From the NCBI GenBank assembly GCA_965226495.1, contig OZ245365.1:6144001-6208000 (forward strand): DNA of 64,000 bases. The letters run 5' to 3'. The position numbers were made by a program, and so were the translations under genes. The notes under the pieces were generated by a model. That model searched no databases. It was given only the letters and a program-made list of their open reading frames with translations, and was not told the origin of the DNA. Below are positions 1-64,000 of the stretch, piece by piece (position 1 is the stretch's first letter; each line of letters starts with the position of its first letter). The DNA is from Candidatus Marinacidobacterales bacterium. Lineage in GTDB: Bacteria; Acidobacteriota; Vicinamibacteria; Marinacidobacterales; DATDRI01.

Positions 1-1
1 G

Positions 2-2197
2 CTCCGAGATCTCGGAGAGCGAAGTCGGCTGTTTGAGGAGTTTGGTGGCGTATGGTCGCAGCAAGCCAGCATCGTCGACGACGAATCCGAGCAGATCTGG
101 CACGCTTGGGTGACCGCCAACCTCTTCCCGTTACTCGGGGAGGATCCGGTCCTCGGTAGACACTTCTTGCCCGAGGAGGAAGCCGAGAATGGCCCCAATG
201 TGATGATTCTTGGCTATGGGATCTGGCAACGCCGCTACGGCGGTGATCCGGACATCATCGGGAAACCCATACAGCTCAACGACACCGTTCGTACAGTCGT
301 GGGAGTGATGCCGGAGCGCTTCCGAATCCTTTTGGGAGATGATACCGGAGTTCCTCCGCGCGTCGATGTCTTCATCCCTCAAAACTTCTGGCAGCAGAGG
401 AACGTTCGTTGGTTGCGCGTCATCGGTCGGCTGGCTCCTGGCGTAACGCTTGCGCAGGGGCAATCCGAATTGGATAACATCGCCGATAGTCTCGTGGCGG
501 AATATCAAGAGTACGCCACGACCGGATTCGCGCTACACGCCATTCCTCTTCATGGCGATTTGGTGCGCGACGTTCGCCCTGCTGTTCTAGCTCTCTTGGG
601 AGCGGTCGGCTTTGTTCTCTTGATTGCGTGTTCGAACGTGGCCAGCCTCTCGCTCGCCCGCACGAAGCTTCGAGAGCAAGAGATCGCCTTGAGGCTGGCC
701 TTGGGAGCCGGCCAGGGACGCATCCTGCGGCAGGTTTTGACGGAGAATCTCTTACTTGCATTGCTAGGTGGCGCCTTCGGGTTGTTGGTCGCGCAATGGG
801 GACTCGAGCTCTTACTTGCCTATCGACCGGTGAACCTACCTCGGATCGAAGACATTGGGGTCAATGGAACCGTGTTGGGCTTCACGACCGCGGCTGCTCT
901 CTTGACGGGCTTGCTCTTTGGGATCGTCCCCGCGTTGCAGGCATCGCGGCTCAGCCTTGGAGAGACACTCAAAGAGGGAGGGCGGGCCACCGGAGCTCAG
1001 GGGGCTCGAAGCCGACAACGACTCCGCAGCGTGCTCGTCGTGTCGCAGGTTGCGTTGTCGTTGGTGCTCTTGATCGGTGCCGGCTTGATGATCCGTACCT
1101 TCACCCGTCTCGCGGAAGTCGATCCCGGCTTCCGTTCCGAGAACCTGTTGACGTTCCACGCGCCGCTGTCCTTCAGTCAGTACTCGACACCGGAGAGTCT
1201 ATGGGGTTTCTATCGAGAGCTCACGGACAGAGTGAAGGTGCTTCCGGGAGTGAAAGCGGCGGGGGCGGTGTCACTTCTGCCGCTCTCTGACCGGCTCTTC
1301 ACCAGCAACTATGCGTATGATCCAGAGACCGAACGGAACTGGGGAACTCTGCCCGCGGACTATCGAGTCATCGTGCCCGGCTACTTCGAAGCCATGGGAA
1401 CAAAACTCGTGTCGGGGCGCTTATTCTCGGACACCGACGCGCAAGTGGAGCGCTCGATCGTCGTCGTCGACGAGACGCTGGCGCATCGGGCCTGGCCGGA
1501 TAGAGATCCGATCCATCAAAAAGTGAAGGTGGATTTTCTCGGACAAAACTCGCCGGAGTGGGCGGAAGTCATCGGGGTCGTCCAACACGTTCGGAACAAC
1601 GAGCTCCGAGAAGACGGGTTGGCCCAGATCTATTTTCCGCTTTGGGCACAGCCGAATTCAGACATGAAGCTGGCGGTCCGTGCCAGTGGCGATCCGATGA
1701 GCCTGATCCCAGCGATACGCCGAGAAGTGAGAGCGATGGACAGCGGCCGTCCCGTCCACACCTTTCGCATGATGGACGGGTACGTGTCAGACGCGATGGC
1801 GGGGACAAGCTTTGCGATGACGCTCCTGGGACTGTTCGCCACGGTCGCATTGGCAATGGCGGCCATCGGACTCTATGGCGTCGTGTCCTATATGGTCAGC
1901 CAACGAACGAACGAAATTGGGATCCGGATGGCGCTCGGCGCCCACCGGCGGGACATCTTTCGAATGGTCCTGGGGCACGGACTGACGTTCGTTCTCTTTG
2001 GCATCGTTCTCGGTCTGGTGGGGGCGCTCGCTTTGACACGCTTTCTTTCTAGTCAGCTCTACGGAGTGGGAGCGACCGATCCTTCCACGTTTGCCGCTAC
2101 TTCTGGGATTCTGGTTGCGGTGGCCCTGTTCGCTTGCTACTTGCCGTCCCGTCGAGCGACCCCTGTCGACCCTATGGTGGTGCTCCGGTATGAGTAG
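2..2197 (+). CDS. ABC transporter permease, ADOP/MacB-FtsX duplicated type (5' truncated by window edge)
   Basis: Frame is open from base 2. Two MacB-PCD/FtsX halves with LLIACSNVA, REIALRLALGA and EIGIRMALGA motifs; C-terminal DPMVVLRYE. Confidence 0.9.
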   Translation, partial: LRDLGERSRLFEEFGGVWSQQASIVDDESEQIWHAWVTANLFPLLGEDPVLGRHFLPEEEAENGPNVMILGYGIWQRRYGGDPDIIGKPIQLNDTVRTVVGVMPERFRILLGDDTGVPPRVDVFIPQNFWQQRNVRWLRVIGRLAPGVTLAQGQSELDNIADSLVAEYQEYATTGFALHAIPLHGDLVRDVRPAVLALLGAVGFVLLIACSNVASLSLARTKLREQEIALRLALGAGQGRILRQVLTENLLLALLGGAFGLLVAQWGLELLLAYRPVNLPRIEDIGVNGTVLGFTTAAALLTGLLFGIVPALQASRLSLGETLKEGGRATGAQGARSRQRLRSVLVVSQVALSLVLLIGAGLMIRTFTRLAEVDPGFRSENLLTFHAPLSFSQYSTPESLWGFYRELTDRVKVLPGVKAAGAVSLLPLSDRLFTSNYAYDPETERNWGTLPADYRVIVPGYFEAMGTKLVSGRLFSDTDAQVERSIVVVDETLAHRAWPDRDPIHQKVKVDFLGQNSPEWAEVIGVVQHVRNNELREDGLAQIYFPLWAQPNSDMKLAVRASGDPMSLIPAIRREVRAMDSGRPVHTFRMMDGYVSDAMAGTSFAMTLLGLFATVALAMAAIGLYGVVSYMVSQRTNEIGIRMALGAHRRDIFRMVLGHGLTFVLFGIVLGLVGALALTRFLSSQLYGVGATDPSTFAATSGILVAVALFACYLPSRRATPVDPMVVLRYE

Positions 2198-2281
2198 TTC
2201 CACGTGAAGAAACTCACCTGAATCGAGCCCGCTTCGGGACGATCGTTCCCCACCGCGCGGAGGATGATAGAGTGAATCCTC

Positions 2282-3253
2282 ATGGCGCAGTTTGGCGAGC
2301 TCGACGTACGGTTGGAACCGTGGGACGTGGAGTACGGCTCTGAATTTCCTCTGGATGCCCCGGAAGACGTTGGCGACGATGAGGTTTCACTGGATGTCGA
2401 GACGCCCGTCGGTTTATGGGATTCGATCGAGCCTGCGCCCGCGACGATACCGGGGCGTATCCTCTTCGTCGACGGTGTGCGACGGCTAGAGGCGCGGATC
2501 GTCCTGCGCCGCAATGCCAAGCTTTGTCGGGGTGCATTCGGGAGCTATGCGGTGGGCGCGGTCCTCGCAACGCACGGCGATGCGACGATATGTGAAGCGA
2601 GAGCGGATCGGGTGATCGTCGTGGGTTCCGGAGAATCTCTTCCCGAGCCGATCCACCTGATGCCGGCACTGACCTACCGGCCCCTGAGCGTCGTCTCCCA
2701 AGATGTGGACGCGCCGCTTCGAGGCGTCCTCCAGCAAATGCGACTGGCCGAGGAGCGTCTGGCCCGGGAGCTTGCCGACGAGGAGAACACGCTCGTGGTG
2801 GCGGACGGCCCGCTCACGTTCGGAGATCCGCTGCGGGGTGGCGCGGTGGGGTATATCAAGCGCCTTCAGAAACTCTACATTCCCGAGGATAAACTCGATC
2901 TTCTTTCCCGTTTGCCCCCCGGGTCACGGACACCACTTTTCGGTTTGCGATCGAGCAAACGCTTCGCTCGTTACGCTTGGTTTCTTCGATTGGTGGCGCC
3001 TCATCCCGGCGAATCGGAGCTATCGGGTTTGGTTCGCCTCGAAGTCTCCGAATCGGTAGGCGTGCAAGTCGCCAAGGAGCTCGCCGATGCGACCGCCCGA
3101 GCGCTCCCGCGATTCGCGCCGGGTCGTGGTCGCGACCCCCGCGCCCCTCAAAATCTGCTGCCAATCGGCGCTCTGGAATCTCGTCTTCGTCGACACCTCG
3201 GGGACGCCCGGCTCATCCGCCGCCACATTCAAACGCTGCTAGCCCTCAATTGA
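2282..3253 (+). CDS. nurA: NurA-family 5'-3' nuclease
   Basis: FVDGVRR and VVADGPL acidic motifs, GYIKR, and C-terminal DPRAPQNLLPIGALE typical of bacterial NurA; HerA encoded nearby. Confidence 0.85.
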   Translation: MAQFGELDVRLEPWDVEYGSEFPLDAPEDVGDDEVSLDVETPVGLWDSIEPAPATIPGRILFVDGVRRLEARIVLRRNAKLCRGAFGSYAVGAVLATHGDATICEARADRVIVVGSGESLPEPIHLMPALTYRPLSVVSQDVDAPLRGVLQQMRLAEERLARELADEENTLVVADGPLTFGDPLRGGAVGYIKRLQKLYIPEDKLDLLSRLPPGSRTPLFGLRSSKRFARYAWFLRLVAPHPGESELSGLVRLEVSESVGVQVAKELADATARALPRFAPGRGRDPRAPQNLLPIGALESRLRRHLGDARLIRRHIQTLLALN

Positions 3254-4071
3254 TGTCTCTCCGAGTGATTAGTTGGAACGTCAACTCGGTGCGGCTTCGA
3301 TTGCGGGCCCTGCGACGCTTGGTGAAGCGCTACGATCCGCATGTCTTTTGTCTTCAGGAGACAAAAGCAGAGAACGGGTCCTTCCCCTATGAGTTTTTCC
3401 ATCGGCTAGGTTTCGAGTACACGATTGTCCACGGACAGAAGATGCACTACGGGGTGGCCATTTTGTCGAAGCTTCCCTTATCCGATTCTCGGATTAAGAA
3501 TTGGTGCGGCCGGCCCGACTGCCGCCATGTCTATGCCACGCTTCCAGGAGGAATAGAGCTCCATAACTTCTATGTGCCGGCCGGCGGGGACGTTCCCGAT
3601 CCACGAGTGAATCCGAAGTTCGCGCACAAACTGAAGTTCATGGCCGCGATGACGCGGTGGTTCCGCCGGAAGCGCCATCCCGAGAACCGCTACGTTTTAG
3701 TGGGCGATCTGAACGTGGCCCCACACGAGAACGACGTTTGGGATCACAAGAAGCTGAGACGAGTCGTCACTCACACGCCGGTGGAGATAGAGGCCCTTGG
3801 CAAGATGCTCCGCTCGCACGATTGGATCGATGCGGTGCGCCGGTTCGTGCCCGAGGACAAGAAACTCTTCAGCTGGTGGAGCTACCGCGCCGAGAATTGG
3901 AAGGCGGCCGATAAGGGGCGCCGGTTGGATCACGTTTGGGTGACGCCGGCCCTCGGCGATTCACTCAAAGCTGCAGAGGTGCTCAAACGAGCACGCGGAT
4001 GGAGGCCAGCGTCCGACCACGCGCCGGTGATGGTGACGCTCGACCTCGCGTCTCAATCTGGACCGACGTAA
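3253..4071 (+). CDS. xth: Exodeoxyribonuclease III / AP endonuclease
   Basis: ATG overlaps the nurA stop (TGATG). Motifs SWNVNS, QETK, GDLNVA, RLDHVW, SDHAPV. The ORF-track start at 2977 is a spurious extension. Confidence 0.93.
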   Translation: MSLRVISWNVNSVRLRLRALRRLVKRYDPHVFCLQETKAENGSFPYEFFHRLGFEYTIVHGQKMHYGVAILSKLPLSDSRIKNWCGRPDCRHVYATLPGGIELHNFYVPAGGDVPDPRVNPKFAHKLKFMAAMTRWFRRKRHPENRYVLVGDLNVAPHENDVWDHKKLRRVVTHTPVEIEALGKMLRSHDWIDAVRRFVPEDKKLFSWWSYRAENWKAADKGRRLDHVWVTPALGDSLKAAEVLKRARGWRPASDHAPVMVTLDLASQSGPT

Positions 4072-4130
4072 GATACGTTCTTGTGGACGCCAAAACGCGA
4101 GGTAGCATAAATCAGGGTGGCCAGGCGCCA

Positions 4131-5843
4131 ATGGCGAAGCCAAAGACCGCTCCAGGCGAAGAGAAGAGGGCCTCGAGGCCGGCGGATAGCGAGCGCGCCG
4201 GGCTTGTGCTCGGCTCGGTGGACGCAACGCCCCTTGAGTTCTGGATTGGTGTCGAGGATGGCCGCCGTGTTCAACTCGACGACCTCGTCGTCGTGGAAAC
4301 GGTGACCCCAGACGGCCAACGCATTCGCTTCTACGGCATGGTCGATGTTGTGAAGAAGCGTTACGAAGGCACGCAGTTCGATTCCGATGCCTTCCGAGCC
4401 GTTGCGGGAACGCTTCCGGTGGAAGTTTCCTATACTGCCCACGTTCAAGTGACTCGCATCGACCCCGAAGTCTTCGTGCCGCCGCACCCCGGCGACGAGG
4501 CCCGGGTCGTCCGGGGAGAGGACTTCCAGCGAGCGCTCTACTTCGATCAGATGGAACGCCGTATCCCGATCGGCATGACGCGGACCAACGAGCCGGTCTT
4601 TGCTAATCTAGAATTCTTGGACGGAACGCGGGGCGCGCATGCCTCGATCAGTGGTGTTTCCGGCGTCGCCACCAAAACCTCCTACGCCACATTCCTCTTG
4701 TACTCTCTCTTTCAGTCGGAGGGACTGGGCGCGGACGCGATCAATTCGAAGGCCCTCATCTTCAACGTAAAGGGTGAGGATCTGCTCTGGCTCGACAAAC
4801 CGAACGTGAGGTTGACCGAGAAGGGGAAATCGGAGTACGAGCGCCTAGGTCTCGAAGCGGGGCCATTTCGCAGCGTCGGTTTCTTCGCCCCCGCCAAGCG
4901 CGCGAGCGTTGTACCGATGCCCGATACCGGAGGAAGACAACAAGGCGTGATGCCCTATCTTTGGACGCTCGGCGAGTTCGCCCGCGAGCGATTGCTCCGT
5001 TTCGTCTTCGCCGAGGGGGAGGACGCTCGGGCGCCGCTTTCCTTCGTCATTTATCGGGTCGAGTCGGCGCTACAGCGCGCGGCTGCCAAAGGCGAGCGCG
5101 ACGATCCGGGGCTCGAACTGGACGGTGTTTCTCTCCGGAGCTTCAGCGAGTTAGTCGATCTTCTCGACGACGAAGCGTTGGATCGCATGGTGCCCCGGAA
5201 CGTCGCCTCCGGCACGCTCGACGCTTTCCGTCGACGACTTCACGCCGCCGCCTCGCACATGGGGCACCTCGTGCGGGGCGATGCGTCTGCCACGGGGTGC
5301 GGGATCAGTTGGGAAGAACAGCAGGTGACGGTGGTGGATATCCATACCCTCCACTCGACGGCGCAGATGTTCGTGGTGGGAGTTTTGCTGAAGCGCATGA
5401 TGGAAAGAAAAGAAGCACAGGGAACTTCGCGCCCATTGGTATTCGTCGTTCTGGACGAAATGAATAAGTATGCGCCGCGTGAAGGGTGGAGCCCCATTCG
5501 CGATGTGCTACTCGACATCGCCGAAAGGGGACGTTCGCTGGGGGTATCTCTCTTCGGCGCGCAGCAGACGGCAAGCGAGGTGGAGCGGCGCGTCATCGCG
5601 AACGCGGCGCTCAAAGTCGTTGGACGTCTCGACCCAGCAGAGGCGGAAAGGGCTCAGTATGGGTTTCTGACCAGCGTGGCTCGCTTGCGTGCGAAGACGC
5701 TGCAGCCGGGAAGTATGATCGTCTCGCAGCCTGAGATCCCCACACCCATTCTTCTTCGGTTCCCTTTTCCCGCTTGGGCCACTCGGCAGAGTGAGGCGGG
5801 TACCGACGAACTAACCGATCCCTTTGCGAGGTTTGAGAATTGA
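4131..5843 (+). CDS. herA: HerA-family ATPase/DNA translocase (HAS barrel + FtsK/HerA P-loop)
   Basis: N-terminal HAS-barrel-like region, variant Walker A SGVSGVATKTS, Walker B VVLDEMNKYAP, RGRSLG arginine finger, GAQQ. Confidence 0.88.
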   Translation: MAKPKTAPGEEKRASRPADSERAGLVLGSVDATPLEFWIGVEDGRRVQLDDLVVVETVTPDGQRIRFYGMVDVVKKRYEGTQFDSDAFRAVAGTLPVEVSYTAHVQVTRIDPEVFVPPHPGDEARVVRGEDFQRALYFDQMERRIPIGMTRTNEPVFANLEFLDGTRGAHASISGVSGVATKTSYATFLLYSLFQSEGLGADAINSKALIFNVKGEDLLWLDKPNVRLTEKGKSEYERLGLEAGPFRSVGFFAPAKRASVVPMPDTGGRQQGVMPYLWTLGEFARERLLRFVFAEGEDARAPLSFVIYRVESALQRAAAKGERDDPGLELDGVSLRSFSELVDLLDDEALDRMVPRNVASGTLDAFRRRLHAAASHMGHLVRGDASATGCGISWEEQQVTVVDIHTLHSTAQMFVVGVLLKRMMERKEAQGTSRPLVFVVLDEMNKYAPREGWSPIRDVLLDIAERGRSLGVSLFGAQQTASEVERRVIANAALKVVGRLDPAEAERAQYGFLTSVARLRAKTLQPGSMIVSQPEIPTPILLRFPFPAWATRQSEAGTDELTDPFARFEN

Positions 5844-5852
5844 GTACAGGAA

Positions 5853-6719
5853 ATGATTCGACTTTCTTTTCGCCCACCGTATGATTGGGACTCGTTGGTC
5901 GAGTTCCTTTCGGTACGAGCGACCCCTGGCGTCGAGATGGTCGATGAGAGCACCTATCGTCGGACTATTTCACTCGGTGGATATTGGGGTACCTTCGAAG
6001 TCCGCCGGGTTACAAGACGCAACTATCTCGAGCTCGGAATCGACTTTCCCAACCCGCAGAGTTTTCCGTACATCGTTCAAAGGGCGCGTCGACTCTTCGA
6101 CGTCGATACCGACCCGGGGGAAGTTGCACGGCATCTTCGGCAAGACAGGCGGCTCATCGCACTGGTCGATGCGTATCCAGGGCTCCGTGTACCTGGATCG
6201 TGGGATGGTTTCGAGCTCGCGGTGCGAGCCATACTAGGGCAACAAATTTCCGTGAAGGGGGCCACGACGCTTGCCGGCCGACTCGCTCTTGGCTACGGAC
6301 GGAGGTTTCGGAAGGGGGAGTTGGGTGTGTTGTTTCCAACTCCAGAAGTGCTCGCGAAAGCGAATCCAGCCAGGCTCGGACTTCCCCTGGCGAGAGCTCG
6401 TGCCATCCCGCACCTAGCTCGCGCAGTATGTCAGAGGCAGCTTTCCTTTAACGGTGCAGCGGGGCTCCGGCCGTTCGTGGCGCAAATGAAAGACGTGCCG
6501 GGAATCGGTGAGTGGACGGCGCAGTACGTTGCGATGCGTGCGTTGAGTCATCCCGACGCTTTTCCCGCAACGGACCTGGGCCTTTTGCGCGGTGCTTCGA
6601 GTGGAAGCAGGGGACTGAAGCCGAAGACGCTCCTGCAGCGTGCCGAAAAGTGGAGGCCCTTCCGTGCCTACGCGGCCATGTATCTTTGGAAAAACTACGG
6701 AACTCAGAAGAGGAAATAG
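5853..6719 (+). CDS. alkA: DNA-3-methyladenine glycosylase II (AlkA_N + HhH-GPD), no Ada domain
   Basis: RPPYDW start, AVRAILGQQISV, HhH PGIGEWTAQY, PDAFPATDLGL, WRPFRAYA. Confidence 0.9.
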   Translation: MIRLSFRPPYDWDSLVEFLSVRATPGVEMVDESTYRRTISLGGYWGTFEVRRVTRRNYLELGIDFPNPQSFPYIVQRARRLFDVDTDPGEVARHLRQDRRLIALVDAYPGLRVPGSWDGFELAVRAILGQQISVKGATTLAGRLALGYGRRFRKGELGVLFPTPEVLAKANPARLGLPLARARAIPHLARAVCQRQLSFNGAAGLRPFVAQMKDVPGIGEWTAQYVAMRALSHPDAFPATDLGLLRGASSGSRGLKPKTLLQRAEKWRPFRAYAAMYLWKNYGTQKRK

Positions 6720-6722
6720 TCT

Positions 6723-7229
6723 GTGAAGACGCTCCTAGTGCTTCGCCATGCTAAATCGAGTTGGAAGGATCAAGGGCTAGATGACCACGATCGGCCACTC
6801 AACAAGCGGGGAACGAAAGACGCTCCGGTCGTCGGGAAGCTCATCAGCAAGAGGAAACTGACGCCGGATTGGATCCTGAGCTCCACCGCCTTTCGCGCGA
6901 GAAAGACCGTGGAGATGGTGGCCAAGGCCAGCAGGTTCTCGGGGGAGATTGAGTTCGAGGAGGGGCTGTATCTTGCGAGACCGACAACCGTTATCGCAGC
7001 GATTCAAACAGCAGCTCCGCAGTCGGCTGAGACCGTCCTGATCGTTGGGCACAATCCGGGATTCGGAGAGCTGGTCGAGATTCTGACCGGGCAAAAGCAA
7101 CCCTTTCCCACTGCAGCCTTGGCCGAGATAGAGCTTCCCGTCGAGCGCTGGGACGAGCTCACTCCTGAGACGGAAGGAAAGCTGATCGATCTCTGGAGGC
7201 CGAAGGAGCTTGCCGGGGAATCGGAGTAA
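6723..7229 (+). CDS. sixA: SixA-family phosphohistidine phosphatase
   Basis: RHAKSSW, DHDRPLNKRG and LIVGHNPG motifs. Confidence 0.85.
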   Translation: MKTLLVLRHAKSSWKDQGLDDHDRPLNKRGTKDAPVVGKLISKRKLTPDWILSSTAFRARKTVEMVAKASRFSGEIEFEEGLYLARPTTVIAAIQTAAPQSAETVLIVGHNPGFGELVEILTGQKQPFPTAALAEIELPVERWDELTPETEGKLIDLWRPKELAGESE

Positions 7230-7237
7230 CTGAGCCG

Positions 7238-7597
7238 CTATTCGAGCAAACGTAGTAGGTCCAGAGAACTCACGACACCTACCACCTTGTCTCCGTCGGT
7301 GACCACCATGTGGTGCACGCCGTACTGCCTCATCATTTGGGCGGCGGTGCTCACGTCGGCTTGGGGGGTCACGGTGTAGACGTGGGTGCTCATGACTCGG
7401 GAGATGGGGATCTTCGCTGAGAAGCCCGGGACAAGATCGGTCGAGGTGAGCATGCCTACGAGCTGGTTTTCCTCGTCCACCACTGGCAGGGAGTTGATAT
7501 CGTGAGCCTCCATGAGTTCGCGAACCCCTCCGACGAGGTCGCCCGGCTTGGCCATGATGACATTGGCAGCCATGACATCCGCCACTTTGTGTTTCAA
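7238..7597 (-). CDS. CBS-pair (Bateman) domain protein
   Basis: Two CBS repeats (VADVM...LPVVD...GMLTSTD; ISRVM...VVGVVSSLD). TTG start at 7597 with GAGGAG RBS. Confidence 0.85.
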   Translation of the reverse strand: MKHKVADVMAANVIMAKPGDLVGGVRELMEAHDINSLPVVDEENQLVGMLTSTDLVPGFSAKIPISRVMSTHVYTVTPQADVSTAAQMMRQYGVHHMVVTDGDKVVGVVSSLDLLRLLE

Positions 7598-7830
7598 GAG
7601 TTGCTCCTCATTGTTGGGCTGGTCTGATGATGGAGCGTAGCCTGAAGGAACTCCCAGAAGCAAATCGAGTCGATTGTCGTGTTCGAACCGCCAGTCTTGC
7701 TGAGGGGGGGGCTCGCCACGGCTTCCCTGAAAACCGTGACGCCGCATAAAGACGCACCCGAAGAGGCGGGTATATGATGCCCCCAGCCTGGGTTTCTGCC
7801 CTGCCTGTTGAAGCCCGGTGAAAAGAAAAT

Positions 7831-9000
7831 ATGCGCATTGTTCACACTAGCGACTGGCATGCCGGGCGGCTCTGGAGGCGCATCGATCGACTTCCCGAAG
7901 TGGCCGATGTTCTAGAAAACTTGGGAGACTTCCTAGAGCGGGAACGGATCGATCTGCTTTTGATGTCCGGGGATGTCTTCGACAGCGGCGCACCCAACCC
8001 GTCCGCCGAGCGGTTGGTCTTCGGCTTCTTCAAACGGATCGGCCGGGCCGGCATCAAGACCGTGGTCATCGCCGGGAACCACGATAGTCCGGCTCGGCTT
8101 CAAGCGTGGGGTACGCTTGCCGAGCTGGTAGATGTGCAGGCGGTCGCTTTTCCGCGGCGCTTGAATGACGGCGGTCTCGTAGAGGTCTCGGCCAGGTCGG
8201 GTGAGAGAGCGCTCGTGGCGGCTGTCCCGTTCGCGGCCCCGCGTCGTCTAATCAGTGCCCTCGACCTTTCCGGTGAAGAGACTCGGGTCAGACAGAAATA
8301 CGACCAGGGAATGAGGCAGATCATCGCGCATTTGGTGAGTGGGTTCGAGCGAGAGACCATCAATCTGGTCATGGCTCACACGCACCTTCAGGGCGCGGTA
8401 TTCTCCGGATCGGAGCGGCAAGTCCACCTCGGAGAAGAGTGGGCGACCACGCCGCAGGCTTTACCTTCGACCGCGCACTACATTGCGCTCGGCCATATCC
8501 ACCGACCGCAGAAGGTAGAGGCCGCACCGGCTCCTGCTTTCTACGCCGGTTCTCCCCTGCAGCTCGATTTCGGCGAGGTCGGTGAGGAGAAAACCTTTGT
8601 TTTGATCGATGCCCGCCCGCGACAGCCGGTTCAAGTCGAGCAAATTCCTTATAAAGGAGGGCTGCCGCTCCGGTCGGTTCGCAAAGGGCTTTTAGAGTTG
8701 GAGCGAGAGGCGGGGAGTTTGTCCGAAAGAGGTTGGTTGCGGGTGAGAGTCCCGCTGAAAGTGGCGGACCCAGACGTCAATGGTAAGGTGCGGCGGTTAC
8801 TTCCGAATGCGGTGTCGGTCGAGATTGAGCTTCCTGAGAAAGCGGAAGAGCAAGACGGTTCGCGTCTCCCGGGCGGCTCCCCGCCGCGGGAGCTCTATCA
8901 AGCCTACTGTCAGAAGGAGCACGGTTCGGAGGGAGAGCCGCAGGTGGTCGAGATCTTCGACAAACTGCTGGCCGACGCGGATCAGGGCGATGCCGGATAA
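7831..9000 (+). CDS. sbcD: SbcD/Mre11-family nuclease
   Basis: HTSDWHAG, SGDVFD, AGNHDS, MAH and ALGHIHRPQ phosphoesterase motifs. Confidence 0.93.
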   Translation: MRIVHTSDWHAGRLWRRIDRLPEVADVLENLGDFLERERIDLLLMSGDVFDSGAPNPSAERLVFGFFKRIGRAGIKTVVIAGNHDSPARLQAWGTLAELVDVQAVAFPRRLNDGGLVEVSARSGERALVAAVPFAAPRRLISALDLSGEETRVRQKYDQGMRQIIAHLVSGFERETINLVMAHTHLQGAVFSGSERQVHLGEEWATTPQALPSTAHYIALGHIHRPQKVEAAPAPAFYAGSPLQLDFGEVGEEKTFVLIDARPRQPVQVEQIPYKGGLPLRSVRKGLLELEREAGSLSERGWLRVRVPLKVADPDVNGKVRRLLPNAVSVEIELPEKAEEQDGSRLPGGSPPRELYQAYCQKEHGSEGEPQVVEIFDKLLADADQGDAG

Positions 9001-9054
9001 CCAAAGCAGTACAAGACCCGCGGTGCCCGTACTCCAACCAGAGGCCCGACGCCT

Positions 9055-12000
9055 GTGAGACCGCGGCGACTTACCGTCGAGGGTTTCACCTGCTTCAAGG
9101 AGCGCCAGGATCCGCTGGATTTCTCCGAGCTCGAGCTCTTTGCCATATCCGGCCCTACTGGTGCGGGTAAGTCGAGCCTACTAGACTCGATCATCTTTGC
9201 CCTCTATGGCCGGGTCCCTCGCATGAGGAAGGGATACTCGGAGCTCATCTCCCTCGGTCTCGATCGCATGTCGGTGATGTTGGACTTCCAAGTTGGACGG
9301 AGGGAGTTTCGAGTTACCCGAACCGGACGTCGAGGGCGTTCGGCCGAGGCTCAACTCGATGAGCTGGTGAACGGGACCGAGCGCTCGGTCGCGGGTGGCG
9401 TTCACAGTGTGGACAAGGAAATCGTTCGACTCCTCGGTCTTCGCTACGAAGCGTTCACGCAGGCGGTCGTTCTCCCCCAAGGCGATTTCGCCCGCTTCCT
9501 GAAGAGTCAACCGCGTGAACGGAGGGAGATCCTGCGCGATCTCCTACGTCTCCAAGTCTACGAGTCGATGAGGAGACGGGCCGCCGAGTGCGCCAAAGAT
9601 CTGGAGCTCAAGCTAAGCGGTGTCCGGGAGCGGCTGAGCGAAGACTTTGGCGAAGTGAAGCCGGAGCGAGCGGCGGAGCTCCGCCGACAAGTCCGAGCAC
9701 TCGAAAAGCAAACTCACAAAGCATCCGAAGAATTGGCTTCGCTTCAGAAGAAGCTCGAAGAGATCCGGGTCCGCTACGCAAAATCTAGAGAACTCGAGGA
9801 GAAGAGGGGCAGGCTCAAGGAGCTGAATAAGCGCGAGTCAAAAATTGAGGCCGATGAGGACAAGCTCGCTGCGGCCAGGGAGGTCGCGCCGCTTGTTCCG
9901 CTTATGGATGCGGCGGCGGCGAGTGAAGGGCGGGCGGAAGCAGAGCGCAAGCGGGCCTTTGAGGCGAGCAGCGAGCTCGGTGAGATTCGTCGCGTGCACG
10001 AGCAATCGAGCCAGAAACTTGCGGAGGCGATTCGACGCGCGGACGAGCTGCCCGCGCTGCAAGAGAGAATCCGAGCGCTCGACGAGCTCAAAGGTCTTCT
10101 CGCCCCAAGAAGGGCTGCCCAGCGCCGAAGAGATGATGCCCGCGGGCAGCAGGAGAAACTGCAGCAGGAGATCCAGCGGGTCGACAAAGACAAGCTGCGA
10201 CTCCGGCAGGGAGCAGAAAGTTTCGAGGGTGAGGTGGAAGTCGCTAGCAAGAACTGCGAGGCCTCGGGGTATGACGAGAGCTTAGATCGGCGATTAGATG
10301 CAGCTCGTGACAGCGCCGCATCGCTTGCTGCCGACCGCAGGACAGCGCGGCAAGTTTTGGCAGAAAAGGAAGAAGCCGAAGAGCGCGTAGCTCGAGCGCG
10401 AGAGAACGCGTCGACACAAAAGACCAGGTTGGATAAGTTGCGCCAATCGTTCCTCAGATGCGAGAGAGCCCGAAAAAAGCTCGAAACCGACCGTCGAAAG
10501 GCGGAAGCAAAACATGCGGCGGCGCATCTTCGCGATGAACTCGAGAAAGGAGGGAAATGTCCGGTCTGTGAGCAGCCGGTGTCGAAGCTTCCTCCGGCGA
10601 TCGAGGTGGCGTTTCTCGACGACACCGCGTCCCGTTTGGACAAAGCGGTTAACTCTGAAGAACAGGCGCGTTCCCTTCTAGAGGAGGGGGCCGAAGCGGA
10701 GGCGGAAGCCCGGGCCGCCGCGATGGCGTTCGAGAAGGAGCTTGCCAAGGCCGACAAAAAGTGTACCCGTCTGGAGCAGGCGATAGAGCTTGCCGAGCGT
10801 GCACTCGAGAAGAAAGTCGGTGATGGAACGACCGGTGATCGAGGGTCCCATGTGGAAGAACGAATCCTTTCCGCGGTTAGCCGGGTTGCGAAGGAGCGCG
10901 AGGCCCATCAAGAGGCGACGAGGGAGCTGGACAAGGCGGAGAAGGAGCTCCTGAGGGCACGGAGTGATCTCGAAGCGTTGACCGAGGAGTCTCGACGGCT
11001 CGAGCAGCAGGTGCGAGACGCTACATCGCGGGCCAAGGAAGCGGAAGAGGAACTCTTCGAGCTCGAGGAAAAGATTGGCAAGGTTGCGGGAGATGCGGAG
11101 CCGGCGCGGGAACGCGATCGTCTAGCGGAAGAGAGAATAGAAATCGAGCGCAACCGCAAGGCAGCCGAGGAAGCCGAGCGACGGACAGGGAACGAGTTTT
11201 CATCCGCTAAGAAGGCGCTCGAAGAGGCGGAGCGCACCGCGCAGGTATCCACTCGAGCCTTGCTGGAAGCTCAGAGGAAGGTCGAAGAAGCACTCCAGTC
11301 TGCGGGGATTAAGAAGGCAGAAACGATTCGGGGTGCGGCTCTTCCGGCGGTGGAGATGAGTCGTTTAGAAGAGGAGATCAGGTCTCATCGTCAAGAGCGC
11401 CATACGACCGAGCAACGAATGTCAGAACTCGAAACGGAGCTCGAGGGTCATGCCGTCACGGAGCATGCCCAGCGTCACGCGGAGGAGGAAGCGGTATTCA
11501 AGCGTCGCGACTACGAGGACGGCATCGAGAAGAAGGCCGAGCTAGAACAGCAGATCAAGGAGATCGAGCGCCGAATGGAGAGAGCGGCCGAGCTTTCCGC
11601 TCAGAAGAAGAGTTTGCAACAAGAGTTTTCCGTTTACCGGCGGCTTGCGACCGATCTTCGAAGCGAGAACTTCCAGGCGTATTTGCTCGAGGAAGCCTTT
11701 CGAGAGTTGGTCAACGGGGCGTCGATGCGGCTCGAGAGCTTGAGCGGACGCTACTCGTTAGAGTATCAGCAAGACGGCTTCCACGTGCTCGACCACGACA
11801 ACGCGCGCGAGCGAAGAAGTGCCGACACGCTTAGCGGTGGCGAAACATTTCTTGCTTCGCTGGCCTTGGCACTCGAGCTCAGCGAGCAAATACAACGCGC
11901 CGCCGGCGCGGTGAATCTGGATAGTCTCTTCATCGACGAAGGTTTCGGGACTCTCGATCCCGAGACCTTGGACACCGTGGCCAGCGCCATCGAGTCTCTA

Positions 12001-12123
12001 CACGTCGGAGGTCGCATGGTCGGCATCATCACTCACATCCCCGAGCTGACTGATCGACTACCGGCCGCTATCCGCATCGAGAAGCACCCTGAAGGCTCCC
12101 GTATCCGACAGGAACTCCTATAG
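9055..12123 (+). CDS. sbcC: SbcC/Rad50-family SMC ATPase
   Basis: Walker A GPTGAGKS, Q-loop LPQGDF, long coiled coils with central zinc hook CPVC, signature LSGGE, Walker B FIDEGFG, ITH. Confidence 0.94.
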   Translation: MRPRRLTVEGFTCFKERQDPLDFSELELFAISGPTGAGKSSLLDSIIFALYGRVPRMRKGYSELISLGLDRMSVMLDFQVGRREFRVTRTGRRGRSAEAQLDELVNGTERSVAGGVHSVDKEIVRLLGLRYEAFTQAVVLPQGDFARFLKSQPRERREILRDLLRLQVYESMRRRAAECAKDLELKLSGVRERLSEDFGEVKPERAAELRRQVRALEKQTHKASEELASLQKKLEEIRVRYAKSRELEEKRGRLKELNKRESKIEADEDKLAAAREVAPLVPLMDAAAASEGRAEAERKRAFEASSELGEIRRVHEQSSQKLAEAIRRADELPALQERIRALDELKGLLAPRRAAQRRRDDARGQQEKLQQEIQRVDKDKLRLRQGAESFEGEVEVASKNCEASGYDESLDRRLDAARDSAASLAADRRTARQVLAEKEEAEERVARARENASTQKTRLDKLRQSFLRCERARKKLETDRRKAEAKHAAAHLRDELEKGGKCPVCEQPVSKLPPAIEVAFLDDTASRLDKAVNSEEQARSLLEEGAEAEAEARAAAMAFEKELAKADKKCTRLEQAIELAERALEKKVGDGTTGDRGSHVEERILSAVSRVAKEREAHQEATRELDKAEKELLRARSDLEALTEESRRLEQQVRDATSRAKEAEEELFELEEKIGKVAGDAEPARERDRLAEERIEIERNRKAAEEAERRTGNEFSSAKKALEEAERTAQVSTRALLEAQRKVEEALQSAGIKKAETIRGAALPAVEMSRLEEEIRSHRQERHTTEQRMSELETELEGHAVTEHAQRHAEEEAVFKRRDYEDGIEKKAELEQQIKEIERRMERAAELSAQKKSLQQEFSVYRRLATDLRSENFQAYLLEEAFRELVNGASMRLESLSGRYSLEYQQDGFHVLDHDNARERRSADTLSGGETFLASLALALELSEQIQRAAGAVNLDSLFIDEGFGTLDPETLDTVASAIESLHVGGRMVGIITHIPELTDRLPAAIRIEKHPEGSRIRQELL

Positions 12124-12910
12124 TGAGTATCCGGAAACCCGCCGACCTCACGATCGCAGCGACGTTACGCTACCTCGAGGAATACTTACCCGCCGGCTCG
12201 CGGATCCTGGACGCCGGATGCGGGGGGGAGAGCTCGCGCTTAAGTTGAAGGACGCGGGGCATCGCGTGACGGGCTTGGACGTGGACGGGCGAGAAGTGGA
12301 AAAGGCCCTCGCCCTGGGCGTTGAGGCGAGACAAGCGGATTTCCTCCACTTGGAAGGAGAACCCTTCGACGCTATCGTTTTTAGTTTTTCGCTTCATCAC
12401 ATTTTTCCGTTGGCTGATGCGCTGGAGCACGCCGGGCGCCTCCTCGCTCCCGGTGGGCTCGTTCTCGCAGAAGAGTTCTCTTGGGACGAAATCGACGCGG
12501 GTACGGCGCGGTGGTTCTATGAAATGTGGTCTCTGCTCGAGACTTGCGGCGTGCTCTCGGAGGAATACTCGGCAGGAGGCGAGCACCACGGCGATCACGC
12601 CCATGGAGGTTACGCTCACGGCGCGACGCCGGCGGCGCCCCAGACTCCTCTCGAGGAACGGATCGCGGAGCACGACCATGAGCCGCCGCTCCACAAGGGC
12701 CATGAGATGCTGGAGGGAGTCGAGCGCCGCTTCGATATGGTGAGTTCGGAAAGCGTCCCGACTTTGTTTACGGACTTTGCCGCTGCCTTGGAGCCGACCG
12801 AGCGAGGGTACGCAGTTGCCTTTAAGCTCCAGGAGCTCGAGAGAAGCTTGATCGAGGATGAGGCCATCGTGCCTGTGGGGCTCCGCATGGTGGCGAAAAA
12901 GAAGGCCTGA
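12123..12910 (+). pseudogene. Class I SAM-dependent methyltransferase, frameshifted in a G7 run (probably a sequencing error)
   Basis: GTG overlaps the sbcC stop and reads MSIRKP...ILDAGCG. One extra G in the 12222-12228 run joins it to GGELALKL...GLDVD...FSLHH. His-rich insert present. Confidence 0.75.
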
Positions 12911-13033
12911 CTACCTGTTGACGGCTTGCCAATTTCTGTCGAGCTGGATCCTTCGGTGCACGCCAGAGTGGCTCTTACGGGGGACAGGAAGGAAAGCTAG
13001 AATCCCCAATAAAGATGATAGGGAGGAAAAAAG

Positions 13034-15034
13034 GTGACCACTAAGCTCGTCGATACCACTTGCGCTATGGATTGCCCGGACGCGTGCTCGCTCGAAGTGA
13101 CCGTCAAGGACGACATCATCGAAGGGATTCGGGGTCACGACGACCATCCGACGAGCGGGGGGTTCATTTGCTCCAAGGTTACGCAGTTCTCACGCCGCGT
13201 CTATCATGACTCGCGGCTTCTCCACCCGATGAGGCGTAAGGGTGTAAAGGGCGATGAGGAGTTCGAGCGGATCTCGTGGGAAGCGGCGATCGGCGAGATC
13301 ACGGACCAGTTTCGGAGAATCGCGGGCGAGTGGGGGCCGGAAGCCGTTCTGCCCTATCACTACGGCGGCTCGAACGGCGCGCTCAGCGACGATTTTTCCG
13401 ATAGCTTATACTTCGCGCGCCTGGGCGCCTCCCGGCTCGCGAAGACGATTTGCGCAGCACCGACTTCCGAAGTCGCGCAGGGCATGTACGGCAAGATGCC
13501 GGGAGTGGCCTTCGAGGATTACCGCGAGGCTAAGTGCATCATTATATGGGGTGCGAATCCTAGGGCATCCAATATCCACCTGGTTCCGTTTCTTCAGGAA
13601 GCGAAACGTCGGGGTGCGTTCATCGCGGTCGTCGACCCCAGGAGGAACTTGTCCGCGGGCCTGGTCGATCTGCACCTCCCGATCTTCCCTGGGACAGATC
13701 TCCCGGTAGCACTGGCAATGATCCGCTACTGGAACGAGCAGGGAAGGCTCGACCGGCCGTTTCTCGACGGCCACAGCGTCGGTCTCGACGCACTCTTGGA
13801 GAAGGCGGCTCCATGGACTATCGACCAAGCGGCGGCGGAGGCACGCGTCAATCCGGAAGCGATTCGACGGCTGGCGGATGTGTACGCTGCAACGTCTCCG
13901 GCGGTGATGCGGTGCGGATGGGGCGTCGAGAGGAACCAGAACGGAGGGCAGGCGGTCGCCGCGGTTCTGGCGATGCCGGCGCTACTCGGCAAGTTCGGGC
14001 CTCGCGGTGGCGGCTATACGTTGAGCAATCGAGGCGCGTTAAAGGTGGATTCGAATCAGATATGGGACGAGTCGAGCTGGCAAACCCGTATCATTAATAT
14101 GACCGAGCTCGGCAAGGTCCTCAACGATGACCTTTCACCACCCATCAAGGGCCTCTTCGTGTATAACGCCAATCCCGCTGCAACGGTACCGGATCAAAAC
14201 GCGGTGCTTACCGGTCTCGGCCGCGAAGACTTGTTTACGGTCGTTTTCGATCAGGTCATGACGGATACGGCTCGTTACGCAGACATTCTCCTGCCCGCCA
14301 CGACGTTTCTCGAGCACGAGGATATCCGGGCTGGCTACGGTGCCTATGTTGTCGGCGGTGTTCGGGCCGCCATCACGGCCCGTGGCGAGTCCCGGTCCAA
14401 CCACGACGTCTTCTCGGCGCTCGGTCGCGCGATGGGCTTCGAGGACGAGGCGTTTTCTTGGGACGGCGCCGAAGCGCTCAGAAGAGTCGCCGCCACGATG
14501 CGGTTGAACGGGAAGCAAGCGGACCCCGTCTTGCTCGAAGCGGGCAAGCAGCAGAGGTATAACTTTCCTGGGGATGCACCGGTGCAGTTCGAGTCGGTGT
14601 TCCCGCAGACTTCGGATCAGAAGATCCACCTCACACCCGCAGCACTCGGACCGCGGTCGTACGAATATCGACCGGTCCAAGATCCGGACTACCCGTTGGC
14701 ACTTCTCACTCCGGCAATGGCGAGAATGACGAATAGCACCTTCGGTGAGTGGAGCTATCCCACCTTGGAGGTCACCATCCATCCACAAGACGCCTCGACA
14801 AGGGGTATCGATAGTGGCAATATCGTGCGCGTTCACAATCGGCTAGGAGAAGTACACTGTCGCGCTCGGGTGAGTGATAGCACTAGAGTCGGGGTCGTCA
14901 GCATTCCGAAAGGTGCTTGGATGAAGTCTTCCGAGAACGGCCGCACCGCAACCGCTCTCTGCCCACCGACCGTCGATAACGTAGGCGCGGGTGCCTGCTT
15001 CAACGACGCCCGCGTCGAGGTGGAGGGGATTTAG
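13034..15034 (+). CDS. Molybdopterin-dependent oxidoreductase (DMSO reductase superfamily, cytoplasmic)
   Basis: N-terminal CAMDCPDAC...C Fe-S motif, IIWGANP, ADILLPAT, C-terminal MGD-binding domain; no Tat signal. Confidence 0.9.
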   Translation: MTTKLVDTTCAMDCPDACSLEVTVKDDIIEGIRGHDDHPTSGGFICSKVTQFSRRVYHDSRLLHPMRRKGVKGDEEFERISWEAAIGEITDQFRRIAGEWGPEAVLPYHYGGSNGALSDDFSDSLYFARLGASRLAKTICAAPTSEVAQGMYGKMPGVAFEDYREAKCIIIWGANPRASNIHLVPFLQEAKRRGAFIAVVDPRRNLSAGLVDLHLPIFPGTDLPVALAMIRYWNEQGRLDRPFLDGHSVGLDALLEKAAPWTIDQAAAEARVNPEAIRRLADVYAATSPAVMRCGWGVERNQNGGQAVAAVLAMPALLGKFGPRGGGYTLSNRGALKVDSNQIWDESSWQTRIINMTELGKVLNDDLSPPIKGLFVYNANPAATVPDQNAVLTGLGREDLFTVVFDQVMTDTARYADILLPATTFLEHEDIRAGYGAYVVGGVRAAITARGESRSNHDVFSALGRAMGFEDEAFSWDGAEALRRVAATMRLNGKQADPVLLEAGKQQRYNFPGDAPVQFESVFPQTSDQKIHLTPAALGPRSYEYRPVQDPDYPLALLTPAMARMTNSTFGEWSYPTLEVTIHPQDASTRGIDSGNIVRVHNRLGEVHCRARVSDSTRVGVVSIPKGAWMKSSENGRTATALCPPTVDNVGAGACFNDARVEVEGI

Positions 15035-15037
15035 TTT

Positions 15038-15645
15038 GTGAAACTCCCAAGACGTTCTCTGTTAGTGCTAGGTCTTCTCGTCGCGCTCTCGCACTCCGTA
15101 GCCGGCCGCGAGAAGTTTCCCGGCCGTATCGATGGTGAAGACCGCATCGGCGAAGCGGCACCACCCTTCGAGCTCAGTGCGTGGTTGAACTCGGATCCGC
15201 TGGAGCCAGGCGACTTGAACGGCAAGGTGCTACTCGTTCGTTGGTGGACCGACACCTGCCCGTTCTGCTCTACGACGGCGCCGGTGCTGCGGGAGCTCGA
15301 TCGCAAGTACAGGGATCGGGGCCTCCGGGTCATCGGGATCTTCCATCCCAAGCCGCCGGGCGATAGAAGCTTCGAAAGGCTGCGGCGCGCGACGGAGCGT
15401 TTCGGTTTTACTTTCCCAGTTGCGCTCGACTCGGATTGGACGGCTCTACGTCGCTGGTGGCTCGACCGTGAGGAGCAGGCGTGGACCTCCGTTTCCTTCG
15501 TCGTCGACAAACGGGCGTTATCCGCTACGTGCACCCGGGCGGTGAATACCATCTGGGTGAAGCTGGCCTCCATTGGCGGAACCACGAAAGCTGCCATCGC
15601 GAATATCGCGAGATAGAAGACACCATCCTCCAGCTCCTTGATTAA
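15038..15645 (+). pseudogene. Exported TlpA/redoxin-family thiol-disulfide oxidoreductase, frameshifted near 15514
   Basis: Signal peptide and WWTDTCPFC CxxC motif. Adding one G at CGGG (~15513) gives VVDKRGVIRYVHPGGEYH...QLLD, ending at TAA 15645. Confidence 0.72.
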
Positions 15646-17316
15646 CTAATTAATATATCCAATCGATTTCAAACGCTCGATCACCTCGTCCGTGTCTTCG
15701 GTGAGGGGTGATTCCTTCCGTTCGGCAATGCCGGTCTCCATATCTAGGTAACGGGGCGTATGCGCCGCGAACCACTCTGTCTCGAAGGCCTGCGCGAGCA
15801 CTTTGCCATCCATCTCGTAGGGAATGGGGGCGCCGAAAAGTTGAAGTATCGTCGGTGCGATGTCTAACACCGTCGCGCCTCTCAACTCGGCATGCCGAAC
15901 AGAAGGTCCGGACGCGACCAAGACCCCGTAGGGAGCGTGGTAGCCGGCGTTGTCAGCGGTTACCATGCCGTGGTCTGAGATCACCATGACGGTTGCATGT
16001 GCGGGAAGCCCCTTGATCAGTTCGCCGATCCATCCGTCGATCCGAGCGTATGTCTTGTCGGCCACGTCTCTTACCGAGTCGGGACAATCGGGAGGAAGCT
16101 CTGCTCCGTGGCGATACGGCAAAAACGTATGGCTTCCCACGTCGATCGACTCGAAGTAGACGGTGAAAAACCCTGCGTCGAGAGTGGGTAGAAGTTTCCG
16201 CGCGATACGGAAGTAGAACTCGTCTTGCCACAATACTTGTTCGAAGACCGAGAGGCTCTTGGGTTTGGCCGGCGCGCAGGAAGGTGGATAGAGGTCGGTG
16301 ACGACCTCTATCATTTCTTCTTCGGTTGGACTTAGCGGTCCGAGCTCGTCGGCGAGCGTGGCTGGCCAGGTAAGGTGTTCTCGGGTGCCCTGTCGTCTTC
16401 CACGCATTCCCATGCGTGAGCTGACGAGAAAGCCGTTCACTTCATAGGCGGGCCAAGTGGACCAATAGCCCACCACCCCGATCCGATGCCCCAGATTGCC
16501 CAAGAGGCTCCAAACCGGTCGTGTCTTGAAGTGTGCGCTCTGCGCTTCGACCAACTCGGCCTCGGGAAGATGAAAACCCTTGCCGAGTGAGAAGCGTTGG
16601 TAGACCGGGTCGAAGGAAGCCACGATCTCTCCCCGCGAATCTTCCACCGCAAGCGAAGCGAAGGCCCCGGCGAGAGAACGGTCATCTTTCGATTTGCCTC
16701 GATCTGATGGCTTGCTCTGTTTGGAGAAAACAAGCTCGACACGATTCTGTGCGGGGCGAAGGAGCTCCTCAGGTAAATCCATGGTGAAGTCCTTCCACTT
16801 GACCGGAACCGTGGCTGCTGCGACGGGAGCCCCGTTCAAGTGCACCTGGACGTCCTGTGGTCCGTTCGCCGGAAACGATCGCAATCGAATGCGCAGAGTG
16901 TACGGTGGACGACCGTTCACCTCGGGCAGTATGAGATCGGCTCGCGGTGGGCCGGCATCGTTTCCAACCCACGCGAACGATGTCCCGGGCATTGGAAGAA
17001 GAAAATCGAGAATCCCGTGTTTCTCGGGAATCATGCCCGTCGCGACGGACGCCCAAATGATCGGAGACCAATAACCCCGTCGGGGCTGAGGCCGTAACAC
17101 CCGCTTGGCTCCTAGCGACTCCAATGGACCCCAGCTACCCGAGCGGATCAGGCGATCGATGTTGGGTAGCTTCCCTTCCGAGCGAAGTTGGTCGAAGGCT
17201 TCGGGGGTGGCGCCGTCGAGGCAGAAGAGTACTACGAAAGGTTCGGGCTTCCGACTCCCGCACGCCGTGAGGAGCAAGAAAAACGGGAGAACGTAGGCGG
17301 CCAGGTTTCTTAGCAT
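15646..17316 (-). CDS. Alkaline-phosphatase-superfamily (phosphodiesterase/NPP-like) lipoprotein with inserted beta domain
   Basis: Lipobox-like LTAC; LDGAT, SPIIWASVATG, IDVGSH, ISDHG and DIAPTIL motifs. Confidence 0.82.
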   Translation of the reverse strand: MLRNLAAYVLPFFLLLTACGSRKPEPFVVLFCLDGATPEAFDQLRSEGKLPNIDRLIRSGSWGPLESLGAKRVLRPQPRRGYWSPIIWASVATGMIPEKHGILDFLLPMPGTSFAWVGNDAGPPRADLILPEVNGRPPYTLRIRLRSFPANGPQDVQVHLNGAPVAAATVPVKWKDFTMDLPEELLRPAQNRVELVFSKQSKPSDRGKSKDDRSLAGAFASLAVEDSRGEIVASFDPVYQRFSLGKGFHLPEAELVEAQSAHFKTRPVWSLLGNLGHRIGVVGYWSTWPAYEVNGFLVSSRMGMRGRRQGTREHLTWPATLADELGPLSPTEEEMIEVVTDLYPPSCAPAKPKSLSVFEQVLWQDEFYFRIARKLLPTLDAGFFTVYFESIDVGSHTFLPYRHGAELPPDCPDSVRDVADKTYARIDGWIGELIKGLPAHATVMVISDHGMVTADNAGYHAPYGVLVASGPSVRHAELRGATVLDIAPTILQLFGAPIPYEMDGKVLAQAFETEWFAAHTPRYLDMETGIAERKESPLTEDTDEVIERLKSIGYIN

Positions 17317-17390
17317 CGCCTTATTGTAGTGGAGCGGGGCTCGCCCCGCCGAAGCCGTGAGTTGCGATCTGCCCCAACGGCGAAGGTAGT

Positions 17391-20300
17391 CTAATCGCTG
17401 GTGTGCTGAGCGGGCTTCAATACTCGCAACGCTTGCGCGCCGAGGTAGGTACGGGCGTCCATCACGAGGCTAAACAACGCAGGGACGAGGAACAGAGTAA
17501 ACACGGTCGACAACACGAGGCCGCCAACCACGACGCTTCCCAGCCCGCGATAGAGCTCGGAGCCGGCGCCGGGGAATAGGATGAGCGGCAACATGCCGCA
17601 GACCGAGGTGCTCACGCTCATAAAGATGGGACGGATCCGTGTCTTCACCGACTCGCCAATCGCGAGGCGTGGCTCCATGGCTTCCTCGCGCATATGGTTC
17701 AGGGTCTGATGCACGATGAGAATCGCATTGTTGACCACAGTGCCGACGAGGATGATGAAGCCCAACATGGTGAGCACATCGAGCGCCTGATAGGTGAAGA
17801 GGTTTACGACCGCGAGCCCGAGGAACCCACCTAGAGCTGCCAGCGGCACACTGAACATGATGACGAATGGGTAGAGAAAACTCTCGAAGAGCGCCGCCAT
17901 CAGCAAATAGGTAATGACGATGGCGAGAAGGAAGTTCCATCTCAAGGCACGGCCGGTTTGGGAGAGTTTGTCGGCGCTTCCGCTCAAGGTAACACGATAG
18001 AGACCACCGAGCTTCCCTTCTTCTTGCATCGGCGCGATGATCTGGGTCTCCACCGCTTCCATGGCGGTCTCCAGCGGCATTTGTTCGTCCGGCGTGATGC
18101 GCAAAGTGATGGCCCGTTCACGCTCGCGGTGATTGATCTGTACTGGCCCGTTTACTTCGACGACCTCGGCCACCGAGCCGATTGTGACGAGTCGGCCATC
18201 GGGTGTGGCGATGGGAAGCTGCTCGAGAAGGTGAGTGCGGTGCTCGTAGCTCTCCTCGGTCATGACCCTGAGGTCGATCTCTCTTCCCTCGAACTGGTAG
18301 TCGCTGGCTTTTGCACCGTCCACCAGCGCACTCACCGCGAAACCCAACTCGCGATTGGAAAGTCCCATTTCGGCAGCGCGTCGACGATGGGTGATCACTT
18401 GAATCTCTGGATTGTCGAGATCGAGTCCCGGTATGGGTCGCCCCTGTGCTCCGGGCAGGACTTGAAAAGCCTTGGCGAACATCTCCCCGCCGAGCTGCAT
18501 GAGCCGCTCGAGATCGGGGCCAGTGATATCGATGTCGATGTTGCGCCCTTCGTCGAAGCCCCCTTGGAAGATGCTAGCCTGATTGACGACCGCGATCACT
18601 CCAGGACTCGAGAAGCCTAATCTTTGGAACTCGGGGATGAGCTCCCGAACGCGCAGAGGATCTCGAGCGCGCGCCCCCATGAAAACACTGCTGTGGAGAC
18701 TCACAAAGAAAAAATTCTTAACCCCGCCTCCAGGCTGTGCCAATGCCTCCGGAGACCCAGGTTCGGACTCCCACAGCGAACGCAGACCCTCCTCGTACAC
18801 CTTGCGGAGCTCGGAGACTTCGTTCAGTGTGTATCCCGGCGGTGGTAATAGGATGCCGAACAGGAAGTTGTTGTTGCCGACGGGGAGATACTCGGCCTTT
18901 GGCATGATGAGAAAGCTCAGGCCGATGGAAACCGTCGTGAGTCCGACAACAACCGCGAGCCGACGTTTGATGGTTGCATTGATCCAGGACACCGTGTCGC
19001 CAACCCAGTGGGAGAAGCCGGCGGCACGATCCACCCCTCCCCAGAGGTTGTGGAATCCCTTGTCCTCGTCTTCCTGATGCGCGGTGCGAAGAATGCGTGC
19101 CGAAAGGCTGGGGATGACGGTGATCGAAACGACCAGACTGAGCGCCACCGCACAGCTGATGGCAATAGCAATATCGGCGAAGAGCTGCCCCGCCTCTTCC
19201 TGGATAAACACCACCGGTACGAAGACTGCGATGGTGGTGAGCGTACTGGCCAGGACGGCTCCCCAGACCTCTCTCGCCCCGTCGTAGGCTGCTGTGAATC
19301 GAGGTTTGCCCATCTGGCTGTGGCGGTAGATGTTCTCGAGCACCACGATGGAGTTGTCGACCACCATGCCCACCGCGAAGGCCATTCCTGCCAGGCTTAC
19401 GACGTTCAACGTGCGCCCGAACAGGTACATCATCAAGAATGTCCCGACGATGCAGATGGGGATGGCGACCCCGATGACCAACGTGCTGGTGCCGCTTCGC
19501 AGGTAAAGCAGTAGGATGGCGACGGCGAGTAGGCCGCCGATCATGAGGCTTTGTCGGACGAGAGCGATGGCGCTATCGATATACTCGGTCTCGTCGTAGG
19601 CCAACCAGAGGTCGAGCCCCCGAGGATGAAGTAGGTCCCGATTCAGTCGGTCGGTGGTTTCCTGGAGCCCCTCCATGACTTGGAGGACATTGGTTCCCGG
19701 CTCCGCGATGGCGTTGATGGCGATCGTCTTTTCATCCCACTCGTAGACCTCGGCCCTAGGTTTTCGGTAACCGAGCTCGGCACGGCCGACGTCACGGACA
19801 TAGATGGGAACACCGTCCCGCAGCGCGATGACGATGTTCTCGATGTCTTCCGTCGATTGATACTCGCCAACCGTTCGCACGACGTAGCGACGTTTACCTT
19901 CGTCGAAGTCGCCACCGCTATAGTTACGGTTCTCTTTTTCGAGGGCATCTCCGAGCTCTTTGAACGTCACACGACGAGCCGCCAGCTTGGCGGGGTCGAC
20001 GACCACCTGCATCTCCCGCTCGCGGCCGCCGAAGAAGTTCGACTGCCCCACGCCCTCGACTCTCTCGAACTCGGGCTTGATGTAGTCGTCGACGAAGTTA
20101 TACAGGGTCGAGATGTCTTCTTGGTAAGGGTTCTCCTTGGCCTTCTTGAGAATGAACCAAGCTACCGCGTTTTCTTCGAGACCGACGGTCGTGATGACCG
20201 GCTTATCCGCGTCGGATGGATACTCTGGAACTTGTTGCAGGCGGTTCGACACCCTGAGAACGGCGGTGTCAAGATCGGTGCCCACCGGGAAGGTCAGCAC

Positions 20301-20573
20301 GATGGAACCGGAGCTGTCGGAGCTCGAGCTCTCCATTTTGACGAGACCCTCGATCGATTTGAGCTGCTCTTCTTGTTCTTCGACGATTTCCCGCTCGATC
20401 TCTTGAGGGCTGGCTCCCGGCCAAAACGTGCTGACGGTGACGTTCGGCTCGTCGACGTCGGGCGTGAGCTGAATGGGGATGCGGAAGAGAGCGATTGCAC
20501 CGAAGAGCACCAAGAACATCACCCCCACCGCGGTCGTTACTGGATAGCGGACGGCTTCGTTGATGATTTTCAT
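17391..20573 (-). CDS. RND efflux transporter permease (AcrB family)
   Basis: 1060 aa, 12-TM layout, WPGASPQEIE, GMVVDNSIVVLEN, RIRPIFM. Confidence 0.95.
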   Translation of the reverse strand: MKIINEAVRYPVTTAVGVMFLVLFGAIALFRIPIQLTPDVDEPNVTVSTFWPGASPQEIEREIVEEQEEQLKSIEGLVKMESSSSDSSGSIVLTFPVGTDLDTAVLRVSNRLQQVPEYPSDADKPVITTVGLEENAVAWFILKKAKENPYQEDISTLYNFVDDYIKPEFERVEGVGQSNFFGGREREMQVVVDPAKLAARRVTFKELGDALEKENRNYSGGDFDEGKRRYVVRTVGEYQSTEDIENIVIALRDGVPIYVRDVGRAELGYRKPRAEVYEWDEKTIAINAIAEPGTNVLQVMEGLQETTDRLNRDLLHPRGLDLWLAYDETEYIDSAIALVRQSLMIGGLLAVAILLLYLRSGTSTLVIGVAIPICIVGTFLMMYLFGRTLNVVSLAGMAFAVGMVVDNSIVVLENIYRHSQMGKPRFTAAYDGAREVWGAVLASTLTTIAVFVPVVFIQEEAGQLFADIAIAISCAVALSLVVSITVIPSLSARILRTAHQEDEDKGFHNLWGGVDRAAGFSHWVGDTVSWINATIKRRLAVVVGLTTVSIGLSFLIMPKAEYLPVGNNNFLFGILLPPPGYTLNEVSELRKVYEEGLRSLWESEPGSPEALAQPGGGVKNFFFVSLHSSVFMGARARDPLRVRELIPEFQRLGFSSPGVIAVVNQASIFQGGFDEGRNIDIDITGPDLERLMQLGGEMFAKAFQVLPGAQGRPIPGLDLDNPEIQVITHRRRAAEMGLSNRELGFAVSALVDGAKASDYQFEGREIDLRVMTEESYEHRTHLLEQLPIATPDGRLVTIGSVAEVVEVNGPVQINHRERERAITLRITPDEQMPLETAMEAVETQIIAPMQEEGKLGGLYRVTLSGSADKLSQTGRALRWNFLLAIVITYLLMAALFESFLYPFVIMFSVPLAALGGFLGLAVVNLFTYQALDVLTMLGFIILVGTVVNNAILIVHQTLNHMREEAMEPRLAIGESVKTRIRPIFMSVSTSVCGMLPLILFPGAGSELYRGLGSVVVGGLVLSTVFTLFLVPALFSLVMDARTYLGAQALRVLKPAQHTSD

Positions 20574-20586
20574 GGCATCATCTTTA

Positions 20587-21669
20587 TTAGGGCAGGGCGT
20601 ACTCTAGCGGCTCGCCTTGCACCCTTTGGCCGGGCTGCAAGCGTTCGTTCCCGCGGGTGACGACCTTTGCACCCGGCTTCAACTCGCTTTGAACCTCGAC
20701 CCAGGCGCCCATTGCGACACCGGTCTCGACGGATACCTGACTCACTGTGCTGTCTTCGTTGATGAGGTAGATGTGGCGCTCTGCTCCCCGTCTGATAACC
20801 GCATCTTTGGGGACGACGGTGGCGGAATAGGACTCGCCGGCGGGAAAGGACACTTTGGCCAGCATCCCCGCGCCCACCTGCCCATCCTTATTGTCAATGC
20901 GAATCTTGAGCGGGAAGGTGCGGGACTGGGCGTTGGCCCTAGGGACAATGGCGCTCACTTTTCCTGTCAATTCGTATCCTGGTAACGATTCGAAGCGGAC
21001 GGTTGCCTCGGCGCCCCGTTTCATGTTGCGGAAGTAACGCTCCGGAATATCGACACGTACTTCGAGATCGTAGAGAGAAATGAGCTCAACGACCGGATCA
21101 CCCTTGTCGATCCATTCTCCGACCTCGCACCGCTCGGCGACGACGACTCCCGCGAAGGGCGCCCGCACGGCCGAACGCTCGATGTCGAGCTTGATGCGGG
21201 CAATCATGGCTTGGAGTCGGTCCGTCCGCCCCCGCCATGCATCGTATTCAGACATGGCTTCGTCGAGCTGTCGCATGGAGAGGACTTCGGAGTTGAAGAG
21301 ATCCTTGGACCGATCCAGATTACTCTCCGCTTGCGTCAGGCGGGCCTCGGCCTCGCGGAGCTCGGCCTTCGCGGCTTCGAGCTGAAGCTCGAGCTGATCG
21401 CTTCGGAGCCTGGCAATGGTCTCACCTTTGCGCACCGTTTGTCCTTCCCGTGCAGCAAGGTCAACGACGAGGCCGGCTACTTCGCTCGCCACCAGGCTTT
21501 CGGTACGCGACTCGACCGAGCCGGGGAGCTCGATCAGGCGATGGATCGGAAGCTCCTTGGCTTCCGTGTAGCGGACAGGGCTGGCCGGCCACTCTTGAGC
21601 GGCTACGGAGAGCGGATGAGACAGCACGATGCCTACGAGCGCCGACAAGGCAAGAGCACGGAAAGTCAT
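20587..21669 (-). CDS. RND membrane fusion (periplasmic adaptor) protein
   Basis: Signal peptide, lipoyl halves (EGQTVRKGE; VRAPFAGVV), alpha hairpin; directly upstream of the permease. Confidence 0.93.
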   Translation of the reverse strand: MTFRALALSALVGIVLSHPLSVAAQEWPASPVRYTEAKELPIHRLIELPGSVESRTESLVASEVAGLVVDLAAREGQTVRKGETIARLRSDQLELQLEAAKAELREAEARLTQAESNLDRSKDLFNSEVLSMRQLDEAMSEYDAWRGRTDRLQAMIARIKLDIERSAVRAPFAGVVVAERCEVGEWIDKGDPVVELISLYDLEVRVDIPERYFRNMKRGAEATVRFESLPGYELTGKVSAIVPRANAQSRTFPLKIRIDNKDGQVGAGMLAKVSFPAGESYSATVVPKDAVIRRGAERHIYLINEDSTVSQVSVETGVAMGAWVEVQSELKPGAKVVTRGNERLQPGQRVQGEPLEYALP

Positions 21670-21933
21670 GGGGTTTTCTTTACGAACGGAGCGTTGAATT
21701 CGTCCTGGGCTGACTCAGCCTTTTGAACCCACTATCGTATCTTGAAACTGTGTGCAGTCCAAACTATACCGCGAGGGTTCATGGGAGGAGATGGCGTTTC
21801 CGGGGATTGTAGTGAATTTCCCATACAGTTTCGGGGGGTTTTCCGTGTGATTTTGCCCATTTCATAGAGAGCAACTATCTGAAAAACTGACCGCGTAATC
21901 GAGATTCCCCACAGCCCGGACGAGCGACGGGGA

Positions 21934-21956
21934 GTCCGGGGACCCCAACCCCGGAC
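21934..21956. repeat. GC hairpin related to the GGGGTGGGGCCCC repeat family
   Basis: GTCCGGGG-ACCCCAA-CCCCGGAC; the reverse strand resembles the hairpins at 49265 and in the 63.6-kb array. Confidence 0.4.
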
Positions 21957-21977
21957 ATGTTTCACGGGAGGTGCTCC

Positions 21978-23030
21978 ATGAAATCGGTCCGAAACGACTT
22001 TTCGATGACCGACCACGGATTCACTCTGGTGGAAGTGATGATCGCGCTCTTGCTCACGGTGAGCGTGATGGCGTCTGTTTTTGGTCTGCTGCAACGTGGT
22101 CAAGCAAGCTTCCGACGTGAGCCCGAGATCAGCGATATGAACCACAACACCCGCTCGGGGGTGGACAGTATCAGCCGTGACCTGCTCATGGCAGGCTACA
22201 AGACGCCGGCACAGTCGGCGGTCCTCTGGACTGACGGTGGCGCGATCGCCCCAGACGAGATAACCATCATCTTCGCCGATCCCGACGTCCCGACCTCGGA
22301 GCCGCTGAAGTGCGGCGTGGCGGGAGCCGGTGGAGGTGGCGGTCCCTGCAACACCATCGACCAATCCTCTACGCTCAACATCGATCCGGGTACGCTCGAT
22401 CCCTATCAGACGTACGCGGAGAATGCGTATTCCGAAGGGATGATCCTCTTCGCGCTCGAGACCGGGGACTGCAACGGGGATAGTGAGTATGGGATTTATC
22501 CCTTCGAGGTTAGCCTCCCGCCGACGATGACCAGCGCCGGGGGCGCGCCTACTCTGAAGATCACCCACAATCCCGGCCAGACCGCCACGGGCATGAACCT
22601 GCCCGGAGGGTTCAATAGTGAGGTGCATCCGGACTGCGCGGTCATCGGAAGGTTCAAAGTGATTCAGTATCGTGTCAGCCCGCTGCCGCCGTCGGCCAAC
22701 CCGACACTCGAGCGCCGCGACCTCAGCAACGGAGAACCCTGGATTCCAGTGGCTATTAACATCGAGAACTTGCAATTACAGTACGCGTTGGGGAGTTCGA
22801 CGAATTTCGTGGACGCGCCTGCGGTACCCAATCCGGACGACCCGAACAGTTGGATTACCAAGGTGCGACTATCTGTCGTGGGACGGAGCGAAAGCACCAA
22901 CCTTCGGGGAGCGTCGGAGGGCGTTTTCGCGGCCGAGGACACGCACATTCGAAAGACCTTCGCTACGACCGTCAGCCTGCGCAACATGGCGTTGGCCGCG
23001 AACCAAATTGGCGCCCAGTACTACAACTAA
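21978..23030 (+). CDS. Type IV minor pilin, PilW-like (prepilin N-terminal methylation motif)
   Basis: G|FTLVEVMIALLL class III signal, DLLMAGY, IENLQLQY, C-terminal TTVSLRN; GGAGGT RBS. Confidence 0.85.
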   Translation: MKSVRNDFSMTDHGFTLVEVMIALLLTVSVMASVFGLLQRGQASFRREPEISDMNHNTRSGVDSISRDLLMAGYKTPAQSAVLWTDGGAIAPDEITIIFADPDVPTSEPLKCGVAGAGGGGGPCNTIDQSSTLNIDPGTLDPYQTYAENAYSEGMILFALETGDCNGDSEYGIYPFEVSLPPTMTSAGGAPTLKITHNPGQTATGMNLPGGFNSEVHPDCAVIGRFKVIQYRVSPLPPSANPTLERRDLSNGEPWIPVAINIENLQLQYALGSSTNFVDAPAVPNPDDPNSWITKVRLSVVGRSESTNLRGASEGVFAAEDTHIRKTFATTVSLRNMALAANQIGAQYYN

Positions 23031-23046
23031 TTCAGACCGCCGGTTA

Positions 23047-23110
23047 AGGAGGAGGGCTCCCGGGATTTCCCGCCCAATCTGTTACGGGTAACCCTCCTCC
23101 GGTTTTTCTT
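23047..23110 (+). terminator. Possible intrinsic terminator after the pilin gene
   Basis: GGAGGAGGG...CCCTCCTCC inverted repeat followed by GGTTTTTCTT; the loop is long. Confidence 0.35.
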
Positions 23111-23162
23111 GAGGGCGGATTCTGCGGGGAGACAAGGCGGAGTAGCCCGGGTGGAAGCTGGT

Positions 23163-23250
23163 TGGTGCCGGAGAAGGGAGTCGAACCCTTACAGAGCTAA
23201 GCCCCGCGGGATTTTGAATCCCGTGCGTCTACCAGTTCCGCCACTCCGGC
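23163..23250 (-). tRNA. tRNA-Leu(CAA)
   Basis: Reverse complement GCCGGAGTGGCGGAACTGGTAGACGCA-CGGGA-TTCAAAA-TCCCG..., long variable arm, GGTTCGACTCC T-arm, encoded CCA. Confidence 0.96.
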
Positions 23251-23687
23251 TATCCCGACCGAGCATTCGGCGTAGGAGATGGGGCCGGAGCAGAGTCTAC
23301 CACGGAATCTTCTTTCGCCCCGCACACGGGTGACCCTGTTTTATGACGAACAAAAAAAGAAAATACAAAAATGGCCTTAAGAGATCGCCTCGGGGCCCGG
23401 GGAGTGGCGAGCTGCAGATTTATACACATTTTAACCCATTGACTGTTTTGTAGTTATAGACCAAGAAACCTTGTTGTTTCATTTCACCACCCGTCTTAAT
23501 AAGGGGCATTTCTTTTGGAACCTAGAAATAGTAGGTAATGATTGATTTTAGCCTTATGTTTGTCTTTGGCCCGGCAGAGTCCCTCTAAACTAACAAGAAG
23601 AAAAGACTTCTAGGCACAATAATTGGTTGCTATTCCCGCCTGGATATGATAAACTTGCCGCACTTTTTATTAGAAAGTGAGGTGTTA

Positions 23688-24365
23688 ATGGCCTTTCAAA
23701 TCGGGGACAAGGTCGTATATCCCAATCATGGGATTGGCGTTGTTGAGGACATTCTTGACCCAGCGAAAAACTCACCTTTTTACAAACTTCGCATTCTCTC
23801 GAACGCCACCAAAGTCATGGTGCCGGTGGCAAATGTAGATGGTGTTGGGTTGAGGAGGGTCATCAGTAACCGGGATGTCGACCGCATTTTCGATCAGCTC
23901 GAGAACAAAAGGGTCGACCAGCACGCCAACTGGAAGGGGCGCTACAAAGATAACTCCGACAAGATGCGGAGTGGCTCCATCTACGATGTGGCAGGGGTTC
24001 TGAAGAGCCTCTCGTTTTTGAGCAAACGCAAAAGCCTTTCGTTTCGCGAGAAGAGGATGCTCGATCGAGCTCGGTTCCTCATCGTGAGCGAAGTAGCCGA
24101 GGTTGCCGGCGAGTCGCAGGATCTCGTCGAGACCAAGATCGACCTGGCTCTGTCCCGCGGGATGGATTCCAAGAGGAAGGGCCGGATCAGCTTGAAGACC
24201 CTGCTCCGAAAAACAACCCTTGCGGCGGCGAAGGCTGAGGGAACCTATGTCGCCAAACCCAAGTCCACCCGGACGCCCAAGAGTCGGGCGAGCGGTACCG
24301 GACAAACCAAAGGCAAGGTACGTCCACGGAGTCCGATCTCGATTTCCATTAATCGCTTTTGCTAA
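23688..24365 (+). CDS. carD: CarD/CdnL-family RNA polymerase-binding regulator with basic C-terminal extension
   Basis: FQIGDKVVYPNHGIG, VMVPV, GLRRVI, NWKGRY, LSFREKRMLDRA; K/R-rich tail; GAGGTG RBS. Confidence 0.88.
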   Translation: MAFQIGDKVVYPNHGIGVVEDILDPAKNSPFYKLRILSNATKVMVPVANVDGVGLRRVISNRDVDRIFDQLENKRVDQHANWKGRYKDNSDKMRSGSIYDVAGVLKSLSFLSKRKSLSFREKRMLDRARFLIVSEVAEVAGESQDLVETKIDLALSRGMDSKRKGRISLKTLLRKTTLAAAKAEGTYVAKPKSTRTPKSRASGTGQTKGKVRPRSPISISINRFC

Positions 24366-24382
24366 TCACCTGAATGACGATT

Positions 24383-24430
24383 ACCTCCCGGCTCCCCGAT
24401 GTTAAAGATGGGAGGCCGGGAGGTTTTTTT
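24383..24430 (+). terminator. Rho-independent terminator after carD
   Basis: ACCTCCCGGCTCCC...GGGAGGCCGGGAGGT followed by a T run. Confidence 0.8.
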
Positions 24431-24513
24431 GTCTACCGTACCGATTGCAAAGTTCACAAGACTGTTCTATATAGTGGATAAAGAATAACCGCGTGCCGGT
24501 TAGGAGGTATCTC

Positions 24514-24888
24514 ATGCGACAATTTGCCAAGCCCCTCGCTCTTACCCTGATGCTCCTCTTCTGCGCTGTTGCTACGGCACAAGATGCGAACGTCCTCTTC
24601 AAGGGCAACGTTCGTCTCCCTCGCGACGTCGACTTCGGCGATCACACGCTAGCTCGAGGGAGCTACCAACTCGCTCTTACCGAGGCGGAAGGCGAGGCCT
24701 GGTTCTTGCTCAGCAAATCGGGCAAGGAAGTATCCAAGGACATCGCCATTGAATGGCCTGCCAAGGAGCTCCCCACCCAGGGCATGCAGTCAGAGATTCT
24801 CCCTGGCGATAGTGGCAGTGAGTATTTCAGAGTGAGAGTGCGGAAGGGCGACTCTGTTTACTTCATCCACTACCTGATCGAAGCCTGA
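24514..24888 (+). CDS. Small exported hypothetical protein
   Basis: AGGAGG RBS, signal peptide ending ATA-Q, beta-rich mature region. Confidence 0.65.
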   Translation: MRQFAKPLALTLMLLFCAVATAQDANVLFKGNVRLPRDVDFGDHTLARGSYQLALTEAEGEAWFLLSKSGKEVSKDIAIEWPAKELPTQGMQSEILPGDSGSEYFRVRVRKGDSVYFIHYLIEA

Positions 24889-24995
24889 GTCGGCCAAAGA
24901 GCCTGCCCAAGCACTGCGCATCTCGGGTGTGACCGTCTGAGTGGAGCCGTGCCCGTTCGAACCGAGGTATACCGTCTGGTGACTTCGTCGATCCT

Positions 24996-25709
24996 ATGCT
25001 CCGGTCGCTGATCCTGCTGGCCGTCCTTCCGGTATACACGCTCCTCGCGGGCGTGATTGCAATCCCTGTCGCCGCCCTCACGGGCTCGAGCTTCCTTCTC
25101 TACAGTTTGGGGCGGCTTGGCGTCCGGATCGGGTTCTTTCTCGCGGGGATTCGTTTGGTCGTTCGCGGCCAAGAGAGACTGCCCGGAAACCCCCACTTTA
25201 TCTACATGATGAACCACTCCAGCAATCTCGACGTTCCGGCGGTTTTCCTCGTCCTTCCCGGGGAGGTCCGGGCGCTCGGAAAAAAGGAGCTTTTCAAGCT
25301 GCCGGTGCTCGCCACCGCCATGAGGATGGGCGGATTTATTCCCATCGATCGCAGCAATCGCGAGAAGGCCGTCGAGAGTATGCGGTTGGCGGGCCGAATC
25401 GCGCGTGATGGGGCATCGTTTCTCCTGGCACCCGAAGGAACCCGGAGCCGAACCGGTGAACTTCTCCCCTTCAAAAAGGGGGGGTTCTATCTCGCCATCG
25501 ACTCCGAGGTCCCAATAGTACCCATTACGGTGAGCGGAGCGTACGAGCTCATGCCGCCGGGGACCTTCGCGATTCGCCCCGGTACCATCGACATCTTCTT
25601 TCACGACCCCGTGCCCACTGCGGGACTCAACCGCAAGGATCGGCAAAGGTTGGCGGAAGAGGTGCGGAGGCAGATCGGGGAGCAGTTGGCCGCCGGGGTT
25701 GGCGTTTAA
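24996..25709 (+). CDS. plsC: 1-acyl-sn-glycerol-3-phosphate acyltransferase
   Basis: NHSSNLD (HX4D), FIPIDR, PEGTRS, FKKG motifs. Confidence 0.9.
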   Translation: MLRSLILLAVLPVYTLLAGVIAIPVAALTGSSFLLYSLGRLGVRIGFFLAGIRLVVRGQERLPGNPHFIYMMNHSSNLDVPAVFLVLPGEVRALGKKELFKLPVLATAMRMGGFIPIDRSNREKAVESMRLAGRIARDGASFLLAPEGTRSRTGELLPFKKGGFYLAIDSEVPIVPITVSGAYELMPPGTFAIRPGTIDIFFHDPVPTAGLNRKDRQRLAEEVRRQIGEQLAAGVGV

Positions 25710-25786
25710 CCCTATGCCACCAAGTGGGTTATAATGCCTTAAACAGTCTATTCTCGATCGCTTGGGTTACCTCCAGAAAATTATCT

Positions 25787-27115
25787 ATGCGAGTCCGCGC
25801 AGAAATCCCTCTTCAGGGGGAGTTCGAGAGTTCGACCGCAGACTACGATCTGCCCGATATCCTCCTAGCCGTCTGTGGGACGAAAGGGACGGGTCTATTG
25901 ACCTTTTCCAATTCGCAGGCAGAAAAGACTTTGTTCGTTCGGGACGGCAGTTTTATTTTCGCCAAGTCCTCTGCCATCGATGATCGCCTGGGCGAGTATT
26001 TGCTGCGGAGTGGGCGCGTCGGACTCAAGGATATCGAAGGCGCTAGCAAACTAGTCAAGCCGGGCAAGCGGCTTGGCGCGCTGCTGGTCGAGAGCGGAGT
26101 CTTGGATCCGAAGGAGCTCGTTCAGTCGGTTGTCGGCCAGGTGCGCTCCATCATCTTGAGTCTTTTCAAATGGACCCAGGCGCGATACGAGTTCGTTGTT
26201 CAAGACCTGCCGAGCAAGGAGACGATCACCTTGGATATGCCCACCCCCCAGCTCATCGTGGACGGAATCCGTGGGATCGATAGTTGGTGGCGCATCTCGA
26301 GGGGCATCGGCGATCTGGACTCCACGTACCAGGCAGTTTCCGGGACCGAAGCATCTTTTCGTTCCGTCGAGCTGGAAACTCCGGCGCTCGAGCTCCTCGG
26401 CATGCTCAGCCGGCCCAAGCGCGTGACGGAAGCTTGCACCGATTCGTCGCTCAAAGAGTTGGATGTGTGCAAGATATTGTGGGCGTTTCGGTCGTTGGGT
26501 TGGGTCGGGACGGTCGAGGACGACGGCACTTCGTTGCTGGATCAGTGGGACCTGACCGAAGACGCTCCCTCCCAAGCGGAGTCTCCGCAGGAAACGCCAG
26601 CAGATCCGGTGAGTCCGGTGAGTCCGGAGGGCCCGGGGCCAGCGGGCCCGGAGGGTCCGTGGAATGACGCTGAGCCCGCTCCCCTTCCTGCGATGGCCGC
26701 GACGGTCGAGCCGATCGTGGAAACGATGCCAGAGAACGAGGTCGACGGGGCTCCGAGCTTCGATAGCCACCCCGCGTTCCCCCAAGTCGGCGATCAGACT
26801 GTCGCGATCCCGTCACCGGAGCCGGGTTTGGCGTCGATTCAGGTGGAGCCGATCGTACCCTCGGACGCCGTCGAGGAGGCTCCGCCGACGGGGCCCATTG
26901 AGTCTACGGGGCTCGCCGGGACGGCTGGTCAGGACGAGCCACTCGAGCCGGTCCAGCAGCCGGTGGGGGCTGACGACCCTATTCCGGGGTTGGGCCCGGA
27001 GACCGAGAAACCCGTGCCTGAGGCCAAAACGCCGGCCATGGTGGAGACTGACATGGATATGGATCTGGACATGGATGGTTTAGGGGAGGTCCTAAGAGGA
27101 GGGGAGTCTGAGTAG
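25787..27115 (+). CDS. DUF4388 (PATAN-like) protein with tandem MshEN-like RLG motifs and a long acidic Pro-rich tail
   Basis: LQGEF...DLPDIL...TGLLTF...LFVRDG N-terminus; RLGEYLLRSG and RLGALLVESG...Q; disordered E/P tail. Start uncertain. Confidence 0.75.
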   Translation: MRVRAEIPLQGEFESSTADYDLPDILLAVCGTKGTGLLTFSNSQAEKTLFVRDGSFIFAKSSAIDDRLGEYLLRSGRVGLKDIEGASKLVKPGKRLGALLVESGVLDPKELVQSVVGQVRSIILSLFKWTQARYEFVVQDLPSKETITLDMPTPQLIVDGIRGIDSWWRISRGIGDLDSTYQAVSGTEASFRSVELETPALELLGMLSRPKRVTEACTDSSLKELDVCKILWAFRSLGWVGTVEDDGTSLLDQWDLTEDAPSQAESPQETPADPVSPVSPEGPGPAGPEGPWNDAEPAPLPAMAATVEPIVETMPENEVDGAPSFDSHPAFPQVGDQTVAIPSPEPGLASIQVEPIVPSDAVEEAPPTGPIESTGLAGTAGQDEPLEPVQQPVGADDPIPGLGPETEKPVPEAKTPAMVETDMDMDLDMDGLGEVLRGGESE

Positions 27116-27158
27116 CCGCCTGGCACGTCTGGCGAAAGCAACTTCCTCGTTTGGCGGC
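27116..27158 (+). repeat. Dispersed ~43-45 bp intergenic motif (copy 1)
   Basis: CCGCCTGGC-N12-GCAAC-N6-GTTTGGCGGCC; related to copies at 49088 and 60620-60770. Confidence 0.45.
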
Positions 27159-27246
27159 CAGCAGTGGGGTCTGCGGCCCTAGCCGCAGACTCCCCGAAAA
27201 GTCTACCACGACGCTCTTCGCTCCTCGTGCGGCCCGCCGCATCGCG

Positions 27247-27276
27247 TTGACACAACACGGTTACGCCTGCTACCAT
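27247..27276 (+). promoter_or_regulatory. sigma70-type promoter for EAL gene 1
   Basis: TTGACA-N18-TACCAT with TG preceding the -10 box. Confidence 0.6.
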
Positions 27277-27312
27277 GAAAAAAGGCGCGTCTAGTTTCTT
27301 CTTAGAGGCAAA

Positions 27313-28644
27313 ATGGATCCCATTGTTCCCCCCCTCGCTGCAAGTCCCGGTGCCCCAGAGGCACAGGCACCCGCGGAGGATCTATCTTTCAGTGCGACAG
27401 CAAGCCGGCTACCTACCTACCGGGACCACCTCGAAGAGCTCAAGAAACGGCTGGCCGACTCTGGTTTCCTAGCCCTCCTGCTGATCGACGTCTCCGACAT
27501 CAACAAGATCGAGCGAGACTACGGCAGCAGCGTCTACGACGGCCTCATGAAATTGGTGCGCGATGTCGTGTTCGAGCTCAAGGGAAAGCAGCTTCGCTCC
27601 GGCGACGTCGTGGCGTTGAACGAGAAGGCAGGAGATGTATTCCTTATCTTCCTCATGCCACGTAATGCACAGGAGCTCTTGTTGGCGGAGGATCTCGAGA
27701 AGATCGGCAGCCGTATCCAAGCTTTTCTGACGCGCAAGATCTCGAAGACCGCCTTACCGTACCTGCACCACCGCCCAGAGATTAGCGTGGGCACATCCCT
27801 TGCGCTCCGTAACCCGCTGATTCGGGAGGAGCGTCTCATCCTCAGAGCCATCGAGGAGTCTCGTCACGCCGCTCACGTCAACCGGCAGCGGCGCCAACTG
27901 GCGAACAAGCAGCTTCTGCAGCGGATCATTCTCAAAGGGCAGATCGACACCGTCTTCCAGCCTATCGTCGACATACGAACCGGCCGGCCGCATGGGTTCG
28001 AAGCGCTTGCCCGTGGACCAAAGGGAACGCCACTCGAAACGCCGATGTCGCTCTTCGACGTGGCCACCAAGACCGACCTGCTCTTCGAGCTCGATCATCT
28101 TTGCCGGCGCCAGGCGCTTAAGGCGGGTGGCAATCTGGAACGGCAATACAAGCTGTTCATCAACACCTTGCCCTTTTCGGTGCGCGATCCGAGCTTTCAG
28201 GGTAAGTACTTGATCGACCTTTTCGAAGGAACGGATTTGGCTCCTGAGCAAATCGTGCTCGAAGTGACGGAGCGCCTGGCCATTGAGAACTACGCCTTAT
28301 TCGTAGACGCGATGAAGTATTTCTCGGACATGCGGTGCCTCATCGCCATCGATGACATGGGGGCCGGCTATTCCGGGCTCGAGAAGATCGTGCATCTCCG
28401 ACCCAACTACGTGAAGCTGGACATGTACATGGTGCGCGATATCGACACCAGCTTCGTCAAGCAGCAAATGCTACACGCCTTCCGTGTCATGGCGGAGAAG
28501 ATTGATGCTCGTCTCATCGCCGAGGGTGTCGAGACCCGCGAGGAGCTCGAGACCGTTCGCGAGATAGGCGTCCACTACGTCCAGGGCCACCTTCTGGCCA
28601 AACCTTCGGCCGCCTTTCAACTCACTCCCAATATCAAGCTCTAA
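27313..28644 (+). CDS. Degenerate-GGDEF + EAL c-di-GMP phosphodiesterase (paralog 1)
   Basis: FQPIV, EALARG, FIN, EVTE, DDMGAGYS, KLD, AEGVE, QG. The GGDEF position reads AGDVF. Confidence 0.88.
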   Translation: MDPIVPPLAASPGAPEAQAPAEDLSFSATASRLPTYRDHLEELKKRLADSGFLALLLIDVSDINKIERDYGSSVYDGLMKLVRDVVFELKGKQLRSGDVVALNEKAGDVFLIFLMPRNAQELLLAEDLEKIGSRIQAFLTRKISKTALPYLHHRPEISVGTSLALRNPLIREERLILRAIEESRHAAHVNRQRRQLANKQLLQRIILKGQIDTVFQPIVDIRTGRPHGFEALARGPKGTPLETPMSLFDVATKTDLLFELDHLCRRQALKAGGNLERQYKLFINTLPFSVRDPSFQGKYLIDLFEGTDLAPEQIVLEVTERLAIENYALFVDAMKYFSDMRCLIAIDDMGAGYSGLEKIVHLRPNYVKLDMYMVRDIDTSFVKQQMLHAFRVMAEKIDARLIAEGVETREELETVREIGVHYVQGHLLAKPSAAFQLTPNIKL

Positions 28645-28811
28645 GAGTCCCGGTTTTACGGGTTCTTGGAGTGCTAGACTCATCATTTTCTATTTTTGTT
28701 TGCTGTTATATCAGGATGACACGATTAGCGGCCGAATCAATACGATTCTGCAATTTTAATCAGTTAAATAGGCCAAAACAGGATCCACAATGCTAATTGT
28801 GCGAAATTGTG

Positions 28812-28840
28812 TTGACAATGGGCCGGCCGCTGTGTACTCT
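28812..28840 (+). promoter_or_regulatory. sigma70-type promoter of glnA
   Basis: TTGACA-N17-TACTCT in an AT-rich intergenic region. Confidence 0.7.
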
Positions 28841-28900
28841 TACCGCTGGGGAGTGTATAACCCCTTCTTTTTTCACCCACAACCGAAAGGAGAAAATCAT

Positions 28901-30310
28901 ATGGTGACTTCCGCCCCGCCGAGAACCGTAGAGTACGAGCCCAAGTCGGATTGGACGAAGCAAGAGATTCTCGAGACGACCCGCGCGTTAGGGGTTCGAT
29001 TTATGAGGCTCCAGTTCACCGACATTCTTGGCGTGAACAAGAACGTGGAGGTCCCCTTTCAGCAATTCGAAAAGGCCCTCGATGGCGAGATAGCGTTCGA
29101 CGGTTCGTCGATCGAAGGCTTCGTGCGCATCGAGGAGTCGGACATGGTGTTGCGTCCGGATCTCCGGACCTTCCGAGTCCTCCCTTTTTCGGGTACCAGC
29201 GCGTCCTCCAATAGGGCCGATTCGTTAGATGGGTCTACCAATCGAGTGGCCCGTCTCATTTGCGACATCTACCACCCCGATGGCACTCCGTTCGAGGGTT
29301 GTCCCCGCCTGGCGTTGCAAAGAGTGACCGAGGAGGCCAAGGCCTTGGGTTTCACAATGATGGCGGGGCCGGAAGCCGAGTTCTTCCTATTTCAGAGAGG
29401 GGCGAATGGTCCCACCACCGAGTCGCATGATGCGGGGAGCTACTTCGACCTCACTCCCGTTGACCGGGGTGAGGATGCGCGGCGGGACATCGTGAACGCT
29501 CTCGAAGCGACCGGTTTCGAGGTCGAGGCCGCCCATCACGAGGTGGCTCCTGCCCAGCACGAGATCGATTTTAAGTATGCCGACGCTCTTACGACTGCCG
29601 ACAATATCGCTACGTTTCGCTTCATTGTGAGACATGTGGCCCTCGAGCATGGGCTCCACGCGACCTTCATGCCCAAGCCGATTTTCGGAATCAATGGCTC
29701 CGGCATGCATACCCACCAGTCGCTGTTCACTGGGGCGGAAAATGCCTTCTACGACCCACATGGGGAGCACGGGCTTTCCGACACGGCACTCCACTACATC
29801 GGCGGCATCCTTCGTCACGCGCGAGGTTTTTGCGCCATCACCAACCCGTTAGTCAATTCATACAAACGGCTGGTTCCGGGCTTCGAAGCGCCCACCAACG
29901 TGGCTTGGTCTATGCGCAACCGAAGCCCATTGGTGAGGGTCCCCGAGAAACGGGGGTCGAGCACCCGCATCGAGGTGCGCATGCCGGATCCTTCGGCGAA
30001 TCCGTATCTAGCGTTGGCGGCGATGTTGAAGTCCGGGTTGGACGGGATCAAGAACAAGATCGACCCCGGCCCCCCGGTGAACAAGAACATATACAACATG
30101 AGTCATCGAGAGAGGCGTCGGTTAAAGATCGACGAGCTGCCCGGTGATCTCCGAGAGGCGGTGGACGCCCTCGAGAAGGACAAGGTCGTTCAGGAAGCAT
30201 TGACTCCCCACATCCTGACCAACTTCATCGACGCCAAACGGGCGGAGTGGCACGACTACATTGCCCAAGTCCATGAGTGGGAGTTGGACCGTTACTTGTC
30301 CGTGTATTAG
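28901..30310 (+). CDS. glnA: Glutamine synthetase type I
   Basis: FDGSSIEG, GPEAEFF, HHEVAPAQHEI, FMPKP, NGSGMHTH, SYKRLVPGFEAP, RIEVRMPD; AAGGAG RBS. Confidence 0.97.
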   Translation: MVTSAPPRTVEYEPKSDWTKQEILETTRALGVRFMRLQFTDILGVNKNVEVPFQQFEKALDGEIAFDGSSIEGFVRIEESDMVLRPDLRTFRVLPFSGTSASSNRADSLDGSTNRVARLICDIYHPDGTPFEGCPRLALQRVTEEAKALGFTMMAGPEAEFFLFQRGANGPTTESHDAGSYFDLTPVDRGEDARRDIVNALEATGFEVEAAHHEVAPAQHEIDFKYADALTTADNIATFRFIVRHVALEHGLHATFMPKPIFGINGSGMHTHQSLFTGAENAFYDPHGEHGLSDTALHYIGGILRHARGFCAITNPLVNSYKRLVPGFEAPTNVAWSMRNRSPLVRVPEKRGSSTRIEVRMPDPSANPYLALAAMLKSGLDGIKNKIDPGPPVNKNIYNMSHRERRRLKIDELPGDLREAVDALEKDKVVQEALTPHILTNFIDAKRAEWHDYIAQVHEWELDRYLSVY

Positions 30311-30330
30311 AAGACTCTTAGTCCTTTAAT

Positions 30331-30366
30331 CCCTCTCCCTTCTAGGGAGAGGGCCTGGGTGAGGGC
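30331..30366. repeat. CCCTCTCCC/GGGAGAGGG palindromic REP-like element (copy 1)
   Basis: CCCTCTCCC-TTCTA-GGGAGAGGG-CCT-GGGTGAGGGC between convergent genes; related copy at 40289. Confidence 0.6.
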
Positions 30367-30386
30367 AAGAGACTCTTCGCCTTCGA

Positions 30387-30935
30387 TTACTCGACCACCA
30401 TGCTGACGAACAAGATGCGCCCTTGTCGGTCTATCTGAAGCACGACCGGATCCCCGGATCGGAGCCTCGCGAGAGACGCCCGCAACTCGGACAGGGTGGC
30501 AACCGATAGGCGATTTACCGCTTGGATCACATCGCCGGGCAGTAAACCGCTATCTTGGAAAGACACGGTCTCGACGGACCGGGCGGCCACGACGACACCC
30601 GATCGCCTTCGCAGACGAGGAAGTTTAGAGGCGAGCGCCCGCTCGTAGTCGACTCCGAGGATCCCGAGCTCGTCGACCAGATTTCGATCGGGGTGAACCA
30701 TGTCACGGAATCGGTCCGGATCATCAGGACGCTCAACGACTTTGACTTCGAAATCGGTAACCTCCGCCCCACGCTGTACGCGAAGGGTGATGCTTTCTCC
30801 GACGGTTCGCCGATAGAGGTTGACCTGGAACTGGCGTCCGTTCTCCATCGCCTTGCCATCGAGCGTCAAGACGACGTCTCCTATTTCGAGGCCCGCATCG
30901 GCTCCCGGTCCCCCGGGGTAGACATCGCCCAAGAT
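30387..30935 (-). pseudogene. C-terminal tandem-PDZ fragment of an HtrA/DegP-like protease (N-terminus missing)
   Basis: DVYPGGPGADAGLEIGDVVL and GLLPGDVIQAVN PDZ motifs. In-frame stop just upstream and no protease domain. Confidence 0.7.
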
Positions 30936-32076
30936 AGATCTTCAAGAGGCGCGCGAATACGACCGGGAGACGTTGCGGCTGGATATCCTGAACAACACGG
31001 CCTTTGCCTACCTCAATGTCCTGCGGGCAAAGACCATCGAGCGAATTCGAAAAAACAATCTTGACGTAACCCGATCCAACCTCGAGCTCGCCAAAGTACG
31101 AGAGACCATAGGGTTTTCTGGGCCGGCGGAAGTCTATCGTTGGGAGAGCCAGTTAGCGACCGATCAGAGCGCGGTCATTGCGGCCGCGGCGGCGCGAAAC
31201 GTGCCCCCACTATTGCGGAGTTGGCGGTGAATCAACTCTTGAATCGGCCCTTGGAGGAGCCTTTCCTAACCGAAGAGATCGGCTTGGAAGATCCTTCATT
31301 GGACTACATTGAGACCGAGATCAAACTTTACCTGTCGAATATGTGGTACTTCGACATCTTCCGGGATTTCATGTCGCAGTTGAGCTCCTTGCTGGCACCG
31401 GAGCTTCGCGCTTTCGACGCTGCGATTTCGGCACAGCAGAGAAGTCTAACCGCCTCCGGACGCGCTTTCTTCGTCCCCGAGATCTTGTTTCAAGGTGAGC
31501 TGGCGCGGACGTTTCTCGGCGGGACAGGGAGCAGTGGGCTGGGCATCTTGGAAGGGTTGATACCGCCCGATGCCGATATTTCTGGACCGGACCAGACCAA
31601 TTGGAGCTTAGCCCTCGATATCTCGTTGCCACTTTTCACCAGCGGCCGACGTCTGGCGGTCAAGAGTCAGGATTTCGAGCTGTTGTCGGAGCTGAAGCTA
31701 GACCGCGAGCTCACGAGCCAACGTATCCGAGCAGCGCGTTCGTTCGGCGCTTCACACCGCCGGTGCCTCCTACGCCGGTATCGGTCTGGCCCAGGATGCT
31801 GCTACGGCGGCGGGGCGAAACCTGGAACTCGTTACCGACTCTTACTCCCGCGGTGTCGTCTCTATCCTGGATTTGTTGGATGCCCAGAACGCCTCCTTGT
31901 CGGCTGACGAGGACGCGGCGAATGCAATCTACGACTTTCTCATCGATTTCTTGGAGGTTGAACGCTCGGTAGGCAAGTTCTACATGCTGGCGACGCCACA
32001 AGAGCGGCAAAATTTTCTCGATCGTGCCGACACTTTCTATAGAGAGAGGGGAGCCGTACCGGCGAAACGGCCATAA
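30931..32076 (+). pseudogene. TolC-family outer membrane factor, 5'-truncated with frameshifts (~31200, ~31727)
   Basis: AYLNVLRA...NLELAKVR; NQLLNRP; SLPLFTSG; NLELVTDSYSRGVVSILDLLDAQN, spread over shifted frames upstream of the MFP/RND genes. Confidence 0.78.
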
Positions 32077-32092
32077 CGATTTGTAAGGTGGA

Positions 32093-33199
32093 ATGATGCA
32101 ACAGCAGCGAAGGAACATAGCCGTGTTTGTGCTTTTGGCCGGGGCATTCTTGTCCTGTCGAGGTCGCGAGGAGCCACCACCGCCGCCGCTCCGACCGGTG
32201 CGCTACCACGAGGTTTCGTCTAGCAGCGGCCAACGGGTGCGCACGTTTTCCGGGGTGGCCCGAGCCAACGTGGAATCCAATCTCAGCTTCCGAGTATCAG
32301 GCAACGTTCAGCGACGGCTGGTCGAGGTCGGCGACCGCGTAGAGAGGGGACAGCTTATTGCGGAGCTCGATCCGACGGATTTCGAGCTTCACGTCGAGGA
32401 AGCTCAAGCCGCCTTGCTGCAAGCGCAAGCGCAAGCCCGCCGTGTGGAAGCTGACTACGAACGTGTGCGAGGCCTCTACGAGAACCGGAACGCTGCAAGG
32501 AGTGACCTCGATGCGTCGCGAGCCGCAGCCGAGTCGGCGCGGGCTCAAATCGATGCTGCGGTGCAAAGGTTGGAGCAGGCGCGCTCCCAACTTTCCTACA
32601 CGCGTCTGCGCGCGCCCCTGGGTGGTTCCATCGCCGCCGTGGACATCGAGGTAAACGAGAACGTCCGAGCGGGCCAAAAGGTAACGATGTTGACCTCGGG
32701 TTCCCGGCCGGAGGTGGAGATTGCGGTTCCGGAGACGTTGATCGGTGAGTTTCGAGTGGGAAGCGACGTCGACGTGAGTTTCGATGCGTTGGGTGAGAGG
32801 GAGTTCCCGGCGATGATCACCAAAGTCGGCGTTGCCGCGGTCGGCGTCGCCACCACCTTCCCCGTGACCGTTCAGCTTCTCGAGGCGACACCGGACGTCC
32901 GTTCCGGGATGGCCGCCGATGTAAATTTCACGTTCGGTACCGAGGACGGGGGGGGGCGCTTCCTCGTTCCGGCCCACGCGGTGGCGGAAGATCGAGAGGG
33001 TCGGTTCGTCTTCGTTGTGGAGTCTACCGAGGCGGGGCGCGGCAAGGTTCATCGACGAGCGGTCACCGTCGGCCAGTTAACCGGTCAGGGCCTGGAGGTC
33101 TTAGACGGAGTCTCGGTCGGTGATCTGGTCGTCACCGCCGGGGTGAGTCAGATCCAGGACGGTCTCGAAGTGAAGCTCGAGGAAGAGAGTCCTAAATGA
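32093..33199 (+). CDS. RND membrane fusion protein (lipoprotein)
   Basis: FLSC lipobox-like, LSFRVSG, VGDRVERGQLIAELD, YTRLRAP. Confidence 0.93.
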   Translation: MMQQQRRNIAVFVLLAGAFLSCRGREEPPPPPLRPVRYHEVSSSSGQRVRTFSGVARANVESNLSFRVSGNVQRRLVEVGDRVERGQLIAELDPTDFELHVEEAQAALLQAQAQARRVEADYERVRGLYENRNAARSDLDASRAAAESARAQIDAAVQRLEQARSQLSYTRLRAPLGGSIAAVDIEVNENVRAGQKVTMLTSGSRPEVEIAVPETLIGEFRVGSDVDVSFDALGEREFPAMITKVGVAAVGVATTFPVTVQLLEATPDVRSGMAADVNFTFGTEDGGGRFLVPAHAVAEDREGRFVFVVESTEAGRGKVHRRAVTVGQLTGQGLEVLDGVSVGDLVVTAGVSQIQDGLEVKLEEESPK

Positions 33200-36100
33200 G
33201 CATTACCCGCGTCGCGATCGAGAAGAGCCGGGTCACCGCGGTCGCGCTCGCTGTCATCTTGTTCGTCGGGATCGGCTCGTTCCTGAACGCTCCGCGAGCG
33301 GAGGATCCGGGCTTCGTCATCCGGGCGGCGCGGGTGATGACCTACTTTCCGGGAGCCAGTCCGCAGCGAGTCGAGCAGCTCATCACCGACAAGCTGGAAA
33401 AGACCATTCAAGAGATGCCGGAAGTAGATTTTATTTCCAGCGAGTCCAAGACCGGCGTTTCGATCATCATGGTTAACATCTTGGAGAGCTATAAGAACAT
33501 GCGTCCCATTTGGGACAAGCTGCGCCGAAAAGTCGAAGACGCGAAGTCGGAGCTACCGGAGGGTGTGATCGGACCAACCGTCAACGACGAGTTCGGCGAT
33601 GTATTTGGGACCATCGTTACCATCACCGGTGAGGGGTACTCGTACGCGGAGCTCAAAGACACTGCGGATGACCTGCGCGATGAGCTGCTGCTGATCGAAG
33701 AAGTCGCGAAAGTGGAGATCTACGGTGCTCAGGAAGAACGCATCTTCGTCGAGTACAACAACGCTCGGCTCGCCGAGCTTGGGCTCTCCGCGTTTCAGCT
33801 CCAACAGATCCTGCAGAGTCAGAACATTATTTTCCCCGGCGGGGAGGTCACGACCGAATACGAAAAGATCGTTCTCGAGCCCACCGGCAACCTCGAGTCT
33901 GTGGAGCAGCTAAGAAGCACCATCATCCGGCCACCGGGACGCGACGAGCTGGTTTATCTCGGAGACCTCGCCAACGTCTACCGGGGCTATATCGATCCGC
34001 CGGCCACCAAGATGACGGCGCGTGGACATCCGAGCCTGGGACTCGCCATAAGCCTTCGCGAAGGAGGCAACATCACTGTACTGGGTGACAAGGTCCAACG
34101 ACTTCTCACCTACCTACAGGGTGTCTATCCGTACGGACTGGATTTCGACATTCTATACCTACAATCGTTCTACGTAGACCGCAAGGTCGATGACTTCGTG
34201 GGGAACCTCCTTCAAGCCGTCGTGCTGGTCTTGGCGGTGATGCTGGTAAGCCTCGGATTGCGGACCGGTTTGGTGGTCGCAGCGCTCGTACCCATGGCGA
34301 TGATCATGGCGCTTCTGGTTATGTCCTTCTTCGATATCGGGCTCGACCAGATGTCTCTGGCAGCTCTCATCATTGCTCTCGGGATGTTGGTCGATAACGC
34401 GATCGTCATGTCGGAGTCGATCATGGTGCAGATGTCGGCGGGGAAAAAATCGGTAGACGCTGCCATCGACTCGGCTCGCGAGCTTCAGATCCCTCTCCTT
34501 ACCTCTTCACTGACGACCGCAGCGGCGTTTCTCCCCATTTACCTGGCAGAGTCGAACGTCGGTGAGTACACTGCGCCGCTTTTCAAGGTGGTGTCGATCA
34601 CGCTTCTTTGCTCCTGGCTCCTTGCCCTCACCATGACGCCTTTGCTCTGCGTGCATTTTCTCAAGGTCAAGCAAAACCCGGAAGCGACGACCTACGACAC
34701 ACCTTTTTATGACCGATACCGCGGCCTTCTCTTGCTCGGCCTGCGTCACAGAATTCCGTCTCTTGGAATTACGCTAGTGGTCTTTGCGCTCGCGATTTAC
34801 GGCTTGGGTTTTGTGCCCAACATTTTCTTTCCTTCTAATGACAAGGAGATCATGACCGCGGAGCTCGCCTTGCCGGTGGGAAGTCCCATCGAGCGGACGG
34901 AGGCGGTGGTGCGGGAAATCGATGAGTTCATTCGATCCGAGCTCGCCGCCAGAGGAGACCGGCCCGAGGGTGTCACCACCTGGGCCTCGTTCATAGGGGA
35001 AGGAGCGCCGCGCTTCATGCTCCCTTACAACCCAGAGCCGAGAAAGTCCGAGTATGCCTATTTGGTAATCGTCGCCACGTCGCAAGAAATCATTTTGGAG
35101 GAGCTGATACCGAAGCTCGAGTCCTTCACGCAAGCACGTTTTCCCGACCTGCGGGCGACCGTCGATTTGCTTCCGATGGGGCCGTCGGCCAAGGCTCCGG
35201 TGGAGGTCCGCGTCATTGGGAGGGAAGAGGATGTCGTCTTCCAACTCACGGACACGGTCAAAGCGGAGGTGATGAGTCTTCCGGGCACCAAGAACATTCG
35301 GGATGACTGGGGACTCCGGACGAAGAAGCTGATCGTCAACGTCGTCCAACCGCGGGCGCAGCGGGCAGGCCTTACCAACATGGACGTCGCGCTATCTTTG
35401 CAAACGGTTCTGACCGGCTACGAGACCACCCAGTTTCGAGAAGATGACAAGCTCATTCCGGTAACCTTGCGCTCGGTCGCGGCCCAGAGGGACGACATCG
35501 GAAAGCTAGAAAGCCACAACATCTTTTCCCAATCAACGGGACAAACGGTGCCCCTGAAGCAAGTGGCGGATGTCGAGGTGGTGTGGCAGCCGGCGGTTAT
35601 CTTCAGAAGAGATCGGTTGAAGACGGTAACGGTACGGGCCGATGTCGAGTTGGGGGTGAGCCCCGTCGAAGTGGCCTTCGTCTTGGACGATTGGTTGCGA
35701 GAGCAGAGTGCAACGTGGCCGCTAGGCTACCGATACGAGCTCGGCGGAGAGTTAGAGAACTCTCAGAAGGGAAATGAGTCTATTGGAGAGAAGCTCCCCA
35801 TCGCGGGTTTCATCATTGTGATGTTGCTCGTCGCACAGTTCAACTCCGTTCGACGCCCTCTCATTATTCTGGCGACGATCCCCCTCGGGCTCATTGGAGT
35901 TACGGTGGGCTTGCTGGTCATGGATTCCTACTTCGGCTTCATGACCCTGCTCGGTATCATTTCGTTAGCGGGAATCGTCATCAACAACGCCATCGTCCTC
36001 ATCGATCGAATCAAGACAGAGATTGAAGAGAACGGGTTGGAACCTACCCGAGCGGTAATCGAGGCCGCCCAGCGGAGGCTACGTCCCATTCTTCTCACGA

Positions 36101-36297
36101 CGGCGACCACGGTTGGAGGCCTGATTCCTCTGTATCTTGGTGGCGGACCGATGTGGCAGCCGATGACTATTGCCATCATGTTTGGGCTCGTTTTCTCGAC
36201 CATCCTGACGCTGGGCATCGTGCCGATTCTTTATTCTCTGCTTTTTCGGGTGAGCTACCGCGGATTCAACTACCTACCGATGATGACTGGTGATTAG
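33196..36297 (+). CDS. RND efflux transporter permease
   Basis: 1033 aa, FPGASPQRVE, GMLVDNAIV, RRLRPILLTT. Confidence 0.95.
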   Translation: MSITRVAIEKSRVTAVALAVILFVGIGSFLNAPRAEDPGFVIRAARVMTYFPGASPQRVEQLITDKLEKTIQEMPEVDFISSESKTGVSIIMVNILESYKNMRPIWDKLRRKVEDAKSELPEGVIGPTVNDEFGDVFGTIVTITGEGYSYAELKDTADDLRDELLLIEEVAKVEIYGAQEERIFVEYNNARLAELGLSAFQLQQILQSQNIIFPGGEVTTEYEKIVLEPTGNLESVEQLRSTIIRPPGRDELVYLGDLANVYRGYIDPPATKMTARGHPSLGLAISLREGGNITVLGDKVQRLLTYLQGVYPYGLDFDILYLQSFYVDRKVDDFVGNLLQAVVLVLAVMLVSLGLRTGLVVAALVPMAMIMALLVMSFFDIGLDQMSLAALIIALGMLVDNAIVMSESIMVQMSAGKKSVDAAIDSARELQIPLLTSSLTTAAAFLPIYLAESNVGEYTAPLFKVVSITLLCSWLLALTMTPLLCVHFLKVKQNPEATTYDTPFYDRYRGLLLLGLRHRIPSLGITLVVFALAIYGLGFVPNIFFPSNDKEIMTAELALPVGSPIERTEAVVREIDEFIRSELAARGDRPEGVTTWASFIGEGAPRFMLPYNPEPRKSEYAYLVIVATSQEIILEELIPKLESFTQARFPDLRATVDLLPMGPSAKAPVEVRVIGREEDVVFQLTDTVKAEVMSLPGTKNIRDDWGLRTKKLIVNVVQPRAQRAGLTNMDVALSLQTVLTGYETTQFREDDKLIPVTLRSVAAQRDDIGKLESHNIFSQSTGQTVPLKQVADVEVVWQPAVIFRRDRLKTVTVRADVELGVSPVEVAFVLDDWLREQSATWPLGYRYELGGELENSQKGNESIGEKLPIAGFIIVMLLVAQFNSVRRPLIILATIPLGLIGVTVGLLVMDSYFGFMTLLGIISLAGIVINNAIVLIDRIKTEIEENGLEPTRAVIEAAQRRLRPILLTTATTVGGLIPLYLGGGPMWQPMTIAIMFGLVFSTILTLGIVPILYSLLFRVSYRGFNYLPMMTGD

Positions 36298-36324
36298 ACC
36301 AATCATGCCAAGATCAAACTGAAC

Positions 36325-37017
36325 ATGTCGCACATACGATCTGCGTGGAACGTCCTTCGAGAAGGACGTTTTTCGAGCCTCTTGTTCTCCATGCTGCTCT
36401 TGTTGTTGTTGCAGCCCTTCTTCTACAATTTCGAGTTCGGCAACAAGTTGTTGAGGGCTTTCTTTCTTCTGACCTTGTTGACCGCGCTCTATAGCATCAG
36501 TGACAACAAAAAGAGGTTAACCATTGGATTGATCTTGGCCTTCGTTGCTCTATCGGCGATCGGATCCTCTTACGTGATAGAGCAAAAGGGATTGCTCGAG
36601 GTGGGGGTTCTGGTCTTCATGTCCTTCCTCACGTTCATTGCCGTCACCATCTTGCGGCACGTTCTCAAAGCCCGGGAAGTCACTGCAGACGTCGTGTATG
36701 GCGCCCTCTGCGTCTATCTCTTGATCGGATTCATCTGGGCCTCGGCCTACTTCGTTTTGGAGGTTTACCTACCAGGCTCGTTCGAGTTGGATGGGGTCGC
36801 TTTGACCACAAAAGCGGAGTCGCTGGAAGCCATGCTTTCCAAGTGCCTCTACTTCAGCTACGTCACCTTGACCACGCTTGGCTACGGCGATGTAAAGCCC
36901 ATCAATCCGCCCGCGCAGTCGCTTGCCTACGTGGAGGCTCTCACCGGCCAGCTGTATTTGGCCGTATTGGTGGCGCGCCTAGTGGCGCTACAGATCATCC
37001 ACTCCATGCGGAAGTAG
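36325..37017 (+). CDS. Potassium channel family protein
   Basis: Selectivity filter TLTTLGYGD; several TM helices. Confidence 0.88.
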   Translation: MSHIRSAWNVLREGRFSSLLFSMLLLLLLQPFFYNFEFGNKLLRAFFLLTLLTALYSISDNKKRLTIGLILAFVALSAIGSSYVIEQKGLLEVGVLVFMSFLTFIAVTILRHVLKAREVTADVVYGALCVYLLIGFIWASAYFVLEVYLPGSFELDGVALTTKAESLEAMLSKCLYFSYVTLTTLGYGDVKPINPPAQSLAYVEALTGQLYLAVLVARLVALQIIHSMRK

Positions 37018-37039
37018 GTTCTGTTCGGACCGGGGAAGG

Positions 37040-37990
37040 CTATCGCGGTCTTCCCGGTGCACCCGACCGGCCCGTCTTTCCCGGCCGGCCCATCAGGCCC
37101 CGGGAGGGCGACACTGGGCTCCGGTTCATCGTTCTCGGGGTCGAGCCTGTGAAGCGGCGCCCGCCGGTTGAGGGCGACACGGCACCACCTCGCGAAGGAG
37201 CGCGGCGAGTGGCCGCGACAGGGTTCGTTGCGCGCCCTCCGGAACGGCGGACGGGCCGACCGGCCTTGCTGCCCCTTCCGCGATGATGCGTCAACTTGTT
37301 GCGGCCGTGGATGTTTCCGCCGCGATGCCCCCTGTGATTACTGACACCGCGAAGGGAGCCATAGGGGTAACCCCCTCCGTAACCGTAGCGACCATAAAAG
37401 CCGGGATAGACATACGGGTAGAACGGGATTCCTTCGGGAGCCGCATCGGCGTATGCGGGCTCGGGCGCGGCGACCACGTCTCGGCTCCGATCCCGAGGAG
37501 GACCACTGTAGCCTGGAAAGAACTGCCGTTTGCCCCCGGCGCGGACCAAAAACTGCAGGAATGCCTCGCTGGCCCCAGCCGCCTTGAGCGCTAGCAAGTC
37601 GTTGGCGGAAAGATCGTAGCGACCCCGTTTCCCCCGCACGAAGGTTTGGATGGTTGCCTCCGAAATCCCGGCCTGAAGGAGCTCGAGCACGTCGGAGACG
37701 GGTAGAACGGTTTCGGACGATCTGCTGAGCCCGCGATTGATTTGCTCTACCGTGATGCCCTCGAGATCCTCTGTTCCCAGCGCGTCGAGAGGTACCGAGT
37801 AGAGCCGACCGTCCTCACTTTTGAGAAACAGCTGACCCCTTTCCTGCCAGACCTCCTCCATTCGCGTCTCCGGAAGTCCGGAGATCTTGATTTGGGCGGC
37901 GGCAAGCCCAGAAAAGACGTGGAAGATCAAGAAGGCCATGAAGGCTTGTAAAACCAATCTGTTGGCTCGCACGATAGCCATCGGAGACAC
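37040..37990 (-). CDS. Exported hypothetical protein with helical LxxAG(I/A)SE repeats, Y/G-rich segment and R/G-rich tail
   Basis: Signal peptide; LLQAGISE and LKAAGASE repeats; low-complexity C-terminus. Confidence 0.6.
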   Translation of the reverse strand: MSPMAIVRANRLVLQAFMAFLIFHVFSGLAAAQIKISGLPETRMEEVWQERGQLFLKSEDGRLYSVPLDALGTEDLEGITVEQINRGLSRSSETVLPVSDVLELLQAGISEATIQTFVRGKRGRYDLSANDLLALKAAGASEAFLQFLVRAGGKRQFFPGYSGPPRDRSRDVVAAPEPAYADAAPEGIPFYPYVYPGFYGRYGYGGGYPYGSLRGVSNHRGHRGGNIHGRNKLTHHRGRGSKAGRPVRRSGGRATNPVAATRRAPSRGGAVSPSTGGRRFTGSTPRTMNRSPVSPSRGLMGRPGKTGRSGAPGRPR

Positions 37991-38061
37991 CCTCGCTTGG
38001 TGGGTTCTACCGGGAGTTTATGCCGGCCGGCGCGTGGCCGCAACCATATACTCCAGTCCTA

Positions 38062-39809
38062 CTAGGGGACGTCTCGGGACTGTATGTTTCTAATCGCTTC
38101 CTCGGCGTATTGCCGCGTGCGCCCCTTTTCCTTGTTTCGAATCTGCTCCAACAAGGACATGCTCGAGCTGCCGGCGAGGCGGCCCAAAGCCTCGATCGCA
38201 TTGAGTCGGACCAACTCGTAGGGGTCGTTGACTCGTCGCTCCAGTAGGGGCAGGGCGTCTTGGCCCCCCGATTCGCCTATCGCGAACAGGGCGCAAGCGC
38301 GGACCCATCTAGAACGATCACTGGCGAGCTCGTAGAGCACTTGAAGCGGATCCTTGGAAGGCAGTTGATAGAGCGAGCCTCCGTGCTCAGCCGTCACCTG
38401 CAGGTTGGTGTGCTCGAAGAGTGGCTGCACGCCTCCCAACACCGATTGGTCGACCCGGACCTCGAGCGCTTCGATAGCACTCGCCCGGACGTAAGGCTCA
38501 GGGTGAATGAGGTTACTCAAAATGAGACGCATTCCTTTTCGGTCACCGAACGTGAGGCGAAGCACCTCCAGCGCATTCTGCTTGGCTTGCTGCACCCGCT
38601 TGGCAAGCGAGTCGGAGAGCAACACTAGGCCCGGGGTCTGCGGAAGCTGGCTCAGCTTTTCCTGGCGGACGAGGTCGTAATAGGCTTCCTCTGCCTCCAG
38701 CGAGAGGATATGAATGAGTGCTTGTCGGGCGCGGGGAGTGCCGATCTGTCCGAGCGTCTTGGTCACGAACTGGCGGACTTCGACGGTCGAACCCCACAGC
38801 GCCATGATGAGAGGATCCACCGCGGCCTCTCCGCAGGACTGGAGGGCACGGGCCGCGAGATGGCGCGTAGAGCCATCTCCTTCCTCGAGACATTGCAAGA
38901 GCATGTCGATGGCCTCGCGCCGCCCGGCCTGGGCCAGCCCCGTTGAGAGCCGCGTAAAAAGCGGTCAAGGACTCGGGATTGACGACCCCCTGCGCATCGG
39001 TGAACTGCAGGCTCGCCGCTTTACCCATCAGAAAGTCCAGGATCTGCGCCAGGAGCGCGAACAGCAGTGCGGAGATGGACAGGTTTCGTAGGAGGCTGGA
39101 GCTTAGCGAGATCCGAAGATCGGAACGGAGTTGGCTCCAGATCTCACGAACACGAAAACGACCCGGCACGGCAGGTCGTTGAAGTCGATCGCGGTAATGG
39201 CGGGCTACCAAATGGGTCGGGAGCCATCGTAATGGCGGGCTACCAAATGGGTCGGGAGCCCGCCGCCAGCAAGATGGCGGCCGTGAGGAGCAAAGTCTCG
39301 GTGGAGATCCAACGAGGAAGAAACGAGGCGGCGGCGGACGCGGTGAGTCCACCCGCCAGGCTGAAGCCCAGTAAGATGGGAAAAATCCGCTTGGCTTGAC
39401 GGAGGTCGCAAATCTCACCGGCGATCAACCAAAACTGCAGGAAGATGAGGCCTTTCATCAAATAACAAAGTAGGTACAGGCCTCGATAGACGACGTCGGG
39501 GGCGCGGGGACCCAGGTTGTGGAGTGCCGCCAGCGCGGCGGCGAAGAAGAACAAGGTAAAGGTGAAAAGGCGGACGCGGTCCACCCGATCGATGACGGGG
39601 ATCACGAACAATCCGACGGTAACAAGAAGGAGGGCGCTACCGATGTAGACCTGCGGCAAAACCTCTGGTCCCAGATTGGCAAGCAGCAGCGAAGTGGAAC
39701 CGATATCGAACAGCGCGTGGGAGGCGGCGACGACGAAGTGAAGCGCACCCAACAATAGAAGAGGCCGCGTATCGCCCTTCAGGATGTTGAGGACCTTACG
39801 TAGTTTCAA
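38062..39809 (-). pseudogene. NTT/TLC-like MFS transporter fused to HEAT repeats; disrupted (35-bp duplication, frameshift, internal deletion near 38940)
   Basis: N-part QFWLIAGEICDLRQAKRIFPIL is typical of Npt1/Npt2-like MFS proteins. C-part HEAT repeats VRASAIEAL, VRACALFAIG, VRLNAIEALG. The middle is missing. Confidence 0.7.
39194..39260. repeat. Direct duplication of 32 bp (35-bp period)
   Basis: GTAATGGCGGGCTACCAAATGGGTCGGGAGCC at 39194-39225 and 39229-39260. Confidence 0.9.
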
Positions 39810-40272
39810 CTTGTCCTTTTTGAAGCTCCCCCGCGAGATGCCGGATCCGAAGATCCGCCTCCCGTAACCGGCGCACGAACTCTTTGAGTACTTCGAACGC
39901 GATCTCCGGATAGTCGTGGACCGCGGTCCGGAAATCGCTCTTGTGAAGGACTAACAACACGGATTCTTCCGCCGCGCGCGCCGACGCCGAGCGCGGCTGC
40001 TCATCAATAAGGGCCATCTCACCGAAGTACCCTCCGGCACGCACCGAGTCGAGAATGTGCTCGCGGCCAGCGGTGTCGTGGTAGATGACGACCTTTCCCG
40101 AGTGGACCACGTACATCTCCTCACCGAGCTCGTGCTCGGCGAACACTAACTCGCCCTTGGAGATCGCTTTCTCACGGACCGATTCGGCGATTCGTTTCAA
40201 GCCTTCACCGTGGACGCTAGCGAACAGAGGAATCCGCTTGAGAGTGATGATCAGATCCATCACCGAAAGCAT
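39796..40272 (-). CDS. Stand-alone cyclic-nucleotide-binding domain protein
   Basis: LKRIPLF, GEEMYVVHSG, FGEMALIDEQPRSASA phosphate-binding cassette; no HTH; overlaps the start of the transporter gene. Confidence 0.88.
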   Translation of the reverse strand: MLSVMDLIITLKRIPLFASVHGEGLKRIAESVREKAISKGELVFAEHELGEEMYVVHSGKVVIYHDTAGREHILDSVRAGGYFGEMALIDEQPRSASARAAEESVLLVLHKSDFRTAVHDYPEIAFEVLKEFVRRLREADLRIRHLAGELQKGQVETT

Positions 40273-40288
40273 GCGGGAGCTTTCTCCT

Positions 40289-40323
40289 GCCCTCACCCCA
40301 CCCTCTCCCAGCGCGAGAGGGAG
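40289..40323. repeat. CCCTCTCCC/GGGAGAGGG palindromic REP-like element (copy 2)
   Basis: GCCCTCACCCCACCCTCTCCCAGCGCGAGAGGGAG, a reverse-orientation relative of 30331-30366. Confidence 0.55.
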
Positions 40324-40616
40324 TGAAACAAGAAAGCCATCTTCGATCGTATTCGTCTTGGCTGAGCCGTTGGGGCGCCCGGTCGCGGCCCTTATAGTAT
40401 CAGCGATCCACGATCTACGGGCACCGTCCAAACCTCATCACTGGCGCATGTTGCGAGACTCTGTCGGGCTTGTTGGGCTTTTACTACCCAGACGTGGGCA
40501 ACGCCCCCCGGGGTCGCTAAAAAGGAATCAGCAGGATTTCCCCCCCGCTTTCGCGCTAACTCGCTGAATTTTAGCTGGTTAACGAAACCAGAATAAAACG
40601 CGAGAAAGGGCTCTGG

Positions 40617-40633
40617 CCGGCACAACCCTTGCT
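40617..40633 (+). promoter_or_regulatory. sigma54 -24/-12 promoter for EAL gene 2
   Basis: CCGGCACAACCCTTGCT: GG-N10-GC with GGCAC and TTGCT. Confidence 0.65.
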
Positions 40634-40650
40634 CATATACACATGCTGGT

Positions 40651-42147
40651 GTGGCGCACGCTCACCAAAAGGGGGTCCACTTCGTGTCATCAACCAAAGA
40701 AACCAACAAGGCCGACCACGCGGACAACCCGACGAACGGGCGAGCGCGGGAGGCAAACGCAAAGGTAATCGCGTCGATTTTCAACCCGCCATCGAGCCCT
40801 AACGTCTCCCCTCCGGCAGAGACTCGCCGAGAGGAGAGCCATCACGAACCCAAGGCGGTTCTGGTTGACTCTGAAGTCGCGACCTACCGTGAGAAGTTCG
40901 ACGAGATTAAGGAGATGCTGGTCCAGAATCGATCTCTCGCTCTTCTGTACATCGATGCATCGAGACTATCCCAGATCGAGCACGATTACGGGAGCCAGAT
41001 CTACGAGGAGGTTCTGCAGCTGGTCACCAAGCTCATTCTCGACATGCGCGGCATGCAGACTCGTCAGGACGACCTGGTCACGGTCAATGAAAAGCACGGC
41101 GATGTCTTTCTGATCTTTCTATCCAAGAAACGCGAAGAGAAGCCGTTCGGCAAGGGCGATCTGGAACATCTTGCGGACCGCATTCATTCCTACCTGAGTA
41201 AGCGCATCTACCGAATGACGTGCTCTTATCTACGCAGTCGACCCAAACTGGGGATTGGATACGGCCTCGTTCTGCACAACCCGCTCATCAAAGAAGAACG
41301 GCTCATCCTCAAAGTGATCGACGACGCGCGGAAGATGGCCAAGTTCCAAGCTTACCGGGTGGAAGTGAAGAACAAGGAGATTCTTCAAGAGATCATCCTC
41401 AAGGAAGACGTGCAGACCGTCTTCCAGCCGATCGTGAACATGCAAGACCGGTCGATCGTGGGTTACGAGGCGTTGACCAGAGGTCCGAAAGGGACCGAGT
41501 TCGAGAGTCCTTACACGCTTTTCGATATCGCGACCGAATCGGACCTGCTGTTCGAGCTCGACCGATTGTGCCGTCGCAAGGCCTTGATCAACGCGTCGAA
41601 CCTCGAGTCACCCTACAAGCTTTTCGTCAACACGCTGCCCATGACCATTCGCGATCCCGAGTTCCAGGGGCAGCTAATGGTCGAGTTCCTGAAGGGACTG
41701 GACCTCGCTCCGTCACGTATCGTTTTGGAGATCACCGAGCGGTTGGCGATCGACAACTACAGTCTCTTCTTGGAAGCGATGAACTACTTCACAGATGTTG
41801 GTTTCGCAGTGGCGGTGGACGACATGGGTGCCGGCTATTCGGGCCTTGAGAAGATCGTCCACCTGAAGCCCAACTACTTGAAGTTCGATCTTCTGATGGT
41901 TCGCGACATCGACACCAGCTTCGTCAAACGAGAGATGCTGAAGGCGATTCTCTCGCTCGCCGAGAAGGTCAAGGCCAGCGTCATCGCTGAGGGCGTCGAG
42001 ACCCAGGAAGAGCTCAATACTCTCCTGGACCTGGGTATTACCTACGGTCAGGGGTTCTTCTTTGCTCGGCCCGAGCCCGGTTTCGCTCACCAACAGCCGG
42101 GAGGGTTGGCGGTCGAAACGAATCGGATCGTTACTCCCACCGAATAG
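40651..42147 (+). CDS. Degenerate-GGDEF + EAL c-di-GMP phosphodiesterase (paralog 2)
   Basis: EALTRG, FVN, EITE, DDMGAGYS, KFD, AEGVE, QG. The GGDEF site reads HGDVF. True start may be GTG 40684 or later. Confidence 0.88.
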   Translation: MAHAHQKGVHFVSSTKETNKADHADNPTNGRAREANAKVIASIFNPPSSPNVSPPAETRREESHHEPKAVLVDSEVATYREKFDEIKEMLVQNRSLALLYIDASRLSQIEHDYGSQIYEEVLQLVTKLILDMRGMQTRQDDLVTVNEKHGDVFLIFLSKKREEKPFGKGDLEHLADRIHSYLSKRIYRMTCSYLRSRPKLGIGYGLVLHNPLIKEERLILKVIDDARKMAKFQAYRVEVKNKEILQEIILKEDVQTVFQPIVNMQDRSIVGYEALTRGPKGTEFESPYTLFDIATESDLLFELDRLCRRKALINASNLESPYKLFVNTLPMTIRDPEFQGQLMVEFLKGLDLAPSRIVLEITERLAIDNYSLFLEAMNYFTDVGFAVAVDDMGAGYSGLEKIVHLKPNYLKFDLLMVRDIDTSFVKREMLKAILSLAEKVKASVIAEGVETQEELNTLLDLGITYGQGFFFARPEPGFAHQQPGGLAVETNRIVTPTE

Positions 42148-42202
42148 CTCCTTCCCTTCATCTCACCTTGCCAACTTCCCGGTAGGGAACTACTCTTCCG
42201 GT

Positions 42203-43936
42203 GTGGTAACCAATCGAGACATCGGTAAAATTCTCCGTGAGATCTCGGCCTACCTCGAGATGGAAGGAGTAGGGTTCAAGCCTCGAGCCTACGAGAAGGC
42301 TGCCGATGCAGTCGAGGCCACGGAAGAGCCGGTTTCGAAGCTCTTCGTAGAAGGCGGGGTCAAGGGGGTCGCAACCGTTCCCGGAGTCGGCAAATCGATC
42401 GCCGAGAAGATTGCCGAGTTCATCGAGACCGGTAAGGTCGGCTACCTCGAAGAGATGAGGTCGCGGCGTCCCGTCGATTTGATGGAGCTCGCCGTCATCG
42501 AAGGAGTCGGCCCTAAGACGGTCGGGATGCTCTATGACGCCCTCGGTGTCCGCACCCTCGACGATCTGGAGCGGGTCGCCCGCGAAGGAAGGGTCCGGCC
42601 GCTTCGTGGTTTCGGCGAGAAAAGCGAGCAGGAGATTCTGCGGGGGCTTGCCTTTCTCAAACAACATCGGGGCCGATTTCCACTCGGTGAAGTACTCCCG
42701 CTCGCCTACTCCATCGAGCAGCGTTTGCGAGAACTAGAAGGAGTCGACAACGTGACGGTGGCAGGGAGTGTCCTTCGCCGGAAGGAGACGGTAGGGGATG
42801 CCGATGTCCTAGTGGTTTCGCGCGATTCCGAAAGAGTAATGGATTTTTTCGTAGAGATGTCGGAGGTTGCCCACGTTTACGGAAAGGGACCGACCAAGAG
42901 CAGCGTACGCCTAGAGAACGGTCTGGACGTGGATTTGCGTGTGGTCCCCGCCAAGAGTTTCGGCGCTGCTCTCAACTACTTCACGGGGAGCAAAGCGCAC
43001 AACGTCCAACTCAGACGGATCGCGCAGAAGCGGGGGTTGAAGCTCAACGAGTACGGCCTCTTCAAAGGCACCAAGGCCGTGGCCGGCAAGACCGAGGAAG
43101 ATCTTTACCGAGCGCTCGATCTTCCTTTCATCCCTCCCGAACTGCGTGAAGACCGAGGCGAGATCGAAGCCGCGTGCGAAGGGCGCTTGCCTAAACTCAT
43201 CGGCTACGGAGAACTGAAAGGCGATCTGCAAACGCAGACTGATTGGACCGACGGGAAACACTCGATCGAGGACATGGTCAGCGCGGCGCTGGCTAACGGC
43301 TTGGAGTACATCGCGATCACCGACCACACAATCAGCCTGGCGATGATGGGAATGGATGAGACCAAGCTGGCCAAGCAGATGGAGGCCATCGAAGCGATCG
43401 ACCGACGCTCACCCGGTATCCGTGTGCTGAAGGGGGCGGAGGTCAACATCATGCCGGACGGCTCTCTGGACATCGGCGACTCGTTGCTCTCTCGCTTGGA
43501 CATTGTGGGGGTGGGAGTGCACTCTCACTTCCATCAAAGCAGGGGCGAGATGACCGAACGACTCTGTCGGGCGATGCAAAACCCGCACGTGGACATCCTC
43601 TTTCACCCCACCGGCCGTGTGGTGCTGAAGCGAGATCCCTACGAGCTCGACCTCGACGAGGTACTCCGGGTAGCCAAAAAAACGGGAACGGTTCTAGAGA
43701 TCGACGCCATCCCAGATCGGTTGGATCTGAAAGACGTGCACGTCCGAAAGGCGATCGATGCCGGTGTGAAACTGGTCATCGACAGCGATGCGCACGCCAC
43801 TGCGCACTTCGGGCTTTTGCACTTCGGTGTCGCCCAGGCACGGCGTGGCTGGGCAACCGCAAAGGATATTCTGAACACACTTCCGGTTGAGGGGCTTTTG
43901 GCCTCGTTGAAGGGCGTTCGTAAGGAGCGGCGCTAA
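42203..43936 (+). CDS. polX: DNA polymerase X family with C-terminal PHP domain
   Basis: HhH PGVGKSIA and EGVGPKT, AGSVLRRKETVGDADVL, VDLR, YFTGS; PHP motifs TDH, HPTGR, DSDAH. Confidence 0.93.
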   Translation: MVTNRDIGKILREISAYLEMEGVGFKPRAYEKAADAVEATEEPVSKLFVEGGVKGVATVPGVGKSIAEKIAEFIETGKVGYLEEMRSRRPVDLMELAVIEGVGPKTVGMLYDALGVRTLDDLERVAREGRVRPLRGFGEKSEQEILRGLAFLKQHRGRFPLGEVLPLAYSIEQRLRELEGVDNVTVAGSVLRRKETVGDADVLVVSRDSERVMDFFVEMSEVAHVYGKGPTKSSVRLENGLDVDLRVVPAKSFGAALNYFTGSKAHNVQLRRIAQKRGLKLNEYGLFKGTKAVAGKTEEDLYRALDLPFIPPELREDRGEIEAACEGRLPKLIGYGELKGDLQTQTDWTDGKHSIEDMVSAALANGLEYIAITDHTISLAMMGMDETKLAKQMEAIEAIDRRSPGIRVLKGAEVNIMPDGSLDIGDSLLSRLDIVGVGVHSHFHQSRGEMTERLCRAMQNPHVDILFHPTGRVVLKRDPYELDLDEVLRVAKKTGTVLEIDAIPDRLDLKDVHVRKAIDAGVKLVIDSDAHATAHFGLLHFGVAQARRGWATAKDILNTLPVEGLLASLKGVRKERR

Positions 43937-43948
43937 ACAGGCGGGCTA

Positions 43949-44989
43949 TTAGGGTAACTGCTGCGGATCGGATCGCTGCCGGCGAGACAGTGTGCGCAAC
44001 GTCTCGAAGGGGACCGCGAGAGAGACTTCTACGCGGTTGTCGAGCGCTTGGACTTGCACGGAGTCCAGGATCGCGAGGATCTCCGGGCCCGAGCTTTGCT
44101 GGTTCATGCTTCCCATCGCAACGAGACCGCGCGCCAGGTCCGCCAATTTCATCGCCGATTCGTTATCTTCGGTAACGCCCCGAGCGGTCATCTTGAGATC
44201 GGTACCCACCCGGCCGGAAAGTGCGAAGGTTTGGAGCGGTGGGAGTTGCATCCCCTCGGTGCGCTGTTTCGCCAGCGTGCGCACCGCATCCATCGATCCC
44301 AGAATCCAAAACGTCTCCTGCCTAATCATATCGTCCATATCGTCCATATCGTCCAGCCACTCCTTTAGGAGCGCCCCGTCCGCCGCGGAGGGCTCACTCC
44401 CTCGCCCGGTGTCGAGCATAGCCTTGACGTGGTCGGGGGTACCGAAAAGACCGATGTCACGACTGGGGAATGCCATCGCGTGCCGCTCCGTGAGGCCTCG
44501 GTTTTCGGCCGGGGGAAAGAGATAAAGAGTCTCGCCTCGGTGCTCGATTCGCTCCAGTTTTATTAGGCCTTCGATCTTGGCCAGGATAGCGCTCGGATCA
44601 AACTTTCCGGTGAGCGCCAAACCCCAAGGCCTTGGACCGCCGCCGCCGGTGCCCGCGGTTGCCACTGGCCTGTTAACAGAAAAGCTCATGCTATGTAGGT
44701 CGGTACGGGGATCCACGCCTGTAAAATCTTCAAACTTCTCCAGCTGTTCGAGGTGCCCTTGCGCTTGGCGCGAGGCTTCTAATTCCTGGGCCAAAGGGCC
44801 TTCGAGCAGGGAGGCGAGGTCCACGTAGGCCACGAGTCCCGCGGAGGCAGGCATCCAGGCGGTCGCCGTCGGAAGGCCGGCCGAGCGTGCCTCCGCCCCG
44901 TCGAATCCGAGCCGTGCCATCGAGCCCAAAACGAGCCCGCCAACGACTACGCCGACAGCTAGGATGAGAAGCAATCGATAGGGCTTCAC
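43949..44989 (-). CDS. Membrane-anchored/exported hypothetical protein
   Basis: N-terminal hydrophobic helix, GGAG RBS, TGVDPRTDL motif; long open frame. Confidence 0.65.
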   Translation of the reverse strand: MKPYRLLLILAVGVVVGGLVLGSMARLGFDGAEARSAGLPTATAWMPASAGLVAYVDLASLLEGPLAQELEASRQAQGHLEQLEKFEDFTGVDPRTDLHSMSFSVNRPVATAGTGGGGPRPWGLALTGKFDPSAILAKIEGLIKLERIEHRGETLYLFPPAENRGLTERHAMAFPSRDIGLFGTPDHVKAMLDTGRGSEPSAADGALLKEWLDDMDDMDDMIRQETFWILGSMDAVRTLAKQRTEGMQLPPLQTFALSGRVGTDLKMTARGVTEDNESAMKLADLARGLVAMGSMNQQSSGPEILAILDSVQVQALDNRVEVSLAVPFETLRTLSRRQRSDPQQLP

Positions 44990-45096
44990 GATGAGACTCC
45001 TTACTTAAGAGCGCCTATTGAAAACAACGTGGATCGCCATTCCTAGGTTCCACTTGTTGTATTGAATTCCGTACTGAACTCCGTACTGATTCGTAC

Positions 45097-45903
45097 TCAA
45101 TACAGGCCGCCGCCTGGAAACTGTTTGCGCCTAAAAACCAGTATAGCGAAACCATGGCTCGCGACGCTCAGCACTATCAGAACCAGAGCCGCTTGAAGGC
45201 CGCTTTCCCGGGCGCCCAGAAATCCAGAGAGCGCCCCTTGGAAACTCTCGTGCGGAAGGAGGGATTGGAGATGGTAGGCCACAGTCAGCTTACCGACTAA
45301 CCCGGGAACGTAGGTCGCGACCGCCTGCCATCCGAAGACGAAGAGGAGGCCCACCAAGACCGGCCGTCTAAAGACGACCCCGATGGCGGCGAAGAGACCA
45401 CTGTAAGCCGCCAGTCCCAGGAGTGCGGCACCGAGATCGCGCGCCAGGACCGGAAAGTACCTTCCTACCTCCTCCCATCCGACGGGTGCCACCGCGAAGA
45501 AAAACGTGAGGACCACAGACGGTAGGAAGAGTATCGCCGCGATGGCCATGCATCCCGCCATCTTGCCCGCCAGCAGGCTGGCTCGAGACCGGGGTCTCGT
45601 TATGAGGTAAACGAGGGTCCCCGATTCCAGCTCGTCGACGAGAATCCCACTGGAATAGAAGAGAGCCAGCATGGGTGCGATGAACTGAAGCCCGACCGTA
45701 GCCGTGAGGAGCGAGAAGAAGCCGAAGCCGGTGACCGGAACGTCGAACCCCAGCGCCGAAACAGCCCTGAAGAGCAGCGCAAGCGCTGCCGGAAAGAACG
45801 CCATGGCACCCATGGCAAGGGTCCTTGGGGACCATAGGAGCCGATCGAGGCTCCATTTCGCCATCAGGATGGTGCCACCGCTTGCCCAACCCGCGTGCTT
45901 CAT
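45097..45903 (-). CDS. ABC-2 type transporter permease
   Basis: Multiple TMs; DELESGTLVYLITRP...GK motif. Confidence 0.85.
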   Translation of the reverse strand: MKHAGWASGGTILMAKWSLDRLLWSPRTLAMGAMAFFPAALALLFRAVSALGFDVPVTGFGFFSLLTATVGLQFIAPMLALFYSSGILVDELESGTLVYLITRPRSRASLLAGKMAGCMAIAAILFLPSVVLTFFFAVAPVGWEEVGRYFPVLARDLGAALLGLAAYSGLFAAIGVVFRRPVLVGLLFVFGWQAVATYVPGLVGKLTVAYHLQSLLPHESFQGALSGFLGARESGLQAALVLIVLSVASHGFAILVFRRKQFPGGGLY

Positions 45904-46817
45904 CGCTCGACCAGGTATTGGAAAACGGCTTCCAGGTTGTCGTCAGGAGAAGATAGTTCCTCTACCGGGATCCCCTCTTTCGAGACCAGTTCGGTCAGAG
46001 AGCGGTAAAAGTGGTCCGGCTCGAGCGTCTGCAGTCTCACTTCTCGATCCTCTTCCGAAAAAGAAATGGTGTGAATTCCCTCGAGCGCGATGAGCCGGGC
46101 CGCAAGCTGCTTGGGCTGCGGTGTGGAGATGAGAATGCGGTGGGGGTGTCCATCCATCAGCCTCCGGATCTCGTGTACGTTTCCGCTCGCCAGCACTCGT
46201 CCCCGACTAACGAGGACGATCTCTTGGGTCATCATCTCGACGTCGTGAAGGACATGGCTGGAGACTAAGACCGTCCGCCCCTGCTCGCCCCAACGCCGGA
46301 TCCAATCGATCATTTGCCGGCGGCCTCCGGGGTCGAACCCGGAGAGAGGTTCATCCAACACGAGCAACTCGGGCTCGTGAGCGATCGCCTGTGCAAACTT
46401 GAGTCTCTGGCGCATTCCTTTGCTGTACGTGGCGATCGGTCGATCGGCCATTTCCTGAAGCCCCACTGTCTCCAAAGTTTCCTCGCTTTTGCGGGCCGCT
46501 TCTACGGAGCCGAGTCCCTGGAGCCGCAATAAGAACCCTAGCCAGTCCCTTCCTCGAACTCCCGAAGGAAAACCGTCTTCTTCCGGAACGAGACCCCATC
46601 GAGCGGCGACACGAGGATTCGCGAAAGGGTCCTCTCCCAGCACCGTCAGCTCCCCGGAGCTCGGTCGAATCTGCCCGGTGATGAGTCGCATTAGGGTGGA
46701 CTTGCCCGCTCCATTTGGGCCCAGAAGCGCGGTGACTCCTGGCCCCAAGGAGAGATCGATCCGGCTCACGCCCAGAACCGATCCGAACCACCGCGAAACG
46801 GTGCGCAGTTGGATCAT
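45900..46817 (-). CDS. ABC transporter ATP-binding protein
   Basis: GPNGAGKST, YSKGMRQR, LVLDEP, SSH; ATG overlaps the upstream stop. Confidence 0.92.
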   Translation of the reverse strand: MIQLRTVSRWFGSVLGVSRIDLSLGPGVTALLGPNGAGKSTLMRLITGQIRPSSGELTVLGEDPFANPRVAARWGLVPEEDGFPSGVRGRDWLGFLLRLQGLGSVEAARKSEETLETVGLQEMADRPIATYSKGMRQRLKFAQAIAHEPELLVLDEPLSGFDPGGRRQMIDWIRRWGEQGRTVLVSSHVLHDVEMMTQEIVLVSRGRVLASGNVHEIRRLMDGHPHRILISTPQPKQLAARLIALEGIHTISFSEEDREVRLQTLEPDHFYRSLTELVSKEGIPVEELSSPDDNLEAVFQYLVER

Positions 46818-47650
46818 GAGCGTATTCCCAGGGAGCGAAGCCGGCGACTCATCAAGAGGACCGCCGCCGCCATGAGTGCCGCCATAGTGAGAAGCGATAG
46901 ATAGGACGTGGAACCGCCCCCAAAAAATACGCGCGCCGCGTCGACGGCGGCGCCGACGATGGACAAAAACGGAGGCACGTCGCCGAAAGTTAGGCGGGAC
47001 GCCGCCTGGTAGGCGAAATGGCTTCCCATGGCTACGAGAACGAACCCGGCAGCTGCCAACCTCCCGCTGCGCGTCAGGCTGGATATCGCCACCACGACGA
47101 GACTGAAGTAGGTCGCCACGCATCCGCTGTACGCGAATACCGATAGGGGAAGCCAGGGGGAGTCACGAAGAAGACTCAGATCATCCGCCAGCGCGATGTG
47201 AAGGCAGAGGAGTGCCAGAGCGGGAACAAGGGTAATGCTCAGCAAGGAGAAAAACACTGGCAAGATCTTTCCGAGAAGGTAGCCGGTTCGGGAAAGAGGC
47301 TTCGACAAATAGATGACGAGTGCTCCCGACCGGAGATCGGAAGCAATGGCGCCGGAGCCGGCGTAGAGTGCGATGAGGACGACGGGAAGAAGAGAGATCT
47401 GTTGGGTGAGAAAGCTTGCCCAGAGCTCGGGGCTAACCTGTAACCATTCTCCCGCCTGAGGAAACTGTCGCGCGGCGTAGATTTGTCCTCCTCGGATGAC
47501 GGCCGGGACCCAGGCGAGGGCCAGGAGGAACAAAAAGCGGCGCTGTTTGAGCAGCCGCCCGACTCCGTTTCGCACCAGGGCCCAACTTCTCATCCATCCT
47601 TTCGTCCGCGTTCCATCGAAGCGTCGATATGAAGGCTCGTAGACAGGCAT
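46814..47650 (-). CDS. ABC-2 type transporter permease
   Basis: Multiple TMs; DLRSGALVIYLSKPLSRTGYLLGK motif. Confidence 0.85.
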   Translation of the reverse strand: MPVYEPSYRRFDGTRTKGWMRSWALVRNGVGRLLKQRRFLFLLALAWVPAVIRGGQIYAARQFPQAGEWLQVSPELWASFLTQQISLLPVVLIALYAGSGAIASDLRSGALVIYLSKPLSRTGYLLGKILPVFFSLLSITLVPALALLCLHIALADDLSLLRDSPWLPLSVFAYSGCVATYFSLVVVAISSLTRSGRLAAAGFVLVAMGSHFAYQAASRLTFGDVPPFLSIVGAAVDAARVFFGGGSTSYLSLLTMAALMAAAVLLMSRRLRSLGIRS

Positions 47651-47652
47651 AC

Positions 47653-48576
47653 TCAGGTTCGCTGGTCCACAGCTGCGAGGAAGAGTTCTTCCAAGCTCGA
47701 TTCGAAGCGTCGAAGGTATCGGAGCTCTGCACCGGTGGCAAGAGCGGTCTCGAATAAAATTCGACCGTCCGCCTCCGGAAGGGAGATACGGAACAAACCG
47801 TCCTTTCCGGCGACGGGCTCCAAGCCTCGCGCGGCGAGCGCCGCCGCGAAACGCCCGGGTTCTTCCTCACGTACCCGCGCCTCATAGACCCAACCAGGTG
47901 CTTTCTTGAGCGAGCGGAGATCGCCCGATAGAACGAGCCTCCCCTTCTTCAGGGCTACGACGCGATCGCAAACCGCTTCGACGTCATGGAGGAAATGGGT
48001 GGAAAGGAGCACCGAGATTCCATGGTCGCGGCTCAATTGTCGGATGAGCTCGAACAGGTGGCGCCGGCCGGCTGGGTCGGTACCGCTGGTGGGTTCGTCT
48101 AGAAGGAGGAGATCTGGATCGTGAACCAACGCCGTGGCCAGCTTGGTTCGTTGGAGCATGCCGGTAGAAAAGGAGTCGATCATCCGGTAACGCGCCTCGC
48201 CGAGGCCGGCAAAGGTAAGGACATCGTGTGCGCGCTCGAGGGCGCTCCATCTTGGCAAACCTCCAGCTTCGCCGGCGAGCGCCACCGATTCGACAGCCGA
48301 GAGCTCGGGAATAAAGGCTTTTTGCTCTGGAAGATAGCCGATTCTGGTTCGTGACTCCGTTCGGTGGGGGTTCACGCGCTCCCCGAGCACGTCTGCATAT
48401 CCCTCCGCTGGCTCGATAAAACCGAGCAGGGTCTTCAGAAATGTGCTCTTGCCGGCACCGTTCGGCCCGAGCAATCCAACCACACCGGGGGGGATGGCGA
48501 CGCTCAGTGAATCCAAAGCGGTCCGGTGTCCGTACCGCACGGTGAGATTCTGAGTCTGGATTAAGGGTTGTCCCAT
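47653..48576 (-). CDS. ABC transporter ATP-binding protein
   Basis: GPNGAGKST, FSTGMLQR, LLLDEP, STH. Confidence 0.92.
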   Translation of the reverse strand: MGQPLIQTQNLTVRYGHRTALDSLSVAIPPGVVGLLGPNGAGKSTFLKTLLGFIEPAEGYADVLGERVNPHRTESRTRIGYLPEQKAFIPELSAVESVALAGEAGGLPRWSALERAHDVLTFAGLGEARYRMIDSFSTGMLQRTKLATALVHDPDLLLLDEPTSGTDPAGRRHLFELIRQLSRDHGISVLLSTHFLHDVEAVCDRVVALKKGRLVLSGDLRSLKKAPGWVYEARVREEEPGRFAAALAARGLEPVAGKDGLFRISLPEADGRILFETALATGAELRYLRRFESSLEELFLAAVDQRT

Positions 48577-48677
48577 CGAATCTTCAATGGTTAACGAGTT
48601 TCCGGGTCCGGGAGTTCCGACCGTATGGACGCTTCCCCGGTTCGGGCGTACAATAGATCAAATCTCAAAAGGGGAAA

Positions 48678-49058
48678 ATGAGGGTCGCGTCCAATCTTCG
48701 TTCAGAGCGTGGAGAGATCCGTCTGCGTTCCCTTTTCGAGCTAGCTCTTGTCTTCTTGATTGCCTACGCCGCCATCCAAGTGGGGCCGGCGGTGGTGTTG
48801 CGTCTCAAGTTTGTCGATGAAATGGCGGTGGCGGCGAACTCGCACATAGAGATGACCGAGGGTACGATCCATAGCAATCTTATGGAGACGGCGGCGGGAT
48901 TCGGCATCACGCTTTTTGCTGATGACCTATATGTCAGCCGCAACCAAAAAATGCGGAAGACGTTCGTCACTGCCACCTACGAGATACACATCAACTTCTG
49001 GCCCAACTACATGTACGTGTGGTTGGTTCGTGATGATATCCAAGCGGCATATTTTTAG
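48678..49058 (+). CDS. Small pilin-like hypothetical protein (single N-terminal TM)
   Basis: SERG|EIRL followed by a hydrophobic helix; GGGG RBS; resembles the DUF4845 layout. Confidence 0.55.
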   Translation: MRVASNLRSERGEIRLRSLFELALVFLIAYAAIQVGPAVVLRLKFVDEMAVAANSHIEMTEGTIHSNLMETAAGFGITLFADDLYVSRNQKMRKTFVTATYEIHINFWPNYMYVWLVRDDIQAAYF

Positions 49059-49087
49059 TATTAACTAGCTTGTTGGTGCCCCACCCG

Positions 49088-49132
49088 CCGCCTGGCTAGC
49101 TCCGGTCGAAGCAACCGCGTAATTTGACGGCC
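49088..49132 (+). repeat. Dispersed ~43-45 bp intergenic motif (copy 2)
   Basis: CCGCCTGGC-N14-GCAAC-N6-ATTTGACGGCC. Confidence 0.45.
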
Positions 49133-49261
49133 GACATCCGCTCGCTCTTCGCTCGCGCCTAAAACCACGGCCAGGTTCCCTTGCGCCGTATCTCAATTTC
49201 AATTCCTCCTCGGCGGCGGGCCTTCGGCCCGTTAGTTTCGCCAGCGCTGCGGGCGTCTATT

Positions 49262-49332
49262 AGTGGTCTGGGGCCCCCCACCCCCAGACCCCGCGCTACG
49301 TCGGCAAGCGACTTCGCGCGGGCTGAGGGCTC
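49262..49332 (-). repeat. Solo short copy of the right-end tandem repeat family
   Basis: Reverse complement GAGCCCTCAGCCCGCGCGAAGTCGC...CTGGGGGTGGGGGGCCCCAG matches array segments GAGCCTTCAGCCCGCGCGCAGTCGC and CTGGGGGTGGGGCCCCAG. Confidence 0.65.
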
Positions 49333-49391
49333 CTTGTCGGTCGACGATGCATCTGGTATCATGAACAACATATACAGTTAGAGGCTGACCG

Positions 49392-49706
49392 GTGGAAAGT
49401 GAAGACAAACTAAGACCGATGGTTCGTGACCTTGAGAAGAGTATCGAGCGCGCGATCTCGAGCTCGCCACAAGTGGAAGAGTGTTTAACTCGCGTACGCG
49501 ATGCCGGGTACGAGATTTCGCTCGTACTCCAAGCCACCCTGGCGTTCGCGCCCATCGGCCAGCTCGACGAAACGGCGGCTGAGACCCTCGCCGGAATTTC
49601 CGGAGAGAAGGGGGCTTCTTTTCGGATTAGCCCGCTGGACAAGAAGTTCTTGCGATCTCTCAAAATCGCCGTCGATGCCAAGGAAGACGACAAAACCCGT
49701 TCCTAG
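49392..49706 (+). CDS. Small hypothetical protein
   Basis: GAGG RBS, helical 104-aa ORF ending DKKFLRSLKI. Confidence 0.65.
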   Translation: MESEDKLRPMVRDLEKSIERAISSSPQVEECLTRVRDAGYEISLVLQATLAFAPIGQLDETAAETLAGISGEKGASFRISPLDKKFLRSLKIAVDAKEDDKTRS

Positions 49707-49742
49707 CGTTTTCGGGCGGCGACCGCCCTCCTGCCTTTTCAA

Positions 49743-51098
<1,356 letters not shown>

Positions 51099-51269
51099 CT
51101 AACCCGAGCCCGGCCGTGGTCCAATCCGCGCCTGGACGCGTGGCTAGATGATGGCCCCCGTCGTTTCTTTAGGCATTCTGTTTGAAACGAATCTTCCGGC
51201 ACAGAACGCGGATAATTTGACACTGTCGGGTGGCTATGGTAATCACAACTAGGCACTTAGTATCACATC

Positions 51270-53276
51270 ATGACATACACAAACCACGGTGGCCATAATT
51301 TGTTTGTTGTCATAGGTTTATCAGCCAAGAGGCCTGTTTTCTCGAAGAATCGGCTCTCCACGCTTGTCCTCCGTTTGGCTCTAGGCACGCTAGGTTTCGT
51401 TGTGTCCTTGGCTGGCCCCAGCGTTGCCTTTGCCTCCTTGGGTAGAAGCGAGGCACCCCCACCGCCGGATGTTGGCGAAGACTCTGGAGCCTTGCAAGTT
51501 CTGGAGGGCGATGTCAGTACCGATGGCGGCGAGCCGCTCGTCGGTGCGCTTATTTCCATCTTCGGCGCCAATCTCGGAGGGCGCGGCTTGATCGCGTTCA
51601 CCGACGAGGAGGGGCATTTCCTGGTGCCGGACCTCGAACCGGGTCTCTACTCGATCCGGGCATATCTTTCCGGCTTTCTGCCGTCGAGCTACTCGCGAAT
51701 ACAGTTGGACGCCGGCGAGGATGTGAGCTCGAAGCCCGTCTCCATGCAATTGGCTTCGCGCGAGAGCGATGCGAACCGTGCCGAGGGCCCTACCAGCCCT
51801 ACCAGCAACGAAGACGAGAGCATCCCGAGCGAGCCAACCCTGGAATACGATGAGAAAATGGCGGAGTTCCAATGGCTCCTTCGCCACGGAAGGAGAAACG
51901 TCCTCCACCAGGAGGCCGAAGGGCTTCCTGAGCTTTTGGACGAGGAACGCCTAAGCGAGGAACCTGCAAGTGAGACTGCCGCTCAAGCGATGGCGGCCTC
52001 GCAGATGCCCATAGAGGCAATGAAATCGATGGCCGGTGAGCTCGGGCTCTTCGCATTCGAACGAGGATTCGACGATCTCCCAACCACCCCTGGCGAAGTC
52101 GATGCCCAACTCGCCTATGCACGGTTGAACATTCCGACCGGACCTACGAGTCAGTGGATGGTGAGCGCCGAACTTTTGGAATCAGCGCTGTCCTCGTGGA
52201 TGGCACAAGCGGAGTTCATTACCGAGGTTGACTCCGACCGGCAGCTGGCCGCGGGCGTCACCTACGGTAATCATCAGTACCGCGACATCGGGAGCGCATC
52301 GGCAGGGCTCGTTGGGATGTCCTATGACCCGTCAAGCCCCGCGGGCAGCCGCGCGAGCGAGTGGTTCGGGACCGTCTATGGATCGCACCGTTTCCAAATT
52401 GGTGCAGCCGACGTGGGTGCCGGCCTCGCCTATCATTACTATTCCTATCTGGATCGTTCGAGCTACGCGGCGCCGCGGGTCGATGTGTCGTTCGCCGTCG
52501 ATTCGGACGCGGACACCCTGATCCGCGGTCTTCTGGACTACCGCGTCTCGGCCCCCGGCGGCGAAGACATGGGTCTGCTGGAGCGGATGGTCAGCGCCGA
52601 CTTTTTGGGCACAGCGGAGGGAAGACGTCGCGGCCTGCCCAACTTGACCGCGGAAACGGCGACTCGTTATCAGGTGAGCGTCGAGCGTCGGCTGGGTGAG
52701 GAGGGGGCGGTCGAGGTTCGAGTCTTTCAAGAAAACGTCAAAGGTCCGCTGCTCAAGGCCTACCTCAAGCATCCCTCTGGAGCCGGGGGGCCTGGGCACT
52801 ACCTGGTGTTGAATCAGGGGGACTTGCAAGCGAGAGGGGTTGGCCTCGCGGTCTCACGCCAGTTTGGGGGCATCGTGGGTTCGTTCGGCTATACGTTCGG
52901 GCTGGGGCGTGCTCTCGCCGAAAACGTCGGTGCGTTCCAGGCGGGCGCCGACGAACAAATGCACGACTGGACCACAAGTGTCCAGACCCGGATCGACCAG
53001 ACTCGTACTCGCGTTGTCGCGGTGTACCGGTTGAGCTCGCACCCCACGTTGGCACCGAGCCTGGTTCGCGGGAGCCAGAGCAGTCTGGATTCTCGCTTCA
53101 ACCTTCAGGTTCACCAATTGTTGCCGTTCGTGGGATGGGACAGCACACAGTGGGAGCTTATGGTCGCGGTGAGGAATCTTTTTTACGAGGACTTCGAGTC
53201 CGGGACGTTCTTCGAGGAGATGTCGGTGATCGATTCGCCGGCTCGAGTGGTAGGAGGGGTTTCGGTCCACTTTTGA
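51270..53276 (+). CDS. Carboxypeptidase-regulatory-like domain + TonB-dependent-receptor-like beta barrel protein
   Basis: Signal region, TDEEGHF...LEPGLYSIRA Ig-like domain, alternating beta strands, VRNLF, C-terminal Phe. Start uncertain. Confidence 0.7.
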   Translation: MTYTNHGGHNLFVVIGLSAKRPVFSKNRLSTLVLRLALGTLGFVVSLAGPSVAFASLGRSEAPPPPDVGEDSGALQVLEGDVSTDGGEPLVGALISIFGANLGGRGLIAFTDEEGHFLVPDLEPGLYSIRAYLSGFLPSSYSRIQLDAGEDVSSKPVSMQLASRESDANRAEGPTSPTSNEDESIPSEPTLEYDEKMAEFQWLLRHGRRNVLHQEAEGLPELLDEERLSEEPASETAAQAMAASQMPIEAMKSMAGELGLFAFERGFDDLPTTPGEVDAQLAYARLNIPTGPTSQWMVSAELLESALSSWMAQAEFITEVDSDRQLAAGVTYGNHQYRDIGSASAGLVGMSYDPSSPAGSRASEWFGTVYGSHRFQIGAADVGAGLAYHYYSYLDRSSYAAPRVDVSFAVDSDADTLIRGLLDYRVSAPGGEDMGLLERMVSADFLGTAEGRRRGLPNLTAETATRYQVSVERRLGEEGAVEVRVFQENVKGPLLKAYLKHPSGAGGPGHYLVLNQGDLQARGVGLAVSRQFGGIVGSFGYTFGLGRALAENVGAFQAGADEQMHDWTTSVQTRIDQTRTRVVAVYRLSSHPTLAPSLVRGSQSSLDSRFNLQVHQLLPFVGWDSTQWELMVAVRNLFYEDFESGTFFEEMSVIDSPARVVGGVSVHF

Positions 53277-53310
53277 GACAGTTCGCCGGAAAGGCAGAAA
53301 AGGAACACAC

Positions 53311-53339
53311 GCCACCCGAGATTCGGGTGGTTTTTTTTT
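53311..53339 (+). terminator. Rho-independent terminator
   Basis: CCACCCGA-GAT-TCGGGTGG followed by T9. Confidence 0.85.
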
Positions 53340-53507
53340 GTCCTGCCGGTAGAGTTTCTTATCTCTTTTCGTCACAGCCAATTAGGTGGATCCTGAAAAA
53401 TGGATCCTAGATCCGAAAATGCGGATCGAGGACCAGACTAGTCGTGCGGCTCGATAAATAACTCCCTTTTTGTGAAGGGTTTAAGGGCGTGGGGCGGTAG
53501 CCGCCAA

Positions 53508-53523
53508 TGGTATGGAAATTGCT
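53508..53523 (+). promoter_or_regulatory. sigma54 -24/-12 promoter for the two-component operon
   Basis: TGGTATGGAAATTGCT (GG-N10-GC), ~40 bp before the kinase start. Confidence 0.7.
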
Positions 53524-53565
53524 CCTAATTACCTATGGTCTTAGATAGAATCTCATGAGGCACAC

Positions 53566-56469
53566 GTGCAACTGACCTCCAGAGCGCGCTCCTTGAAGAT
53601 CCTGTTGGTCCTAGCGACTACCGGGACGCTTCTGGCTCTCGGGTTCAACAACATCGCGCTCAAGGCTAGCTTCCACCTCCCGGATGACGGTGTTTTCTGG
53701 GAGGCCCAGGACGCACAGGTCGTTGCCAAGAGGATGGACCCGGGTGGTCCGGCTGCGGAAGCGGGGCTTCGAAAGGGCGACGTCCTGGTGGCCATCGGTG
53801 ATCAAGCGGTCGATGCGCCGATTGACGTTCGAGAGATTCTCGATCGCTCCACAGAAGGGCAGACGCTCACCTACCAGGTGATTCGAGTCGATGAGCGCCG
53901 CGCGTTTTCCATTCCCGTTGCGCCCCTGCCTCGAGGCAACGTTGGCCTCTACTACTTCCTGGCAGCGGTCGGTATCTTCTCGCTTGTGGTCGGCACCGTG
54001 GTCTACATCCGCCGGCGAGGGGTTGCGGGAACCGCGCACTTCTACCTTCTCTGCGTGTTCTGGTTTCTGGCGTGGGGTATCACTTTCACCGGCAAGCTGA
54101 ACGTTTGGGACTCTGCCTTTTACTGGATGGACGTGGTCGGCGTGCTCTTCTTTCCGCCGGTGTTCTTACATTTCGCACTCGGTTTTCCGGAGAGAAAGCC
54201 TTTCGCAGAAAAACACCGCTGGGCTTTCCCGATTCTTTATGTGCCCTCTCTTTTGCTGATCTATGTGATCCTCCTGGGAAAGCTTTTCTTTTTTGCCAAA
54301 GTTCCGTGGGGAGATGAGTTCTTCGTTCAATCGAATCACGTAATCGATCGATTGCTACCGTTTTTTGTGGCGGTCATGTCCCTTGCCGCTTTTGCCGGCT
54401 TCGTCGATTCCTACCACAAAGCGCGAACCATTACGGTCAAGAAACAGATGAAGTGGATTGTTTGGGGAACCGGCTTTGGAATCGCACCTTTCGCGCTTTT
54501 CTACGCACTTCCATATTCGGTTGGCATCCAACCTAGTTTGGCCCTCGAGCTCTCGGCCGTCCCGCTGGCGCTGATACCGCTGTCGTTTGCCTACGCAATC
54601 GTCAAGTACCGACTGATGGATGTCGAGGTTCTCTTCAAGCGCGGCGTGGTCTACACCTTGGCCTCGGTCACCGTGGTCGGACTCTATCTCGCGATCTTTC
54701 TTCTCGGAACGCATTACTTGGTCGCCGACCCTCACAGCACAGTCATCGCACTCCTCGCCACGATGGTGGTCGTGTTGGTGTTCACCCCGCTGAAAAGCCG
54801 CATTCAAGTCGGGATCGACCGGCTGTTTTATCGGGAACGGTACGACTACCGCAGAGCTCTGTTGGCGTTCTCGAGGGATTTAAACGGCTATCTAGATCTT
54901 GACCATCTATCGCAGAGACTGGTCGAACGCATCCGCGATACCTTCGAAGTAGAAAAAGTTTCGCTGCTGGCACCGAACGAGGACGGATACTTTTCGGTGC
55001 TGGCGGGTTTGGGACTATCGGAAACGGAATGGCGTACGGTTCGCATTGCTCCGGAATCGATGCTGTTGAGCCGTTTGGCTCAGGGCGCACCTGTCTATTA
55101 CGACGGAACAGAGACTCGCGAGGACGCGGCGTTACCCGAGCTCGACGAGTTCATGACGCATGGACTGCCCTATGCGATCCCATGTCTGGCTCAGGGCAAA
55201 GTCGTCGGTGTCATCCTGCTCGGCCGTCGTTGGGACCAGAGCGCGCTTTCCAGCGAAGACGTGGAGTTGCTCCATACGCTATCGGGCCAGGCGGCGACGG
55301 CTTTGGAGAACGCTCGTTTGTATCGGTCTTTGGAGCTCAAGGCGGAACAATTCGAGAGGCTCAAAGAACACAGTGATAACACTATCGAGTCTCTCGAGGC
55401 CGGTATCTTGGTACTCAATCTGGATGGCGAGGTCGTCCGCTGGAATCGTTCCCTCGAGCGACTGTACGGGGTCTCGCGAGACGAAGCTCTGGGCCGCACC
55501 ATCGAAGAGCTGTTTCCAGTCTCCATCCAAGAGGTCTTGGTGGCTAGTATGGGGGAGGCCTGGTGGACGAGGGCCGAGGCGAGTGGCGTGTCTCGCTTGA
55601 ATCTCCGCAACCGGAATGACGAAACAAAGGTGGTAACGCTTCGGGTGGCTCCTTTCGTTTCCGGCACTGGAGAAACTCAAGGGACGATCGTCATCTTCGA
55701 GGACGTCACCGAAAAGGTCGGACTCGAGAACCAGCTTCGGCTCCGAGAAAAAATGGCATCGCTAGGTCTCCTCGCCGCGGGGGTAGCGCACGAGGTCAAT
55801 ACTCCACTGACCGGCATTAGCAGCTTTACGCAAATGCTGATAAGCCAAACGAAGAGAGACGATCCCCGCGCCAAGCTGTTGGAGAAGGTGGAACGTCAGA
55901 CGGAGCGCGCCTCCAAGATCGTCAACAATCTTCTCAACTTTGCACGCCAAGGACGGTCGAGCTTCGTCCCGGTTGACCTCAACGAGCAGATTCAGGATGT
56001 GCTCTCCCTGCTGGAGCACCAATTGACCCGCGCCCGGGTTCAGGTGCGGCTCGAGTTGAGCGAGGATTTACCAAGAGTTCTGGGCGACGAGAACAAGCTC
56101 CAACAGATCTTCTTGAACCTGATCCTGAACGCCCAAGATGCGATGCCATCCGGCGGATGGCTCACCATCAAGACCCTTGCGCGGACCTCCGAGGTAACGG
56201 TGGAAGTTAACGATACCGGCCAGGGCATCAGCAAGGATGACGTCAAGAGAATTTACGACCCGTTCTTCACGACCAAGCGCGCGGGTCGGAGCGGCACCGG
56301 CTTGGGTCTTTCCATCAGCTACGGAATTGTTCAGGAACACTCCGGACACATTTCGGTGGAGAGCACGGTCGGTAAGGGAACGCGCTTTCAAATCAGATTG
56401 CCCTCTCTTGAGACAGTGGCGGCCTCCTCCGCAGCCCGACCTATGCTCGGGAAGGCGAAAGGGAGCTAG
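53566..56469 (+). CDS. Sensor histidine kinase: PDZ + multi-TM + GAF + PAS + HisKA + HATPase
   Basis: GPAAEAGLRKGDVL (PDZ), multiple TMs, ALENARLY (GAF end), WNRSLERLYG (PAS), AHEVNTPL, NLILNA, DTGQG, PFFTTK, GTGLGL. Confidence 0.92.
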   Translation: MQLTSRARSLKILLVLATTGTLLALGFNNIALKASFHLPDDGVFWEAQDAQVVAKRMDPGGPAAEAGLRKGDVLVAIGDQAVDAPIDVREILDRSTEGQTLTYQVIRVDERRAFSIPVAPLPRGNVGLYYFLAAVGIFSLVVGTVVYIRRRGVAGTAHFYLLCVFWFLAWGITFTGKLNVWDSAFYWMDVVGVLFFPPVFLHFALGFPERKPFAEKHRWAFPILYVPSLLLIYVILLGKLFFFAKVPWGDEFFVQSNHVIDRLLPFFVAVMSLAAFAGFVDSYHKARTITVKKQMKWIVWGTGFGIAPFALFYALPYSVGIQPSLALELSAVPLALIPLSFAYAIVKYRLMDVEVLFKRGVVYTLASVTVVGLYLAIFLLGTHYLVADPHSTVIALLATMVVVLVFTPLKSRIQVGIDRLFYRERYDYRRALLAFSRDLNGYLDLDHLSQRLVERIRDTFEVEKVSLLAPNEDGYFSVLAGLGLSETEWRTVRIAPESMLLSRLAQGAPVYYDGTETREDAALPELDEFMTHGLPYAIPCLAQGKVVGVILLGRRWDQSALSSEDVELLHTLSGQAATALENARLYRSLELKAEQFERLKEHSDNTIESLEAGILVLNLDGEVVRWNRSLERLYGVSRDEALGRTIEELFPVSIQEVLVASMGEAWWTRAEASGVSRLNLRNRNDETKVVTLRVAPFVSGTGETQGTIVIFEDVTEKVGLENQLRLREKMASLGLLAAGVAHEVNTPLTGISSFTQMLISQTKRDDPRAKLLEKVERQTERASKIVNNLLNFARQGRSSFVPVDLNEQIQDVLSLLEHQLTRARVQVRLELSEDLPRVLGDENKLQQIFLNLILNAQDAMPSGGWLTIKTLARTSEVTVEVNDTGQGISKDDVKRIYDPFFTTKRAGRSGTGLGLSISYGIVQEHSGHISVESTVGKGTRFQIRLPSLETVAASSAARPMLGKAKGS

Positions 56470-56643
56470 GATCGCCGTTCGCTGCTTCGAAAATCGCAAG
56501 CTGCCTTTTGAGGTGTCGAGCGGCCCTTGTTTTGTTGCACGCTTCCCGTCACCCGGGCCAGAGGAACGAGAGAAACAAGAGGAGCGCGTTCGAGCCCGCG
56601 GATTTGGTCATCCCCGTTTGTCGAGCCAAAATAGAGATCGCAC

Positions 56644-58044
56644 ATGAGTGACAAAGGAACCGTCCTCGTCGTTGACGACGAGGAGGTTATGCGCGAGATC
56701 TTGGACTCGCTGCTGATCAAGGAAGGCTACCGCGTAAAGTTGGCGGCGACCGGCGAGGGGGGGCTGGAGCTGATGCGTCGCGAGCCGGTCGACGTGGCCA
56801 TTGTTGACGTCATGCTCCCCGACATGTCGGGCATCGAGGTTCTCGAAGCGCTCAAGAAGGCGGACCCTGAAATGGTGGTGATGATGATCACCGCCTTCGC
56901 TTCGGTAGAAACGGCCATCACCGCGATGAAGATCGGTGCCTTCGATTACATCACCAAGCCTTTCAAAAACGATGAGGTCCTAGCGGTGGTGGCCAACGGG
57001 GCCCACCAGCGCCACCTTGTCACCGAGAACCGGACGCTCAAACAGGCACTCTCTAGCCAACAACGCTACGACGTCTTGGTGGGCAAGGCGCCTAAAATGC
57101 AAGAAGTTTACGCCTTGATCCAGCAGGTGGCCCCTTCGCGAAGCACGGTCCTGATCTCCGGCGAGAGCGGCACCGGGAAGGAGCTAGCGGCAAAGGCCAT
57201 TCACAACAATAGTACGCGTCGCGAAAAGGCTTTCGTCACTGTGAACTCGGGGAGCCTACCGCCCGATCTGCTCGAGAGCAATCTCTTCGGGCACCTCAAA
57301 GGAGCCTTCACTGGAGCGGTCAGCCCCAAGAAGGGCCTCTTCGAGGTCGCTAGCGGCGGAAGCATCTTTTTTGACGAGATCGGGACGGTTCACCTCGAAA
57401 CACAAGCCAAGCTCCTTCGCGTCATTCAGGAAAAGGAGTTCATGCGTCTAGGAGGTGTCGACAACATCAGGGTGGACGTTCGCATCATCGCGGCGACTAA
57501 CACCGATCTCAAACGACTCGTGGAGCAAGGGGGCTTTCGAGAAGATCTCTACTATCGACTGAACGTCATCAATGTCGCGCTGCCGGCGCTGCGGCAGCGT
57601 AAAGAAGACATCCCCTTGTTAGTAAACCATTTTCTAGCCAAGTACGGTGAGGAGAACGGTCGTCCGGATCTCGAGCTCGAGAAGGAAGCGTTGCAATCAC
57701 TCGTCGAGTACGATTGGCCAGGCAACGTGCGGGAGCTCGAGAACGTCATCGAGCGAGCGGTGGTGCTGACGGAAAGTACGTCCATCGATCGCCAACTCAT
57801 CCCTGAACACGTCCGTGCCGGTCCTTCCTTCCACGTGCCGCAGGTGGTCGTCCCCGAGGAGGGGATCTCTTTTCGCGACGTCATAACCGCTTTCGAGAAA
57901 AAGTTAATCGAGTCGTCACTCGAAACATCGGGGGGAGTACAAAAAAAAGCCGCGCAACTTCTCGGACTCAAACCTACGACCCTGAACGAGATGATCAAAC
58001 GCTACAATATTCAGTTAGAGAGGAAGGAAACGTCGACTGGTTAG
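56644..58044 (+). CDS. sigma54-dependent response regulator (NtrC/AtoC family: REC-AAA+-HTH)
   Basis: VVDDE, DVMLP, GESGTGKE, GAFTGA, FFDEIG, WPGNVRELEN, Fis-type HTH. Confidence 0.95.
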   Translation: MSDKGTVLVVDDEEVMREILDSLLIKEGYRVKLAATGEGGLELMRREPVDVAIVDVMLPDMSGIEVLEALKKADPEMVVMMITAFASVETAITAMKIGAFDYITKPFKNDEVLAVVANGAHQRHLVTENRTLKQALSSQQRYDVLVGKAPKMQEVYALIQQVAPSRSTVLISGESGTGKELAAKAIHNNSTRREKAFVTVNSGSLPPDLLESNLFGHLKGAFTGAVSPKKGLFEVASGGSIFFDEIGTVHLETQAKLLRVIQEKEFMRLGGVDNIRVDVRIIAATNTDLKRLVEQGGFREDLYYRLNVINVALPALRQRKEDIPLLVNHFLAKYGEENGRPDLELEKEALQSLVEYDWPGNVRELENVIERAVVLTESTSIDRQLIPEHVRAGPSFHVPQVVVPEEGISFRDVITAFEKKLIESSLETSGGVQKKAAQLLGLKPTTLNEMIKRYNIQLERKETSTG

Positions 58045-58070
58045 TACTGACAACGACGGACGGCCGTAAA

Positions 58071-60161
58071 ATGAAGAGAGTCCTTTGTCACGCTTTTCTG
58101 GTAGTGCTTTTCCTTGCCGCGATTCCGTTACCGAGTCGGGGGGAAGACGATCGCATCGAAAAACTAGGCCCCGAGCACCGCAAATGGCTGGAGGAGGAAG
58201 TCGTCTACATTATCCTCGACCGTGAGCGTGAGGTCTTTCTCAGTCTCGAGACCGTGGATGATCGTAATCGATTCATCGAGGCATTCTGGCGAAAGCGCGA
58301 CCCTAATCGAGCGACGCCAGGGAACGAGTTCAAGGAAGAGCACTACCGGCGCATAGAGTACGCCAACAAGTTCTTAGGGCGGGAAACGTTCCGGAAGGGA
58401 TGGCAAACGGATCGCGGAGAAATGTACATCATTTTGGGAAAGCCGCAGGACATCCAAACTTTCGATGGCTATCAAAACCTTGTGAGCCAGCACCTTTGGT
58501 TTTATAGTGGCGACCCGACCAAGGGACTGCCTCCTTTTTTCTATCTCCTGTTTTTCAAAAATCAAGGCGTTGGCGAGCTCAGGCTTTACAGTCCGCTCGG
58601 CGACGGGCCGTCTCGACTCGTTCAAGGATCGGTTGGCGGCGGCAACGACCCGGGACAGGCGTTGTCCCTCCTCCAAAAGGCGTCACCAGAGTTAGCGCGG
58701 GCTTCCCTCACGTACGACGCAGGCGATGCGGTGGACATTCGGAATGCGCGTCCTTCGCTGGGCAGCGAAATCGTGATGGCGAGGATCTACGAGTCTCCCA
58801 AGCGGGCCGTCCGTGCCGATTATGCCGATGCCTGGCTCGAGTATCGCGATCGGGTCTCCGCCGAGTACTCCTTCAACTACGTATCTAACCGGAGCTATTT
58901 CGCCGTCCTCAACGGGCCGGATGAGACACCCTTCGTGAGCTATGCCATCGAGCTCGATCCGGAGAACTTCAGCATGGAGACCGATGAGGACCAGAGCAAG
59001 TTCTACACGACACTCGACGTCAGTGTAGAGGCTCGGAACAAGGAGGGGGTCGTCGTTCTCGCCAGCGACAAAGCGGACTATCTCGAGTTGAGCGCCGGAC
59101 AGTTTCAGAACGCCCGGTCATCTCCATTGTCCTATCAATCCAATTTCCCTTTGCTCCCGGGCGAGTACGACGTCAGTATCATTCTGAGGAATCGCGTCGA
59201 AAAGCGATACACCGTTGCTGAGATCAAGCTGGCGGTGCCTGCGCCTTCCTCCGAGAAGCTCGTGCTCAGCGATGTTGTTCTGGGTTACATGATCGAGGAT
59301 TTTCAGAGGACTGGTGCCGCGCCCGGCGAGGTTCGCGCCTTCCAACTCGGAAATTCTCGAGTACAACCTGCCGCGGACAGCATCTTTTCGCTCGGTGAAA
59401 CCATCCATGTGTTCCTTCAGGTCGAGGGGGCCAGCCAGGGTTCGCAGTTTCACTTCGCGCTGATGAACGGAGACGAAGTCGCACAGGAGAAGACGATGGC
59501 CTTGAGCACCTACCTGGGTGGTCCGGTCATCGAGCGGTTTCCGCTTCGGGGAATGGTTGGGGGGCGTTACACGGTACGGGTTCGTCTTCTGGATGCTTCG
59601 GGCTCCGTCTTGGCGGAGCGCGAGGCCCGCTGCCAAGTATCTCCTCGAGAGAACATCGTCCGCCCTTGGGTTAGACGAGTGAGCTTCAACACGGCTAGCC
59701 CAGGACTGCTTCCTCTGGCACGGGGACAACAATTCGTCGCCACGAGACGCTTCGAAGAAGCGAAAATCGAGTTCGAAAAGGTGATCGCCGCCGGCGGGCC
59801 CAAACAGACGGAGGGGCAAATGCGGCTGGCATGGATATCGATTCAGACCGGCGACTCCGCTCGTGGGTTGGAGCTTCTAACGCCGCTGGAGCAAGAGTTC
59901 CCTAACCAATACGAGGTGGTCGCGGGGTTGGGACTCGGCTATGGCCTTCAGGGGGATTGCTCGAAGGGAGTTCAATACCTCGAACGTGCCATGACGCTCC
60001 GCTCGCCGGATACCGCCGTGCTGAATGTTGCTGGCGAATGCTACATGCGAATGGGAGATAAGGAAAAAGCGACAAAGGCCTTTGAGCGTTCTCTGAATTT
60101 GAACCCCGAGCAGGCCAAGGTCAAAGAAGTCCTGACTTCCCTTCAAGGCAACGACGGCTGA
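58071..60161 (+). CDS. GWxTD-domain exported protein with C-terminal TPRs
   Basis: Signal peptide, WLEEEVVYII, FWRKRDP, GWQTDRGEMYIILGKP; TPR helices at the end. Confidence 0.88.
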   Translation: MKRVLCHAFLVVLFLAAIPLPSRGEDDRIEKLGPEHRKWLEEEVVYIILDREREVFLSLETVDDRNRFIEAFWRKRDPNRATPGNEFKEEHYRRIEYANKFLGRETFRKGWQTDRGEMYIILGKPQDIQTFDGYQNLVSQHLWFYSGDPTKGLPPFFYLLFFKNQGVGELRLYSPLGDGPSRLVQGSVGGGNDPGQALSLLQKASPELARASLTYDAGDAVDIRNARPSLGSEIVMARIYESPKRAVRADYADAWLEYRDRVSAEYSFNYVSNRSYFAVLNGPDETPFVSYAIELDPENFSMETDEDQSKFYTTLDVSVEARNKEGVVVLASDKADYLELSAGQFQNARSSPLSYQSNFPLLPGEYDVSIILRNRVEKRYTVAEIKLAVPAPSSEKLVLSDVVLGYMIEDFQRTGAAPGEVRAFQLGNSRVQPAADSIFSLGETIHVFLQVEGASQGSQFHFALMNGDEVAQEKTMALSTYLGGPVIERFPLRGMVGGRYTVRVRLLDASGSVLAEREARCQVSPRENIVRPWVRRVSFNTASPGLLPLARGQQFVATRRFEEAKIEFEKVIAAGGPKQTEGQMRLAWISIQTGDSARGLELLTPLEQEFPNQYEVVAGLGLGYGLQGDCSKGVQYLERAMTLRSPDTAVLNVAGECYMRMGDKEKATKAFERSLNLNPEQAKVKEVLTSLQGNDG

Positions 60162-60199
60162 TCCCGAGTCACCCTGGACTCCATCCCCGGCTAGAAGCG

Positions 60200-60631
60200 A
60201 TGGCCTTCACTAGCGTTCAAAAGATCCGATTCGATGACGTCGACGGTGCCGGCATCGTTTACTACCCACAGTTTTTTCACATCTGCCACGCCGCCTTCGA
60301 AGACTTTTTCGACACCGCAGCTCCCGTTTCCTACCCCGAGCTGGTGCGCGAACGGCGTCTGGGGTTCCCCACCGTGGCGATTGAAAGCACTTTCTCGGCG
60401 CCCCTCGTCTACGGTGACGTGGCGGTCGTCGAGCTCAACGTCGAGCGAATCGGTAAGACCTCGGTCACTTTCGGCTATGTGATTCGTCGCAAGAGCGACG
60501 GAGTCCTTTGCTTTCGCGCCAGCATCACTACGGTGTTGGTGGGCATGGACAGCCTGGAGCCGGTTCCGCTGAGCGACGAGTACCGCTCTATCTTCGAACG
60601 CCTGCTCTCTTCGAAAGAGGCGTCTGGCTAG
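60200..60631 (+). CDS. Acyl-CoA thioesterase (4HBT/YbgC hot-dog fold)
   Basis: IRFDDVDGAGIVYYPQF, PLVYGD, IGKTS. Confidence 0.88.
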   Translation: MAFTSVQKIRFDDVDGAGIVYYPQFFHICHAAFEDFFDTAAPVSYPELVRERRLGFPTVAIESTFSAPLVYGDVAVVELNVERIGKTSVTFGYVIRRKSDGVLCFRASITTVLVGMDSLEPVPLSDEYRSIFERLLSSKEASG

Positions 60632-60770
60632 GTTGAGTTAAGCACCCACCCATTTTGACGCCCGGCGCCTGGCCAAACTGATGCCGGCAACCCGATATTT
60701 TGGCGCCAATCACGATTTAGCAGACGCGTCTGGCAAAGGTGATATCTAGCAACATCCCTATTCTGACGCC
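60620..60770 (+). repeat. Three degenerate copies of the dispersed ~43-45 bp motif
   Basis: GCGYCTGGC-N13/14-GCAMC-N6/7-TTYTGRCGCC at 60620-60662, 60665-60707 and 60726-60770. Confidence 0.55.
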
Positions 60771-61036
60771 AGGCACGTGGCGGCACCCGCGTCTGGCTAG
60801 GGCCGTCTGGCGCCCCCGTTCGATCTGAAAGCCGCTGGCGCGAAACTATTCGGCCCCCCTCCTCGTATACAGGAGTGTGACGGATAGGCGCAGGTTGAGG
60901 GGGTCCAAGTCAACACGTTTAAATAGAACAGTTACCTTGTGGTCTCTCCTGACTCCTGGCCGCCACCCGTTGCTCGACCCGGGCTCTTGGGGGAGCAGTC
61001 CGGAGGAATGCGAAACTTTTCCCGTGGAGTGGAACG

Positions 61037-61855
61037 ATGCCCAATGCGCTTATCTTTAGCTTCCCCCTGGTGGCCGCGCTCTTAGCGACGTCCCCCGACC
61101 AGCAACCCTTTGGGCTCCCTCTCGAAGGAGAAGAGGCGGAACGATTTCTCGCGAACGCCCGAGTTGTCCGTATGAAGCCGGTGGGGGTTGGGATCACCAA
61201 TCCCTATAAGGTGTACCTGACGGACGGAAACCGGACGATCAAGGCCATCTGGAAGACCGTGGACGAGCTCCGCCAGGAGGTCTCGCGGTCCGAGAAGGGG
61301 AGCTTTCAACTCGGATTTCGCGACTCCTACAAATACGAGATCGCCGCGTACGAGCTGGACAAGCTTCTCGGTCTTGCTCTCGTACCGCCCACTGTGGAAC
61401 GGACCATCGACAACAAGACCGGTTCTCTTCAGCTCTGGGTGGAAGGGGCCTTCACCGAGTACGAGCGGAGAAAGCAGAAGCTGCTTCCCAAAGACGGTGG
61501 GCGGTGGGGAGCCGAGATGTACAAGGTGAACCTTCTGAACCAGCTCACCTACAACACGGATACGAAAAACGCACTCAACATCCTCTTCGATCCAGATTTT
61601 CGCGTCTACGCCATCGACAACTCCCGGAGCTTCCCTCTCTATAAGGAGCTTCCCGCAGCCAAGGAGCTCCGCCGGTTCTCACGCTCGGTCATCGGTAGGC
61701 TTCGGGAGCTGGATCGAGAGAAGGCTGAAGGTCATCTCGGGAGCTGGCTCCACGACAGCGAGATATCCGCCCTCCTGAAGAGGTGCGACCTAGTTTTGGA
61801 GCACGCCGATCGTTTGCTCGCGGAGCAGGGAGAGGCGGTGGTTCTCTACGAGTGA
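61037..61855 (+). CDS. Exported atypical kinase-fold (PI3/4-kinase-like/FAM20-like) hypothetical protein
   Basis: Signal peptide; AIWK, EIAAYELDKLLGL..VPPTVER, GSLQLW, YNTD...NIL, AIDNSRSF. Confidence 0.6.
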   Translation: MPNALIFSFPLVAALLATSPDQQPFGLPLEGEEAERFLANARVVRMKPVGVGITNPYKVYLTDGNRTIKAIWKTVDELRQEVSRSEKGSFQLGFRDSYKYEIAAYELDKLLGLALVPPTVERTIDNKTGSLQLWVEGAFTEYERRKQKLLPKDGGRWGAEMYKVNLLNQLTYNTDTKNALNILFDPDFRVYAIDNSRSFPLYKELPAAKELRRFSRSVIGRLRELDREKAEGHLGSWLHDSEISALLKRCDLVLEHADRLLAEQGEAVVLYE

Positions 61856-61862
61856 GGCCGTT

Positions 61863-62780
61863 CTATTTTCCTAGCTGGTCGAGTACCGCTTGGGCCTGCT
61901 GCGCCGCCTCACTATCCGGCGCGACCTCGATGACCTTCCTCAACTGCACGGCCGCATCGTCTAACTTCCCGAGGTTCAGGTAGGCGTACCCGGTCTTCAG
62001 ATAGGGTTCCATCCAATCAGGTTTGATTGCGGCGGCCTTCTGGTAAAAGTCGATCGCCTTTTCTATTTGCCCGTTGTTGAAGCAAAGCTCTCCCACGTTG
62101 AAAGGGAGCGTTTCATCGTCCGGACTTGATTCTATCGCCAGCTCGAAATAAGGGACAGCTTCATCGAACTTCTCTTGTTTGACTAGAACGTCGCCGATGT
62201 TCACCGTAGCGATGCCGTGCGTTGGGTCTTCGTCCAGCACCAGTTGATACTCGGCCAAGGCTTCTTCTAGCTTACCTTGACGCTTGTACACGTTGCCGAC
62301 GTTGGCGTGGATTTGATAGAGGCCAGGGTCTTCTTCGATGATCTCGAGATACTTCACTAATGCCTGGTCGTAGTTTTCCTGACGATAGAGCTCGTTGGCC
62401 TCGGTCAGGAGATCGCGAGCGCCGTCGCTACGAGCGGCACCCTTCCGCATCTTCTCCAACTTGATCTCGATGGGTGGGTTCTTGGATATGCCTTTGATCG
62501 AAAGCGTGTCGGCTTGTGGCACATACCCTTCGGCGGTCACGGTGAACGTCCAGCCTCCGCCTCGGAAACCCATCATGGCGAACTCACCGTCTTCATCGGT
62601 GGTGGCTTCGATTTCATGTCCACTGCCTTCGGTGGTGGCCACGATGTGAGCGTCGGGTATCGGATTGCCATCTAGGTCCGCGACGATGCCAGTGACCCGG
62701 CCGGTACCCATTTGCAGGGCTTCGCTGGTCCCGACGAACGCCAAGCCAAGACACGCTAGGAGGAGAATACGTTTCTTCAT
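61863..62780 (-). CDS. Exported carboxypeptidase-regulatory-like domain + TPR protein
   Basis: Signal peptide, GRVTGIVAD..GNPI..A, TTDEDGEF; several TPRs. Confidence 0.85.
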   Translation of the reverse strand: MKKRILLLACLGLAFVGTSEALQMGTGRVTGIVADLDGNPIPDAHIVATTEGSGHEIEATTDEDGEFAMMGFRGGGWTFTVTAEGYVPQADTLSIKGISKNPPIEIKLEKMRKGAARSDGARDLLTEANELYRQENYDQALVKYLEIIEEDPGLYQIHANVGNVYKRQGKLEEALAEYQLVLDEDPTHGIATVNIGDVLVKQEKFDEAVPYFELAIESSPDDETLPFNVGELCFNNGQIEKAIDFYQKAAAIKPDWMEPYLKTGYAYLNLGKLDDAAVQLRKVIEVAPDSEAAQQAQAVLDQLGK

Positions 62781-62883
62781 CTTGTCATCCCTCGATATTT
62801 CCTGGTCCGGCCCGATTATAGACCACCCGGTCCCTTAAGGCCATATCCGGTAGTGGGAGGGAGGGGCGACGGGCCCGAAGATC

Positions 62884-62913
62884 TTGACAGGTCAGCACTT
62901 GCCGTGATACGGT
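62884..62913 (+). promoter_or_regulatory. Possible sigma70 promoter for DUF4388 gene 2
   Basis: TTGACA-N18-TACGGT. Confidence 0.4.
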
Positions 62914-62978
62914 CCTCCGGCGAGAAATCGGCCCCAGCCTAACCAAGGCCGCAACAAACCCGAGAGCAATATCCGCGA

Positions 62979-63533
62979 ATGGATTTTCAGGGTTCCTTGA
63001 CCGAGTTCCAGCTGCCGGACATCGTCCAGTTCCTCAGTGGTGCCCGCAAGACCGGGGTCCTTAGGCTGGTGGAGGGCGAAGAGATCGGTGAGATTTACCT
63101 CGACAAGGGGCGCATCGTTCACGCTCTACTTGGAGACCATGCGGGTGAGGAAGCAGTCTATGCCGTGGTTCTCTGGAGCAGTGGCGAGTTCCTGTTCGAG
63201 CCGGGCGTCACGACCGACAAGAACACTGTCAACAAGGGCAACACCAACCTGTTGATCGAAGCCGCCCGCCGGCGAGACGAATGGGCGGTGATCTCCAAGC
63301 AGATTCCGTCCGTGTACTGGATTCCCGAGTTCGTCGTACCGGACGAGAACGAAACAGGAGGACAGATCAACCTGAACACCAGCGAGTGGATTCTCCTTTC
63401 CAAGATCGACGGAAAGCGCAGCTTGAAGGCGATAGCGGACGCGGCGGATCTCTCGATCTTCCACACCGGCCGCCTACTTTACGGCCTCGTCTCTACCAAG
63501 CTAATTCGCCTCCGTAAGCCCGAAGAAGCCTGA
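62979..63533 (+). CDS. DUF4388 (PATAN-like) protein with C-terminal winged-helix-like region
   Basis: FQGSLTEFQLPDIVQFL..ARKTGVL, IYLDKGRIVHA, GEEA, WSSGEF, LLIEAARRRDEW. Confidence 0.85.
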   Translation: MDFQGSLTEFQLPDIVQFLSGARKTGVLRLVEGEEIGEIYLDKGRIVHALLGDHAGEEAVYAVVLWSSGEFLFEPGVTTDKNTVNKGNTNLLIEAARRRDEWAVISKQIPSVYWIPEFVVPDENETGGQINLNTSEWILLSKIDGKRSLKAIADAADLSIFHTGRLLYGLVSTKLIRLRKPEEA

Positions 63534-63599
63534 GTCGGTGGTGCGGCAAGGCCATCTTAGTCAGGATCTCTTGCGCCTCACGACTCAAGGCGATCGAGC

Positions 63600-64000
63600 G
63601 GAGCCTTCAGCGCGACGCCTGGGGTGGGGCCCCAGGCGACTGATTGCCGAGCCTTCAGCCCGCGCAGTCGCCGCCGGCCGCAGCGAAGTTTGCCGAGCGG
63701 AGGCCCGGCGCCGAACGAAGAGTGAGGACCCGACAGACGGATGCCGACGGAGCGCGACGCCTGGGGGTGGGGCCCCAGGCGACTGATTGCCGAGCCTTCA
63801 GCCCGCGCGCAGTCGCCGCCGGCCGCAGCGAAGTTTGCCGAGCGGAGGCCCGGCGCCGAACGAAGAGTGAGGACCCGACAGACGGATGCCGACGGAGCGC
63901 GACGCCTGGGGGTGGGGCCCCAGGCGACTGATTGCCGAGCCTTCAGCCCGCGCGCAGTCGCCGCCGGCCGCAGCGAAGTTTGCCGAGCGGAGGCCCGGCG
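63600..64000. repeat. Tandem array of ~142-146 bp GC-rich units, running off the window edge
   Basis: Units start at 63610, 63752 and 63897 (GCGCGACGCCTGGGG...). Near-identical, differing mainly in G/C run and CG-dinucleotide counts. Each has a CGCCTGGGG/CCCCAGGCG hairpin. Confidence 0.93.

Follow-up and report, generated by a model that had tools for sequence, protein, structure and literature searches.

The locus and its genes

The window, by which we mean the whole stretch of 64,000 nucleotides analysed here, comes from a 'Candidatus Marinacidobacterales' genome (G000), and between its positions 2282 and 12123 the genes nurA, herA, sbcD and sbcC lie in one cluster, all on the plus strand. 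HerA-NurA is a motor and nuclease pair that resects DNA ends, and SbcCD (Mre11-Rad50) recognises such ends and clips them. In the window the four genes do not form one tight contiguous unit: xth lies between nurA and herA, while alkA, a sixA-like gene and an inverted gene for a CBS-pair protein lie between herA and sbcD. The TGA of nurA (2282-3253, 323 aa) shares its A with the ATG of xth at 3253 in a TGATG overlap, and xth (3253-4071, plus strand, 272 aa), encoding an exonuclease III / AP endonuclease, is followed after a 59-nt spacer (4072-4130, plus strand) by herA (4131-5843, ATG at 4131, 570 aa), encoding a hexameric translocase/ATPase. On the same strand alkA (5853-6719, 288 aa; 3-methyladenine DNA glycosylase II) begins 9 nt after herA, and the sixA-like gene (6723-7229, 168 aa; histidine phosphatase) 3 nt after alkA. 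This overlap and these gaps had been read from the sequence before and are confirmed by the ORF coordinates; the spacing from nurA to the sixA-like gene is compatible with a single transcript. The CBS gene (7238-7747, minus strand, 169 aa) is convergent with the sixA-like gene, and the ORF coordinates leave a divergent intergenic region of 83 nt (7748-7830) between it and sbcD (7831-9000, 389 aa; Mre11-type nuclease), which is followed after 54 nt by sbcC (9055-12123, 1022 aa; Rad50-type SMC ATPase). Since the inverted CBS gene stands between the sixA-like gene and sbcD, the locus comprises two transcription units, and judging from this layout the sbcD promoter must be placed in the 83-nt region. 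Consensus scans for promoters and terminators gave matches at shuffle level, with no consensus sbcD promoter in 7748-7830. Read joints on the contigs have sides of 21-25 letters, with the exception of one of 73, in the CBS-sbcD spacer and in one run. The neighbours of the locus in the window are an ABC permease, a molybdopterin oxidoreductase, RND pumps, glnA and enolase.

Profile and PDB matches support the identities proposed for nurA, xth, herA, alkA, sixA, CBS, sbcD and sbcC in the original prediction, with a qualification for sixA given below. NurA matches 7f6d_H, from the D. radiodurans NurA-HerA complex 7F6D, over residues 7-320 (E 1e-31) and TM1739 (1zup) at E 6.7e-11, and all 66 sequences of an alignment share its two DG motifs, D64-G65 and D175-G176; these correspond to the 'DG' catalytic aspartates of motifs I and II described in a recent review (PMC13748450). 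The nurA product is thus a predicted bacterial NurA nuclease of the Deinococcus type. HerA matches 7f6d_B with an E of 1.1e-150 (query 20-556, chain 12-601), a match that spans the N-terminal barrel and the RecA-like ATPase, and its deviant Walker A, GVSGVATKTS, is identical in DrHerA; the Walker B is VFVVLDE. For NurA and HerA alike, searches of Pfam and NCBIfam gave no family with a limit as loose as E<=10, and the HerA models of these collections appear not to cover DrHerA-type proteins. SbcD, encoded by a single-copy gene in this genome, scores 180 bits with TIGR00619 (cut-off 77.65). SbcC matches Pfam AAA_23 and SbcC_Walker_B above their cut-offs, and TIGR00618 over its full length with 319 bits, below the cut-off of 478.5. 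In a quick version of an SbcD tree, the sequences of G000, of two sister species (G001 and G002) and of a genome from the same family (G005) fall within the clade of nurA-first operons (SH-aLRT 97 and 98).

Xth scores 179.4 bits with TIGR00633 (cut-off 99.05) and matches NExo/ExoIII in the PDB (2.5e-31) and 1AKO (2e-26), with the motifs WNVNS, LQE, GDLNVAP, RLDH and SDHAP present. The gene is a second copy, 34% identical to the housekeeping xth of its own genome, and in a tree the copies of G000, a metagenome contig (L301) and G005 form a clade (support 99) inside an alphaproteobacterial clade; the G005 copy sits in an unrelated context. AlkA matches Pfam AlkA_N (123.2 bits) and HhH-GPD (28.6 bits) above both cut-offs and E. 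coli AlkA (1diz) at 3.2e-44, and scores 192.5 with the NCBIfam equivalog NF007641, below the cut-off of 229. Its catalytic Asp column is conserved and aligns with the second D of 'PDDY' in E. coli AlkA, which we take to be D238. It is the sole AlkA_N gene in G000, and neither alkA nor xth is anomalous in GC or GC3. The sixA-like product carries RHA and GHNP motifs and matches His_Phos_1 with 37.3 bits (cut-off 21.7) and the 'putative SixA' 2rfl at 2.4e-18; with 59.1 bits to TIGR00249, below the equivalog cut-off of 74.5, it is classed here as a member of histidine phosphatase branch 1 and, by equivalog score, not as SixA. The CBS gene matches Pfam CBS in two stretches (95 bits). We know of no repair role for either the sixA-like or the CBS gene.

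A class-I methyltransferase-like ORF (12218-12910, plus strand) had been counted as a coupled member of the locus, a claim that does not hold up. It starts 94 nt after sbcC, its Pfam match begins at profile position 8, the region of the SAM-binding motif I in its N-terminus is degenerate, and the frame upstream has neither a start codon nor a GxGxG. The sbcC and methyltransferase-like genes are about 5.8 kb apart in G001, while in G005 an intact methyltransferase abuts sbcC. The ORF is best regarded as a neighbour of the locus.

Distribution of the gene order

Among the loci surveyed the interleaved order was found in one genus only, in the window and in two metagenome contigs, L301 and L302, which have the order nurA-xth-herA and are 90% and 94% identical to the window at the nucleotide level. 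Over 2200-5894, 2200-6055 and 2200-6515, contigs from a further three studies match the window without a single difference. In G001, nurA with xth and, separately, herA have been cleanly deleted, leaving start-codon remnants: blastn matches window positions 4082-4160 just 5' of alkA, that is, the 3' part of the xth-herA spacer and the first 10 codons of herA remain. In G002 a DDE transposase abuts a nurA truncated at codon 45, xth has a 737-nt internal deletion and herA is frameshifted by a 2-nt deletion. Both genomes keep alkA, the sixA-like gene, CBS and sbcDC. These deletions and this decay show that the nurA-xth-herA module is dispensable, and that nurA, xth and herA are being lost within the genus while the genes behind them stay. 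Indels of 1 nt also occur in sbcC (G001 and G002) and in nurA (L301), some of them at homopolymers; as they may be sequencing errors, we left them out of this account of decay. The xth gene is present where nurA and herA are intact (G000, L301 and L302) and lost in G001 and G002, a shared fate that would be consistent with the three being functionally tied. A search for insertion scars around xth and around the alkA-sixA-CBS block gave no flanking repeats, direct or inverted, and only short two-copy matches.

Outside the genus our survey of HerA comprised 98 distinct loci, the best 80 of 556 HerA loci being examined. The order herA-sbcD-sbcC-nurA was found in 39 of the 98 and nurA-herA-sbcD-sbcC in 30, and all four genes were present in 54 of the 59 loci with at least 1.5 kb upstream and at least 7 kb downstream. 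In G034, a same-order genome, neighbours among the four genes either overlap or have 3-11 nt between them. Four-gene synteny is thus strong in the Deinococcus-type HerA/NurA clade and extends over several phyla. HerA itself is patchy, occurring in 10 genomes out of 401 when phyla were sampled evenly. With the window's own proteins as queries, at E<=0.01 for 91 loci and E<=1e-3 for 7, no relative of xth, alkA, sixA or CBS lay within about 10 kb of herA at any of the 98 loci; Nfo, Nth, Fpg, Ung and Tag at other loci were covered by Pfam scans of 125 ORFs. None of the 104 flanking ORFs at 27 HerA loci was a glycosylase or an AP endonuclease. The converse searches agree: nurA or herA accompanied xth relatives at none of 80 genome loci and none of 78 metagenome loci outside the genus (158 in total), and alkA relatives outside the genus at none of 78. 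Of 80 alkA loci only two, both from the same genus, also had sixA, CBS and sbcD. The neighbourhood survey once proposed as a check therefore finds xth and alkA unlinked from nurA-herA everywhere outside one genus, the outcome that had been named beforehand as refuting a co-regulated module. At the corresponding junctions elsewhere, 21 ORFs include a sigma-70 factor, a luciferase-like oxidoreductase, AlgH, DsbA, MPG synthase, a binding protein, PhoX and an Eco57I-type methylase, so that judging by their profile matches the genes inserted there are unrelated to those of the window. We found no paper tying NurA and HerA to an exonuclease III gene cluster, and the titles and abstracts of the matches listed for NurA, HerA and AlkA gave no operon link.

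Origin of the interleaved order

Our results suggest, with a probability that we put at roughly 0.75, that an ordinary nurA-herA-sbcD-sbcC operon has here been rearranged in a lineage-specific way and has taken on passengers, and that the locus is no dedicated new system. The four-gene operon is already known, and what seems particular to one marine acidobacterial genus is the insertion of two base excision repair (BER) genes and two other genes. The insertions probably go back to the ancestor of a single 'Candidatus Marinacidobacterales' genus. An alphaproteobacteria-type second xth, already present elsewhere in the family, would have landed exactly at the nurA/herA junction and taken over the translational coupling to nurA, and a block of alkA, the sixA-like gene and the inverted CBS gene would have landed between herA and sbcD, the outcome being two putative transcription units, nurA-xth-herA-alkA-sixA and sbcD-sbcC. 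Most likely Xth keeps its usual job of AP-site incision and 3'-end cleaning and AlkA its usual removal of alkylated bases, both being presumably just co-expressed with the resection genes, and the added genes would be passengers of the kind found at the same junctions in other lineages. Two points speak against passengers. Two of the four inserts are consecutive BER enzymes, a glycosylase and an AP endonuclease, inside a repair operon, which is unlikely to arise by chance if repair genes are a few per cent of a genome, on a rough, post hoc estimate from one lineage; and a working role for Xth would fit its translational coupling to nurA and its sharing the fate of nurA and herA. As found, the locus matters little, being one more common bacterial DNA-end processing operon with lineage-specific passengers. 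The three sister genomes form a natural series, from intact through xth-deleted and IS-hit to fully deleted, in which a functional tie of Xth to NurA-HerA could be looked into; should such a tie exist, this would be a rare operon-level coupling of base excision and end resection.

Such a coupling was the core of the original prediction, which saw a selected, co-regulated module in which AlkA and Xth treat alkylated and abasic sites, Xth also cleans 3'-blocked ends, and NurA-HerA and SbcCD then resect breaks arising at clustered lesions, with Xth as an accessory of NurA-HerA. What stands of it is that the tight spacing (the TGATG overlap, then 59, 9 and 3 nt) is compatible with one transcript; the linkage is absent outside one genus (0/98 HerA, 0/158 non-genus xth and 0/78 non-genus alkA loci). 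Two sequential BER enzymes at two separate junctions of one repair operon, catalytic motifs that are all intact, and a nurA-xth-herA order kept in two more metagenome contigs and in the contigs of three other studies all favour a module, as does the loss of xth in both genomes in which nurA and herA are lost or broken. In these genomes alkA stays, and its persistence in G001 without nurA and herA implies that it is independent of them, which counts against the module, although the G001 deletions spare promoter-proximal remnants, so alkA remains behind the old operon start. Further against it, the inverted gene cuts off sbcDC, the sixA-like and CBS genes are passengers with no repair role that we know of, and unrelated passengers occupy the same junctions in other lineages. 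The LexA box of Acidobacterium and alphaproteobacteria is GTTC-N7-GTTC, which has no copy in the locus and two matches in the window (at 39.7 and 48.4 kb) against 3.07 expected. Two candidate SOS operators deduced from the promoters of the genus's two lexA genes, TTCK-N7-TTCK and CACCTA-N5-CACCTA, are absent before nurA, herA and sbcD, and their counts in the window are at chance level; because these operators are themselves deduced, their absence is weak evidence against the module. Complex prediction for a NurA dimer with Xth (alignments A3 and A4) gave 0.00 against a mark of 0.32 and points neither way on binding. Functional coupling of base excision to resection is possible, but we consider a selected, co-regulated module unlikely. 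More doubtful still is the specific version in which Xth was recruited in this genus as a working accessory of NurA-HerA, cleaning 3'-blocked or abasic ends for loading, with AlkA on the same transcript; if true, the locus would be a natural 'base damage to break repair' supra-operon, a snapshot of two pathways being wired together.

It seems quite improbable that nurA-herA-sbcDC is chiefly an anti-phage module for the degradation of foreign DNA, its neighbours being defence-island cargo. The section on archaeal and bacterial NurA of a 2026 review (PMC13748450) states that bacterial NurA-HerA mainly degrades viral DNA, and the patchy occurrence of HerA (10/401) is in keeping with such a role. 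Neighbours of a defence-like or mobile kind also occur at several of the 27 loci scanned: SMODS with a type ISP enzyme, an AbiEi-REase, a Schlafen/AlbA_2 protein, a DNA methylase with DUF1156, and an IS110 element. Against this, the PADLOC matches in the window are weak and generic (P-loop, SMC, methyltransferase), the best being HerA to mad8 (1.5e-12) and SbcC to LmuB (2.6e-21), and none of the window neighbours listed above is a defence gene. The sbcD of the locus is the only one in the genome and so presumably serves housekeeping repair too, and what the review says on synteny is contradicted by our HerA-locus survey. Finally, an assembly artefact or chimera, which a metagenome-type assembly and 1-nt indels in sister assemblies, some at homopolymers, might have suggested, is refuted, since the contigs of three other studies agree with the window without a difference, two independent metagenome contigs carry perm-nurA-xth-herA and G002 holds remnants of both xth ends between nurA and herA.

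Comparison with known systems

The derived operon with passengers that we favour closely resembles the bacterial four-gene operon, of which a nurA-herA-sbcD-sbcC-type example is in print for Oceanithermus profundus (PMC5448004, in section 3.1). The window has the same four genes on one strand, its SbcD falls in the clade of the nurA-first operon, and its HerA is 67-76% identical to the HerA of nurA-first relatives (among the best 80 of 556). Whereas the genes of canonical loci overlap or are 3-11 nt apart, the window has four extra genes at two junctions, one of them inverted, and nurA is coupled to xth instead of to herA. PMC9960219 treats nurA and herA of Deinococcus as an operon of two genes. 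The window proteins match the D. radiodurans NurA-HerA complex (7F6D, 7WRW/7WRX) over near full lengths, and HerA shares the deviant Walker A of DrHerA and aligns in its N-terminal region with the HAS-barrel part; unlike in Deinococcus, nurA and herA are separated by xth and followed 2 kb further on by sbcDC. An archaeal herA-mre11-rad50-nurA operon was reportedly described by Constantinesco in 2004. In thermophilic archaea these genes are clustered and, according to PMC2288612, presumed to act jointly in homologous recombination, in which they would carry out 5'-3' resection. The window, too, brings these four functions together, but there the proteins are of bacterial type with no Pfam NurA or HerA match, the gene order is different and BER genes are embedded. 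AlkA and Xth of the window are like their counterparts in E. coli BER, matching 1DIZ and 1AKO with the catalytic motifs aligned. The alkA and xth genes of E. coli are not known to be linked, and alkA is controlled by Ada. In the window, by contrast, both genes are part of a break-repair operon, with xth being a second copy of horizontal origin.

Gene content of the locus

The locus starts with nurA (2282-3253, + strand) and xth (3253-4071, +), the xth ATG and the nurA TGA having an A in common. A 59-nt spacer, between 4071 and 4131, separates xth from herA (4131-5843, +), while alkA (5853-6719, +) begins 9 nt past herA and a sixA-like histidine phosphatase gene (6723-7229, +) begins 3 nt past alkA. 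The CBS-pair gene is inverted (7238-7747, - strand) and is followed, across a divergent spacer of 83 nt, by sbcD (7831-9000, +) and then, 54 nt further on, by sbcC (9055-12123, +). An ADOP/MacB-type permease gene lies upstream of nurA (Pfam and curated-model matches), and model matches place a methyltransferase-like ORF and a molybdopterin oxidoreductase gene downstream of sbcC. The remaining window is ordinary chromosome, with RND pumps, CarD, glnA, enolase and a two-component system. It also holds a PolX-family repair polymerase (HHH_8 and DNA_pol_B_thumb; 42062-43936), about 30 kb from the locus and unlinked to the operon.

Xth, AlkA, SbcD and SbcC are recognised by curated models, and no Pfam or NCBIfam model matched NurA or HerA, even at E<=10. 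Both proteins match the NurA-HerA complex of D. radiodurans (7F6D), HerA over residues 20-556 (E 1.1e-150) and NurA over residues 7-320 (E 1e-31); the second NurA match is Thermotoga TM1739. The Walker A motif of HerA (GVSGVATKTS) is unusual and identical to that of DrHerA, and its Walker B motif is normal. Both DG motifs are present in NurA and do not vary across 66 relatives, and the catalytic motifs are kept in Xth, AlkA and the sixA-like phosphatase. Since ORF coordinates, model and structure matches and intact motifs all agree, the gene calls and spacings of the original prediction are correct, the methyltransferase excepted. Given their family membership and intact motifs, each enzyme in the locus would most likely perform its standard job.

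The methyltransferase had been described as coupled to sbcC, which is not the case, as the gap is 94 nt and the N-terminal region is degenerate. In this ORF (12218-12910) the Pfam match does not begin until profile position 8; in the upstream frame the SAM-binding motif I region is degenerate and a start codon is lacking. It is 68-72% identical in the sister species, versus 84-94% for the adjacent genes. In G005, a genome of the same family but another genus, an intact class-I methyltransferase gene (L387:14629-15414) begins right after the sbcC stop. A degenerate copy in the window and an intact, abutting copy in G005 suggest that the pairing of sbcC with the methyltransferase may be older, at the level of the family, and now in decay in the window.

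An interleaved arrangement that decays within the genus

The interleaved arrangement is genuine. Contigs from runs of three other studies have 0 differences over 2200-5894, 2200-6055 and 2200-6515, and two independent metagenome contigs of the genus, L301 (90% nucleotide identity) and L302 (94%), share the gene order permease-nurA-xth-herA. The sister species G002 is collinear with the window from nurA codon 45 through the oxidoreductase gene, bar three changes. Here a DDE transposase gene (L111:13201-14163) abuts nurA truncated at codon 45, window 3287-4023 (737 nt within xth) is absent with both xth ends remaining, and 2 nt are deleted from herA outside any homopolymer. Upstream of the truncation point the G002 sequence is unrelated to that of the window. 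In the other sister species, G001, nurA plus xth and herA are cleanly deleted. The permease gene, the nurA promoter region and the nurA start codon are retained, as is a 79-nt piece corresponding to window 4082-4160, that is, the spacer and the first 10 herA codons. At its end this piece now has a TGA that overlaps the ATG of alkA, and alkA-sixA-CBS-sbcD-sbcC follow. The remnants in both species indicate that the genus ancestor carried the full interleaved locus. The nurA-xth-herA part is dispensable and has decayed twice, with alkA-sixA-CBS-sbcDC being kept.

Origin of the inserts and the question of coupling

The housekeeping xth of the window's genome is just 34% identical to the locus xth. 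In a FastTree analysis the Xth of the locus, that of L301 and a copy from G005 form one group (support 99) within an otherwise alphaproteobacterial clade. The G005 copy sits in an unrelated context. On this evidence, the second xth was present in the family before reaching the locus, was probably acquired by an old transfer, and then moved to the nurA/herA junction within the window's genus. The syntenic site in G005 has sbcD-sbcC, the abutting methyltransferase gene and the oxidoreductase gene, without nurA, herA, alkA, sixA or CBS. The alkA gene is the sole AlkA_N gene in the window's genome, and its nearest relatives outside the genus are Terriglobia-labelled (50-54% identity). Neither GC nor GC3 of the inserts is unusual, and no repeat scars were found flanking them.

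The original prediction proposed that base excision is functionally coupled to resection. In favour of this, both inserts carry enzymes of one pathway, xth has replaced herA as the gene translationally coupled to nurA, and the fate of xth follows that of nurA/herA across five genus-level sequences; physical adjacency alone, however, could account for the co-loss in G001. A neighbourhood survey found the linkage to be absent outside the window's genus, both in 98 HerA loci and in loci of Xth and AlkA relatives. The HerA loci (L001-L080, L112-L122 and L390-L396) were the best 80 of 556 loci in species-representative genomes, 11 loci of relatives belonging to the same order and class as the window, and 7 obtained by sampling the phylum evenly (401 genomes); the 18 added loci contained no duplicates among themselves or with the 80, and gene content was scored by tblastn with window proteins. 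None of the 98 had a match to Xth, AlkA, the SixA-like protein, CBS or the methyltransferase (91 loci searched at E<=0.01 with no coverage filter, 7 at E<=1e-3). The closest Xth relatives in genomes are 49-61% identical and mostly Alphaproteobacteria-labelled, and none of their 80 loci holds nurA, herA, sbcD, sbcC, alkA, sixA or CBS. Both nurA and herA lie beside Xth relatives in 2 of 80 metagenome loci, both genus-level contigs, and sixA, CBS and sbcD are common to only 2 of 80 AlkA-relative loci, both in same-genus genomes.

Inserts at herA/sbcD or sbcC/nurA elsewhere are unrelated to those of the window (21 ORFs scanned) and include a sigma-70 factor, a luciferase-like oxidoreductase, AlgH, DsbA-type thioredoxins, mannosyl-3-phosphoglycerate synthase, a periplasmic binding protein, PhoX and an Eco57I-type methylase. 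The flanks of the operon in 27 loci, 104 ORFs in all, contain no glycosylase or AP endonuclease. Some of these ORFs are defence-like or mobile, the flanks in L005, L010, L012, L020 and L028 having Schlafen/AlbA_2, IS110, a DNA methylase with DUF1156, SMODS with a type ISP restriction enzyme, and AbiEi-REase. On the window locus PADLOC gave weak generic matches only.

Scans for consensus promoters and terminators gave matches at chance level. The window's genus has two lexA genes. In the set L397-L402 and L403-L405, the TTGCTT-17-TAAATA promoter of lexA1 contains a conserved direct repeat, TTCK-N7-TTCK, in its spacer, and lexA2 has CACCTA-N5-CACCTA just upstream of the start; both repeats are candidate LexA operators. 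The LexA box of the Acidobacterium/alphaproteobacterial type is GTTC-N7-GTTC. Neither this box nor either repeat occurs before nurA, herA or sbcD. We regard a functional coupling of base excision to resection as improbable.

Relation to the four-gene operon of other lineages

The order herA-sbcD-sbcC-nurA is found in 39 and nurA-herA-sbcD-sbcC in 30 of the 98 loci (the best 80 of 556 plus the 18 added), the remainder being mostly truncated contigs. All four genes are present in 54 of the 59 loci that have at least 1.5 kb upstream and at least 7 kb downstream of herA. Synteny of sbcD and sbcC with the Deinococcus-type HerA/NurA clade is strong and takes two fixed orders. Within the phylum this HerA is present in just 10 of 401 genomes, counting that of the window. 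In G034, a genome of the same order, the genes of the operon overlap by 8 nt or sit 3-11 nt apart. Besides this intact nurA-herA-sbcD-sbcC, G034 has an extra sbcD and a short sbcC (L389:7861-11577) belonging to the herA-first clade. A herA-like remnant of 46 residues lies immediately upstream, and the whole resembles a second operon that has decayed.

A quick SbcD tree divides by gene order and not by taxon labels, and it places the SbcD of the window, G001, G002 and G005 inside the nurA-first clade (SH-aLRT 97 and 98); sbcD is single-copy in the window's genome. The dominance of the four-gene layout and this position of SbcD suggest that the window locus is a derived copy of that operon. The four-gene operon was noted earlier for Oceanithermus profundus (PMC5448004, section 3.1). 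For this clade, our synteny counts contradict the synteny statement on bacterial NurA-HerA in a review (PMC13748450). The best-supported reading is that the window locus is a lineage-specific elaboration of this known, horizontally mobile repair operon.
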